From Candidatus Delongbacteria bacterium (GTDB lineage: Bacteria; UBA4055), in NCBI GenBank assembly GCA_016937995.1, contig JAFGVM010000053.1, positions 1 to 41,617 on the forward strand: DNA of 41,617 nucleotides. The letters are read 5' to 3'. Shown here piece after piece: positions 1-41,617 of the stretch (the stretch's first letter is position 1; every line of letters begins with the position of its first letter). A program made the translations under genes and the position numbers. The notes below the pieces were generated by a model. It worked only from the letters and a program-made list of their open reading frames with translations. It was not told the DNA's origin and made no database searches.

Positions 1-1
1 T

Positions 2-112
2 CCTTATGGAACATTTACTTTAGCTGCTTCAGTTGGTACAAACCAGTACACAGTGGCAGCTGATCAGGCAAAACTGTTCTATTATATCGTAGCTACTAAC
101 GCAACAAAATAA
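2..112 (+). CDS. 3' end of a gene truncated by the window edge; C-terminal FN3-like domain
   Basis: Open frame PYGTFTLAASVGTNQYTVAADQAKLFYYIVATNATK* ending at TAA 110-112 and followed by a terminator. It resembles the C-termini of the 37430 and 39934 proteins (PYGTF...FYYIVA). Confidence 0.8.
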   Translation, partial: PYGTFTLAASVGTNQYTVAADQAKLFYYIVATNATK

Positions 113-131
113 TTGAACATTGTTATTATAT

Positions 132-160
132 AAAAGCCGGCTTTTCAGTCGGCTTTTTTT
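132..160 (+). terminator. Rho-independent terminator
   Basis: AAAAGCCGGCT-TTTC-AGTCGGCTTTTTTT hairpin plus T tract. Confidence 0.85.
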
Positions 161-185
161 ATTGAAATATTTATGACTTATGCCA

Positions 186-214
186 TTGACAAAGAAGTTA
201 AACATACATAGTTT
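186..214 (+). promoter_or_regulatory. sigma70-type promoter for the C25 peptidase
   Basis: TTGACA (186-191), 17 bp spacer, TAGTTT (209-214), 30 bp upstream of the ATG. Confidence 0.6.
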
Positions 215-244
215 TCTCCAAAATAAATAAAAATTAGGGATATT

Positions 245-3200
245 ATGAAAAGAATTATAACTATCATGCTTGTACTTGTGACATGGTATTCAGTTGTTGC
301 AAATACCGGAAACGGATTTGATGTTCAATATAGCCGTATCTCTTCAGAAAAAATGCAATTGGATTTTATTATAGGGGACTATAGCCTAGAGAACGTTGAA
401 AAGGGTGAAAATACTTTTACTAAGATAAACTATGACGGTAAAGTAGTTACAAATGATAAAGGTTTTGCAGAATTACCATATGTAAGTAAAGCAGTACAAC
501 TTGAAGATCAAAGAAACGTTATTTTAGAGGTAAATTATAGTGAATATGAAGATATTTCGTTGGATTATCCACTTTTACCTTCCAGAGGAATTTTAACCAG
601 AAGTCAGAATATAAGTACTATTCCTTATAAAATATCTCAAGAATCTATCAAAGATGAATGGTATCCGGAAAAATTAGCTTATTCTGTTGATCCATTCATA
701 ATAAGAAATGTTAGAGGGACAAGTGTAGTAATTCAACCATTTCAGTATAATTCAGAAAAAAATATTCTAAGAGTCTTTAAAAATATTAAAGTGGATCTGG
801 TTTACAGTGATGAAAAACCTTTAAATCCGTTAAACAGAACGACAAATGCTGTAGAACCTGAAATGAATTCTATTTACAGATCATTATTCATTAATTATAA
901 TGAAAAGAAAGCTTTAAGATTAGCTGATGATGGTGAGATGTTGATCATTTATACTGATCAGAACGGTGGATCAGCAGCATTAGAACCATACATTAAATGG
1001 AAACGTGAAAAAGGTTTTACTGTAAATACTTTACAAGTTCCAAATGGTACTGATCTTGATGCAACTGAAACTGTAAAGAATGCTTACGATGCAAATCCTA
1101 ATATTCTATATGTTCAGCTAGTGGGAGACTGGGCAAATTTAAAGTCAAGATTCGAGTATTACTCAGTAACATCATCTGATGGATGCGAAGATCCGGTGCT
1201 AGGTCACGTTTCGGGAAGAGACGAATACCAGGACGTAATTATCGGCAGATTTTCTGTTCAAAGCGAAGAACAATTGTTAACACAGATAAATAAGGCGATA
1301 AACTATGAAAAAAATCCTGAATCTGATGGAACATGGTATAAAAAAGGACTGGTAAATGCATCGAATGAAGGTGACGGTATGGGTGATGACGGCGAAAGTG
1401 ATGAGCTGCATAATGAGATAATAAAGAATAATAAATTACTTTCATCAACTTATAATGAAGTGAATACCTGTTATCAATCCGCCGGAGATAACGGTACTGA
1501 TATTACCGGTTTTATCAATTCTGGACTATCAGCTGTAAATTATACCGGACATGGATATTATCAGTCGTGGTCAAATCCGAGTTTTAACAATACGGGTGTC
1601 AGTAATCTTACAAATGGAAGTAAGTTACCGTTCGTTATTTCAGTAGCCTGTTTAGTCGGTCATTTATCATACAGCAGCGATTGTTTTGCAGAAGCATGGT
1701 TGAAAAATGAGAATGGTGGAGCTGTTGTTGGATGGTTCTCAACAATAAGTCAACCATGGTTACCACCGATGAGAGGTCAGGATTATTTTTATGATATTCT
1801 GATCGGAGGTTATGATTATTTGCGTAATCCCGGATCTGGAACAACTACCACCGAACAGAGAACAACTTTTGGCGCATTAACAGTTAATGCGGCACATCTT
1901 ACTTTAGCAGAAGCACCAACTGATGTATCCACTTTAGCTACGATAGAAACATGGACAGTATTCGGAGATGCTTCGTTGCAGTTAAGAACAGACACTCCGA
2001 AACCGATAGTCTGTACGAATTCTACACTCCTCGCAGAAAATTACACAACAACTATATTGTCCTCTTCAGAACCTGTTGAAGGTGCAAGAGTTACATTATA
2101 TCAGGATGGAATAAACTTTACAGGACTAACAGATGAAAATGGGAATGTAAATATTGAGCATACTTTCACAGAAGGCGAGGTGACTATAACAGTTTCCGGT
2201 TTCAATCTTGAAACAGATCAGTTCATAACTCCGGTCATTGTCCTTGATGGTCCGTATGTAAAAATTAATAACTATACGATCAGTACAAGTACTTTCGGAG
2301 GGTCTGCGTTCTGTCAATTCGAACTCAAGAATATCGGAATAGAAAACAGTTCTGATGTTAATTTGAGTATTTCTACTGAGAGCCAATATATCAGTTTCAT
2401 AGATCAAGAGGAGTATTTTGGCAGTATTTCTACAGGTGATTCTGTAAGTATTTCCGATTGTATAAATTTTCAGATCGACAGTAATACTCCTGATCAGGAG
2501 AAAATAGAATTTATCTCACAAATCACTGATAATTTCACAAAAAGATCATATAATTCAAAATTCTATTTGTTGGTAAATTCACCAGACCTTAATATCAGTC
2601 ATTCGATCGATGGGGAAATGATCGATCCGGGAGATTCCAAAGATATAAGTTTCAGGATAATGAACAGTGGAAATGCAGATCTTGATAATGTTTTGATAAA
2701 TCTGACTCAAGATACAGGTTTTCCTGTTGTGATCACCGATCCAGGATACAGTTATCTAATTTCACAGGGTGAATTCGTGGATGTAACAGTGAATTGCAGT
2801 TTTGATACATCAATTCCTTTATCTTCATTTTTAGATTTTACACTTAAAATATCTGATGATAATGGTTTTTTAATTGAATATCCATTAACTGTTATCGCAG
2901 GTTTAACAGAAAGTTTTGAGACAGGTGATTTTACGAACAATGACTGGCAAATGACAGGTTCTAGCTGGATCATTGATGATAATGAAGTGTACAGTGGAAA
3001 TTATTCATCCAGATCTGGTTCGATCACTGATAATCAGACTTCTACAATGAAGCTTCAATATGAATTCGGAGATAACGGGAATATAAGCTTCTATAGAAAA
3101 ATTTCTTCAGAACCGAATTATGATTTTTTATATTTTTACATTGACGGAATTGAAAGATCAAAGTGGAGTGGAAGTATAGGGTGGTATAAATTTGATTATG

Positions 3201-3607
3201 ACGTGGAACCGGGTATACATGACCTGTCGTGGTCCTATAAAAAAGATGCCGGGATAAGTGGTTACAGCGACTGTGCGTGGATCGACAATATTCTTATCAG
3301 CGGTATTTATTCAGGAATTGAAAACTTATCTGAGAATACACCGAATACAACAAAATTATATAAAAATTATCCTAATCCGTTCAATCCGACAACAGACATT
3401 AAATTCTTTCTTGAGAAAGGATCAAATGTTAAATTATCAGTATACAATTCAAGAGGTCAGATCGTTAATGAACTGATAAATCAATACTTGAATAAAGGTA
3501 TGCATTTAATGAAGTATAATGCGGGTAATTTGAACAGCGGTGTTTATTATTATCTACTTGAAACAGATAATAATAAGCTGAGTGAGAAAATGCTCCTAAT
3601 AAAATGA
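245..3607 (+). CDS. Gingipain-like cysteine peptidase (family C25) with propeptide and T9SS type-A-like C-terminal sorting domain
   Basis: Signal peptide; C25 propeptide-like N-terminus; IIGRFS, NYTGHG (catalytic His), SVACL (catalytic Cys) and FGDASL motifs; C-terminal NYPNPFNPTT...SGVYYY...KMLLIK. Confidence 0.9.
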   Translation: MKRIITIMLVLVTWYSVVANTGNGFDVQYSRISSEKMQLDFIIGDYSLENVEKGENTFTKINYDGKVVTNDKGFAELPYVSKAVQLEDQRNVILEVNYSEYEDISLDYPLLPSRGILTRSQNISTIPYKISQESIKDEWYPEKLAYSVDPFIIRNVRGTSVVIQPFQYNSEKNILRVFKNIKVDLVYSDEKPLNPLNRTTNAVEPEMNSIYRSLFINYNEKKALRLADDGEMLIIYTDQNGGSAALEPYIKWKREKGFTVNTLQVPNGTDLDATETVKNAYDANPNILYVQLVGDWANLKSRFEYYSVTSSDGCEDPVLGHVSGRDEYQDVIIGRFSVQSEEQLLTQINKAINYEKNPESDGTWYKKGLVNASNEGDGMGDDGESDELHNEIIKNNKLLSSTYNEVNTCYQSAGDNGTDITGFINSGLSAVNYTGHGYYQSWSNPSFNNTGVSNLTNGSKLPFVISVACLVGHLSYSSDCFAEAWLKNENGGAVVGWFSTISQPWLPPMRGQDYFYDILIGGYDYLRNPGSGTTTTEQRTTFGALTVNAAHLTLAEAPTDVSTLATIETWTVFGDASLQLRTDTPKPIVCTNSTLLAENYTTTILSSSEPVEGARVTLYQDGINFTGLTDENGNVNIEHTFTEGEVTITVSGFNLETDQFITPVIVLDGPYVKINNYTISTSTFGGSAFCQFELKNIGIENSSDVNLSISTESQYISFIDQEEYFGSISTGDSVSISDCINFQIDSNTPDQEKIEFISQITDNFTKRSYNSKFYLLVNSPDLNISHSIDGEMIDPGDSKDISFRIMNSGNADLDNVLINLTQDTGFPVVITDPGYSYLISQGEFVDVTVNCSFDTSIPLSSFLDFTLKISDDNGFLIEYPLTVIAGLTESFETGDFTNNDWQMTGSSWIIDDNEVYSGNYSSRSGSITDNQTSTMKLQYEFGDNGNISFYRKISSEPNYDFLYFYIDGIERSKWSGSIGWYKFDYDVEPGIHDLSWSYKKDAGISGYSDCAWIDNILISGIYSGIENLSENTPNTTKLYKNYPNPFNPTTDIKFFLEKGSNVKLSVYNSRGQIVNELINQYLNKGMHLMKYNAGNLNSGVYYYLLETDNNKLSEKMLLIK

Positions 3608-3637
3608 AAAAAAGGCCGGTTTAAACCGGTCTTTTTT
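3608..3637. terminator. Bidirectional terminator between convergent genes
   Basis: A tract-GGCCGGT-TTAA-ACCGGTC-T tract. Confidence 0.85.
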
Positions 3638-4386
3638 CATATCTCTACAACAGATTCTTTTTTTACCCAGCCCTTTTTATCTCCGGACAAACTTATTTCA
3701 AACCAATCGTTATTGGATCTTAGCAACTCAACTTTTGTACCCAGATGTAAAAAGAAAAGCTCTTTACTGTTCACATTCTCATCCGGTGATGAAAGAACAG
3801 AAATGATATTACGGTCAACTACTGCGAATTTCTTACTTAATTCCAAATGAATATCATAATAAATGTATCCAAGGAATAAAAATACGACCAACAATACAAG
3901 ATTAACAATGTTGACGATCTTTGCCAGTAAAGAGTATTTGAATATTATTGCAAGAGAAAACAGAACTGATATCAGGAGCAGGTTAAGTATAAAATAATAT
4001 CTGACAGAATAAATATTAAATAGATTTTTTAACTTACCGACAACATTAAAGAAAGGTTCAGGTTTCTCTGCTTCCTCTTTATCGATCAAAGACAGTTTTA
4101 CTATTTTTAAGTTATCTAAAAGATCTTCATCTGCCGGTATGAATTTCATAGCTCTTTCATAACTTACAATTGTATTTACAATATCTCCCGTATGGTAGTA
4201 TGAATTACCGAGATTGTAATATATCTCCCCATTCTCATAACCTGAGTTTATAACGGAATTATACAATTCAATAGCCTTATGAAAGTCACCCTTCTCATAT
4301 TCCGCATTTGCCTGATCATAATTGGTCACGGGTGATGCTTGAAGTGAGATAAAAACGGTCAATATTACGGTCAGTATAAATTTCAT
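3637..4386 (-). CDS. batE: BatE-like protein (TPR + two TM helices + C-terminal SH3-like domain)
   Basis: TPR motif YYNLGNSYY...YERA, two hydrophobic segments, C-terminal LHLGTKV...GWV; lies directly downstream of batD. Confidence 0.8.
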   Translation of the reverse strand: MKFILTVILTVFISLQASPVTNYDQANAEYEKGDFHKAIELYNSVINSGYENGEIYYNLGNSYYHTGDIVNTIVSYERAMKFIPADEDLLDNLKIVKLSLIDKEEAEKPEPFFNVVGKLKNLFNIYSVRYYFILNLLLISVLFSLAIIFKYSLLAKIVNIVNLVLLVVFLFLGYIYYDIHLELSKKFAVVDRNIISVLSSPDENVNSKELFFLHLGTKVELLRSNNDWFEISLSGDKKGWVKKESVVEI

Positions 4387-4393
4387 ATTAATT

Positions 4394-6202
4394 CTATTTT
4401 AGGTTTACGCTCAGATCCATTATCAGATCACTTGTTCTTTCAATGTCAGTTGTCATTTCATCAACATTAGGTTTCTCAGGAGAAAATTGAATGCTTGATG
4501 TTTTATTTAATATAGTTTGAAGTTCATTTATCAGTTCTTCTTTTATGTTCCTTCTTTCTAATTCAGCTTTAATATCATCGAAAACGATACCTGCATGAGA
4601 AAGGTTGAATTTATCAGCCAGGAATTTATACAGGGCTTCCTCTATTGACTTATAAAAACCAATATGATCATTTTCTCCTAGGTAAGATGAAGCAATTTTA
4701 AGTCTTTTCTTTGCAAAATTGGCAGCTTTCCTTTTTCTATTACCTGAAACATCAGCTCTTTTCTTTGAGAATACTGAGTTCAAAGCATAAGTTAAAAGAG
4801 GTAATAGTATTGCAATGATCAGGTAAATAAAGAAATTAAAAAATGAAGTTGGTAGTTGATCTGTTCTATAGAATTTGTTACCTGTTTTTTTGATATATCG
4901 AATGTCTTTAGCGAGTACTTCGATCTCTTTTCTTGAGTAACCTGCAGATGAAACAAATTTGCCGTTCGCGCTTCCGGTCACGGTTATACTATAATCTTTG
5001 TCAGTGAGTGTCTGATATTTTTTCTTTTTAGAATCGAAGTATGTGAATTCGACCCCTTTGATAACATGTTTACCCGGAGCTCTTGGAACAAGGATATATT
5101 CAAAAACGACCCTTCCGTCAGTTTTTGAATCTTTATCTAGAATAATCTCACTTTTCGGATCGTATACTTCAAAATCTGATGGTATATCAGGTTTAATATT
5201 CGTGATATCCCTGAAATTACCTGTTCCTGAAATAGTAATTTTAAGTGTAATGGCTTCATTAACATCAACGGAATCATTGTCAATTGTTGATCTAAGTTTA
5301 AAACTACCGACACCTCCGCTATAACTGTCAGGCTTATTTGTAGCTGGTAATTCATTAACACTTATTTTAATATTCTTTGATCTTACAGCTCTATCTTTGA
5401 AGTTGGTAAAACCTGAGAACAGGTCGTCATTAAAAAAAGGATCATCGAACATTGATCTACGTTTTTTCTTTTTCTTTTCTTCTACCGGAACACTTATTAT
5501 CAGAGGATTAAGTTCGTATTCTCCGGAAGCAGTTGGTGTTATCCAATACGTTTTAATCGGTAATGTATTATATTTTTGCCCTTCGTAGATCCTTTGGACC
5601 AGAGATTTACTTTTCTGTTGGGAGTATTCAACATTCTCCTTTACAAAACCTGTCATCTTGGGTTCTTCGGTCAATGACGGCATTCGGATACTGACACCGT
5701 CTTTTATGTATAGAACATAATCAACTTTAAGCATCTCACCCACATAAGGAGATCTGTTACTTATCTCAGTTGTAATGAACATATCCTGTGCAGATGTTCC
5801 TGTCATATTCTTTGGAGAGTCAAAAACTTTAATGATGACCTTATTTGACCTGTATCTTTTACCATCTTCAATTATAGTGATGGGAGGGATAGTGATATTT
5901 CCTGTCTTTTTAGGTGTGAATTGATATGTTAAAGTAATAGAGCTTGTCGATCTTCCGTTAACTATTGAAGTACTGTGTGACTGAAAAGGTCCGTTCACCA
6001 ATTGAAGGTCTTTATCAAAATCAGGTTGCTCCATTGAAGCGTTACCACCAAAATTCTCCAATGTAATTTCGAGTTCAAAGATATCGGTTGAAAGAACTTC
6101 TTTTGCCGATGCTGTCAATCTGACAGTTTTTTCCTGTGCAAATAACAGCGATATCGAAATTACCAGCAGTAGAAAAATATGTTTTAATTCAATTTTGATC
6201 AT
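4394..6202 (-). CDS. batD: BatD family protein (Bacteroides aerotolerance operon)
   Basis: Signal peptide, SIVNGR, YVGE, FDDPFF, GGVGSF, ISGTGN, FEVYDP and DIRYIK motifs, then a TM helix and helical C-terminus. Confidence 0.85.
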   Translation of the reverse strand: MIKIELKHIFLLLVISISLLFAQEKTVRLTASAKEVLSTDIFELEITLENFGGNASMEQPDFDKDLQLVNGPFQSHSTSIVNGRSTSSITLTYQFTPKKTGNITIPPITIIEDGKRYRSNKVIIKVFDSPKNMTGTSAQDMFITTEISNRSPYVGEMLKVDYVLYIKDGVSIRMPSLTEEPKMTGFVKENVEYSQQKSKSLVQRIYEGQKYNTLPIKTYWITPTASGEYELNPLIISVPVEEKKKKKRRSMFDDPFFNDDLFSGFTNFKDRAVRSKNIKISVNELPATNKPDSYSGGVGSFKLRSTIDNDSVDVNEAITLKITISGTGNFRDITNIKPDIPSDFEVYDPKSEIILDKDSKTDGRVVFEYILVPRAPGKHVIKGVEFTYFDSKKKKYQTLTDKDYSITVTGSANGKFVSSAGYSRKEIEVLAKDIRYIKKTGNKFYRTDQLPTSFFNFFIYLIIAILLPLLTYALNSVFSKKRADVSGNRKRKAANFAKKRLKIASSYLGENDHIGFYKSIEEALYKFLADKFNLSHAGIVFDDIKAELERRNIKEELINELQTILNKTSSIQFSPEKPNVDEMTTDIERTSDLIMDLSVNLK

Positions 6203-6367
6203 TCAGCTATAATTTAACCCTAAATCATTTTCGATGGATTATACTATTGATATTAATATTTTGTTCCTTACAAACAGAGTTCAAAAGATAGTGAAAAAAA
6301 TACTTCATTTCAAGTTAATTATAATGTAACTTAAAGGATATAAAACATGAATAACTGAGGGAATATT

Positions 6368-6847
6368 ATGAAAAATATATTGTTCATTATAATTGGCGTT
6401 CTTTTTGGAGTCATCCTGACTTTTATTGTCGTAATGCGATCATTTCCCGGTATGATGATAGAAACCTTCAAAAGTAAGCTCGATTATTCTGAGACAGTCA
6501 GAATGATCGAGAAAAGTGCTGCTGATAACGGATGGGCTGTTGCAAAGATCTATGACATGGAGAAAAGGATGCAGAAAGCAGGTTTTGAAGATGCTGCCAG
6601 AGTTAAGGTAATGGAATTGTGTCATGCTCAGCATACGAATGATATTTTAAGCAAAGAAGATGATATGTTCATTTCTGCTATTATGCCTTGCAGGATGGCT
6701 GTTTATGAAAAGAAGAACGGGGATGTTTTCATTTCAAAAATGAATATCGGACTGATGAGCAAATTGTTCAGTGATAATGTGAAAGAGGTCATGGGACAGG
6801 TCGCGGAAGAAGATGAGAATATCCTGTCGGATATAATTGACAATTGA
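6368..6847 (+). CDS. DUF302 domain protein with N-terminal membrane anchor
   Basis: ELCHA and IMPCRMAVYEK motifs typical of DUF302; GAGG RBS. Confidence 0.8.
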   Translation: MKNILFIIIGVLFGVILTFIVVMRSFPGMMIETFKSKLDYSETVRMIEKSAADNGWAVAKIYDMEKRMQKAGFEDAARVKVMELCHAQHTNDILSKEDDMFISAIMPCRMAVYEKKNGDVFISKMNIGLMSKLFSDNVKEVMGQVAEEDENILSDIIDN

Positions 6848-6854
6848 TAATTCC

Positions 6855-6880
6855 GTAGGGGACGATTTCTTTTCGTCCCC
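6855..6880 (+). repeat. REP-like palindrome
   Basis: GTA-GGGGACGA-TTTCTTT-TCGTCCCC directly after the stop codon; one of seven related copies. Confidence 0.7.
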
Positions 6881-6972
6881 AAAACGATTTGAACATCCAA
6901 TATCCAACACGTTCCGATTGATCGGGGCAATGTCCAAGGTTTTCTGAATGCTTAACTCAGCATGGCAACAGT

Positions 6973-7003
6973 AAAAAAAAGACCCTGTTCTCAGGGTCTT
7001 TTT
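6973..7003. terminator. Bidirectional terminator; probably the original terminator of the cNMP-binding gene before integration
   Basis: A8-GACCCTG-TTCT-CAGGGTC-T5. Confidence 0.85.
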
Positions 7004-7025
7004 CACATCTATACCACAATATCCA

Positions 7026-7055
7026 CTATATTAAATAATTTCTTAGCATAAAGTT
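7026..7055 (-). repeat. Left att site: displaced 3' end of the cNMP-binding protein gene
   Basis: Minus strand reads AAC TTT ATG CTA AGA AAT TAT TTA ATA TAG (NFMLRNYLI*). It is 25/30 identical to 14069-14098, with an identical core CTTAGCATAAA at 7042-7052. Confidence 0.9.
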
Positions 7056-7156
7056 TGCACTAAATTTATTAAAGTTCATTAAAAGTCATTATATAAGGCT
7101 AAATAATCTATTTAGTTTTCAATAAGATTTATTAAATATTGTTTGAAATATCTTAA

Positions 7157-7178
7157 ATTTGTTGTTATATTGTTGTAA
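7157..7178 (+). repeat. Putative integrase arm-type site (left)
   Basis: ATTTGTTGTTATATTGTTGTAA, 20/22 identical to 14000-14021 inside the other end of the element. Confidence 0.6.
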
Positions 7179-7195
7179 ATTATACAGGTAAAGCA

Positions 7196-8305
7196 ATGAA
7201 TAAAAAGAAACCTAAAATATTTGATCTGATCAAAAAGCTTAATTCTCATTCTGATAAAATTAAGATCAGGGCAAGAGTAAAATATGATAAGGATAAGGAA
7301 CTAATCGGATATACAGTTTATTTAGATTACTATTATAAGAAGAATCGACAACTTGAATATTTAGATAAATCTTTACATTTGGACGGCTCAATTTCTTCCC
7401 TTCCTTCTGACAAAGAAAAGCTTAGACTAATCGAAGCTTTAAGGAATAAAAAACAACTTGAACTGATCGAACAAAAAACAGGCTTCAATCTTAAAGAAGT
7501 TCAAGACAAGGATTTTATTGATTATTTTTCTAAGAATTGTAAAGATTCTGTTTTCAAGGGAAGTCTTAAAAGATTTAAAATGTTTATAAAAAGAGATTCA
7601 ATAAGGTTTGATGAAATAGATCATAAGTTATGTAATAACTTTGCTGAATATTTAAAAAAAGAGATCAAACCAAATTCAGCAGTATCTTATTTTGCAAAAC
7701 TCAAAATTGTTTTGAATAAAGCAGTTAAAGAAAAACTTATTCAAGAAAATCCTGCAAATAATATTAGCTTGAAAGGTGAACAATCAAAGCGGGAATTTTT
7801 TAGTTTAGAAGAAATACAAATCTTGGCAAAAACCGAAAAGACAAATATAAACTCTTGTAATGGTTTTATATTTTGTTGTTTTGCAGGACTTAGATTTTCA
7901 GATGTAAAGAAGTTGAAATATTCAGATATAAAAGAAGGTTATATTGAATTTAAACAAAAGAAAACAGGGCAGAATGAAAGAATGAAATTAAGTTCTTCAG
8001 CATTAAAGATCATTGATAAGCAAAAGAAAACAGTTGTAAGTGATTATGTTTTTAATTTTATGCATTATTCACAAGTTGAAAGGCATTTAAAAGAGTGGGT
8101 AAAGAGAGCAGAAATAAATAAGAATATTACCTTCCATAGTTCAAGACATACTTTCGCGACCTTGTCCCTTACAAATGATATTGATATATTTACAGTATCA
8201 AAGCTTTTAGGACATCGCGATCTTAAAACAACTCAGATATATGCTAAACTAATTGATAAGAAGAAAGATCAGGCGATTGACAAACTACCTGAAATTGACA
8301 TTTAA
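7196..8305 (+). CDS. Tyrosine recombinase / site-specific integrase
   Basis: Catalytic set GLRFSD (R), QKKT (K), HSSRH (HxxR), LLGH and TQIYA (Y); N-terminal YLDYY arm-binding-like domain and SAM-like middle domain; adjacent to the att site. Confidence 0.95.
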   Translation: MNKKKPKIFDLIKKLNSHSDKIKIRARVKYDKDKELIGYTVYLDYYYKKNRQLEYLDKSLHLDGSISSLPSDKEKLRLIEALRNKKQLELIEQKTGFNLKEVQDKDFIDYFSKNCKDSVFKGSLKRFKMFIKRDSIRFDEIDHKLCNNFAEYLKKEIKPNSAVSYFAKLKIVLNKAVKEKLIQENPANNISLKGEQSKREFFSLEEIQILAKTEKTNINSCNGFIFCCFAGLRFSDVKKLKYSDIKEGYIEFKQKKTGQNERMKLSSSALKIIDKQKKTVVSDYVFNFMHYSQVERHLKEWVKRAEINKNITFHSSRHTFATLSLTNDIDIFTVSKLLGHRDLKTTQIYAKLIDKKKDQAIDKLPEIDI

Positions 8306-8322
8306 AACAAAGGCGGGCAAGA

Positions 8323-9327
8323 ATGAAAAAAGATATTGATTATTTCATCGAACAAGTAAAAAAAGATAATGATTATCTTAAAGTAAAATTCACAGAAGAA
8401 GAGATAAGCATATTAGCAAATGATCATTTTGAAACATACAAAAAAGGGAACAACCTTAAATATGAAACATTTGAAAAAGATGTTAGAAAAAGAAATGAAA
8501 AACTTACAAATAAATGGACTGAAGATGAAATCAAAGCTATTGCAGAAAGAAAATATAAATATACAAAAGAGAAGACTTATCAGATAAGAAATTATGAATT
8601 TTTCAGAAATAGAATTCTTCATAGGAAAGATATTCCTAAATCACAAAAAAATTTTGAGACTGAAAAATCTTATAAGGAAGAGCTAGACTTTATTATAAGG
8701 AATAATGCAATTGATGAATATTTGAAAGAAGAATCTAAGTGTCCTCTTTATTTTTCACTTGAAGAATATATCTCATATTGTACTTATGATCCTTATGGAT
8801 ATTCTCAATTAAATAATCAAGAAAAGATTATTTATCTAAAGAATAGGATTGTAAAAATCAAAAAAAAGTTAGCAAGGTATGAAATATTTAAGAAAACCAA
8901 ATATTATGATTGTGAACAATGTGATAATAACTATAAAGAGCAATGTAAAGAAAATGAAGATTGCATGAAATCACTATTACTCAGATTTGAACCTGATCTA
9001 GAAGCTTTTGAATTTGCAAGAGATCAAAGTAAAGATTTTAAGGACATGACATTAGAGATTGATAAAAGTAAAGATTCTGTTCTTAGAAAATGGATACGTT
9101 ACAGAGATGTAGGAAAAAGTAAATATTCAATGTTTAAATATACAACAACATACCATAGAGATTCGACAAAGAACAAACTAGAAGTATATTACGACAAGTT
9201 CACAAAAGAAAAATCTATAGAAAAATGTGCATATCGTACATTAGGAACTTATGTGCAAGAAACATATAATAGTACATTGTTAAAGATACAATACTCAGAC
9301 ATAAATAAACAAAAAATGCAAATTTAA
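8323..9327 (+). CDS. Hypothetical protein (element-borne, Cys cluster)
   Basis: 334-aa ORF 17 bp after the integrase; contains CEQC-x7-C-x5-C; no family recognised. Confidence 0.7.
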   Translation: MKKDIDYFIEQVKKDNDYLKVKFTEEEISILANDHFETYKKGNNLKYETFEKDVRKRNEKLTNKWTEDEIKAIAERKYKYTKEKTYQIRNYEFFRNRILHRKDIPKSQKNFETEKSYKEELDFIIRNNAIDEYLKEESKCPLYFSLEEYISYCTYDPYGYSQLNNQEKIIYLKNRIVKIKKKLARYEIFKKTKYYDCEQCDNNYKEQCKENEDCMKSLLLRFEPDLEAFEFARDQSKDFKDMTLEIDKSKDSVLRKWIRYRDVGKSKYSMFKYTTTYHRDSTKNKLEVYYDKFTKEKSIEKCAYRTLGTYVQETYNSTLLKIQYSDINKQKMQI

Positions 9328-9496
9328 GTAGACCCTACATTTAATAGCTAAATCCTGCCCTATTCTGCCTTATTTTATAAATATTGCCATTTATTGTAGC
9401 TACTTAACTTAGTTTTGACCTATAACCTATGTTTTTTTCTGCCCTGAAAAGCATTTTACCTTTTAATAAACATTAATAAATCAAAAAGGTGGTAAA

Positions 9497-9775
9497 ATGT
9501 TAGAACAAGAAAAACATTCGACAATCGAAAAAACAAAAAAGACTCATTTCACATTCAAGGAAACACAAGAATATCTTGGAGTTTCAAAGTCGACATTATA
9601 TAAATATAATATGTATAATGTTATTCCTTACTCAAAACCAAATGGTCGCAAGGTTTATTACAAAATTGAAGACCTGAATAATTACCTTCTTAGAAATCCA
9701 ATAAGATCAGAAGAACAGCTTGACAAAACAGCAGAATTGTATTTTCAGAACTGTCCTAAAGGTCAGGCAATATAA
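9497..9775 (+). CDS. Excisionase-like helix-turn-helix protein (HTH_17/AlpA-like)
   Basis: TFKETQEYLGVSKSTLYK...IPYSKPNGRKVYY...DLNNYL; AAGGTGG RBS. Confidence 0.88.
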   Translation: MLEQEKHSTIEKTKKTHFTFKETQEYLGVSKSTLYKYNMYNVIPYSKPNGRKVYYKIEDLNNYLLRNPIRSEEQLDKTAELYFQNCPKGQAI

Positions 9776-11214
9776 TGATATTAGAAGCTTGGCGACCCGA
9801 CACTAATCAAAGGGCAAAACAAAAACCTGAAGCCTTTAATATAAGTCGAGATAATGTAGATATATATTCATTATTATCTGACAACAAAGCAACTGACAAG
9901 GCAACGGCTGAAGCATGGCTTAAATGGATAAACTCAGAGTATGTTTATAATTATAGAACAGATCATTGGTATAAGTGGAATGGTAAATTTTGGGAACTCG
10001 ATCAGGTCGAAGAACATAAAGCTTCCTTGCTTGACTTTGCTAAGGATTTAAAGATCAGGGCAATGGAAGAACCGGAAAGGGACAGACAGAATCGAATTAT
10101 TAAGATTGCTATTGATCTTGAGAATGCAAAGACTTGGAAGGGACATTTTGAAGCTTCAGCAGTTCTAAATAATAGAATAGGTTTTAATCTTAACAGCGAT
10201 CTAATAAATTTACAGAACGGAACTTTTGACATTAAGAAAATGCAGTTCAAACAGCACTGCAAAGAAGAATATTTTAACTATTCCCTTCCCTTTGACTATT
10301 TGCCTGAAAAATCCTGTCCGACATGGATAAGCTTTTTAAATGATATATTTTTAGATAACAGTGATCTTATACATTATATAAATAAGGCAGTTGGTTATTC
10401 CCTGACTGCTGAAGTTCAAGAGCAATGTTTGTTTTTTTTATACGGAAGTGGACAAAATGGAAAATCTGTTTTCATTGAAACTTTGCTTCATATCTTTGGG
10501 GACTTTGGTATAAAAATACCTTTGACGGCTTTGTTATACAATAAGAACAATAATGAATCTTCACAACGCGAAATAATACGATTGAAAAACAAGCGGTTTA
10601 CAGTAGCTAATGAAACTGAAGAAAACGGACACCTTTCAGAAAGCATAATCAAAGACTTGACCGGTGGGGACACTTTGACAGGTCGGGAACTATACGAAAA
10701 AACGGCAGAGTTTAAAGCTACTCACAAGCTATGGATTTACGGCAATCATAAACCTATGATAAAAGGTTCTGATCTTGGTATTTGGCGAAGAATTAAGCTT
10801 ATTCCCTTCCTTTATACTGTTCCTAAAGATAAGATTGACAGGGAACTTCAAAGCAAACTGAAGAATGAACTTTCAGGCATATTCAATTGGATTTTAGAGG
10901 GTTTAAAACTATGGAAGAAAGAAGGTCTTGAACCTATTCCTGAAGAAATAACCAACGCAACGGCTGAATATAAAAACGAAATGGATATTATACAGCAATT
11001 TATAACTGATTGTTGCAACATTGCTGAAGGTCTTGAATGTAATTCTAAGGATTTATATAAGAGTTTTACAAATTGGTTAGAAGAAAGCGGAATAAAATCC
11101 CGTATTTCTAAAAATATGCTTACTAAAAAGTTAGCTGAAAAGGATTTCGACAATTACAGGGGCGGGAAGAATGTTTTGTTTTGGCTTAATATAGGATTAA
11201 AGAATGATTTATAA
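9775..11214 (+). CDS. P4-family phage/plasmid D5-like SF3 helicase (D5_N + helicase + C-terminal wHTH)
   Basis: WYKWNGKFW and INLQNGTFD (D5_N), Walker A GSGQNGKS, Walker B VANE, IKDLTGGD, motif C IYGN, GIWRRI. No N-terminal primase domain is visible. Confidence 0.92.
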   Translation: MILEAWRPDTNQRAKQKPEAFNISRDNVDIYSLLSDNKATDKATAEAWLKWINSEYVYNYRTDHWYKWNGKFWELDQVEEHKASLLDFAKDLKIRAMEEPERDRQNRIIKIAIDLENAKTWKGHFEASAVLNNRIGFNLNSDLINLQNGTFDIKKMQFKQHCKEEYFNYSLPFDYLPEKSCPTWISFLNDIFLDNSDLIHYINKAVGYSLTAEVQEQCLFFLYGSGQNGKSVFIETLLHIFGDFGIKIPLTALLYNKNNNESSQREIIRLKNKRFTVANETEENGHLSESIIKDLTGGDTLTGRELYEKTAEFKATHKLWIYGNHKPMIKGSDLGIWRRIKLIPFLYTVPKDKIDRELQSKLKNELSGIFNWILEGLKLWKKEGLEPIPEEITNATAEYKNEMDIIQQFITDCCNIAEGLECNSKDLYKSFTNWLEESGIKSRISKNMLTKKLAEKDFDNYRGGKNVLFWLNIGLKNDL

Positions 11215-11327
11215 AGTTAAAAGGTTAAAAAACTTATCAAAATACGGAAAGTCTTCTTATATGTTATCTTTTTTGATTTTACCGTAAAAATACAAATATG
11301 TTAACATTATAACACTAAATAAAGAAG

Positions 11328-11750
11328 ATGATTATGAATAAAAAAAATGTACAAATGAACACTATAAGTAAATCACAGCTTGAAGATGCGATAAATTTCA
11401 ATTTAGGAATTAAAACATTGATCGCTAAAGAACTGAAGGTTTGTAGAAATACTTTAGACAAGTATATAAAAAAATATAATCTTACTGATTGTTTGGAAGA
11501 ACAAAAGGAAGATATTCGCGACCTTGTTCGGTTTAATATTGTCGAAGCTATAAGGCAAGGGGACATTAAAGTTTCTCAATGGTATGCAGAAAGACAAATG
11601 TTTGAAGAATACGGCAATAAACAGCATATAGAAACCAATTTAAAGCTAAGTGAAAAACATAAAAAAATTATTGAAGAAAGCGAAAGAGCTGAACAAATGA
11701 CAGATGAAGAATTACAAGCTGAAATTGACAGAATGCAACAAGTATTATGA
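11328..11750 (+). CDS. HTH protein resembling a terminase small subunit (TerS-like #1)
   Basis: HTH IAKELKVCRNTLDKYIKK, then GDIKVSQWYAER...YGNKQHIE and a C-terminal MTDEEL motif; similar to the 12939 protein. Confidence 0.6.
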   Translation: MIMNKKNVQMNTISKSQLEDAINFNLGIKTLIAKELKVCRNTLDKYIKKYNLTDCLEEQKEDIRDLVRFNIVEAIRQGDIKVSQWYAERQMFEEYGNKQHIETNLKLSEKHKKIIEESERAEQMTDEELQAEIDRMQQVL

Positions 11751-12928
11751 TAGATATTGAAGCAATCAAATATAATAGTTCTTTATCGACAATATACGAA
11801 AGTATAACAGGGAACTCATTAAGGCAATCCGGTGGCAAGTTGTCGGGACTTTGTCCCTTTCATTCAGATAATAGGTCAGGGAACTTTTTTATATATCCTG
11901 ATAATACATATCATTGCTTTGCTTGTAACGAACACGGCGATATAATATCATTCATTGAAAAGACCCTTAATATATCATTCAAGGAAGCAGTTCAATATCT
12001 TGGCGGGGACATTACAACTAAAACAGTAAGAACGCGAAAGAAAGCACTTTACAAGCGAAAGGAAGCACCTGAAATATTAACAGATAAGACAAAAGAAATA
12101 TATCAGTTCTTTTTTTCTTCCTTGTCCATGACTTCAGAAGGATATAAATATTTGAAAGGTCGAGGGTTTAAAGATCAGATCATAAAAGAATTAAAAATCA
12201 AAAGCATTAAAGACCCGAATATGATAAGTGAAAAACTAAAGAATAATTTCAGCATTGAAGAATTAACAAGGTCGGGACTGTTTGACTTTGGGAAGAATAA
12301 AGAAGCATATTTTATATTTTATATTCCTTGCCTGATCTTTACAGCATTTGAAAACAAGAAACCTGTTTATTTTACAAGTCGGAACTTTGACAAGAAAAGG
12401 CGGTTCTTCAAATTACATAACAGAAAGCAGGATTATTTTAAGGGCGATCTTAATAAGAAAGAATTATATATATTTGAAGCGATTCTTGACGGACTTTCTT
12501 TTTATCAATTGACAGGCTTAAGCAATTTTATAATATTGTCAGGTTTAAATTATCGAATGTATGAAAAGATATTGAAAGAATATCCTGATAAAAGAATTAT
12601 TGTAGCTTTTGACAATGACAAGGCAGGGAAGAAAGCAGAAAATGACATATATATTCATTGTAAGACAAGACCTGAATGCTTTGATTATTTAGCATTGAAG
12701 AAAGCCAACGAAATAAATTATTCAGATTTTAAAGATATGAATGATCTTCTTAAACTTTATGAACTAAAGAAAGGGAGCATTGAAGTAATTAAATCAATTA
12801 TCAATGATCTGTCTGATCTTGACAGGGAACTCTTTGAAGAAAGGGCGGGAATTATGGAATATGAAGGCAATCAGACCCGACCTGAAGCAGAATGCAATGC
12901 ACTAATAAATATTTTAAATGAAATATAA
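11747..12928 (+). CDS. DnaG-like primase (CHC2 zinc finger + Toprim)
   Basis: CPFH-x17-CFAC zinc finger, YLKGRG, IFEAILD and AFDNDKAG Toprim motifs, KDMND; ATGA overlap with the previous gene. Confidence 0.88.
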   Translation: MIDIEAIKYNSSLSTIYESITGNSLRQSGGKLSGLCPFHSDNRSGNFFIYPDNTYHCFACNEHGDIISFIEKTLNISFKEAVQYLGGDITTKTVRTRKKALYKRKEAPEILTDKTKEIYQFFFSSLSMTSEGYKYLKGRGFKDQIIKELKIKSIKDPNMISEKLKNNFSIEELTRSGLFDFGKNKEAYFIFYIPCLIFTAFENKKPVYFTSRNFDKKRRFFKLHNRKQDYFKGDLNKKELYIFEAILDGLSFYQLTGLSNFIILSGLNYRMYEKILKEYPDKRIIVAFDNDKAGKKAENDIYIHCKTRPECFDYLALKKANEINYSDFKDMNDLLKLYELKKGSIEVIKSIINDLSDLDRELFEERAGIMEYEGNQTRPEAECNALINILNEI

Positions 12929-12938
12929 GGATAAAATT

Positions 12939-13340
12939 ATGAAGAAAGAACAGAAGGACAATTCAACTAAATTGAACAAATTATCACAAAAAAAGAAAGC
13001 ATTCATTCAGGTATTTGCAGGAACTTACGGCAATATTACAAAGACAGCTGAAGCAGTCGGAATTGATCGCGGGACATATTACAATTGGATAAAATCAGAT
13101 CTGGAATTCAAACAGGCTATAGAAGAAGTCGAGCCGGAAGAAATGCTTATTGATATAGTGGAAAGTCAACTTCTTGAAAAGATTAAGTCAGGCGATATAA
13201 CAGCGATTATATTCTTTCTGAAGACTAAGGGACAAAAACGCGGTTATACAGAAAAACAGCATATTGTACAAGAAGAAAAGAAAGGACTGACTATAATTGT
13301 TGAAAGTGAAGAACAGAAACGAATGATTGAAAAGATATAA
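12939..13340 (+). CDS. HTH protein resembling a terminase small subunit (TerS-like #2)
   Basis: KKKAFI...GNITKTAEAVGIDRGTYYNWIKSDLEF...ESQL...GDITAIIFFLKTKGQKRGYTEKQ, a pattern typical of phage TerS/phBC6A51-like HTH proteins. Start placed at the ATG after the AAGGA RBS (ORF track starts at 12918). Confidence 0.7.
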   Translation: MKKEQKDNSTKLNKLSQKKKAFIQVFAGTYGNITKTAEAVGIDRGTYYNWIKSDLEFKQAIEEVEPEEMLIDIVESQLLEKIKSGDITAIIFFLKTKGQKRGYTEKQHIVQEEKKGLTIIVESEEQKRMIEKI

Positions 13341-13346
13341 TATAAT

Positions 13347-13375
13347 TTGACATTGCTTAATAATTATGACATATT
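13347..13375 (+). promoter_or_regulatory. sigma70-type promoter for the cargo lipoprotein
   Basis: TTGACA (13347-13352), 17 bp spacer, CATATT (13370-13375) with a TG extension. Confidence 0.6.
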
Positions 13376-13406
13376 AAGAAAAAAATATATTCGATTGGAG
13401 TTAAAA

Positions 13407-13946
13407 ATGAAAAGATTATCTTTAATTTTGTTAATACTAAGTTTTTTAGTTATTGTTTTCAATGGCTGTGCTACAATACCTTCAGGTTATAAACCAATGA
13501 CAAATAAGGAAGGTGAGCAGTTATATATTGTACAAGATAAATTTAATGATGTCAGTTTCATTAGGCATAAATATTTTTTTGGAATATTTGCAAAGACACC
13601 AATTGAAATTTATGAAATTGAAAATAGAGCTTTAAGAATAGTTTTTAAATATGTTGGTAGTGATTGGATATTTTTTACAAAAGCTATAATACTAGGCAGT
13701 CAAGGCGATAAAATCGAGTTCAATTTTAAATCTTATGATAAAAAAACTGATGTCGATAAAAATGTATATGAATCGATAGATTTACTTTTGACAGATTCTG
13801 AAGTGAATAAAATATTAAGTATTTTATCTGAAAGTGGTATTAAAAAAGTTAGACTTTCAGGGAAGTACTACAAAGATTACGAATTAAATAATAATAAAGT
13901 TGTAGCTTTAATTGAAATCATAAAGCATTATTTAAAAAATAAGTAA
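13407..13946 (+). CDS. Lipoprotein of unknown function (element cargo)
   Basis: GGAG RBS before ATG 13407; signal peptide II MKRLSLILLILSFLVIVFNG-C; has its own promoter and terminator. Confidence 0.8.
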   Translation: MKRLSLILLILSFLVIVFNGCATIPSGYKPMTNKEGEQLYIVQDKFNDVSFIRHKYFFGIFAKTPIEIYEIENRALRIVFKYVGSDWIFFTKAIILGSQGDKIEFNFKSYDKKTDVDKNVYESIDLLLTDSEVNKILSILSESGIKKVRLSGKYYKDYELNNNKVVALIEIIKHYLKNK

Positions 13947-13967
13947 TATGAAATATATAAAACATAT

Positions 13968-13995
13968 AAAAGGGCTAAAATTAAGCCCTTTTTTT
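13968..13995 (+). terminator. Rho-independent terminator (possibly bidirectional)
   Basis: AAAAGGGCT-AAAATTA-AGCCCTTTTTTT. Confidence 0.85.
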
Positions 13996-13999
13996 ATTG

Positions 14000-14021
14000 A
14001 TTTGTTTCTATATTGTTGTAA
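14000..14021 (+). repeat. Putative integrase arm-type site (right)
   Basis: ATTTGTTTCTATATTGTTGTAA; direct repeat of 7157-7178, with an extra TGTTGTAAAT at 14037-14046. Confidence 0.6.
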
Positions 14022-14068
14022 GCACGTAAATATAAATGTTGTAAATCATTATTAATAAGTAATATAGA

Positions 14069-14098
14069 TCATATCAAATAATTCCTTAGCATAAAATT
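14069..14098 (-). repeat. Right att site, forming the restored 3' end of the target gene
   Basis: Minus strand reads AAT TTT ATG CTA AGG AAT TAT TTG ATA TGA (NFMLRNYLI*). Confidence 0.9.
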
Positions 14099-14530
14099 CG
14101 AATTCTGGATCCTTTCATACAGAGAAGCATATAATTTCTTAAGGATATTGTAACCGGCTTCATTATTATTTTCGAATAATGTTGTAAGTTTATTTCCGTC
14201 AATTCTTAGGATCTGTCCTTCAGTGATAGCTTTCGCAGATGCACTTCTTCTCTTTTTGATGATACAAGACATCTCACCAAAGTTGTCGCCCGGATTGATA
14301 GTATAAATAGTTTTATTCTCTTCAAGATCATCAGCAAAGAATTTAGAAGATACATAGATCTGAACTCTTCCTGAAACAACTATGAAAAGATCATAATCTG
14401 TCTCATCATCCTCTTTTAAAAGAACCTGGCCGGGAACAATAGATTCAACGCTGGTGAAAGCACTGATCTGCTTTAAAAGATTTTCTTTACAGTCTTTAAA
14501 TATATCCGCTTTCTTCAGAAGATCTACCAT
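14069..14530 (-). CDS. Stand-alone cyclic nucleotide-binding domain protein (integration target)
   Basis: LFIVVSGRV, GDNFGEMS and RRSASAKA cNMP-binding motifs; no Crp HTH; GGAG RBS before ATG 14530. Confidence 0.88.
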   Translation of the reverse strand: MVDLLKKADIFKDCKENLLKQISAFTSVESIVPGQVLLKEDDETDYDLFIVVSGRVQIYVSSKFFADDLEENKTIYTINPGDNFGEMSCIIKKRRSASAKAITEGQILRIDGNKLTTLFENNNEAGYNILKKLYASLYERIQNSNFMLRNYLI

Positions 14531-14636
14531 AATATACTCCAAATTGTCTAAAATATTTCCCTGTGAAACAATAATTTAACTCAAGATGGTTCTTAGTGCA
14601 ACGAAAATTAATAATAAAAAAAGATAAAAATTTTAT

Positions 14637-14743
14637 TTCTCACGGAGACACTAAGTCACGGAGGTATTGTTTATCAGATATAAAAAGGACGCATTCCTGC
14701 GTCCCGTACATAAACTCTTTGTGATCTCTGTGCCTCTTTGAGA
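14637..14743. repeat. Imperfect long inverted repeat (CACGGAG/CACAGAG units) enclosing a REP-like palindrome
   Basis: Left arm TCTCACGGAGACACTAAGTCACGGAG; right arm reverse complement TCTCAAAGAGGCACAGAGATCACAAAGAG; REP-like GTACGGGACGCA-GGAA-TGCGTCC on the minus strand at 14686-14709. Confidence 0.55.
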
Positions 14744-14751
14744 TGATAAAT

Positions 14752-15150
14752 CTATACTTGGATCAACTCTGTCAGCACACCACCGGTTGATTTTGGATGT
14801 ATGAAAGCGATCTTATGACCACCTGCTCCAATTCTTGGAGTTTCATCTATAAGTCTGTAACCTTTTTCTTTAAGAACGGCTAAAGCTTTTTCAACATCTT
14901 CAACTTCGTAAGCAACATGATGTAACCCTTCCCTATTATTCTCAAGGTATTTTGATATCGGAGAATTTTCAGTTCTACCCTGAAGTAATTCGATCTGACT
15001 TTCACCGACTTTAAACATTGCAACATCAACATCCTGACCTTCAACGTATTCAGTTTTATAGTCAGTGATATTTGTAATACCAACGTATTTCTCTGCAGCT
15101 TCTTTAAGGTTCTTTACTGCGATACCGATATGATTGATCTTTTTTAACAT
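14752..15150 (-). CDS. mce: Methylmalonyl-CoA epimerase
   Basis: INHIGIAV, QIELL, GLHHVAYEV and GAGGHKIAFIHPKSTGGVLTEL motifs. Confidence 0.93.
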   Translation of the reverse strand: MLKKINHIGIAVKNLKEAAEKYVGITNITDYKTEYVEGQDVDVAMFKVGESQIELLQGRTENSPISKYLENNREGLHHVAYEVEDVEKALAVLKEKGYRLIDETPRIGAGGHKIAFIHPKSTGGVLTELIQV

Positions 15151-15187
15151 GACTTAATTCCTTTGTTATTTATTTCGTTTTTTTAAG

Positions 15188-15214
15188 AGGGGACAACTGT
15201 TAGGTGTCCCCTAC
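15188..15214 (-). repeat. REP-like palindrome
   Basis: Minus strand GTAGGGGACA-CCTAACAGT-TGTCCCCT just after the asnS stop. Confidence 0.7.
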
Positions 15215-15225
15215 AAAATAATCCG

Positions 15226-16617
15226 TTAAAATTCTGCATTTTTTGGTGTTCTCGGGAAAGGGATCACGTCCCTAATGTTCTCAACACCTGTCATATACAT
15301 GACAGTTCTTTCGAATCCAAGACCGAATCCGCAATGCTTGTTCGTTCCGAATCTTCTCAGGTCTAAATACCACCAATACTCTTCTTTCTCAAGCCCCATA
15401 TCTTCTATCCTTTTTAAAAGAAGGTCGTATCTTTCCTCTCTCTGACTACCACCGATGATCTCACCAACACCCGGAACAAGAAGGTCCATAGCCGCAACTG
15501 TCTTGTTATCGTCGTTCATTCTCATGTAGAAAGCTTTGATATCCTTTGGATAATCAGTTACAAAGATAGGTTTACTGTATACTTCTTCAGTAAGATATCT
15601 TTCATGCTCTGTCTGAAGGTCTTTACCCCATTCAGGTTTGAATTCAAACTTTTTATCAGCTTTTTCGAGATGCTCGATAGCTTCAGTATATGTAATTCTT
15701 TCAAATTTTGAATCTCTGAGATTTGTTAATCTGTCCATAAGGGTCTTATCTACCCACTGGTTGAAAAAAGCCATCTCCTCAGGAGCATTTTCAAGCAGGT
15801 AGGAAATAATATATTTCATAAGATCTTCTGCCAGGTCCATATCATCGTTCAGATCAGAAAATGCCATTTCAGGTTCGACCATCCAGAATTCAGATGCATG
15901 AGTTTGAGTATAAGATTTCTCTGCTCTGAAAGTAGGGCCGAAAGTATATACATTTCTCAATGCTGCACAGAAGTTCTCAACTGCAAGCTGACCACTTACT
16001 GTTAGGTTCGTAGATTTACCGAAAAAATCTTTAGAATAATCAACTTCACCTTTATCAGTTCTAGGTAATTTTTCAGGGTCCAAAGTAGAAACTCTGAACA
16101 TCTCACCGGCTCCCTCAGCATCACTTGAAGTAATGATCGGAGTATGCACATAAACAAATCCGCTTTCGTTAAAAAATTTATGAATAGCATAAGCGATAAG
16201 GCTTCTGACCCTGAAAACAGCTGAAAATAAGTTTGTTCTAGGTCTTAAATGAGCAATTGTTCTTAAATATTCATTACCGTGTCTTTTTTTCTGAAGAGGA
16301 AAGTCAGGTTCACATAAGCCTGCAATTTCAATATTTGTCGCATGGATCTCGAACGGTTGTTTGTCTCCGGGAGATTCAACAAGTTTTCCATTGATTATAA
16401 GAGAAGATCCGATAGATATCTTGGCCAGTTCATTGAAATTATTCAAATTTTCATCAAAGACTATCTGTATATTTTTAAAGAAAGTTCCATCGTTAAGTTC
16501 AATGAAACCAAATGTTTTAGACGTTCGGGACGTTCTTACCCATCCGGAGATAAGGATATCGGAATCGATCAAGTCCTTACCTTCACGCCAGATCTTTTTG
16601 ATCGAAGTAGTTTTCAT
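15226..16617 (-). CDS. asnS: Asparagine--tRNA ligase
   Basis: GWVRT OB fold, [44 protein letters not shown] and GFGLGFER. Confidence 0.98.
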
Positions 16618-16644
16618 ACTTCCTCCCCTTTATGTTTTCATGTT

Positions 16645-16675
16645 AAAAAAAAAGTGTCCGTCCGGACACTTTTTT
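16645..16675 (-). terminator. Terminator-like hairpin between the 61-aa gene and asnS
   Basis: A9-GTGTCC-GTCC-GGACAC-T6; the minus strand carries a 9-U tract. Confidence 0.8.
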
Positions 16676-16861
16676 CTATTTTAGATACGAATCAAGTGTT
16701 TTGCTTGGACATTTGCAAACTTTGACCACATTATCATTAAATTTGTAATGCTTTTTGTCACCAATGAAAGGTTTGATGATCTTAATATGCTGGATCTGCT
16801 CGCCACACACAGAGCAAATACCTCTTGTTGCTTTCAAACCGTAGACTTGTTTCTTAGCCAT
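16676..16861 (-). CDS. Small basic Cys-rich protein, DUF4295/bL38-like
   Basis: AAGGAG RBS; MAKKQ start, CSVC...IKIIKP...HYKF...CKC; followed by a terminator. Confidence 0.7.
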   Translation of the reverse strand: MAKKQVYGLKATRGICSVCGEQIQHIKIIKPFIGDKKHYKFNDNVVKVCKCPSKTLDSYLK

Positions 16862-16882
16862 GATAGGCTCCTTTTATCTTAA

Positions 16883-17338
16883 TTAATAAATTGTAAATTC
16901 TTTTTCAGCAAGTTTTAGACTGTCCTGATATAACCTAACCAAGTAGGTTCCGTTACCCCAGTTTTGACTGATACCGGCTGAATACTCAAGATGCTTTTTT
17001 CCAACAGGAAGACTTAATGTTTTTTCTTCGGAACTCAAAAGTAAACTTTTACCGTCGTACCATTGTTCTTTAAGCAACAGGGTAGAATTCTTCATAGTTC
17101 TATTTTCAACAAGGAGCTCGTACCAGATATAATCCACAGCATTCTTATTGAATTTTGTGTTATATACACGGTACTGATTTTCAACTCCCTTTGAGTCGGC
17201 TGTGTAAAATCTCAATGAAACCAGACCGACCTTTTCTCTCAGACCATTTCCATCTTCTTTGGTGCCCACTGCTGAGGACACACAACCAAGTAACAGAAGA
17301 AACATGGCCAGGGATGTAATTACAGTCCTAAATTTCAT
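16883..17338 (-). CDS. Lipoprotein of unknown function
   Basis: Lipobox LLLG-C; C-terminal GTYLVRLY...EFTI suggests an Ig-like beta-sandwich. Confidence 0.75.
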   Translation of the reverse strand: MKFRTVITSLAMFLLLLGCVSSAVGTKEDGNGLREKVGLVSLRFYTADSKGVENQYRVYNTKFNKNAVDYIWYELLVENRTMKNSTLLLKEQWYDGKSLLLSSEEKTLSLPVGKKHLEYSAGISQNWGNGTYLVRLYQDSLKLAEKEFTIY

Positions 17339-17462
17339 AATTTACACCTACCTCGTCAAATAAGGCTTCAAATATAATAAAAGAGAAATAAAAAAACAAG
17401 TGAAATAAGAAATTTATTAGCGTTTATGTGGAAATAACGTCCTTTTTTTTTATAATATTATC

Positions 17463-17491
17463 TTGACTCACATAGACTTGTTACTTATCTT
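17463..17491 (+). promoter_or_regulatory. sigma70-type promoter for the AOR cluster
   Basis: TTGACT, 17 bp spacer, TATCTT. Confidence 0.55.
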
Positions 17492-17555
17492 TTTTTGCTG
17501 GGTTACGTATACAATTTAAAGATTAATTATTAGTATAAACACGGGAGTAAAAAAG

Positions 17556-19715
17556 ATGAACGTAGCGGAAATGAAAGCCAAACATATCCTGCTTAAAGAG
17601 TTCGATTTCAAGGTGAAAGAACTTTATAGAGGGTATTCTGACAAAACATTATACATCAATCTGGATGATAATACGATCAAAGAAAAAGAAGTTCCCCAGT
17701 CAATGAAAGAGAAATTCATTGGTGGAAAAGGATACGGACTTAAAATGTTATGGGATGCCACAAAACCGGAAACAAAATGGGATGATCCTGAAAATGAGAT
17801 CGTTATTTCTCCGGGCCCTATTGCAGGGATTACTCAATATGCAGGTGCAGGAAAATCACTTGTAGTTGCAATTTCTCCGATGACAGATATAGTTATAGAC
17901 AGTAACGTAGGTGGATATTTTGGACCATTCTTAAAATTTGCCGGATTTGATGCACTTGAACTTCAGGGAAAGGCAAAAAATGACGTAATTATCGTAATAG
18001 ACGGAACTAAGGGTAAGATAACTATCGAAGAAGCTCCTGCTGAAGCAATGGACAGCCATATTCTGGCAGAGCAGCTTACTGAAATGTATTCCGATTCTGA
18101 TGCTCCAAGAGATATGAAGAACATCTCAGTTATTTCAGCAGGAATGGCAGCAGAGCATACAATGATCGGTATGTTGAACTTCAGCTGGTATGATATAAAA
18201 AGAAAGAACGTTCGTCTTAAGCAGGCCGGTAGAGGTGGTATCGGAACTATCTTGAGAAATAAAAAGATCAAAGCAGTAGTTGTTAAGGCAGCAGGAGTTA
18301 CAGCCGATCCAAATCATGTTGCTGATATGGAACCGATAAAAGAAAGAGGTGCCAGATTTGCAAAAGAGATGAAAGAACTTGATCCTCACCAGTGTAGAAT
18401 GAAGCAGGAAGGTACTGCTCACCTTGTAAATATCATGAATGATTATAATCTGCTTCCAACAAACAACTTCCAGTACGGTTCTCATAAAGACGCCGACAAT
18501 CTTCATTCCAGAGTTTGGAATTCTTATTTCACCCAAGGTATGAATGACGGATGTTGGATCGGTTGTACAATGAACTGTGCAAAAGCTGTCGATAATTTCG
18601 AATTAAAATCAGGACCTTACAAAGGTGATAAAGTTATCGTTGACGGACCTGAATATGAAACTGCAGCAGGAGTTGGTTCTAATATGGGTATTTTTGATCC
18701 TGAGACTGTTATCGAATTAAATTTCTACTGTGACACTTACGGAATCGATACAATTTCCTTCGGTACAATGACGGCATTTGCAATGGAATGTTTTGAAAAA
18801 GGTCTTATTACAACAGCTCATACTGGAGGAATGGACTTAAGTTTCGGTAATATTGAATCATCTTTAGAATTAATTCACCAAATGGCAAGAGGTGAGGGAT
18901 TTGGTAAGATCGTAGGTCTTGGTGTAAGAGGAATGAAAAAATATTTTGCAGAGAATTTCGGTGCTGATCCTAAGTTCATGCAGGATATTGGTATGGAAAA
19001 TAAAGGCCTTGAATATTCGCAGTATGTGTCTAAAGAATCATTGGCACAGCAGGGTGGATATGCGATGACAAACAAAGGTCCTCAGCATGATGAAGCATGG
19101 TTGATATTTATGGACATGGTAAACAATCATATCCCTACTTTTGAAGATAAAGCTGAAGCACTTCATTATTTTCCAATGTTCAGAACATGGTTCGGACTAA
19201 TGGGTCTGTGTAAGCTTCCATGGAACGATGTTGAGCCTGAAAATAATGCTCAAACAGATGAACCTGCAAAAGTACCTGAGCACGTAGATAACTATATAAC
19301 TATCTACAATGCCGTGACAGGTCAGAACATTGATAAACATGAAATGATACGTCAGTCCGAGAGAGTGTATAACTATCAGAGAACTTTCAATATCAGAAGA
19401 GGTTACGGCTTGAGAAAGCATGATGCTCAACCTTACAGAGCAGCAGGACCTGTAACAGTTCCTGAATATGAATCTCTTGCAGAACAATATGACAAGCAGA
19501 TGAAAGAAAATATCGGTATCGACCCTGAAGGAAAAACCACTGAGGAAAAAATTGCTATCACAAGAAGATACAGAGAAGATCGATATGAGCAGCTTTTAGA
19601 TGCTGTATACAAGAGAAGAGGCTGGACAGATAATGGAGTACCTACTTTGGCACATATGAAAGATCTTGGTATGGATCTTCCAGAAGTCGTTGAAGTGTTA
19701 AGTAAGCACCAGTAA
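17556..19715 (+). CDS. aor: Aldehyde:ferredoxin oxidoreductase family (tungstopterin) enzyme
   Basis: FIGGKGYG, DSNVGGYFG...AGFDA, AGRGGIG, CWIGCTMNC (Fe-S), DGPEYET, DTYGIDTIS, GLCK and YKRRGW...GVP motifs. Confidence 0.93.
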   Translation: MNVAEMKAKHILLKEFDFKVKELYRGYSDKTLYINLDDNTIKEKEVPQSMKEKFIGGKGYGLKMLWDATKPETKWDDPENEIVISPGPIAGITQYAGAGKSLVVAISPMTDIVIDSNVGGYFGPFLKFAGFDALELQGKAKNDVIIVIDGTKGKITIEEAPAEAMDSHILAEQLTEMYSDSDAPRDMKNISVISAGMAAEHTMIGMLNFSWYDIKRKNVRLKQAGRGGIGTILRNKKIKAVVVKAAGVTADPNHVADMEPIKERGARFAKEMKELDPHQCRMKQEGTAHLVNIMNDYNLLPTNNFQYGSHKDADNLHSRVWNSYFTQGMNDGCWIGCTMNCAKAVDNFELKSGPYKGDKVIVDGPEYETAAGVGSNMGIFDPETVIELNFYCDTYGIDTISFGTMTAFAMECFEKGLITTAHTGGMDLSFGNIESSLELIHQMARGEGFGKIVGLGVRGMKKYFAENFGADPKFMQDIGMENKGLEYSQYVSKESLAQQGGYAMTNKGPQHDEAWLIFMDMVNNHIPTFEDKAEALHYFPMFRTWFGLMGLCKLPWNDVEPENNAQTDEPAKVPEHVDNYITIYNAVTGQNIDKHEMIRQSERVYNYQRTFNIRRGYGLRKHDAQPYRAAGPVTVPEYESLAEQYDKQMKENIGIDPEGKTTEEKIAITRRYREDRYEQLLDAVYKRRGWTDNGVPTLAHMKDLGMDLPEVVEVLSKHQ

Positions 19716-19725
19716 ATATTAATGA

Positions 19726-19750
19726 GGCAGGTATGAAATTCATACCTGCC
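19726..19750 (+). other. Intergenic hairpin without U tract
   Basis: GGCAGGTATGA-AAT-TCATACCTGCC between aor and thiS. Confidence 0.6.
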
Positions 19751-19770
19751 GATAAATTTAGTAAAATAAA

Positions 19771-19974
19771 ATGAGTAAAATTACCGTTAATGATAATGTT
19801 GTCGAGTGGAACGACGGCCTGACGATCACAGAATTATTGAAGATCATGAAGTACACGTTTCCGATGTTGATCGTTAAAGTGAATGGTGAGTTAATTAGAA
19901 AAGATCAGTATGGAACTTACCTAGTACCTGAAAATTCAGATGTGAAGGTGGTCCATTTGATGAGTGGAGGTTAG
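19771..19974 (+). CDS. thiS: ThiS/MoaD family sulfur carrier protein
   Basis: 67 aa, ITVN...VKVNGELI, C-terminal SGG. Confidence 0.9.
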   Translation: MSKITVNDNVVEWNDGLTITELLKIMKYTFPMLIVKVNGELIRKDQYGTYLVPENSDVKVVHLMSGG

Positions 19975-20256
19975 ATGTTCAAAACAAACGAATATTTTGA
20001 AGGTAAAGTGAAATCGATAGCTTTTGATACCCCTGAAGGTCCTGCCACAATTGGTGTTATGGCTCAGGGAGATTATGAATTCGGTACAAGTTCTAAAGAG
20101 TTCATGACAGTTGTAAGTGGTAAGTTGGTTGTTCTTTTACCGGATGAAGACCAATGGAAAGAATATGGTCCGAACGATACATTCATCGTTGAAGCGAACG
20201 TAAAATTCAAAGTAAAGGTAGAATCAAATACTTCGTATATCTGCCTGTACAGGTAG
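19975..20256 (+). CDS. ppnP: Pyrimidine/purine nucleoside phosphorylase (DUF1255)
   Basis: [23 protein letters not shown]...E.M.VVSG and Y.CLY motifs. Confidence 0.92.
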
Positions 20257-20261
20257 GATCT

Positions 20262-20855
20262 ATGAACGAAATTTACACAAGGAATGTCCCAGGAATGACA
20301 GAAGTTCTGTCAAAAGCCTCTGTTGGAATTGCTGGTTGCGGAGGGTTGGGATCAAATGCTGCGGTATCCTTAGTCAGAGCAGGTGTCAAAGATCTAGTGA
20401 TTGCCGATTTTGATGTTGTCGAGAAATCAAATCTGAACAGGCAATATTACTTCCTGAAAGATATTGGTAAAAAGAAGGTAGAAGTTCTCTCTGATAGGCT
20501 GAAAGAGATAAATTCTGAGTGTAAAATAAAAGTATTTGACAAAAAATTGGAAAGAAGTGATATTTCCGGGGTCTTTGGTGATGTAGATATACTGATAGAG
20601 GCATTTGACAAAGCAGAATCAAAGCAGTGGTTAATAGAAGAATGGTCATCAAAATTCCCCTCAAGACCGATAGTAAGCGGAAACGGTATAGGGGGATTAG
20701 GTAAAAATGAGAAACTGTCAGTAAAAAAAATTGGTTCTCTTTATTTTTGCGGAGATGGTGAATCTTCAGAGGAAGAAGGTTTATGTTCAGCGAAAGTTTC
20801 TATAGTGGCGAATATGCAGGCCAGTCTTGTAATAGAACTTTTAATGGATAAGTAG
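20262..20855 (+). CDS. thiF: ThiF family sulfur-carrier adenylyltransferase
   Basis: GIAGCGGLGS, DFDVVEKSNLNRQY, EAFDKAESK and CGD...VANMQA motifs. Confidence 0.9.
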   Translation: MNEIYTRNVPGMTEVLSKASVGIAGCGGLGSNAAVSLVRAGVKDLVIADFDVVEKSNLNRQYYFLKDIGKKKVEVLSDRLKEINSECKIKVFDKKLERSDISGVFGDVDILIEAFDKAESKQWLIEEWSSKFPSRPIVSGNGIGGLGKNEKLSVKKIGSLYFCGDGESSEEEGLCSAKVSIVANMQASLVIELLMDK

Positions 20856-20898
20856 GGTTGAAAACTTGTGTAACAAAAGGAATTATGAAAGGAGATAT

Positions 20899-21969
20899 AT
20901 GAAAAATCAAAATATAATAATATTATCGTTAATGATCCTTATTAGCTCTTTCCTTTATGGAGAAGGTAATACTGACAATAAATGTGATGAATTGAAAAAA
21001 GAGTACCAGGCTAAGCTTGATCAGTTCAACGAAGTAAAAAATAAAATGTCAAAGCCTGACATTTCAAAGACCCAGTATGATGAACTCTACGGGGATTATA
21101 CTGAGATTTGGGAAGATGCAAGCCAGATCAAGAAGAAGATCCAGGAATGTGAGCAGAGTGCCAAGTCCAAGCATCTGGCTCTATTTAATGAAGGTATAGC
21201 ATTTAAAAAAGCAAAAGATTACCAGTCGGCTTATGATAAATTTATTGAAGTCACAAAAATCAAATCTGATTTTCAGCAGGTTAATTATCAAATTGCTGAT
21301 GTGTTGATTTCATTAGGAAGAAATGGAGATTTGGATAAGTGGATCAATCTTGTTATAGATGCTGAGGAAAAAGGTAAGTTGCTCTATAGAAGAGCTGCTT
21401 CTTTAAAAAATTCAAATCCTGCAGGTGCAGTAAAATATTATTTGGAGATGGCAAATTATTATAAACCTGAAAAAGCATATTATCTTGCGGGAATTATAAG
21501 TATGGACAAGCTTTATAATAAGGATAAAGCATTATCATATTTTAAGAAAGCATTGAAAAGTACACCAGAAGATCCAAAACTTTATGATGCAATAGGTGCC
21601 ACACTAATGGATATGAAACCTCCAAAAGGAAAAACAAAGAACGATCTTCTTGCAGAGGCAATAACATATTTTGAGAAAGGGATAAAATATAAAGAAGGAT
21701 ATAAATCTATTGATCTTCTTTACGTAAGAACTGCTCAGGCATATAATCTTCTTGATAAAAGTACGAGTGCTCTTAAATATGCTGATCTTGCACTGAAAGT
21801 TACTAAAAGTAAAAATTTAGCTTCGGCTAATCTAGAAAAAGGTATTGCTTTATGTAAATTGGACAGGTGTAGTGAAGCGAAGAATTTTCTTGTAAGAGCA
21901 GAAAAGGATATGTCCACAAAAACTCAGGCAGGTTTTTGGTTGGAAAAAGTAAACGAGGCATGTAAATAA
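20899..21969 (+). CDS. Exported tetratricopeptide-repeat protein
   Basis: AAGGAG RBS at ATG 20899, signal peptide, multiple TPR-like repeats (AYYLAG, ALSYFKKAL, AITYFEKGI). Confidence 0.8.
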   Translation: MKNQNIIILSLMILISSFLYGEGNTDNKCDELKKEYQAKLDQFNEVKNKMSKPDISKTQYDELYGDYTEIWEDASQIKKKIQECEQSAKSKHLALFNEGIAFKKAKDYQSAYDKFIEVTKIKSDFQQVNYQIADVLISLGRNGDLDKWINLVIDAEEKGKLLYRRAASLKNSNPAGAVKYYLEMANYYKPEKAYYLAGIISMDKLYNKDKALSYFKKALKSTPEDPKLYDAIGATLMDMKPPKGKTKNDLLAEAITYFEKGIKYKEGYKSIDLLYVRTAQAYNLLDKSTSALKYADLALKVTKSKNLASANLEKGIALCKLDRCSEAKNFLVRAEKDMSTKTQAGFWLEKVNEACK

Positions 21970-21990
21970 ATTTCTTGTAAAATTAAGTAG

Positions 21991-22022
21991 AAAAGGTAAG
22001 ATGTGATGTCTTACCTTTTTTT
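21991..22022. terminator. Bidirectional terminator
   Basis: AAAAGGTAAGAT-GTGAT-GTCTTACCTTTTTTT between convergent genes. Confidence 0.8.
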
Positions 22023-22025
22023 ATT

Positions 22026-23471
22026 TTAGAAATTATGTATTGTTCCCTTTTCCCACTTGCCTCTCTTGTATAGAAGATATGCAAAGAAGAGTGTAATAAA
22101 GTTACTTATTATCATTGACCACCAAAGAGCTTCCCATGGATGTTCTTTCAAAGGAAAAGCTAACAGATCCAATATTCTTCCGATTAGACCCTTGTTTAGG
22201 AATGAATTCTCAAGAAAGATACCTGATAGCAGATATACTAAAGGTATTCTGAATATCCATAAACGGGCCGTATTAAACGTCATTACATATTTTGTATATC
22301 CTGCTCCGTTAAATGTTCCCATAAATACATGAATTATGCTGAATGAGAAAGATGCAACACTTAATATCTTGAACATTCTGATGCCTTTGGAAATAACTTC
22401 AGGGTCGTTGACAAAGAACTGGATAAAATATCCTCCGAAGATGAATATTAGTATATTGATCGGCGCTAAAAATGCAAAGATAGCAATGAATGTTGTTTTA
22501 ATACTTTTTTTAGCCCGTTCTATCTTCTTTGCTCCAAGGCATTGTCCTACCACTGAAGCAAGTGCCTGACTTAGACCCATTGCCGGCATCATGAAAAGAC
22601 TTGTAACTCTATTCCCGATAGTATGAGCTGACATTATGACCGTGTCATATGAATTAACAAATCCCTGCAGGAAAACGAAACCGAAACTTGTCATCGACAT
22701 ACCTATTGAGGATGGAAGACTGACTTTGATTATCTTTATCATAATTTCTTTATCAGGAATGATCTCATTGAATTTTGGAACGATCATGTGTAATTTTTTA
22801 AAAATGAAAACTATTCCGATCGCTGCAGCAATAAATCTCGAGAATAATGTTGCAATTGCAGCCCCTCTTATTCCCATCGAGGGTATAAAACCTATCCCGA
22901 AAATCAAGATCGGGTCCAGCATAATATTGATACTTACCGCGATAAGTTGTATTTTCATAGGTGATACTGTATCTCCAAATCCGTGTGAGAAACTCTGATA
23001 GAGCATACCAATGAACATGAATATCATTCCCGGCATTATATAGGAAAGATAGATCACAGCATCATTCATGATATGATCGGGAGTGTTTATAAGATTTAAT
23101 ATCTCATCTATCAGAAAAAAGCTGCTGAATAAAAAAACGATTGTGAACGCAAGTAACAGTATAATGTACTGAGCGAATATTTTTTTGATCTCATTAATTT
23201 TTCCTGCACCTTTGTATTGTGAACTTAAAGATGTCCCTGCAATGGAAAATCCAATTCCAAATGATGAAATAAAAAATACAAGCGGGAAAGACATTCCAAC
23301 AACTGCAACCGCATTCCTTCCGCCTTCCAGTTTCCCAAGCCAGAAAGTATCAGTCAGGTTATAGAAGGTCTGCATCAGATTCGCTAGCATGATAGGAATA
23401 GAAAGTGTTATAAGATTTTTCCAAATACTTCCTGTAGTCAGATCGGTATGTTTCATTTCAGATCTTTTCAT
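22026..23471 (-). CDS. MATE family efflux transporter
   Basis: DLTTGSIWKNL..LSIP, YNLTDTFWLG, GDTVSPM and NIMLDPILIFG..GIRGAAIAT motifs; about 12 hydrophobic segments. Confidence 0.93.
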   Translation of the reverse strand: MKRSEMKHTDLTTGSIWKNLITLSIPIMLANLMQTFYNLTDTFWLGKLEGGRNAVAVVGMSFPLVFFISSFGIGFSIAGTSLSSQYKGAGKINEIKKIFAQYIILLLAFTIVFLFSSFFLIDEILNLINTPDHIMNDAVIYLSYIMPGMIFMFIGMLYQSFSHGFGDTVSPMKIQLIAVSINIMLDPILIFGIGFIPSMGIRGAAIATLFSRFIAAAIGIVFIFKKLHMIVPKFNEIIPDKEIMIKIIKVSLPSSIGMSMTSFGFVFLQGFVNSYDTVIMSAHTIGNRVTSLFMMPAMGLSQALASVVGQCLGAKKIERAKKSIKTTFIAIFAFLAPINILIFIFGGYFIQFFVNDPEVISKGIRMFKILSVASFSFSIIHVFMGTFNGAGYTKYVMTFNTARLWIFRIPLVYLLSGIFLENSFLNKGLIGRILDLLAFPLKEHPWEALWWSMIISNFITLFFAYLLYKRGKWEKGTIHNF

Positions 23472-23899
23472 TTTATGTTCGTCAAAAATTTTGTGGTAGA
23501 ATTATTTTTACTGTAAATAATATCTAAAACGGAAGATGGTTGCAAATTTATATCTTCCAATTTATCAATTTCACTCCAGAAAAATTCAAGATGATCCTCA
23601 TTTGAGATTACAATTTGGGAATAATTTAAAAGTTTTACATTGAAATAAAGTCCGATCTCATGACACAGGTCCCCATTATCGTCTGGAAAGGAATTCTCTA
23701 TACAACCAAGAAATTCATTTACTTCACAATCCATCCCGATCTCCTCATTGATCTCTCTGATCAAAGCCACAGGTACAGATTCAAAATGCTCTATATGACC
23801 TCCCGGTAGAAAAGTATTATTCTTTCCCCTTCTTTTAACCACCAAAATTTTATTATCATTGATTATTACTGCTCTTACTATATTTTCGATCATGGTCAT
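23468..23899 (-). CDS. NUDIX hydrolase
   Basis: Nudix box LPGGHIEHFESVPVALIREINEEIG. Confidence 0.92.
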   Translation of the reverse strand: MTMIENIVRAVIINDNKILVVKRRGKNNTFLPGGHIEHFESVPVALIREINEEIGMDCEVNEFLGCIENSFPDDNGDLCHEIGLYFNVKLLNYSQIVISNEDHLEFFWSEIDKLEDINLQPSSVLDIIYSKNNSTTKFLTNIK

Positions 23900-23921
23900 A
23901 TTCTCTTAATTTTGTACAAAG

Positions 23922-23950
23922 AAGGTAATTCCCTTTGATATTATTGTCAA
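23922..23950 (-). promoter_or_regulatory. sigma70-type promoter for NUDIX-MATE
   Basis: Minus strand TTGACA (23950-23945), 17 bp spacer, TACCTT. Confidence 0.6.
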
Positions 23951-24092
23951 ACTTTAATATTGGAAAGAAATTATTATAACTGAAGATTTTTTTATGATAA
24001 GATACATTTGTTTTTGATCCTTAGTGATCGTATATTATATAAAGTTAGATGTTTGATAAATTTGGGAATTAACTAAAATATAAAGATGTATA

Positions 24093-25760
24093 ATGACCAA
24101 TAATATCGATCCAAATAAAATTGATAAAATGATTGCGGATTTAAAGGAAAATTCACAGGAAAATATTTTGTCAGCCAATTTTTATAAAGTTATAGAAAGC
24201 GGGAAAAAAATTTTAAATCTGTCCGACCAGATCAACTATACCAAAGGTAAAATAGAAGCTGACAATATTCTTGGAAAAACTTATTTTCATATATGCGATT
24301 ATGAAACAGCTCAGATGTATTTTCTCAGATCATTGAAAGAAGCAGAAAAGTCAAATGATAAAAAGGGGATATCTTTTGCGTTAAATAATGTTGGAATAGT
24401 TTTATTCAGATTAAGAAATTTTACTAAAGCTCTGGAATATTATAACAGATCTCTTGAACTAAAAATGGATACGGACGATCTTACTAGTATATCCACTTCT
24501 TATAACAATATAGGTTTGGTGTATAATAATCTGAATGATCCTAAACAAGCTCTGGACTATTTTTTAATGTCGCTGAAAATCGATAAAGAGACCGATAATA
24601 AGCCTGCAATTTCAAGAGCTTTGAATAATATAGGGATAGTTTACAAAAAACTTAACGATAATGACAGGTCTCTAAAATCATTTAATCAGTCCTATCAAAT
24701 AAGTAAGAATCTTAACGATAAGAAAGGGATTGCAACAGCTCTTTCAAATCTAAGTACTCATTATCTTGAAGCAGGAAATATAAATCAAGCTATAGAAAAA
24801 GCCAGAGACGGAATAAGCATTGCTACTCTTATAAATTCGAAAAATCACCTTCTCCACTTTTATCATGTAATTTCAGAAGCGTATGAAAAATCGAATTCAT
24901 TTCAAAAAGCCTTGGAATATTTTAAGAAATATTCTGAATTAAGTGATAAAATATTTTCAGAAGATTCTAATCAAAAGTTAATTGAAATGCAGACAAAATA
25001 TGAAACAGAAAAGAAAGAGAAAGAATTTGAAATATACAGGCTAAAAAACGAAGAGTTATCAAAAATAAATGAAACAAAAGATAAACTTTTTAGAATAATT
25101 CATCACGATCTGTTAAATCCTTTTTCTGCAATACAAACGACTTCTGAACTGATCAACAGTTATTATGGCAGTATATCCGAAGACAAAATGAGAAAATATA
25201 TTCAGATGATCCTTGAATCATCAACTAGGGTCACAAAGTTAATGAATAATCTTTTTGAATGGGCAAAGACTCAGTCCGGACTTATAAAAATCAATGCTGA
25301 AGAGGTAGATCTTAATAATTTAATTAACCAGAACATTGATGTATTAAATGTTAATATCGAAAATAAGAACATCAAAGTGGATAATTTGATTGATATAAAT
25401 TTGAAAGCATATGCGGATGTTAACCTTCTTGATACGGTAATAAGGAATGTCCTTTCAAATGCTGTAAAATTTACTTTTCCGGGAGGAGAAATACAATTTT
25501 TTACAAAAGAAACTGACGATGCAATTTTATTATCTGTTGTTGATAGCGGTATGGGAATAGCAAAGGAGAATTTAGATAAGATTTTCTCTGCCGGCAGCAA
25601 TTTAAGCACAGAAGGTACTGCAAATGAGAAAGGTACCGGTCTGGGGCTCATATTAAGCAAGGAGTTCATGCAGTTGAATAACGGAGATATTTCAGTTGAA
25701 AGTGAATTAGGAAAAGGTTCTAAATTCATAATTGAGATACCTAAATATGCAGAAACTTAA
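24093..25760 (+). CDS. TPR-containing sensor histidine kinase (no obvious TM segment)
   Basis: Repeated ALNNIG/SYNNIG TPRs, H-box IIHHDLLNP, N-box NVLSNAVKFT, G1 DSGMGI and G2 GTGLGL. Confidence 0.92.
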   Translation: MTNNIDPNKIDKMIADLKENSQENILSANFYKVIESGKKILNLSDQINYTKGKIEADNILGKTYFHICDYETAQMYFLRSLKEAEKSNDKKGISFALNNVGIVLFRLRNFTKALEYYNRSLELKMDTDDLTSISTSYNNIGLVYNNLNDPKQALDYFLMSLKIDKETDNKPAISRALNNIGIVYKKLNDNDRSLKSFNQSYQISKNLNDKKGIATALSNLSTHYLEAGNINQAIEKARDGISIATLINSKNHLLHFYHVISEAYEKSNSFQKALEYFKKYSELSDKIFSEDSNQKLIEMQTKYETEKKEKEFEIYRLKNEELSKINETKDKLFRIIHHDLLNPFSAIQTTSELINSYYGSISEDKMRKYIQMILESSTRVTKLMNNLFEWAKTQSGLIKINAEEVDLNNLINQNIDVLNVNIENKNIKVDNLIDINLKAYADVNLLDTVIRNVLSNAVKFTFPGGEIQFFTKETDDAILLSVVDSGMGIAKENLDKIFSAGSNLSTEGTANEKGTGLGLILSKEFMQLNNGDISVESELGKGSKFIIEIPKYAET

Positions 25761-25836
25761 TAAATATTTATAACTTAATTTTCTAATTTAGTCGATAATA
25801 AAATGAAATATTTGTACCTGATAAAGCCTCAAAGCA

Positions 25837-25865
25837 TTGACAAATGTTAATTATAGCCTTATCTT
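25837..25865 (+). promoter_or_regulatory. sigma70-type promoter
   Basis: TTGACA, 17 bp spacer, TATCTT upstream of a GGAGG RBS. Confidence 0.65.
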
Positions 25866-25920
25866 AGAATCAATTAAAGCAGAATTTGAATTGCATCCTA
25901 AAAAATAATGGAGGTATTTT

Positions 25921-27387
25921 ATGAAGAAAATTTTAATAGTGCTCTTAACAATGATGTTATGTTTAGCGTTTGCTCAGGACGAGGAAACTTCTGCACCACC
26001 GACCAGCAATACAGATGATACCGGAGTATCAGGAACTGCAATAATTGGCGGTATCAGCATTGATGGAAAGAATTACCAGCAGATCGGATTTAGATTTGAT
26101 GTTCCTATCGGAAAATTCGGATTCGGACTGGATGCTCAGCTTCTAATAGACGAAGAAGGAAATATCCGTAGTGAGGACTGGGACGAAGTTGAAGACTACA
26201 TGGACAAAATATATTATGTGAGATGGGCTAAAAAAGGTGATCCGTTCTACATTAGGTTAGGTGGATTGGATTATACTTACCTGGGATATAATATAGTTGT
26301 TGACGGTTATTCAAACATGATCGAATATCCTGCTTATAAAAGACTCGGTATGGAACTTTCTTTCGAAGGTGAAAAATTCGGTGGTGAGGTTCTTGTTAAC
26401 AACTACAAAGAATTATTCACAGAAAAACCGGGTATGCTTTTCGGAGCCAGAGCATTTTACAAAGTGTGGGGAGACCTTGCAATTGGTGCAACTTACGCAA
26501 CAGACTTGAACCAGCTTAATGGATTAAGAGATAATGACGATGATGATTATCCGAATGAGATAGATATGTATCCTGAAGATGATAGATATGTTACTGATTG
26601 GGATTATTATTCAATAAACATGAATGCTGATCTTGCTGATTCACTGGTTTACTATAATATTATCGATTCATTAAAAAAGTCTGATCTTCCAAGTTATGCT
26701 GATTCATCAAAAAGTGTTGCAATTTGGGGTTTTGATATTGGATATCCGATATTTAAAAATGATTTTATGAATATAGATGTCTATGGTCAATTTGCTCAGA
26801 TACAGGATTACGGATGGGGTTATTCAGCTCCTGCATTCAGAGTTAAAGCGGGTCCATTCATGTTCTCTGCTGAATACAGACATACTGACGGTGAATTCTT
26901 ATTCGGATTCTTCAATCCGACTTACGAAATGGAGAGAGCAACTTACAACGGAAGTACATTCATTACCAAATCACAAACTCTTAAAGATACCCCAGCACTT
27001 GATGGATTCTTTGTCGGATTGCATTTCAATGCATGGGACTGGTTTACTTTAAAAGCGGATTATCAGGACTTAAAAGGAGAATATCCGATAACCAAGGATG
27101 ATTATGAAGTAAAATCTTTGAGGGGAGAGTTTGCTATAAATGAGAATTTAATACCAAAGATATCATTAGCCAAAGCATATTATATGCAGAATAATGTTGT
27201 TGATCTGTCTGAGTGGAGAACACCAAGTACGATAATGGGATACAGTATAGGCTACAATATTAATGAAGGAACATCGATCATATTTGATTACAGGTATACT
27301 TTTGAGGATATGAATGGAGATCTTGACGTAGAAGATGATGGTGAAACAATAAAAACGATCTCGATCTCAACTGCGATCAAGTTTTAA
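25921..27387 (+). CDS. Exported protein, probable outer-membrane beta-barrel
   Basis: Signal peptide (AFA|Q), aromatic/Gly-rich alternating strands, C-terminal ISISTAIKF and an acidic DNDDDDYPNEIDMYP motif. Confidence 0.65.
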   Translation: MKKILIVLLTMMLCLAFAQDEETSAPPTSNTDDTGVSGTAIIGGISIDGKNYQQIGFRFDVPIGKFGFGLDAQLLIDEEGNIRSEDWDEVEDYMDKIYYVRWAKKGDPFYIRLGGLDYTYLGYNIVVDGYSNMIEYPAYKRLGMELSFEGEKFGGEVLVNNYKELFTEKPGMLFGARAFYKVWGDLAIGATYATDLNQLNGLRDNDDDDYPNEIDMYPEDDRYVTDWDYYSINMNADLADSLVYYNIIDSLKKSDLPSYADSSKSVAIWGFDIGYPIFKNDFMNIDVYGQFAQIQDYGWGYSAPAFRVKAGPFMFSAEYRHTDGEFLFGFFNPTYEMERATYNGSTFITKSQTLKDTPALDGFFVGLHFNAWDWFTLKADYQDLKGEYPITKDDYEVKSLRGEFAINENLIPKISLAKAYYMQNNVVDLSEWRTPSTIMGYSIGYNINEGTSIIFDYRYTFEDMNGDLDVEDDGETIKTISISTAIKF

Positions 27388-27409
27388 TCACAAATGAAAT
27401 TGAAAAATT

Positions 27410-27437
27410 AAAAAACCCCGAATATTCGGGGTTTTTT
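27410..27437 (+). terminator. Rho-independent terminator
   Basis: AAAAAACCCCGAA-TA-TTCGGGGTTTTTT. Confidence 0.88.
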
Positions 27438-27528
27438 ATTGATAATTTGAAAGTCTTACTATAAATTTAAAACTACTATTATCAGGCAGTTTATTTAATA
27501 AATATCTTTATACCTACTAGGAGTGAGC

Positions 27529-29040
27529 ATGAAAAAGGGTTTTGACAACGAAAAATATCTGGAAGAGCAAACACAGGAAATTTTTCAAAGAGTAAACAAA
27601 TTCAACGATAAATTATATCTGGAATTCGGTGGAAAATTATTGTTTGATTACCATGCATCAAGAGTCCTTCCAGGGTTTGATCCAAACGTAAAAATGAGGT
27701 TATTGCAAAAACTTGCGGATAAAATTGATGTTATTATGTGTATCTATGCCGGAGATATCGAAAGAAAGAAGATCAGAGCTGATTTTGGTATTACTTATGA
27801 AAGAGATGCAATGAAAACGATCGATGATTTTAAATCCTGGGGAATAAATATTAATTCTGTTGTCATTACAAGATATGAAGAGCAACCGTCTGCAAGAGCT
27901 TTTAAAACAAAGCTGGAAAGAAGGGGTGTTAAAGTTTACACACATCAGTTCACAAAAGGTTACCCAACAGATGTTGATCTAATTGTAAGTGATGAAGGTT
28001 ACGGTGCTAATCCTTTTATAGAAACATCTAAACCTATAGTGATAGTTACCGGACCCGGACCTGGAAGCGGGAAATTAGCTACATGCTTGTCTCAGTTGTA
28101 CCATGAATATAAGAGAGGAGTAAATGCCGGATATGCAAAGTTTGAAACATTCCCTATCTGGAATTTACCATTGAAGCATAAAGTCAATATTGCTTACGAA
28201 GCAGCAACAGTTGACCTCAAGGATGTTAATCTTATAGATCATCACCATCTGGAAGCTTACAATGAAAAAACTGTAAATTACAATAGAGATATTGATGCAT
28301 TTCCTCTGCTGAGAAGAATACTTGAAAAGATCACCGGTAAAGAAGCATTTTATAAATCTCCAACAGATATGGGTGTGAACAGAGCAGGAAGCGGTATATT
28401 TGATGATGAAGCTACACAATATGCATCACATCATGAAATTATTAGAAGATATTTAAGATCAGCATGTGAGTATGCGTTAGGAGTTATAGATAAGGATACT
28501 TTAGAAAGATCAATGCTTATTATGAATAATATTGGAGCAAAAGTTGAGGATAGAAAGGTTCTTGTAGAGGCAAGGAAAGCAGCTAAAGAAGCAGAAGAAA
28601 CCGGAAAAGGGAAAGACGGTATATTCTCAGGTGCTGCTATTGAACTGGATGACGGAACCATAATCACCGGTAAAAATTCAAGACTGATGCATGCATCCTC
28701 CAGTTTGGTAATAAATGCCTTGAAGCATCTAGCAGGAATACCTGATAATATTCATTTGATACCCGAAAATGTAATTGATTCTATTTCATATTTGAAGAAA
28801 GATCTACTCCATGGTAAAGAAGTCAGTTTAGACCTTGAAGAAACTTTGATCGCACTGACAGTAAGTACTACAAATAATCCATCTGCTCAAACAGCGATAA
28901 AATATCTTAACGAACTTACACGTTGTGAAGTTCATTTGACACATATTCCGTCACCTGGTGATGAAATTGGTATGAGAAAACTGGGAGTTCATCTTACTTC
29001 GGATCCTATATTTGCAACAAAGGACCTATTCAACGGTTAA
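27529..29040 (+). CDS. DUF1846 (UPF0371) family protein
   Basis: [42 protein letters not shown] and [10 protein letters not shown] motifs; AGGAG RBS before ATG 27529. Confidence 0.92.
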
Positions 29041-29074
29041 AATGTTAAAATTTGTGAATTGCTTCTTAACAATT

Positions 29075-29965
29075 CTAATATTCCTTGAAATTCTTTGTTT
29101 TCCTACTTTTTAAATTATTGAGAGAGTCGGATAGTTCCTGCATGAATTTAAATATTCGTGGTCCGGGTATAGTTGTGTAATCTGAAGTAAAAAGATACAC
29201 TCTGTTATTTTTTACTGCGGATAATGAATGTAATGAATTCCATGATCTAACAGCTGTTTCAATATCATTTTTATTTTTAAGTGTTAATAGATCAAGAATG
29301 ATATACGGATCAAGACTTATTATTGTCTCAGCATTTATTTTAGGATAAGGTATATCAGTATCAATAGCATTTTCATAGCCCAGCAATGTAATAATATCAT
29401 CAAGAAATGTATTTTTGCCTGTTGTATAAACCGAATTGATCTCACCGGTTAAGTCCCTGCCGACACATATCAGCATTGTTTTATTAAATTTGACAGTTGA
29501 TCTCAAACTATCGATTATTCCAGAAAGAGAATCAGTGATCACTTCAGCCCTGGAATAAATTTTTAACTCTTCAGCGATCGTTTTAAATGAAGCTATGATC
29601 TTTGAGATAGATCTCTGATCAACTATGATGCATCTTATCCCAATTTTTGTTAATTGATCGTGAAATTTTGTCTGTGAAGGTAGAATAAATGCTACATCAG
29701 GATCTAATTTTAGAATTAGTTCAAGATTCAGATCAGAAATACTTGATACGACCTGAATGTTCTTTGCTCTTTCAGGATAGTTGGAATATTCCCCGACACC
29801 GATAATATTATCTGTAGTATTTAACATGAACAATGTTTCAGTTATATTAGGTGCCAAAGAAATTATTTTAAGCATATGATCATTGGACTGATCTGATCCT
29901 TTTTTTTGACATGAGATAAAAAACAAAGCTGCCATCACGACTATTATAGTATAAAATACTTTCAT
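29075..29965 (-). CDS. BtuF-like helical-backbone ABC substrate-binding lipoprotein (cobalamin/iron complex)
   Basis: Lipobox FIS-C; IISLAPNITETLF, ELILKLDPD, AVKNNRVY and PGPR motifs. Confidence 0.85.
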   Translation of the reverse strand: MKVFYTIIVVMAALFFISCQKKGSDQSNDHMLKIISLAPNITETLFMLNTTDNIIGVGEYSNYPERAKNIQVVSSISDLNLELILKLDPDVAFILPSQTKFHDQLTKIGIRCIIVDQRSISKIIASFKTIAEELKIYSRAEVITDSLSGIIDSLRSTVKFNKTMLICVGRDLTGEINSVYTTGKNTFLDDIITLLGYENAIDTDIPYPKINAETIISLDPYIILDLLTLKNKNDIETAVRSWNSLHSLSAVKNNRVYLFTSDYTTIPGPRIFKFMQELSDSLNNLKSRKTKNFKEY

Positions 29966-30121
29966 TATTATCCTTCATTTATAGATGCTACAATTAAAAC
30001 AAAATGCAAAAATAAGATATAAAAATATTGCTTAATAGTAAATTATTATTTAAAATATAATGTTTGTTATTTCGAGAACAATAAATACTGATAACTCAAA
30101 TACATTAAAGAGGTACATATA

Positions 30122-30697
30122 ATGAGAGATGTATATATAACCATTCTTCACGATGCTTCAGTATTTCATGAAGAGATATTAATAGGAGTAAATACTCATA
30201 TCAACTATGAGGATAGTAAATTTCATTTTAAGCACATGGTGATAAAAAATCAGTTATTGAAACAAATAGCCTCCTATGAAAAGAACGAAGAAACTTATCC
30301 ATTGGCTATGAAAATGAAATCTAATATGGCGGATGTTCTTTATTGCCATAAAGAGGGTATAATTGATTTTGAAGAAGTTCATGCAAACAAAGATTCTACA
30401 AATGTTCAATATGACAATAAACTGGTCAGTATCGGATATAATTTGATAAGAAAAGAGAAGGTTGACATTGTTTTTATTGCTACAAAATTCGGCGTGATCA
30501 AATATAACGTTAACACAATTGCGTTAGAGAACAATTTAAACTTTACTACTGTTTCATCCCAGCTTGAATACAGAAACAAACTCGACAGATTCCTTGCAAA
30601 ACTTAATGATGATTACACTAAGCATCATAAAATAAGAGTTAAAATCGCAAATGAAATAAAAGTACGTGAAGATATGTTCAAATTACCACATGAATAA
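30122..30697 (+). CDS. Hypothetical protein
   Basis: 191-aa ORF with GAGG RBS; no family recognised. Confidence 0.7.
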   Translation: MRDVYITILHDASVFHEEILIGVNTHINYEDSKFHFKHMVIKNQLLKQIASYEKNEETYPLAMKMKSNMADVLYCHKEGIIDFEEVHANKDSTNVQYDNKLVSIGYNLIRKEKVDIVFIATKFGVIKYNVNTIALENNLNFTTVSSQLEYRNKLDRFLAKLNDDYTKHHKIRVKIANEIKVREDMFKLPHE

Positions 30698-30701
30698 ATA
30701 A

Positions 30702-31703
30702 TTAATTTTTTCTGTTACCCAGGATAAAAACAGCTTTATCCATGGCATTTTTGAAACTTTTGATATCCACTATTCCTTTTCCTGCTATATCATAAGCTGT
30801 ACCGTGATCGGGTGAGGTTCTAACAAGAGATAATCCAGCTGTAAAATTAACTGCATTTCCAAATGATAATAATTTTAATGGTATCAGTCCCTGATCGTGA
30901 TACATTACAAGATATGCATCCGTTCTATCTACATTATTTTTTGTAAAAGCTGTATCAGACGGTATTGGTCCTATAAACTTTCCTTTCTCAATATTCTTAT
31001 TCAATCTTTCCACCCCAGGTTCAATAATGTCTTTTTCTTCAGTTCCGAACAATCCATTATCAGAAGCATGGGGATTTAATGAGCAAACTACTATCTTTGG
31101 GTATTCTATGTTATAGTCTTCTACCAGAGTTTTATATAAGATCATACCTTTATTTATAATTTTTTCCTGAGTAATATTATTTGAAACATCTGATATTGCA
31201 AGGTGGGTTGTAACCAAAGCAACTCTGATGATATCACCGTCAAGTATCATTAAAAAATCGTTTTCATTTAGTAACTCAGCAATAAATTCAGTATGTCCGG
31301 GATAATCATAGCCTCCTAGATGAAGCGAATATTTATTTATCGGTGCAGTAACCAAAGCACCCTTGAAGTGAGCAGCTATTTCAACACCTTTGATAATAGC
31401 CATCCCTGATAATTTTCCGGCTTTTGGTTCTGCTTTACCAAGATCGAGTTCTAATCCTGGAATATCAATATTGAAAAAATTAATTACATTAGTTTTGTAT
31501 CCAGAAGCGTCATACATATCTGAAATATCATTAATCTGAGGACAGGAAATGCTTAGCAGTTCAGCTGTTTTAGTAAAAATATCTTTATTTCCAATGACAG
31601 TATAAATGTAATCAGTTCTTAAGAAATCATCAGTTAGTGTCTTTAGGATAAGTTCGTTACCCACACCGTTGATATCACCACAAGTTATGAAAATATGATC
31701 CAT
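30702..31703 (-). CDS. pdxA: 4-hydroxythreonine-4-phosphate dehydrogenase
   Basis: ITCGDINGVG, VTAPINK, GHTEF, LNPHA, MYHDQGLIPLK and RTSPDHGTAYDIAGKG motifs. Confidence 0.96.
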   Translation of the reverse strand: MDHIFITCGDINGVGNELILKTLTDDFLRTDYIYTVIGNKDIFTKTAELLSISCPQINDISDMYDASGYKTNVINFFNIDIPGLELDLGKAEPKAGKLSGMAIIKGVEIAAHFKGALVTAPINKYSLHLGGYDYPGHTEFIAELLNENDFLMILDGDIIRVALVTTHLAISDVSNNITQEKIINKGMILYKTLVEDYNIEYPKIVVCSLNPHASDNGLFGTEEKDIIEPGVERLNKNIEKGKFIGPIPSDTAFTKNNVDRTDAYLVMYHDQGLIPLKLLSFGNAVNFTAGLSLVRTSPDHGTAYDIAGKGIVDIKSFKNAMDKAVFILGNRKN

Positions 31704-31772
31704 AATATAAGACCCTTTAATTTAAATTGAATAAAATTACTATTATTTCAAAAGAAATAAAACAATAAAAAA

Positions 31773-31866
31773 TGCCAGGATCCCTGCAACACATAACATT
31801 TCCGGTATGGCTGCTACCGCTAGGTCCTGACCCGTTCACAGATCAGTTATTGTGCAGGTCCTGGCA
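31773..31866 (-). ncRNA. ffs: Signal recognition particle RNA (4.5S, small type)
   Basis: Minus strand TGCCAGGA...GGGTCAGGACC-TAGC-GGTAGCAGC...TCCTGGCA: paired ends plus the helix-8 motif, followed by a T tract and preceded by a promoter. Confidence 0.92.
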
Positions 31867-31872
31867 AGTGCG

Positions 31873-31901
31873 AAATTAAGGTAATTTTATTTCTTTGTCA
31901 A
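31873..31901 (-). promoter_or_regulatory. sigma70-type promoter of ffs
   Basis: Minus strand TTGACA (31901-31896), 17 bp spacer, TAATTT (31878-31873), 6 nt before the RNA 5' stem. Confidence 0.75.
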
Positions 31902-31909
31902 GAAATTAA

Positions 31910-31979
31910 TAGGGACTAGGGTCAAGAAGTTAGGGATAAGTAACGCTCTAACCCCTAAAACCCTAGTCTCTAATCCCTG
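31910..31979. repeat. Inverted arrays of ~7-nt units (TAGGGAC-like)
   Basis: TAGGGAC TAGGGGT CAAGAAGT TAGGGAT facing CTCTAAC CCCTAAA ACCCTAG TCTCTAA TCCCT. Confidence 0.55.
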
Positions 31980-31998
31980 AAAAAGTCAGAGACTTTTT

Positions 31999-33195
31999 TT
32001 ACTTCGATAATTTATAAGTTTCTTCAGCGATTACAAGTTCTTCATTTGTTGGGATTACAACTACATTTACTTTAGAATCTGAGTGTGTTATGTTAATTTC
32101 GATCTCACGTTTCTGATGGTTCATATCCTCATCAATCTTCAAGCCGATATAGTCGAATCCTTTACAAACATCGCTACGAACATCCCAGTCATTCTCACCA
32201 ATTCCACCAGTGAAAATAAGTGCATCTATACCATTCATTACTGCTGTATAAGATCCTATATATTTCCTAACTCTATAAATAAACATGTCATAAGCTAATT
32301 TTGCACGGTCTCCGCCCTTAGCTATTGCAGAATGGATATCTCTCATATCTGATGAAATTCCTGAAATTCCAAGTAATCCACTTTGCTTGTTTATCATAGT
32401 ATTTAGATCAGAAAGGTTGATTTCCTCTGTATTCATAATGTGTATTAATGCTCCCGCATCAATATCACCGATCCTTGTTCCCATCATAAGTCCTTCAACC
32501 GGTGTCATTCCCATGGATGTATCAACAGATTTACCATCCTTAATAGCAGCGATAGATGCCCCATTTCCCAAATGACAGGTGATTACTTTCGAATTATTTT
32601 TATCAATTCCTAACATTTCATAAGCTCTGTTAGAAACGAAATAGTGGCTTGTTCCGTGAAAACCGTACCTTCTAACCTGATCTTTTACATAGATGGAATA
32701 TGGCAACGGGTACATATATGAATAAGCAGGGATCGACTGATGAAAAGCAGTATCAAAAACAGCGACCTGAGGAACATCCGGTAGTACTTGTTTTGCCGAA
32801 ATTATTCCTTTCAGGTTCTGAGGATTATGTAATGGTGCAAGATTGTTCAGATCTTCAATTTTTTTAATTATATCATCGGTTAGAAGAATATGATCTCTGA
32901 ATTTTTCACCACCGTGGACAACCCTGTGGCCGACAGCATTGATCTCATCATACGAATCAAGAGCACCGAATTCAGGATTTATTATGAGCCTTAATATCTC
33001 TTCAATACCTTTCTGGTGATCAGATATATCTTTATCAATTCTTATTTTTATACCCTTGTTGTTTTTCTGCTGCATGTATGTCCCAAGGAGACCAATTTTC
33101 TGTACATCACCCTTCACCATGCATTTTTTTTGTACCATGTCGAAAAGCTGATACTTTATAGATGAACTTCCACAATTCAAGACTAATATTTTCAT
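31999..33195 (-). CDS. ackA: Acetate kinase
   Basis: LVLNCGSSSIKY, GHRVVHGG, LAPLHNP, VFDTAFH, RYGFHGTSH, HLGNGAS, FTGGIGEN and PTNEEL motifs. Confidence 0.97.
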   Translation of the reverse strand: MKILVLNCGSSSIKYQLFDMVQKKCMVKGDVQKIGLLGTYMQQKNNKGIKIRIDKDISDHQKGIEEILRLIINPEFGALDSYDEINAVGHRVVHGGEKFRDHILLTDDIIKKIEDLNNLAPLHNPQNLKGIISAKQVLPDVPQVAVFDTAFHQSIPAYSYMYPLPYSIYVKDQVRRYGFHGTSHYFVSNRAYEMLGIDKNNSKVITCHLGNGASIAAIKDGKSVDTSMGMTPVEGLMMGTRIGDIDAGALIHIMNTEEINLSDLNTMINKQSGLLGISGISSDMRDIHSAIAKGGDRAKLAYDMFIYRVRKYIGSYTAVMNGIDALIFTGGIGENDWDVRSDVCKGFDYIGLKIDEDMNHQKREIEINITHSDSKVNVVVIPTNEELVIAEETYKLSK

Positions 33196-33258
33196 ATGAC
33201 TTCCTTATTTTTCTATCATCCTTCCCGATATATCAGGAGGATTCCATTTATAAGAGAA

Positions 33259-33283
33259 GGGACGACTATAAGGCGTCCCATAC
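33259..33283 (-). repeat. REP-like palindrome
   Basis: Minus strand GTATGGGACG-CCTTATAGT-CGTCCC just after the GT9 stop. Confidence 0.6.
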
Positions 33284-33288
33284 ATTAT

Positions 33289-34344
33289 TTATTTTATCGA
33301 TTTCATGATCATTTCATAAACCTCATCTATTGTGATATCTTTAAGGCATTTGTACTTTTCTGTTTGGTTACATATCAAAGGTATCCTTGAATATTCATAA
33401 CATGGGATACAACTGTGACCTTTTTTTACTACAATATGCTCTGCTTTATATGGTTCAGTATATGTTGAGTTGGTCGGGCCAAAGATATTTACAGACGGGA
33501 TCTGTAATGCAGCAGCGGTGTGCATTAAACCAGTGTCACCACTGATAAAGCATTTACATTTATTTATCAATGCACAGGATTTTAAGAAATTTGTACCTTT
33601 TATTACAGTTGTATTATCTGGAGAGAAGTCTTTAATTTTATCATTCAGTTCATATTCGGTCTTTCCTCCGAATATCAGAAAGTGGAACTTTTCAGAAGAG
33701 AATTTTTTCAGTAAATATCCGTAATTTTCATACGCCCAGCGTTTTTTTATCATATTTTTAAATACATCACTACCTGCATGAATTCCAATTATGATCTTTT
33801 CGCTTAATGAATTATCTGCTATAAATTCATCTGCAAACGTCAAAGAATCTTCATCAATAGATATTTTCATCGGAGATGTTCTTTCAAGTTCTTTATTCAA
33901 TGCATATTCAAATAGCTTATAGTTATTCTCAACTGCATGAACATTTCTGTCTTCAACTAATCTGTTTTGAGATAAAAAATATAAATCCGGAAAAGTTCTT
34001 TCATGATATTCAAAGGAATATCTCTGTTTTGCTCCGAGAAGAAAGTGTACTATTTGGTATTTAAAGTGATTTGAAGGGAAAACCAGTATTGAAATATCGT
34101 ATTTTTCTTTTCTGATTTTCAAGACTTCTGAGAAACTACTAAAAGTTCCTTTGTTTAAAAAATCAATGAAATGAATTTTATTAAATAATTTATTTACAGC
34201 TAAAATATCTCTGATCGGAGAGCTCATTGACAAAGCATAGAATTCATACTCATCTTTGAACTGCTTAAGACTTTCCAGAACAGGTGTTACCATCAAAGAG
34301 TCACCGATCCCCACTGTGAAAAATATTAAACATTTCTTTTTCAT
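33289..34344 (-). CDS. Glycosyltransferase family 9 (heptosyltransferase-like)
   Basis: GIGDSLMVTP, HAG...KRW and DTGLMHTAAAL...IFGPT motifs, plus a C..C...C...C tail. Start placed at ATG 34344. Confidence 0.9.
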   Translation of the reverse strand: MKKKCLIFFTVGIGDSLMVTPVLESLKQFKDEYEFYALSMSSPIRDILAVNKLFNKIHFIDFLNKGTFSSFSEVLKIRKEKYDISILVFPSNHFKYQIVHFLLGAKQRYSFEYHERTFPDLYFLSQNRLVEDRNVHAVENNYKLFEYALNKELERTSPMKISIDEDSLTFADEFIADNSLSEKIIIGIHAGSDVFKNMIKKRWAYENYGYLLKKFSSEKFHFLIFGGKTEYELNDKIKDFSPDNTTVIKGTNFLKSCALINKCKCFISGDTGLMHTAAALQIPSVNIFGPTNSTYTEPYKAEHIVVKKGHSCIPCYEYSRIPLICNQTEKYKCLKDITIDEVYEMIMKSIK

Positions 34345-34415
34345 TGAGCTGTTACACCTGCAATTATTATAGAGAATTAATGTATATAAGGTATTATGTA
34401 TAGTCAATTATTTAA

Positions 34416-34445
34416 TTTAGAATTTAGAAGTTAGAATTCAGAAGT
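34416..34445. repeat. Short heptamer tandem repeat
   Basis: (TTAGAAT)(TTAGAAG)(TTAGAAT)(TCAGAAG) in a divergent intergenic region. Confidence 0.5.
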
Positions 34446-34547
34446 GGTTAATTGGGAGTTCGAACAAAATATTTCAGTTGCTAAATAACCCTAATATATT
34501 TAATTTCAAAGGGTATATTAATATCAAAGTAAACTTTTAAGGAAACT

Positions 34548-36017
34548 ATGAAAAATAACTTTATTTTTTTGATTACGGCATTACTATTATTATCCTCGTG
34601 CATCAGCACGGTAAAAAAGTCTGAGCCAACAAGGAACGAGATAGATAATATTGATATTTACCTCACCGCAGATGAGCTTATTATTGAAGAAGAGCTTCGG
34701 GATGAGAGAATCGTAGAGATCTACAAGGATGAAATTCAGGATAATTGCGAGAGAAAATTCTTTGAGGTCTTAAATTATTATGAGAATGGTGATTATGATA
34801 TCTCAAAAGTTGTTTTCAGTAATATTCTGGAAAATCTTGAATATCTTTATGGAGATAAAAAGGTATCCGACAAGGTTATGCTTCAGGAATTCTGGGATAA
34901 ATTTGCAGATGAAAAAATTAAAAGTTCAGCGATTAACATCTTTAGTATTTATGAGTCTTTGTTTTCAGAGGAAAGTAACCTTGCAGACAGTAACGGTAAC
35001 GGACATAAAGAACTTGTAATTGAAAAAGCATCAGAAACTGTCCCTGTCAAACAGAATAATAAATCATATGTTTACCTTGAAGAAAAAGCCAATGAAATTT
35101 TATCTAAGTACAAGATCAAACCAAAAAAAGATTTTATTATAGATGTTTATGAATCCTATAATGAATATCTTACGGATAAAGTAGGTACCAGAGAGATCTA
35201 TATGAGATCTTTGAACTATAAGAATTTTATAAGTAAACAACTCTCAAAAGAAAATCTTGACGAAATATTATTTTATGTACCCGCAATAATGACCTCATAC
35301 TACAATGGTAGAAACAACGGAGGTATCTGGAGGGTGGAAAATTTGAAAATATATCGCAAGATAAGGGATGATGTAGGTGCTTCCACAGCGTTAGTAATTA
35401 AAAATGTTAAAAAATTACATACCAAGAGCTCAATTTTACAAATAATTGCAACCATCTTAAGCGAAGGCAAGTATGGTTTAAGTGATAATGAGATCTTGAA
35501 GGATATTTATACCGAAGATATGGCTGATTTTCTAGCAATGGTAGTAATACTTTCCAATCCTAAAGACCATGGTTTAAAAGATTCTCCTATCGATAGTAAC
35601 AAAGAAAAAGATTATTTTGCATCCTATGATAAGTATTTAAAGGATCCTAATAAATATGTAAGTTCACAAAAGAGCAGCTCAAATTCGTCAAGTTCAAATT
35701 ATTCAAAATCATACATCCGGATCAAGTATAAGGTAAGGAAAAATGATAATTTAGATAGGATAGCTAAGCTATTCAAAGTCACAATATCTGACATAAAGAA
35801 ATGGAATCCAAGATCAACAAGTAGAAAATATTTATATCCTGGAACAGAGATCTATCTCAGGGGATATAATTTTGAATATTACAAAGCTCGAAATGGTGAT
35901 TCAATTGATAGAATATGTAAGAAATTTAAAATGAAGAAAGATGATTTCAAAAAGATCAATAATCTATCAAAAAATACGATCTACAAAGGTAGGAGATATA
36001 TAGTAAGGAAAAGATAA
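34548..36017 (+). CDS. LysM-domain lipoprotein with a degenerate MltD-like transglycosylase region
   Basis: Lipobox LSS-C; two C-terminal LysM domains (YKVRKNDNLDRIAK..., YKARNGDSIDRICKKF...); central SLT-like segment. Confidence 0.8.
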   Translation: MKNNFIFLITALLLLSSCISTVKKSEPTRNEIDNIDIYLTADELIIEEELRDERIVEIYKDEIQDNCERKFFEVLNYYENGDYDISKVVFSNILENLEYLYGDKKVSDKVMLQEFWDKFADEKIKSSAINIFSIYESLFSEESNLADSNGNGHKELVIEKASETVPVKQNNKSYVYLEEKANEILSKYKIKPKKDFIIDVYESYNEYLTDKVGTREIYMRSLNYKNFISKQLSKENLDEILFYVPAIMTSYYNGRNNGGIWRVENLKIYRKIRDDVGASTALVIKNVKKLHTKSSILQIIATILSEGKYGLSDNEILKDIYTEDMADFLAMVVILSNPKDHGLKDSPIDSNKEKDYFASYDKYLKDPNKYVSSQKSSSNSSSSNYSKSYIRIKYKVRKNDNLDRIAKLFKVTISDIKKWNPRSTSRKYLYPGTEIYLRGYNFEYYKARNGDSIDRICKKFKMKKDDFKKINNLSKNTIYKGRRYIVRKR

Positions 36018-36022
36018 ATATC

Positions 36023-36147
36023 TCCCGATAAATCGGGACAGGCATAACAGGGAATTTCCAAGGTTCAAGGTTTCCGTAGGGACGTTGATTTATCACGTCT
36101 CATAAATACAAAGAAAATGGATCCCCGGATCAAGTCCGAGGATGACA
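36023..36147 (+). repeat. Mosaic of short palindromic repeats
   Basis: TCCCGAT-AA-ATCGGGA (36023-36038), REP-like GTAGGGACGTTGATTTATCACGTCTC (36076-36101) and TGGATCCCCGGATCAAGTCCGAGGATGACA (36118-36147). Confidence 0.65.
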
Positions 36148-36166
36148 AATGTAAAAGGATTAGATT

Positions 36167-36886
36167 TTGTTAAAGAAAAAAGAAAATAATAGAGCAGGTT
36201 TGATCGTTCTGATCGATCCGGATAAGATAAAATTTGAAGATATCAAAGAAAAGATATCTATATATGAAGAGCAGGGAACTGATACTTTTTTCTTCGGGAG
36301 CAGTCAACCTGTTGAAAATGATATTCATTCCATAGCTCAGGAGATAAGAGACAATACTTCTGTTCCTTTGATATTGTTTCCGGGATCATCAAAACAAGTC
36401 ACTCCAAATGCTGATGGTATTCTTTTCATTACTTTGATAAGCGGACGGAATCCTGATTATCTGATAGAGCATCATGTGAGAGCGGCACCTTTCGTAAAAA
36501 AGATGGGTCTTGAAGTACTACCCACAGGATATATACTTATAGAGTGTGGCTATAGAACATCAGTGGAAAGGGTCAGTAAAACACAGCCTTTATCTTCGTC
36601 CAACATTGAAAATATTGTAGCACATGCTCTTGCTGGTGAGATGATAGGTATGAAATATATCTATCTTGAAGCAGGCAGTGGTGCATTAAATCCGGTTTCT
36701 CCTGAAATTATCTCAGCCGTTAAGTCTCAGATAAGTGTTCCATTGATCGTCGGTGGAGGTATAAGAACACCTGAATATGCAAAAAAGCTGGTAGATGCAG
36801 GAGCTGATTATATAGTGATCGGCAATGTTCTTGAGAAATCGGATGATAAAGATATTGTCCGCAAATTTGCGGAAAGTGTAATGTAG
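36167..36886 (+). CDS. Geranylgeranylglyceryl-phosphate synthase (GGGPS/PcrB family, group II-like)
   Basis: LIDPDK, ILFPGS, LISGRNPDYLI, PTGYILI, YLEAGSGA and VGGGIR motifs; TTG start with AAGGA RBS. Confidence 0.92.
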   Translation: MLKKKENNRAGLIVLIDPDKIKFEDIKEKISIYEEQGTDTFFFGSSQPVENDIHSIAQEIRDNTSVPLILFPGSSKQVTPNADGILFITLISGRNPDYLIEHHVRAAPFVKKMGLEVLPTGYILIECGYRTSVERVSKTQPLSSSNIENIVAHALAGEMIGMKYIYLEAGSGALNPVSPEIISAVKSQISVPLIVGGGIRTPEYAKKLVDAGADYIVIGNVLEKSDDKDIVRKFAESVM

Positions 36887-36907
36887 AGACGCAACACTTT
36901 GCGTCTC
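36883..36907 (+). repeat. REP-like palindrome overlapping a stop codon
   Basis: GTAGAGACGCAA-CACT-TTGCGTCTC; the TAG within GTAG is the GGGPS stop. Confidence 0.7.
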
Positions 36908-36964
36908 ACAACACACAAAGAAAAAACATTTACAGGAAGAAAAGAAGATAAGGAAGTTGTATTC

Positions 36965-36990
36965 GTAGGGTAAGGCTTCCACGTCTTCCC
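36965..36990 (+). repeat. Degenerate REP-like palindrome
   Basis: GTAGGGTAAGGC-TTCCAC-GTCTTCCC. Confidence 0.5.
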
Positions 36991-37003
36991 GCACTAGGGA
37001 ATT

Positions 37004-37396
37004 ATGAAAATAGAAGATGATAAATATTGTTTTGTATGCGGTGATCAGAATGAGATCGGGTTACATGGGAATTTTAAAGTAAACGATGACAATTCAGCTA
37101 CTGCAAAGATAAAGATACCCCAAAATTTTCAAGGTTGGAAAAACATTGTTCACGGTGGAATAATTTCAACCTTACTAGATGAAGTAAGTATCTATGCCTG
37201 TAGAAATATTACACTGAAAGGTGTTACTGCTGAGATAAAAGTGAAATTCAGAAAACCTGTTCCAACAGAGGTAGAGATCACGCTTCAAGCAAAAGTTGTA
37301 GAGAATAAAAGAAAACTTATTATGGTTGAAGCAGAATTGCTCTGCGAAGACATAGTTTATGCATCGGCAGAGACAAAGATATTTAATCTAGAGTAA
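37004..37396 (+). CDS. PaaI family (hotdog-fold) thioesterase
   Basis: CFVCG..N..GL, FQGW..IVHGGIISTLLDE and TAEIKVKFRKPVP motifs. Confidence 0.92.
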   Translation: MKIEDDKYCFVCGDQNEIGLHGNFKVNDDNSATAKIKIPQNFQGWKNIVHGGIISTLLDEVSIYACRNITLKGVTAEIKVKFRKPVPTEVEITLQAKVVENKRKLIMVEAELLCEDIVYASAETKIFNLE

Positions 37397-37398
37397 AG

Positions 37399-37426
37399 AA
37401 AAAGCCCGGTTTAACCGGGCTTTTTT
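37399..37426. terminator. Bidirectional terminator
   Basis: AAAAAGCCCGGT-TTA-ACCGGGCTTTTTT. Confidence 0.88.
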
Positions 37427-37429
37427 ATT

Positions 37430-39937
37430 TTAAGGCTTTTTAATTTCGATCGTTTGCGGGATCCCTTTTGATCTTAAAGTATCAATCGCTGTTACCGTAA
37501 AGAACCACCTTGGATCGATCCCTACTGATTTATCCCAGTGGAATGTATTAGAGTCATTTGTCCACTCAAGGTTAAAAGTTCCATATGGCTCGGTTGAGGA
37601 ATAGATCGCATAATTTGTAGCTCTTTCTACCGGCCACCATGAGATCCAGTAAATATTTCCATCCCATTCATAACTGTACCACTCAGGAGAAGGCAGATAA
37701 TAAGGGATCGATCCTTCGTAAGCACCCATATCTTTATTTCCGTTTATTATCGCTACACCTCTCTGATCAAGCAATGGAGCACCGTTATAATCACTTGTAC
37801 CGGCTCCGATCGGTATTGCATCTATAGCAGGACTGCCTTCCATCAGCGGAAATGTCAGTATTCCGCCGCCGTTGTCGGAAAGTTCACCGAGCAGACAATC
37901 TTCAACATTCTGGTTGTACTGACCCAGTATTCCGATCGTCTCATCATTACAAACTGTACAATTTCTGTCTATAACTACTACACCGCTCTCATTATTGCCG
38001 ATATCGTTTATAACTGAATTTTGAAGACTGACATTGTAATCACAGTTGAATCCGCTTGTATCGTAAACTATAAAACTTCCCTGATTGCTGTGATCTTCGT
38101 TATAGCCTGAAGTGATAGCATTGATATTCAGGTTCAGTGTACTTGAGTATGCTTCGCTTATTGTGTAAACACTGGCGTAGATCACGCCTCCACCGTTCTC
38201 CGCGGCATTTTGCGCAAAAGTAGAATTCGTCAGATTTACCGTGATCTCTTTGTTCATCACATCAAGATACATCGCGCCACCGAAATTTGAGCTGTAGTTG
38301 GAATATATCGTAGAATATGAAATATTCAGCAGGTCACCTTCGAAATAGATAGCTCCACCATTCTGGAAGTCAGGAGTAGAGCAGTTGTTTATCATAACTC
38401 TTTCAAGGGTAAGATCTCCTCTGGCCTGTATAGATCCTCCTGCACCGTCGTATCCGTTCTGTAGAGAAATATCATACAATTCCAGGCTTGAATCTTCAAG
38501 TATAAGGAAAAGTCTTGATTCTGCTGTCTGGCCGTCCGGACACGCTTTTAGAAAAGTCTGATCAGCACCTTGACCCCGGATAATATAATTTTTATCTGAC
38601 GTCTGGCCTAAAACATAACCGTTCGCTACAGCCACATTTACATTAGGATCATCGCTCATGTAAAACGTACCTGTCATATCAACGATATCACCTTCATAGT
38701 AGTAACCTAATGCTTTTGAAAGATTTGCCCACGGTGAATTTTGAGAACCGTCCCCGGTGTCGTCGTCTCCGGTCCTGCTGTTAAGATAGAAAGTAACGAA
38801 CTGGTCGAATTCGTATGCACCTGCATCTTTATTACTTCCTCTGCTTATCCCCACACCTCTCTGATCGGTAAGCGGGGCTCCGTTATAAGCAGTACCTCCT
38901 TCGGGTATAGAATTGATCACTTTACTGCCGTATTGAGTCGCGTGAGTCATGGTCTGCCCACCATTGTCGGCAAGAGGTTCGAGCATGGGATCCACACTGT
39001 TGTAATATGAATTTGTAGTCGGCAGCGTTTCGTCACTGCTGAAAGTAAATGATCTGACAAGGTTAACAGTCCCACCGCTTGAAGTGTTCTCATTGTAGTT
39101 GTAAGAATTGTTGAATACTGAATTTCTTATGTCCAGATCTACAAGTGCAGTATAGGTTGAAGGTTCAGCAGTAATACAGTTCAAACCATCACCTGCAGAA
39201 CTTCCTGTCGTATTTTCAGCCACCGTACAGCTGTTCATGGTAAAATCAATAGTGACATTGCGACTGTTCGCAGCAGCAAACAGGAAAATACCGCCCCCGC
39301 TGTTGTTATTTACTGTGTTGCCGGAAACTGTCGTGTTTATCATTGTAATGCTTTGAAGAGATGAATATAATCCCTGACTGTAAAGAGCGCCGCCGTATTC
39401 ACCTGCAGTATTGTCATGTATTGTAACACGGTTGAAAGTAAGATTTCCGTAATTGAATATTGCTCCGCCATAGTCAGTGCACTGATTGTTTGAGATATTC
39501 ACATCGATCAGATTAAGAACATGCCAGTTTATAATAGCTCCGCCGTTACCTGCTGACACACCGTTCTCAATAGACATATTCATCATCTTAACTGCAGAAC
39601 CGATATTTACTTTGAATACCCTGTACGCAGCTGTAGCGGGATTCAGGTGTGCTTTAACAAAAGTACTTTTAGCTCCTTCGCCGATAAAGGTCAGGCTTTT
39701 TGTGATCTCGATCCCGTTTGACGTGACTCCAGGGTCCTGGCCGAGATAAAATGTGCCTGAAAGCATTAGAGTGTCACCCGCAGCAGCCTGTGAAATTGCG
39801 TACGAAATGTGTTCCCACGGTCCCAGCTGGGTTCCGGGATGTACGTCACTGCCTTTAGCGCTGTCAACATAATAGGTTGCAGAGAATAAAGATACTGCTG
39901 CAAGCATCATAATTATAAGCAGGATCGGTTTTTTCAT
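37430..39937 (-). CDS. Secreted protein with two beta-helix + choice-of-anchor Q modules and a C-terminal FN3-like domain
   Basis: Signal peptide; two modules starting YYVD...PW / FYLN...PW, with GGAI repeats and ending L.DNGG..T......S..I....DQRG...D.GAYE. Confidence 0.85.
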   Translation of the reverse strand: MKKPILLIIMMLAAVSLFSATYYVDSAKGSDVHPGTQLGPWEHISYAISQAAAGDTLMLSGTFYLGQDPGVTSNGIEITKSLTFIGEGAKSTFVKAHLNPATAAYRVFKVNIGSAVKMMNMSIENGVSAGNGGAIINWHVLNLIDVNISNNQCTDYGGAIFNYGNLTFNRVTIHDNTAGEYGGALYSQGLYSSLQSITMINTTVSGNTVNNNSGGGIFLFAAANSRNVTIDFTMNSCTVAENTTGSSAGDGLNCITAEPSTYTALVDLDIRNSVFNNSYNYNENTSSGGTVNLVRSFTFSSDETLPTTNSYYNSVDPMLEPLADNGGQTMTHATQYGSKVINSIPEGGTAYNGAPLTDQRGVGISRGSNKDAGAYEFDQFVTFYLNSRTGDDDTGDGSQNSPWANLSKALGYYYEGDIVDMTGTFYMSDDPNVNVAVANGYVLGQTSDKNYIIRGQGADQTFLKACPDGQTAESRLFLILEDSSLELYDISLQNGYDGAGGSIQARGDLTLERVMINNCSTPDFQNGGAIYFEGDLLNISYSTIYSNYSSNFGGAMYLDVMNKEITVNLTNSTFAQNAAENGGGVIYASVYTISEAYSSTLNLNINAITSGYNEDHSNQGSFIVYDTSGFNCDYNVSLQNSVINDIGNNESGVVVIDRNCTVCNDETIGILGQYNQNVEDCLLGELSDNGGGILTFPLMEGSPAIDAIPIGAGTSDYNGAPLLDQRGVAIINGNKDMGAYEGSIPYYLPSPEWYSYEWDGNIYWISWWPVERATNYAIYSSTEPYGTFNLEWTNDSNTFHWDKSVGIDPRWFFTVTAIDTLRSKGIPQTIEIKKP

Positions 39938-41616
39938 TTTTTACTCCTGAATATTTTAAATTTTTTTAAATTTGAAATTTCTGATTTTGTTTCGTTATTT
40001 TTAGAATTGCTTGCAACAATGTAATAAAATACTTTGTTCTCAGTAATAGTTCCTGTCCAGCTGTTTGTAAAGACTGTGTCTTCGATATTGTAAGAATCAT
40101 ACGGGTCAGTTGATGAATAAATGATATAAGATGTTGCACCATTCACATTATTCCAATTCAGTGTAATTTCACCTGAATCGATCGAAGAAACAACATTTTG
40201 CGGAATTCCTAAAGTTTCAGAAATGAAACCTTCAAAAGCTCCAATATCTTTCATGTTGTTTATTATAGATATTCCCCTCTGATCAAGAAGAGGAGCGCTG
40301 TTCCAGTTTCCTGAGCCGGAACTGAACGAGATCGCATCAACTGCCGGACTGCCTTCTTTTAGAGCATGAGTAAAAGTTCTTCCTCCATTATCTGCAAGAG
40401 GGTACAGCATTATATCAACATTGTTCAGATTTCCGTTAACAGATCCGTCAGGCATACTGGTATCGTTACAAAGTGTAAATGATCTGGTAATATTCAGAGT
40501 TCCGGTATTGTCAGCGTAGTAAACTGTATTGAAGTTATCAAAGAGAGAATTTTTAACATTGAAATTCATTATGGCAGAATCATAATCGTCTTCCACATTT
40601 AAAAAACATAAAGTTTCAAAAGTATTTCCGACAATTGAACATGAATTCACATTTAAATTCAATTCAGTTGGTCCCTGGTTGCTACCGCCGATACAGTCTA
40701 TATAAAGTCCTGATCCGTAAGTATCTGTAGAATTACCAGAGATCGTACAGTTTTCAATACTGAGTGATTTCTCTGATGCGGAAGCATGGTATAAGTATAT
40801 TCCTCCCCCTTTACCGTTGCTGTGATTATTAAATATTGAACAGTTGATTATTGAAGCACTTAACATCGAATTAGCTCCTATAATATACAGACCTCCTCCA
40901 TCTCCTGTTGCGGAACATTCAGAAATGTTTACATTTTTAAGTGTCAGAGATCCACCGCTTAGTATTCCTCCTCCGGTGTTACCGGAATTACCATTCATTA
41001 TTGACATATCTTCAATTGTTGCATTATCAGAATATAAAGATATAACTCTGTGTTCAGATATTCCCGGATCGGGATTGGCTTTAATAAAAGTGACATCCGC
41101 TCCCTGTCCCTGAATGACAAGGTCATCATAAACACCAGCTCCAGTATAAATTGATACATCAGGATCTTCGTTCAATAAAAATGTTCCGGTAACATCAATC
41201 GTATCTCCGTCTATCAGCTCAGGATTGTTAACTGAATAGCAAATGTATTTCCACGGAGCAGATTCCGAACCATCATTAGAATTATCACCGGTGTCAATAT
41301 TGACGAAGAATCTTTTGTTCGTATTATACTCATAAGCTCCCATGTCTTTATCATCGTGGAATATGAGTTCCCCTCTCTGGTCATCAAGCGGAGCTCCGTT
41401 CCAGTCCCCGCTTCCGTCTGTAAAAGATATCGCGTTAATTACCGGGCTGTTCCTCATCAAAGCATGAGTCATTGTAAAACCGCCATTATCGCTCAGTAAT
41501 TCAAGCATAGGGTCAGTATTAGCTATATTCCCGTTTAGAGCTGCATCAGGAAGGCTGGAATCCGTACAGATATTATATGAAAATGCCTTCAATATTGTGC
41601 TTGAAATGGAATTCTC
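39934..41616 (-). CDS. Paralogous beta-helix/choice-of-anchor Q protein (5' end outside the window)
   Basis: Frame stays open to the window edge (ENSISSTILKAFS...); two choice-of-anchor Q motifs and GGG repeats; ATGA overlap with the next gene. Confidence 0.85.
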   Translation of the reverse strand, partial: ENSISSTILKAFSYNICTDSSLPDAALNGNIANTDPMLELLSDNGGFTMTHALMRNSPVINAISFTDGSGDWNGAPLDDQRGELIFHDDKDMGAYEYNTNKRFFVNIDTGDNSNDGSESAPWKYICYSVNNPELIDGDTIDVTGTFLLNEDPDVSIYTGAGVYDDLVIQGQGADVTFIKANPDPGISEHRVISLYSDNATIEDMSIMNGNSGNTGGGILSGGSLTLKNVNISECSATGDGGGLYIIGANSMLSASIINCSIFNNHSNGKGGGIYLYHASASEKSLSIENCTISGNSTDTYGSGLYIDCIGGSNQGPTELNLNVNSCSIVGNTFETLCFLNVEDDYDSAIMNFNVKNSLFDNFNTVYYADNTGTLNITRSFTLCNDTSMPDGSVNGNLNNVDIMLYPLADNGGRTFTHALKEGSPAVDAISFSSGSGNWNSAPLLDQRGISIINNMKDIGAFEGFISETLGIPQNVVSSIDSGEITLNWNNVNGATSYIIYSSTDPYDSYNIEDTVFTNSWTGTITENKVFYYIVASNSKNNETKSEISNLKKFKIFRSKK

Positions 41617-41617
41617 A

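What the first reader, a model, noticed from the sequence alone, without database searches (positions are those of the whole stretch)
7042..14095. Candidate new phage-satellite type: 7-kb island with integrase, Xis, separate helicase and primase, two TerS-like genes, and no capsid or relaxase
Seen: att repeats 7043 bp apart enclose eight co-oriented genes (int, unknown, xis-like HTH, D5/SF3 helicase, TerS-like, CHC2-Toprim primase, TerS-like, lipoprotein). Known: PICIs carry int/xis/pri-rep/terS and hijack helper-phage packaging, while Bacteroides NBU-type elements carry int/xis/DnaG-like primase plus a relaxase. Inference: this looks like an NBU-like backbone with phage-packaging hijack genes in place of the mobilisation module, in an FCB lineage where I know of no described satellites.
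Basis: partly seen in the sequence, partly recalled or inferred. Interest (0 to 1): 0.85.

Follow-up and report, generated by a model that had tools for sequence, protein, structure and literature searches.

The report
Phage-satellite-like island in Delongbacteria
A 7-kb mobile island in an uncultured Delongbacteria genome carries its own integration and DNA-replication genes plus two phage small-terminase-type genes but no virus-particle or conjugation genes, so it most likely spreads by riding in the capsids of a helper phage, although packaging has not been shown.

Summary
Window 7056-14060 is a precise insertion in the 3' end of a cNMP-binding gene. A same-genus genome has the empty site, and the element-borne copy restores the gene's last nine codons.

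ORF7 belongs to a true phage small-terminase (TerS) family. In 227 related loci its homologue usually sits directly before a large terminase. ORF5 is a diverged paralogue of ORF7 (hhalign 99.7%). No relaxase, large terminase (TerL), capsid or defence family was detected. ORF2 is an ORFan.

Sister islands of 4-6 kb with the same plan (int, unknown, HTH_17, variable replication module, terminal TerS) occur in Flavobacterium, Chryseobacterium, Paludibacteraceae, Saprospiraceae and Kapaibacteria, three with their own flanking direct repeats. One 4.3-kb relative is a circular-looking contig. Bacteroidales relatives of one sister island carry MobC plus a relaxase where that island has TerS.

Best reading (0.55): a PICI-like, TerS-only phage satellite. 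No junction reads, excess coverage or helper phage were found. The layout is a known kind (PICI, VEIME) in a new phylum, with unusual features.

The parts
7018..7055 (.). attL. It holds the displaced original 3' end of the cNMP-binding gene (encodes NFMLRNYLI*). The crossover lies within about 7037-7055.
7171..7179 (+). TGTTGTAAA motif, a candidate arm-type integrase site. Further copies lie at 14014-14022 and 14037-14045.
   Evidence: all four TGTTGTAAR sites of the 41.6-kb window lie at 7171-14188. The wider pattern is not enriched overall (6 found against 3.2 expected). Function is inferred.
7196..8305 (+). Tyrosine integrase (SAM_5 plus catalytic domain). The R..HxxR..H..Y residues are visible in the sequence.
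8323..9327 (+). ORF2, a 334-aa Lys/Glu/Tyr-rich ORFan of unknown function.
   Evidence: no family; only itself among 1175 candidates; no usable hit; no PADLOC hit
9328..9496 (.). 169-nt intergenic region ahead of the xis-to-ORF8 gene block. Presumed control region.
   Evidence: Only weak inverted repeats. Inferred.
9497..9775 (+). HTH_17 protein, excisionase/AlpA-like.
   Evidence: 36.2 bits against cut-off 27; phrog_66, excisionase/regulator, 1.9e-6; TIGR01764, 24.4 bits, below cut-off 28.8
9775..11214 (+). D5_N / SF3 helicase of the P4-primase C-terminal family, without a primase domain.
11328..11750 (+). ORF5, a diverged TerS-superfamily HTH protein. The database calls it from 11334 (138 aa).
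11747..12928 (+). DnaG-like primase: CHC2 zinc ribbon plus Toprim, no helicase-binding C-terminus.
12918..13340 (+). ORF7, a small terminase subunit (PF13022 family). The database calls it from 12939 (133 aa).
13347..13946 (+). ORF8, lipoprotein-like cargo protein. The likely start is at 13407, giving MKRLSLILLILSFLVIVFNGC...
   Evidence: sequence; nearest Atlas clusters are unnamed or 'Lipoprotein'; no family
13968..13992 (+). Terminator-like hairpin plus T run that closes the gene block.
14061..14098 (.). attR. The element-borne copy now forms the 3' end of the target gene.
14069..14542 (-). Target gene: cNMP-binding-domain protein, kept intact by the insertion.

Best explanation
The island is an intact, self-integrating and self-replicating hitcher element of a Candidatus Delongbacteria chromosome. 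It most likely transfers as a phage satellite of the PICI-like, TerS-only kind.

Shown: it inserted site-specifically into the 3' end of a cNMP-binding gene and carries a copy of that gene's end. It encodes a tyrosine integrase, an HTH_17 excisionase/AlpA-like protein, a split P4-type replication pair (SF3 helicase plus DnaG-like primase) and two members of a phage small-terminase superfamily. It has no large terminase, capsid, tail, lysis or relaxase gene.

Inferred: on infection by, or induction of, a pac-type helper phage, Int and the HTH_17 protein excise the element. The helicase and primase replicate it. ORF7, possibly together with or alongside ORF5, binds a pac site on the element and recruits the helper's large terminase, so that element DNA is packaged into helper capsids. 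After injection into a new cell, Int reinserts it at the conserved gene end.

Unknown: the roles of ORF2 and the ORF8 lipoprotein. They are candidates for helper interference or surface exclusion.
For: Discrete mobile element: att repeats, empty site and restored gene end.

Gene functions.

ORF7 is a true phage TerS family.
- PF13022 scores above its cut-off and six PHROG TerS families match.
- 67 of 80 GTDB loci with a homologue have a following ORF. Among these, Pfam tallies are Terminase_3 16, Terminase_6N 15 and TerL_ATPase 11.
- 50 of the 67 fall in three BLAST clusters of 378-815 aa.
- 140 of 160 metagenome and IMG/VR loci also hold a TerL of those clusters.
- The top PDB fold matches are weak but coherent: 2ao9, 3zqq, 3hef, 7joq.

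ORF5 is a paralogue of ORF7.
- BLASTP E 0.001.
- Profile-profile probability 99.7%, E 7e-27, over 104 columns.
- The best BFVD fold match is a 'Terminase small subunit' (E 4e-4, TM 0.61).

The same architecture recurs without TerL in L056/L057, L131, L066, L110, L120 and L135. In L056, L131 and L110 direct repeats bound 4.4-6 kb islands that end just after TerS, or after one further ORF; L110 sits at a tRNA-Met.

L140 is a 4399-nt contig with a 123-nt terminal overlap. It holds HTH_17, TerS and an integrase, and no TerL.

A 1319-nt metagenome contig keeps the primase-TerS order at 68% and 80% identity.

The flanks are chromosomal, so this is not part of a prophage.
Against: - No direct sign of excision or packaging. 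In the source run one contig spans the integrated island at depth 17.1, against 17.6 for the flank. No attP or attB joint was seen in three runs. These were contigs only, which hide rare forms.
- No helper. The 97%-complete genome has no TerL (PF03237, PF03354, PF04466) or HK97 capsid (PF05065) match, and no TerL by tblastn.
- None of the 80 best IMG/VR hits of the TerS family is a small integrase-plus-TerS contig.
- No capsid-size or packaging-interference gene is recognisable.
- A TerS-fold HTH protein could act as a regulator.
- Close relatives of the element's primase and TerS exist only in assemblies whose DNA I could not fetch.
Confidence: 0.55

Rival explanations
1. It is an integrative element that does not depend on phage capsids. 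It excises and replicates on its own and moves by conjugative mobilisation through an unrecognised oriT with a relaxase supplied in trans, or by vesicles or transformation. The two TerS-fold proteins would then serve as DNA-binding regulators or replication and partition accessories.
For: - The backbone is shared with Bacteroidales mobilisable elements, in which relatives of a sister island's primase are followed by MobC/NikA plus a relaxase.
- No helper phage or packaging evidence was found.
- The fold of ORF5 also resembles generic HTH regulators.
Against: - No relaxase, MobC or Mob_Pre family hit any of the eight ORFs at E <= 0.1.
- The ORF7 family is overwhelmingly TerL-linked in phages: 140 of 160 and about 50 of 67 loci.
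- In the sister islands TerS occupies exactly the slot that the mobilisation cassette has elsewhere. That argues for a transfer role, not a regulatory one.
Confidence: 0.25
2. It is a decayed prophage remnant that kept only its integration, replication and small-terminase genes.
For: All recognisable genes have phage homologues. No helper phage is known.
Against: - All eight ORFs are intact and tightly packed, some with overlapping stop and start codons.
- The att sites are precise and the target gene is restored.
- There are no structural-gene fragments.
- The same compact plan recurs, bounded by direct repeats, in unrelated hosts.
- A circular-looking 4.3-kb relative exists.
Confidence: 0.07
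3. It is a satellite whose two TerS paralogues have different jobs. One packages the element. The other blocks or retargets the helper's own small terminase, or each paralogue serves a different helper phage.
For: - The island has two diverged paralogues: 28% identity over 99 residues, with profile homology.
- Tandem TerS-like ORFs also occur in the Saprospiraceae island L066.
Against: Nothing here tests it. In L066 the pairs may be an assembly duplication.
Confidence: 0.2

Closest known systems
PICIs with their own small terminase (pac-type SaPI-like), as modelled by SatelliteFinder (de Sousa et al. 2023, PMC10085698; passages read)
   Same: Integrase at one end, then a small HTH regulator/excisionase, a primase-replicase module, TerS near the far end and accessory genes after it. 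No tail, lysis or other structural genes. The size is about 7 kb, against a PICI median of 9.5 kb.
   Different: - The host is a candidate FCB phylum, whereas more than 99.9% of detected PICIs were in Proteobacteria or Firmicutes.
- No recognisable capsid-morphogenesis or interference gene.
- Primase and helicase are separate genes.
- There are two TerS paralogues.
- It integrates in the 3' end of a protein-coding gene.
- Its proteins are not shown to match SatelliteFinder's profiles, because the program was not run.
- Induction and packaging are untested.
VEIMEs, virion-encapsidated integrative mobile elements of marine bacteria (Eppley et al. 2022, PMC9618062; passages read)
   Same: Small integrase-bearing elements with primase/helicases, AlpA-like regulators, excisionases and TerS homologues. 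Some were found integrated in Flavobacteria.
   Different: VEIMEs are defined by recovery from virus particles, and this element has no such evidence. Whether any VEIME is homologous could not be checked, because the supplementary datasets are closed.
NBU-type and related Bacteroidales integrative mobilisable elements. The NBU1 gene order is recalled, not read. NBU1 is cited as mobilisable in PMC11389934.
   Same: The order integrase, unknown ORF, small HTH, then helicase and primase. Relatives of the sister island L056 show this backbone with MobC/NikA plus a relaxase.
   Different: There is no relaxase or MobC here. TerS-family genes stand in that position. The replication genes of this island (D5-type helicase, DnaG-like primase) are not those of L056 (DUF3987, DUF6371).
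Satellite phage P4 (features recalled)
   Same: The helicase belongs to the P4-family primase C-terminal domain (TIGR01613). Both are integrase-bearing, self-replicating islands.
   Different: No psu/delta/sid-like genes were detected. The primase is a separate DnaG-like protein. It carries TerS genes, which as I recall P4 lacks.

Membership tests
PICI (five core components; passages of PMC10085698) | Integrase | tested here: met
   PF00589 77.2 bits, PF13102 65.5 bits
PICI | Regulation module homologous to alpA, merR or stl | tested here: inconclusive
   The HTH_17 protein hits phrog_66, 'excisionase and transcriptional regulator'. No AlpA family was listed at E <= 0.1. No repressor was identified.
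PICI | Primase-replicase module | tested here: met
   TIGR01613 helicase plus CHC2/Toprim primase, as two genes
PICI | Capsid-morphogenesis or packaging-interference gene | tested here: inconclusive
   No family matched. ORF2, ORF8 and ORF5 could be analogues. Type B PICIs lack one core component.
PICI | Small terminase subunit | tested here: met
   ORF7; ORF5 as paralogue
PICI | No tail, holin or other structural genes in the element | tested here: met
PICI | Induced by and packaged with a helper phage | not testable with these tools
   Only contigs of three runs were available and they show no junctions. No helper is present in the genome.
PICI | Detected by the SatelliteFinder/MacSyFinder model | not tested
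   The program is not available here.
VEIME | Element DNA recovered from virus particles | not testable with these tools
   Among the 80 best IMG/VR hits of the TerS family there is no small integrase-plus-TerS contig. Supplementary datasets are closed.
NBU-type integrative mobilisable element | Relaxase (with oriT) encoded on the element | tested here: not met
   No PF03432, PF01076, PF05713 or PF21983 hit in any of the eight ORFs at E <= 0.1. The same families are readily found in L350, L352, L353 and L355. oriT was not searched for.
P4-like satellite | psu, delta, sid and epsilon genes together with alpha (component names from the passages) | tested here: not met
   Only an alpha-like helicase domain is present (TIGR01613). 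No other family was listed.
Phage small terminase, PF13022 / phBC6A51-type (ORF7) | Family score above the curated cut-off, and gene neighbourhood with TerL in relatives | tested here: met
   33.1 bits against 27.9. About 50 of 67 and 140 of 160 loci have TerL.
Phage small terminase (ORF7, ORF5) | Ring oligomer that binds pac DNA and TerL | not tested
   Only monomer models were made.

The most novel reading that the evidence does not exclude
Across the FCB group there may be a family of 4-7 kb hitcher elements built on one backbone (SAM_5 integrase, variable ORF, HTH_17, exchangeable replication module) whose last cassette decides the vehicle: MobC plus a relaxase for conjugative helpers, or TerS for phage helpers. 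The Delongbacteria member would then be a phage-riding form with two diverged TerS paralogues, one for its own packaging and one to subvert the helper's terminase or to use a second helper.
Probability: 0.3. Interest if true: 0.75.

Novelty: new variant of a known kind. Interest (0 to 1): 0.5.

Why it matters
Phage satellites are well described mainly in Proteobacteria and Firmicutes. This element and its sister islands suggest a compact TerS-only form in the FCB group, including a candidate phylum with no cultured members and no known phages.

The apparent exchange of a relaxase cassette for a TerS gene on one backbone would show how a hitcher element switches between conjugative and viral helpers.

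Two sister islands lie in cultured strains (Flavobacterium bernardetii F-372 and Chryseobacterium ginsengisoli JCM 18019), so the idea can be tested at the bench.

This scan has already flagged similar int / primase-helicase / TerS islands in several other phyla. The general pattern is therefore not a surprise.

Tried and rejected
- Helicase as a marker for sister elements. 17 GTDB and 10 IMG/VR loci at 34-43% identity share nothing else with the island, apart from distant integrases in three loci and a weak primase hit in one.
- Primase profile A3. It found only distant primases in IMG/VR (33 loci, 21-44%) and two in GTDB.
- The element's phylum. It holds only 16 species genomes, and the other 15 gave only chromosomal dnaG-type matches.
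- Laying contigs of runs X1-X3. They gave no attP or attB joints and no excess depth. The three 'skips' listed have short sides (21-30 nt) and lie outside the att sites. X2 and X3 hold identical pieces of both island and flank, so they show the same organism rather than a free element.
- Complex prediction for ORF7 with ORF5. No answer, score 0.00, and no evidence either way.
- VIA-align wide search with the ORF5 model. Only generic HTH domains. Sf6 TerS 3hef scored Z 4.3 at rank 14, within the noise.
- Foldseek against the PDB. No match at E <= 0.001 for either model. Sequence and profile searches of the PDB were empty or weak.
- ORF2. No homologue, no Atlas lead, no PADLOC hit. Second-position ORFs of the sister islands are not detectably related to it or to one another.
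- ORF8. No family and no defence hit.
- No Rfam family. No convincing iterons or tandem repeats in the intergenic regions.
- Sigma-70-type promoter scan. Uninformative in this AT-rich DNA: 50 found against 39.8 expected.
- Scan with L056's DUF3987 protein. It returned only itself.
- TerS tree. It is a quick, weakly supported tree. Island-borne TerS are interspersed with TerL-linked ones (7 label changes, only 1 forced by well-supported branches), so the number of recruitments from phages cannot be given.
- Earlier-findings look-ups by place and by sequence found nothing.
- Literature. No paper holds 'Delongbacteria' with 'satellite'. None holds satellite + Bacteroides + small terminase + integrase + primase. 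Two papers hold SatelliteFinder with 'Bacteroid', and neither describes such elements.


Full report
**Observation**

The window has eight co-oriented + strand ORFs between 7196 and 13946. They are flanked by an imperfect direct repeat at 7018-7055 and 14061-14098: 31 of 38 positions identical, 7043 nt apart. The repeat is stronger than chance. Its local alignment score is 24, against a maximum of 20 in 1000 shuffles and 18 in 224 real pairs of window segments at the same spacing.

Comparison with relatives settles the matter.
- In the same-genus genome G001, a terminator hairpin, a single att-like site and the cNMP-binding gene are contiguous (L014).
- In G005 and G011, of other genera in the family, the DUF302 gene and the cNMP-binding gene are direct neighbours.
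- The right repeat forms the last nine codons of the cNMP-binding gene on the minus strand. The left repeat is the displaced original end. Both, and the intact G001 gene, encode ...NFMLRNYLI*.

So window 7056-14060 is a site-specific insertion that restores its target gene. There is no tRNA in the window. GC is lowest over int and ORF2 (about 0.26) and stays below the flanks over most of the island.

**Genes**

- Int has the SAM_5 and catalytic domains, and the R..HxxR..H..Y residues are visible in its sequence.
- ORF2 (334 aa) matches no family.
- ORF3 is an HTH_17 protein. It has PHROG hits to excisionase/regulator families and an excisionase-domain score just below the cut-off.
- ORF4 has D5_N, DUF5906 and Pox_D5. 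It scores 274.5 bits on TIGR01613 (P4-family primase C-terminal domain, cut-off 108.7). It aligns only to the C-terminal halves of PHROG primase-helicases.
- ORF6 is a DnaG-like primase with a CHC2 zinc ribbon and Toprim.
- ORF7 scores 33.1 bits on PF13022 (cut-off 27.9) and matches six PHROG small-terminase families (best E 3.6e-11).
- ORF5 alone is weak: PF13022 at 17.7 bits and one TerS PHROG at E 0.003.
- ORF8 has a signal peptide ending in a Cys lipobox, by eye. Its nearest Atlas clusters are unnamed or called 'Lipoprotein'.

No relaxase, MobC, TerL, portal, capsid, tail or lysis family appears at E <= 0.1. There is no PADLOC hit of note. Stop and start codons overlap at xis/helicase, ORF5/primase and primase/ORF7. 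A terminator-like hairpin follows ORF8.

**Are the two small HTH proteins small terminases?**

For ORF7 I collected 47 homologues, aligned 34 of them (A1) and fetched loci from three collections.
- GTDB genomes: 135 relatives were found and the best 80 kept. 67 of the 80 have a following + strand ORF of at least 100 aa; the other 13 end at a contig edge. Pfam tallies over those 67 neighbours are Terminase_3 16, Terminase_6N 15 and TerL_ATPase 11, with the matching nuclease domains at 12, 8 and 11. The tallies may overlap. By BLAST, 50 of the 67 fall in three clusters of 378-815 aa.
- Metagenome and IMG/VR: of 160 loci, 140 contain a member of those clusters.
- Structure: the AlphaFold model of ORF7 (pLDDT 73.9) has as its best PDB matches the nine-chain phage protein 2ao9 (E 0.04) and then the small terminases 3zqq, 3hef and 7joq. 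None reaches E 0.001.

ORF7 therefore belongs to a real phage TerS family.

ORF5 has 143 representative relatives at E <= 0.001.
- A profile of 60 of them matches the ORF7 profile with probability 99.7% (E 7e-27, 104 columns).
- Of the 60 members, 9 hit phrog_309 and smaller numbers hit five other TerS PHROGs. The window's own ORF5 reaches none at E 0.001.
- Its model is confident (pLDDT 92.7). The best viral fold matches are a 'Terminase small subunit' (E 4e-4, TM 0.61, rmsd 2.4 over 100 columns) and an HTH protein of a Flavobacterium phage. PDB matches are weak, again led by 2ao9.

ORF5 is thus a diverged paralogue in the same superfamily. Its function as a terminase subunit is less certain than that of ORF7.

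**Context and host**

The flanks encode a C25 peptidase with a type IX secretion sorting domain, BatD, TPR and DUF302 proteins on one side. On the other side they encode the cNMP-binding protein, a glyoxalase, a class II aminoacyl-tRNA synthetase (named asparagine--tRNA ligase on its cluster members), an aldehyde ferredoxin oxidoreductase, ThiF and MatE. These flanks are syntenic across the family, so the island is not part of a larger prophage.

Cluster members at least 90% identical to the asparaginyl-tRNA synthetase are named Candidatus Delongbacteria (taxonomy). In the genome collection the phylum has only 16 species, in a single family. None of the other 15 has the island's primase.

The genome is 97% complete in 99 contigs. 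It has a single copy of the island's helicase. It has no match to three TerL families or to the HK97 capsid family, and no TerL by tblastn with the 67 neighbour proteins. No helper prophage is therefore visible. A lytic or unbinned helper cannot be excluded.

**Relatives of the element**

The helicase's nearest kin (34-43% identical, in Phycisphaerae, Ignavibacteria, Kapaibacteria and others) lie in unrelated contexts.

The primase has only four close relatives, at 69, 67, 48 and 45% identity. After these come chromosomal DnaG proteins at 32% or less. One 1319-nt metagenome contig keeps the primase-TerS order at 68% and 80% identity (L136). A 67% primase and a 64% TerS are each recorded on 11-12 contigs whose longest is 6464 nt. 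That hints at a discrete sister element of about 6.5 kb, but its DNA could not be fetched.

**A wider class**

A minority of ORF7-family genes in GTDB genomes are not followed by TerL. They close small integrase islands instead.
- L056/L057 (Paludibacteraceae): int, 289-aa unknown, HTH_17, DUF3987, DUF6371 / zinc-ribbon primase, TerS, then a chromosomal GTPase gene. Bounded by exact 23-nt repeats 5957 nt apart.
- L110 (Kapaibacterium): int, HTH_17, Phage_CRI-type Rep, TerS, one ORF, then tRNA-Met. Bounded by exact 17-nt repeats 4406 nt apart.
- L120 (Flavobacterium bernardetii): int, unknown, HTH_17, Phage_CRI-like protein, unknown, TerS, then DUF488 and a resolvase.
- L131 (Paludibacteraceae): int ... 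TerS, then peptide deformylase. A 42-nt, 88% repeat lies at both ends.
- L066 (Saprospiraceae): int, unknown, HTH_17, unknowns, then four TerS-like ORFs.
- L135 (Chryseobacterium ginsengisoli): similar, with a weak integrase match.
- L140: a 4399-nt metagenome contig whose ends overlap by 123 nt. It holds HTH_17, TerS (52% identical) and a tyrosine integrase, and no TerL. This is as expected for an excised circle or a concatemer.

The second-position ORFs are not detectably related to one another. In a quick and weakly supported tree, island-borne TerS are scattered among TerL-linked ones. For example, L056/L057 sit next to a TerL-linked TerS from the same bacterial family.

**The mobilisation-versus-packaging swap**

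Ten of 150 other Bacteroidales genomes sampled have a relative of L056's primase. I fetched nine of these loci; a short contig was left out. I then scanned ten downstream proteins from six of the loci.
- L352 and L353 have the same backbone by tblastn (L352: int, HTH_17, DUF3987, primase; L353: int, DUF3987, primase), followed by a MobC/NikA protein and a PF03432 relaxase.
- L350 has a Mob_Pre relaxase.
- L355 has a NikA/MobC protein.
- L349 has a second integrase.
- L357 has an unrelated protein.

So on a shared backbone, a relaxase cassette in some elements corresponds to a TerS gene in L056. It is not shown for the Delongbacteria island, whose replication genes differ.

**Direct evidence of mobility**

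Three public runs hold the sequence. In the probable source run, one contig spans 6858-15600 with the island integrated, at depth 17.1 against 17.6 for the left flank. Two other runs, one from another study, hold identical pieces of both island and flank. No att junctions appear. Contigs hide rare forms, so this neither supports nor refutes excision.

**Mechanism**

Shown: site-specific insertion with target restoration; intact genes for integration, excision and replication; two TerS-superfamily genes; no particle or relaxase genes; and a recurrent architecture in other hosts.

Inferred: excision by Int and the HTH_17 protein, replication by the helicase and primase, and recruitment of a helper's large terminase by ORF7 to a pac site on the element. 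ORF5 would act as a partner, decoy or second-helper adaptor.

I put 0.55 on transfer as a phage satellite, 0.25 on a capsid-independent hitcher, and 0.07 on a prophage remnant.

**Comparison with known systems**

By function the island has four of the five PICI core components and none of the forbidden ones (definitions from passages of PMC10085698). Its regulator is only loosely AlpA-like. No morphogenesis or interference gene is recognisable. The SatelliteFinder model was not run.

VEIMEs share the gene repertoire and were reported in Flavobacteria (PMC9618062), but they are defined by recovery from particles.

The island fails the NBU-type test because it has no relaxase, and the P4 test because it has no psu/sid/delta.

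I file it as a new variant of the PICI-like kind. It works like a PICI, and membership is unproven.

This scan's earlier notes describe similar islands in Chlorobiota, Planctomycetota, Chloroflexota, CPR and Nitrospirota. That lowers the surprise, but it fits a broad, undescribed spread of TerS-bearing mini-satellites.

Noticed in passing
L014 (G001) about 1120-2170, corresponding to window about 6850-6970: The same-genus genome has an extra ORF of about 1 kb between the DUF302 gene and the terminator. The window has only about 120 nt there. The spot next to the att site therefore varies independently of the island.
   Followed up: partly
L140 1-4399: A metagenome contig with a 123-nt terminal overlap (a unit of about 4.28 kb). 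It encodes HTH_17, a 218-aa unknown, TerS, a tyrosine integrase and an HTH protein. It is a candidate excised or concatemeric mini-satellite.
   Followed up: partly
L066 8991-10802: Four consecutive TerS-like ORFs in a Saprospiraceae integrase island: two different genes, each present twice. This is either a real tandem duplication or an assembly repeat.
   Followed up: no
L120 and L130 (two contigs of Flavobacterium bernardetii F-372), 9222-11544: The same block (239-241-aa unknown, TerS, DUF488, resolvase) occurs twice in one isolate genome. In L120 it follows an int / HTH_17 / Rep-like set. In L130 the upstream genes differ.
   Followed up: partly
L056 and L057: Two Paludibacteraceae MAGs, listed as different species representatives, carry an island with identical TerS and DUF3987 proteins. 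This suggests recent transfer, or the same element binned twice.
   Followed up: no
window 245-3607: A 1120-aa C25-family peptidase with propeptide and a type IX secretion C-terminal sorting domain. This fits an FCB-group host.
   Followed up: no
window 8909-14717 (run X3): Short contigs from a hot-spring metagenome of a different study match parts of the island and its right flank with no differences. The same strain, with the island in place, seems to occur in distinct habitats.
   Followed up: partly
window 6975-7004: A two-way terminator hairpin just outside attL. It is conserved in position next to attB in G001. It would have ended the cNMP-binding gene's transcript before the insertion and is now 7 kb away from that gene.
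   Followed up: partly
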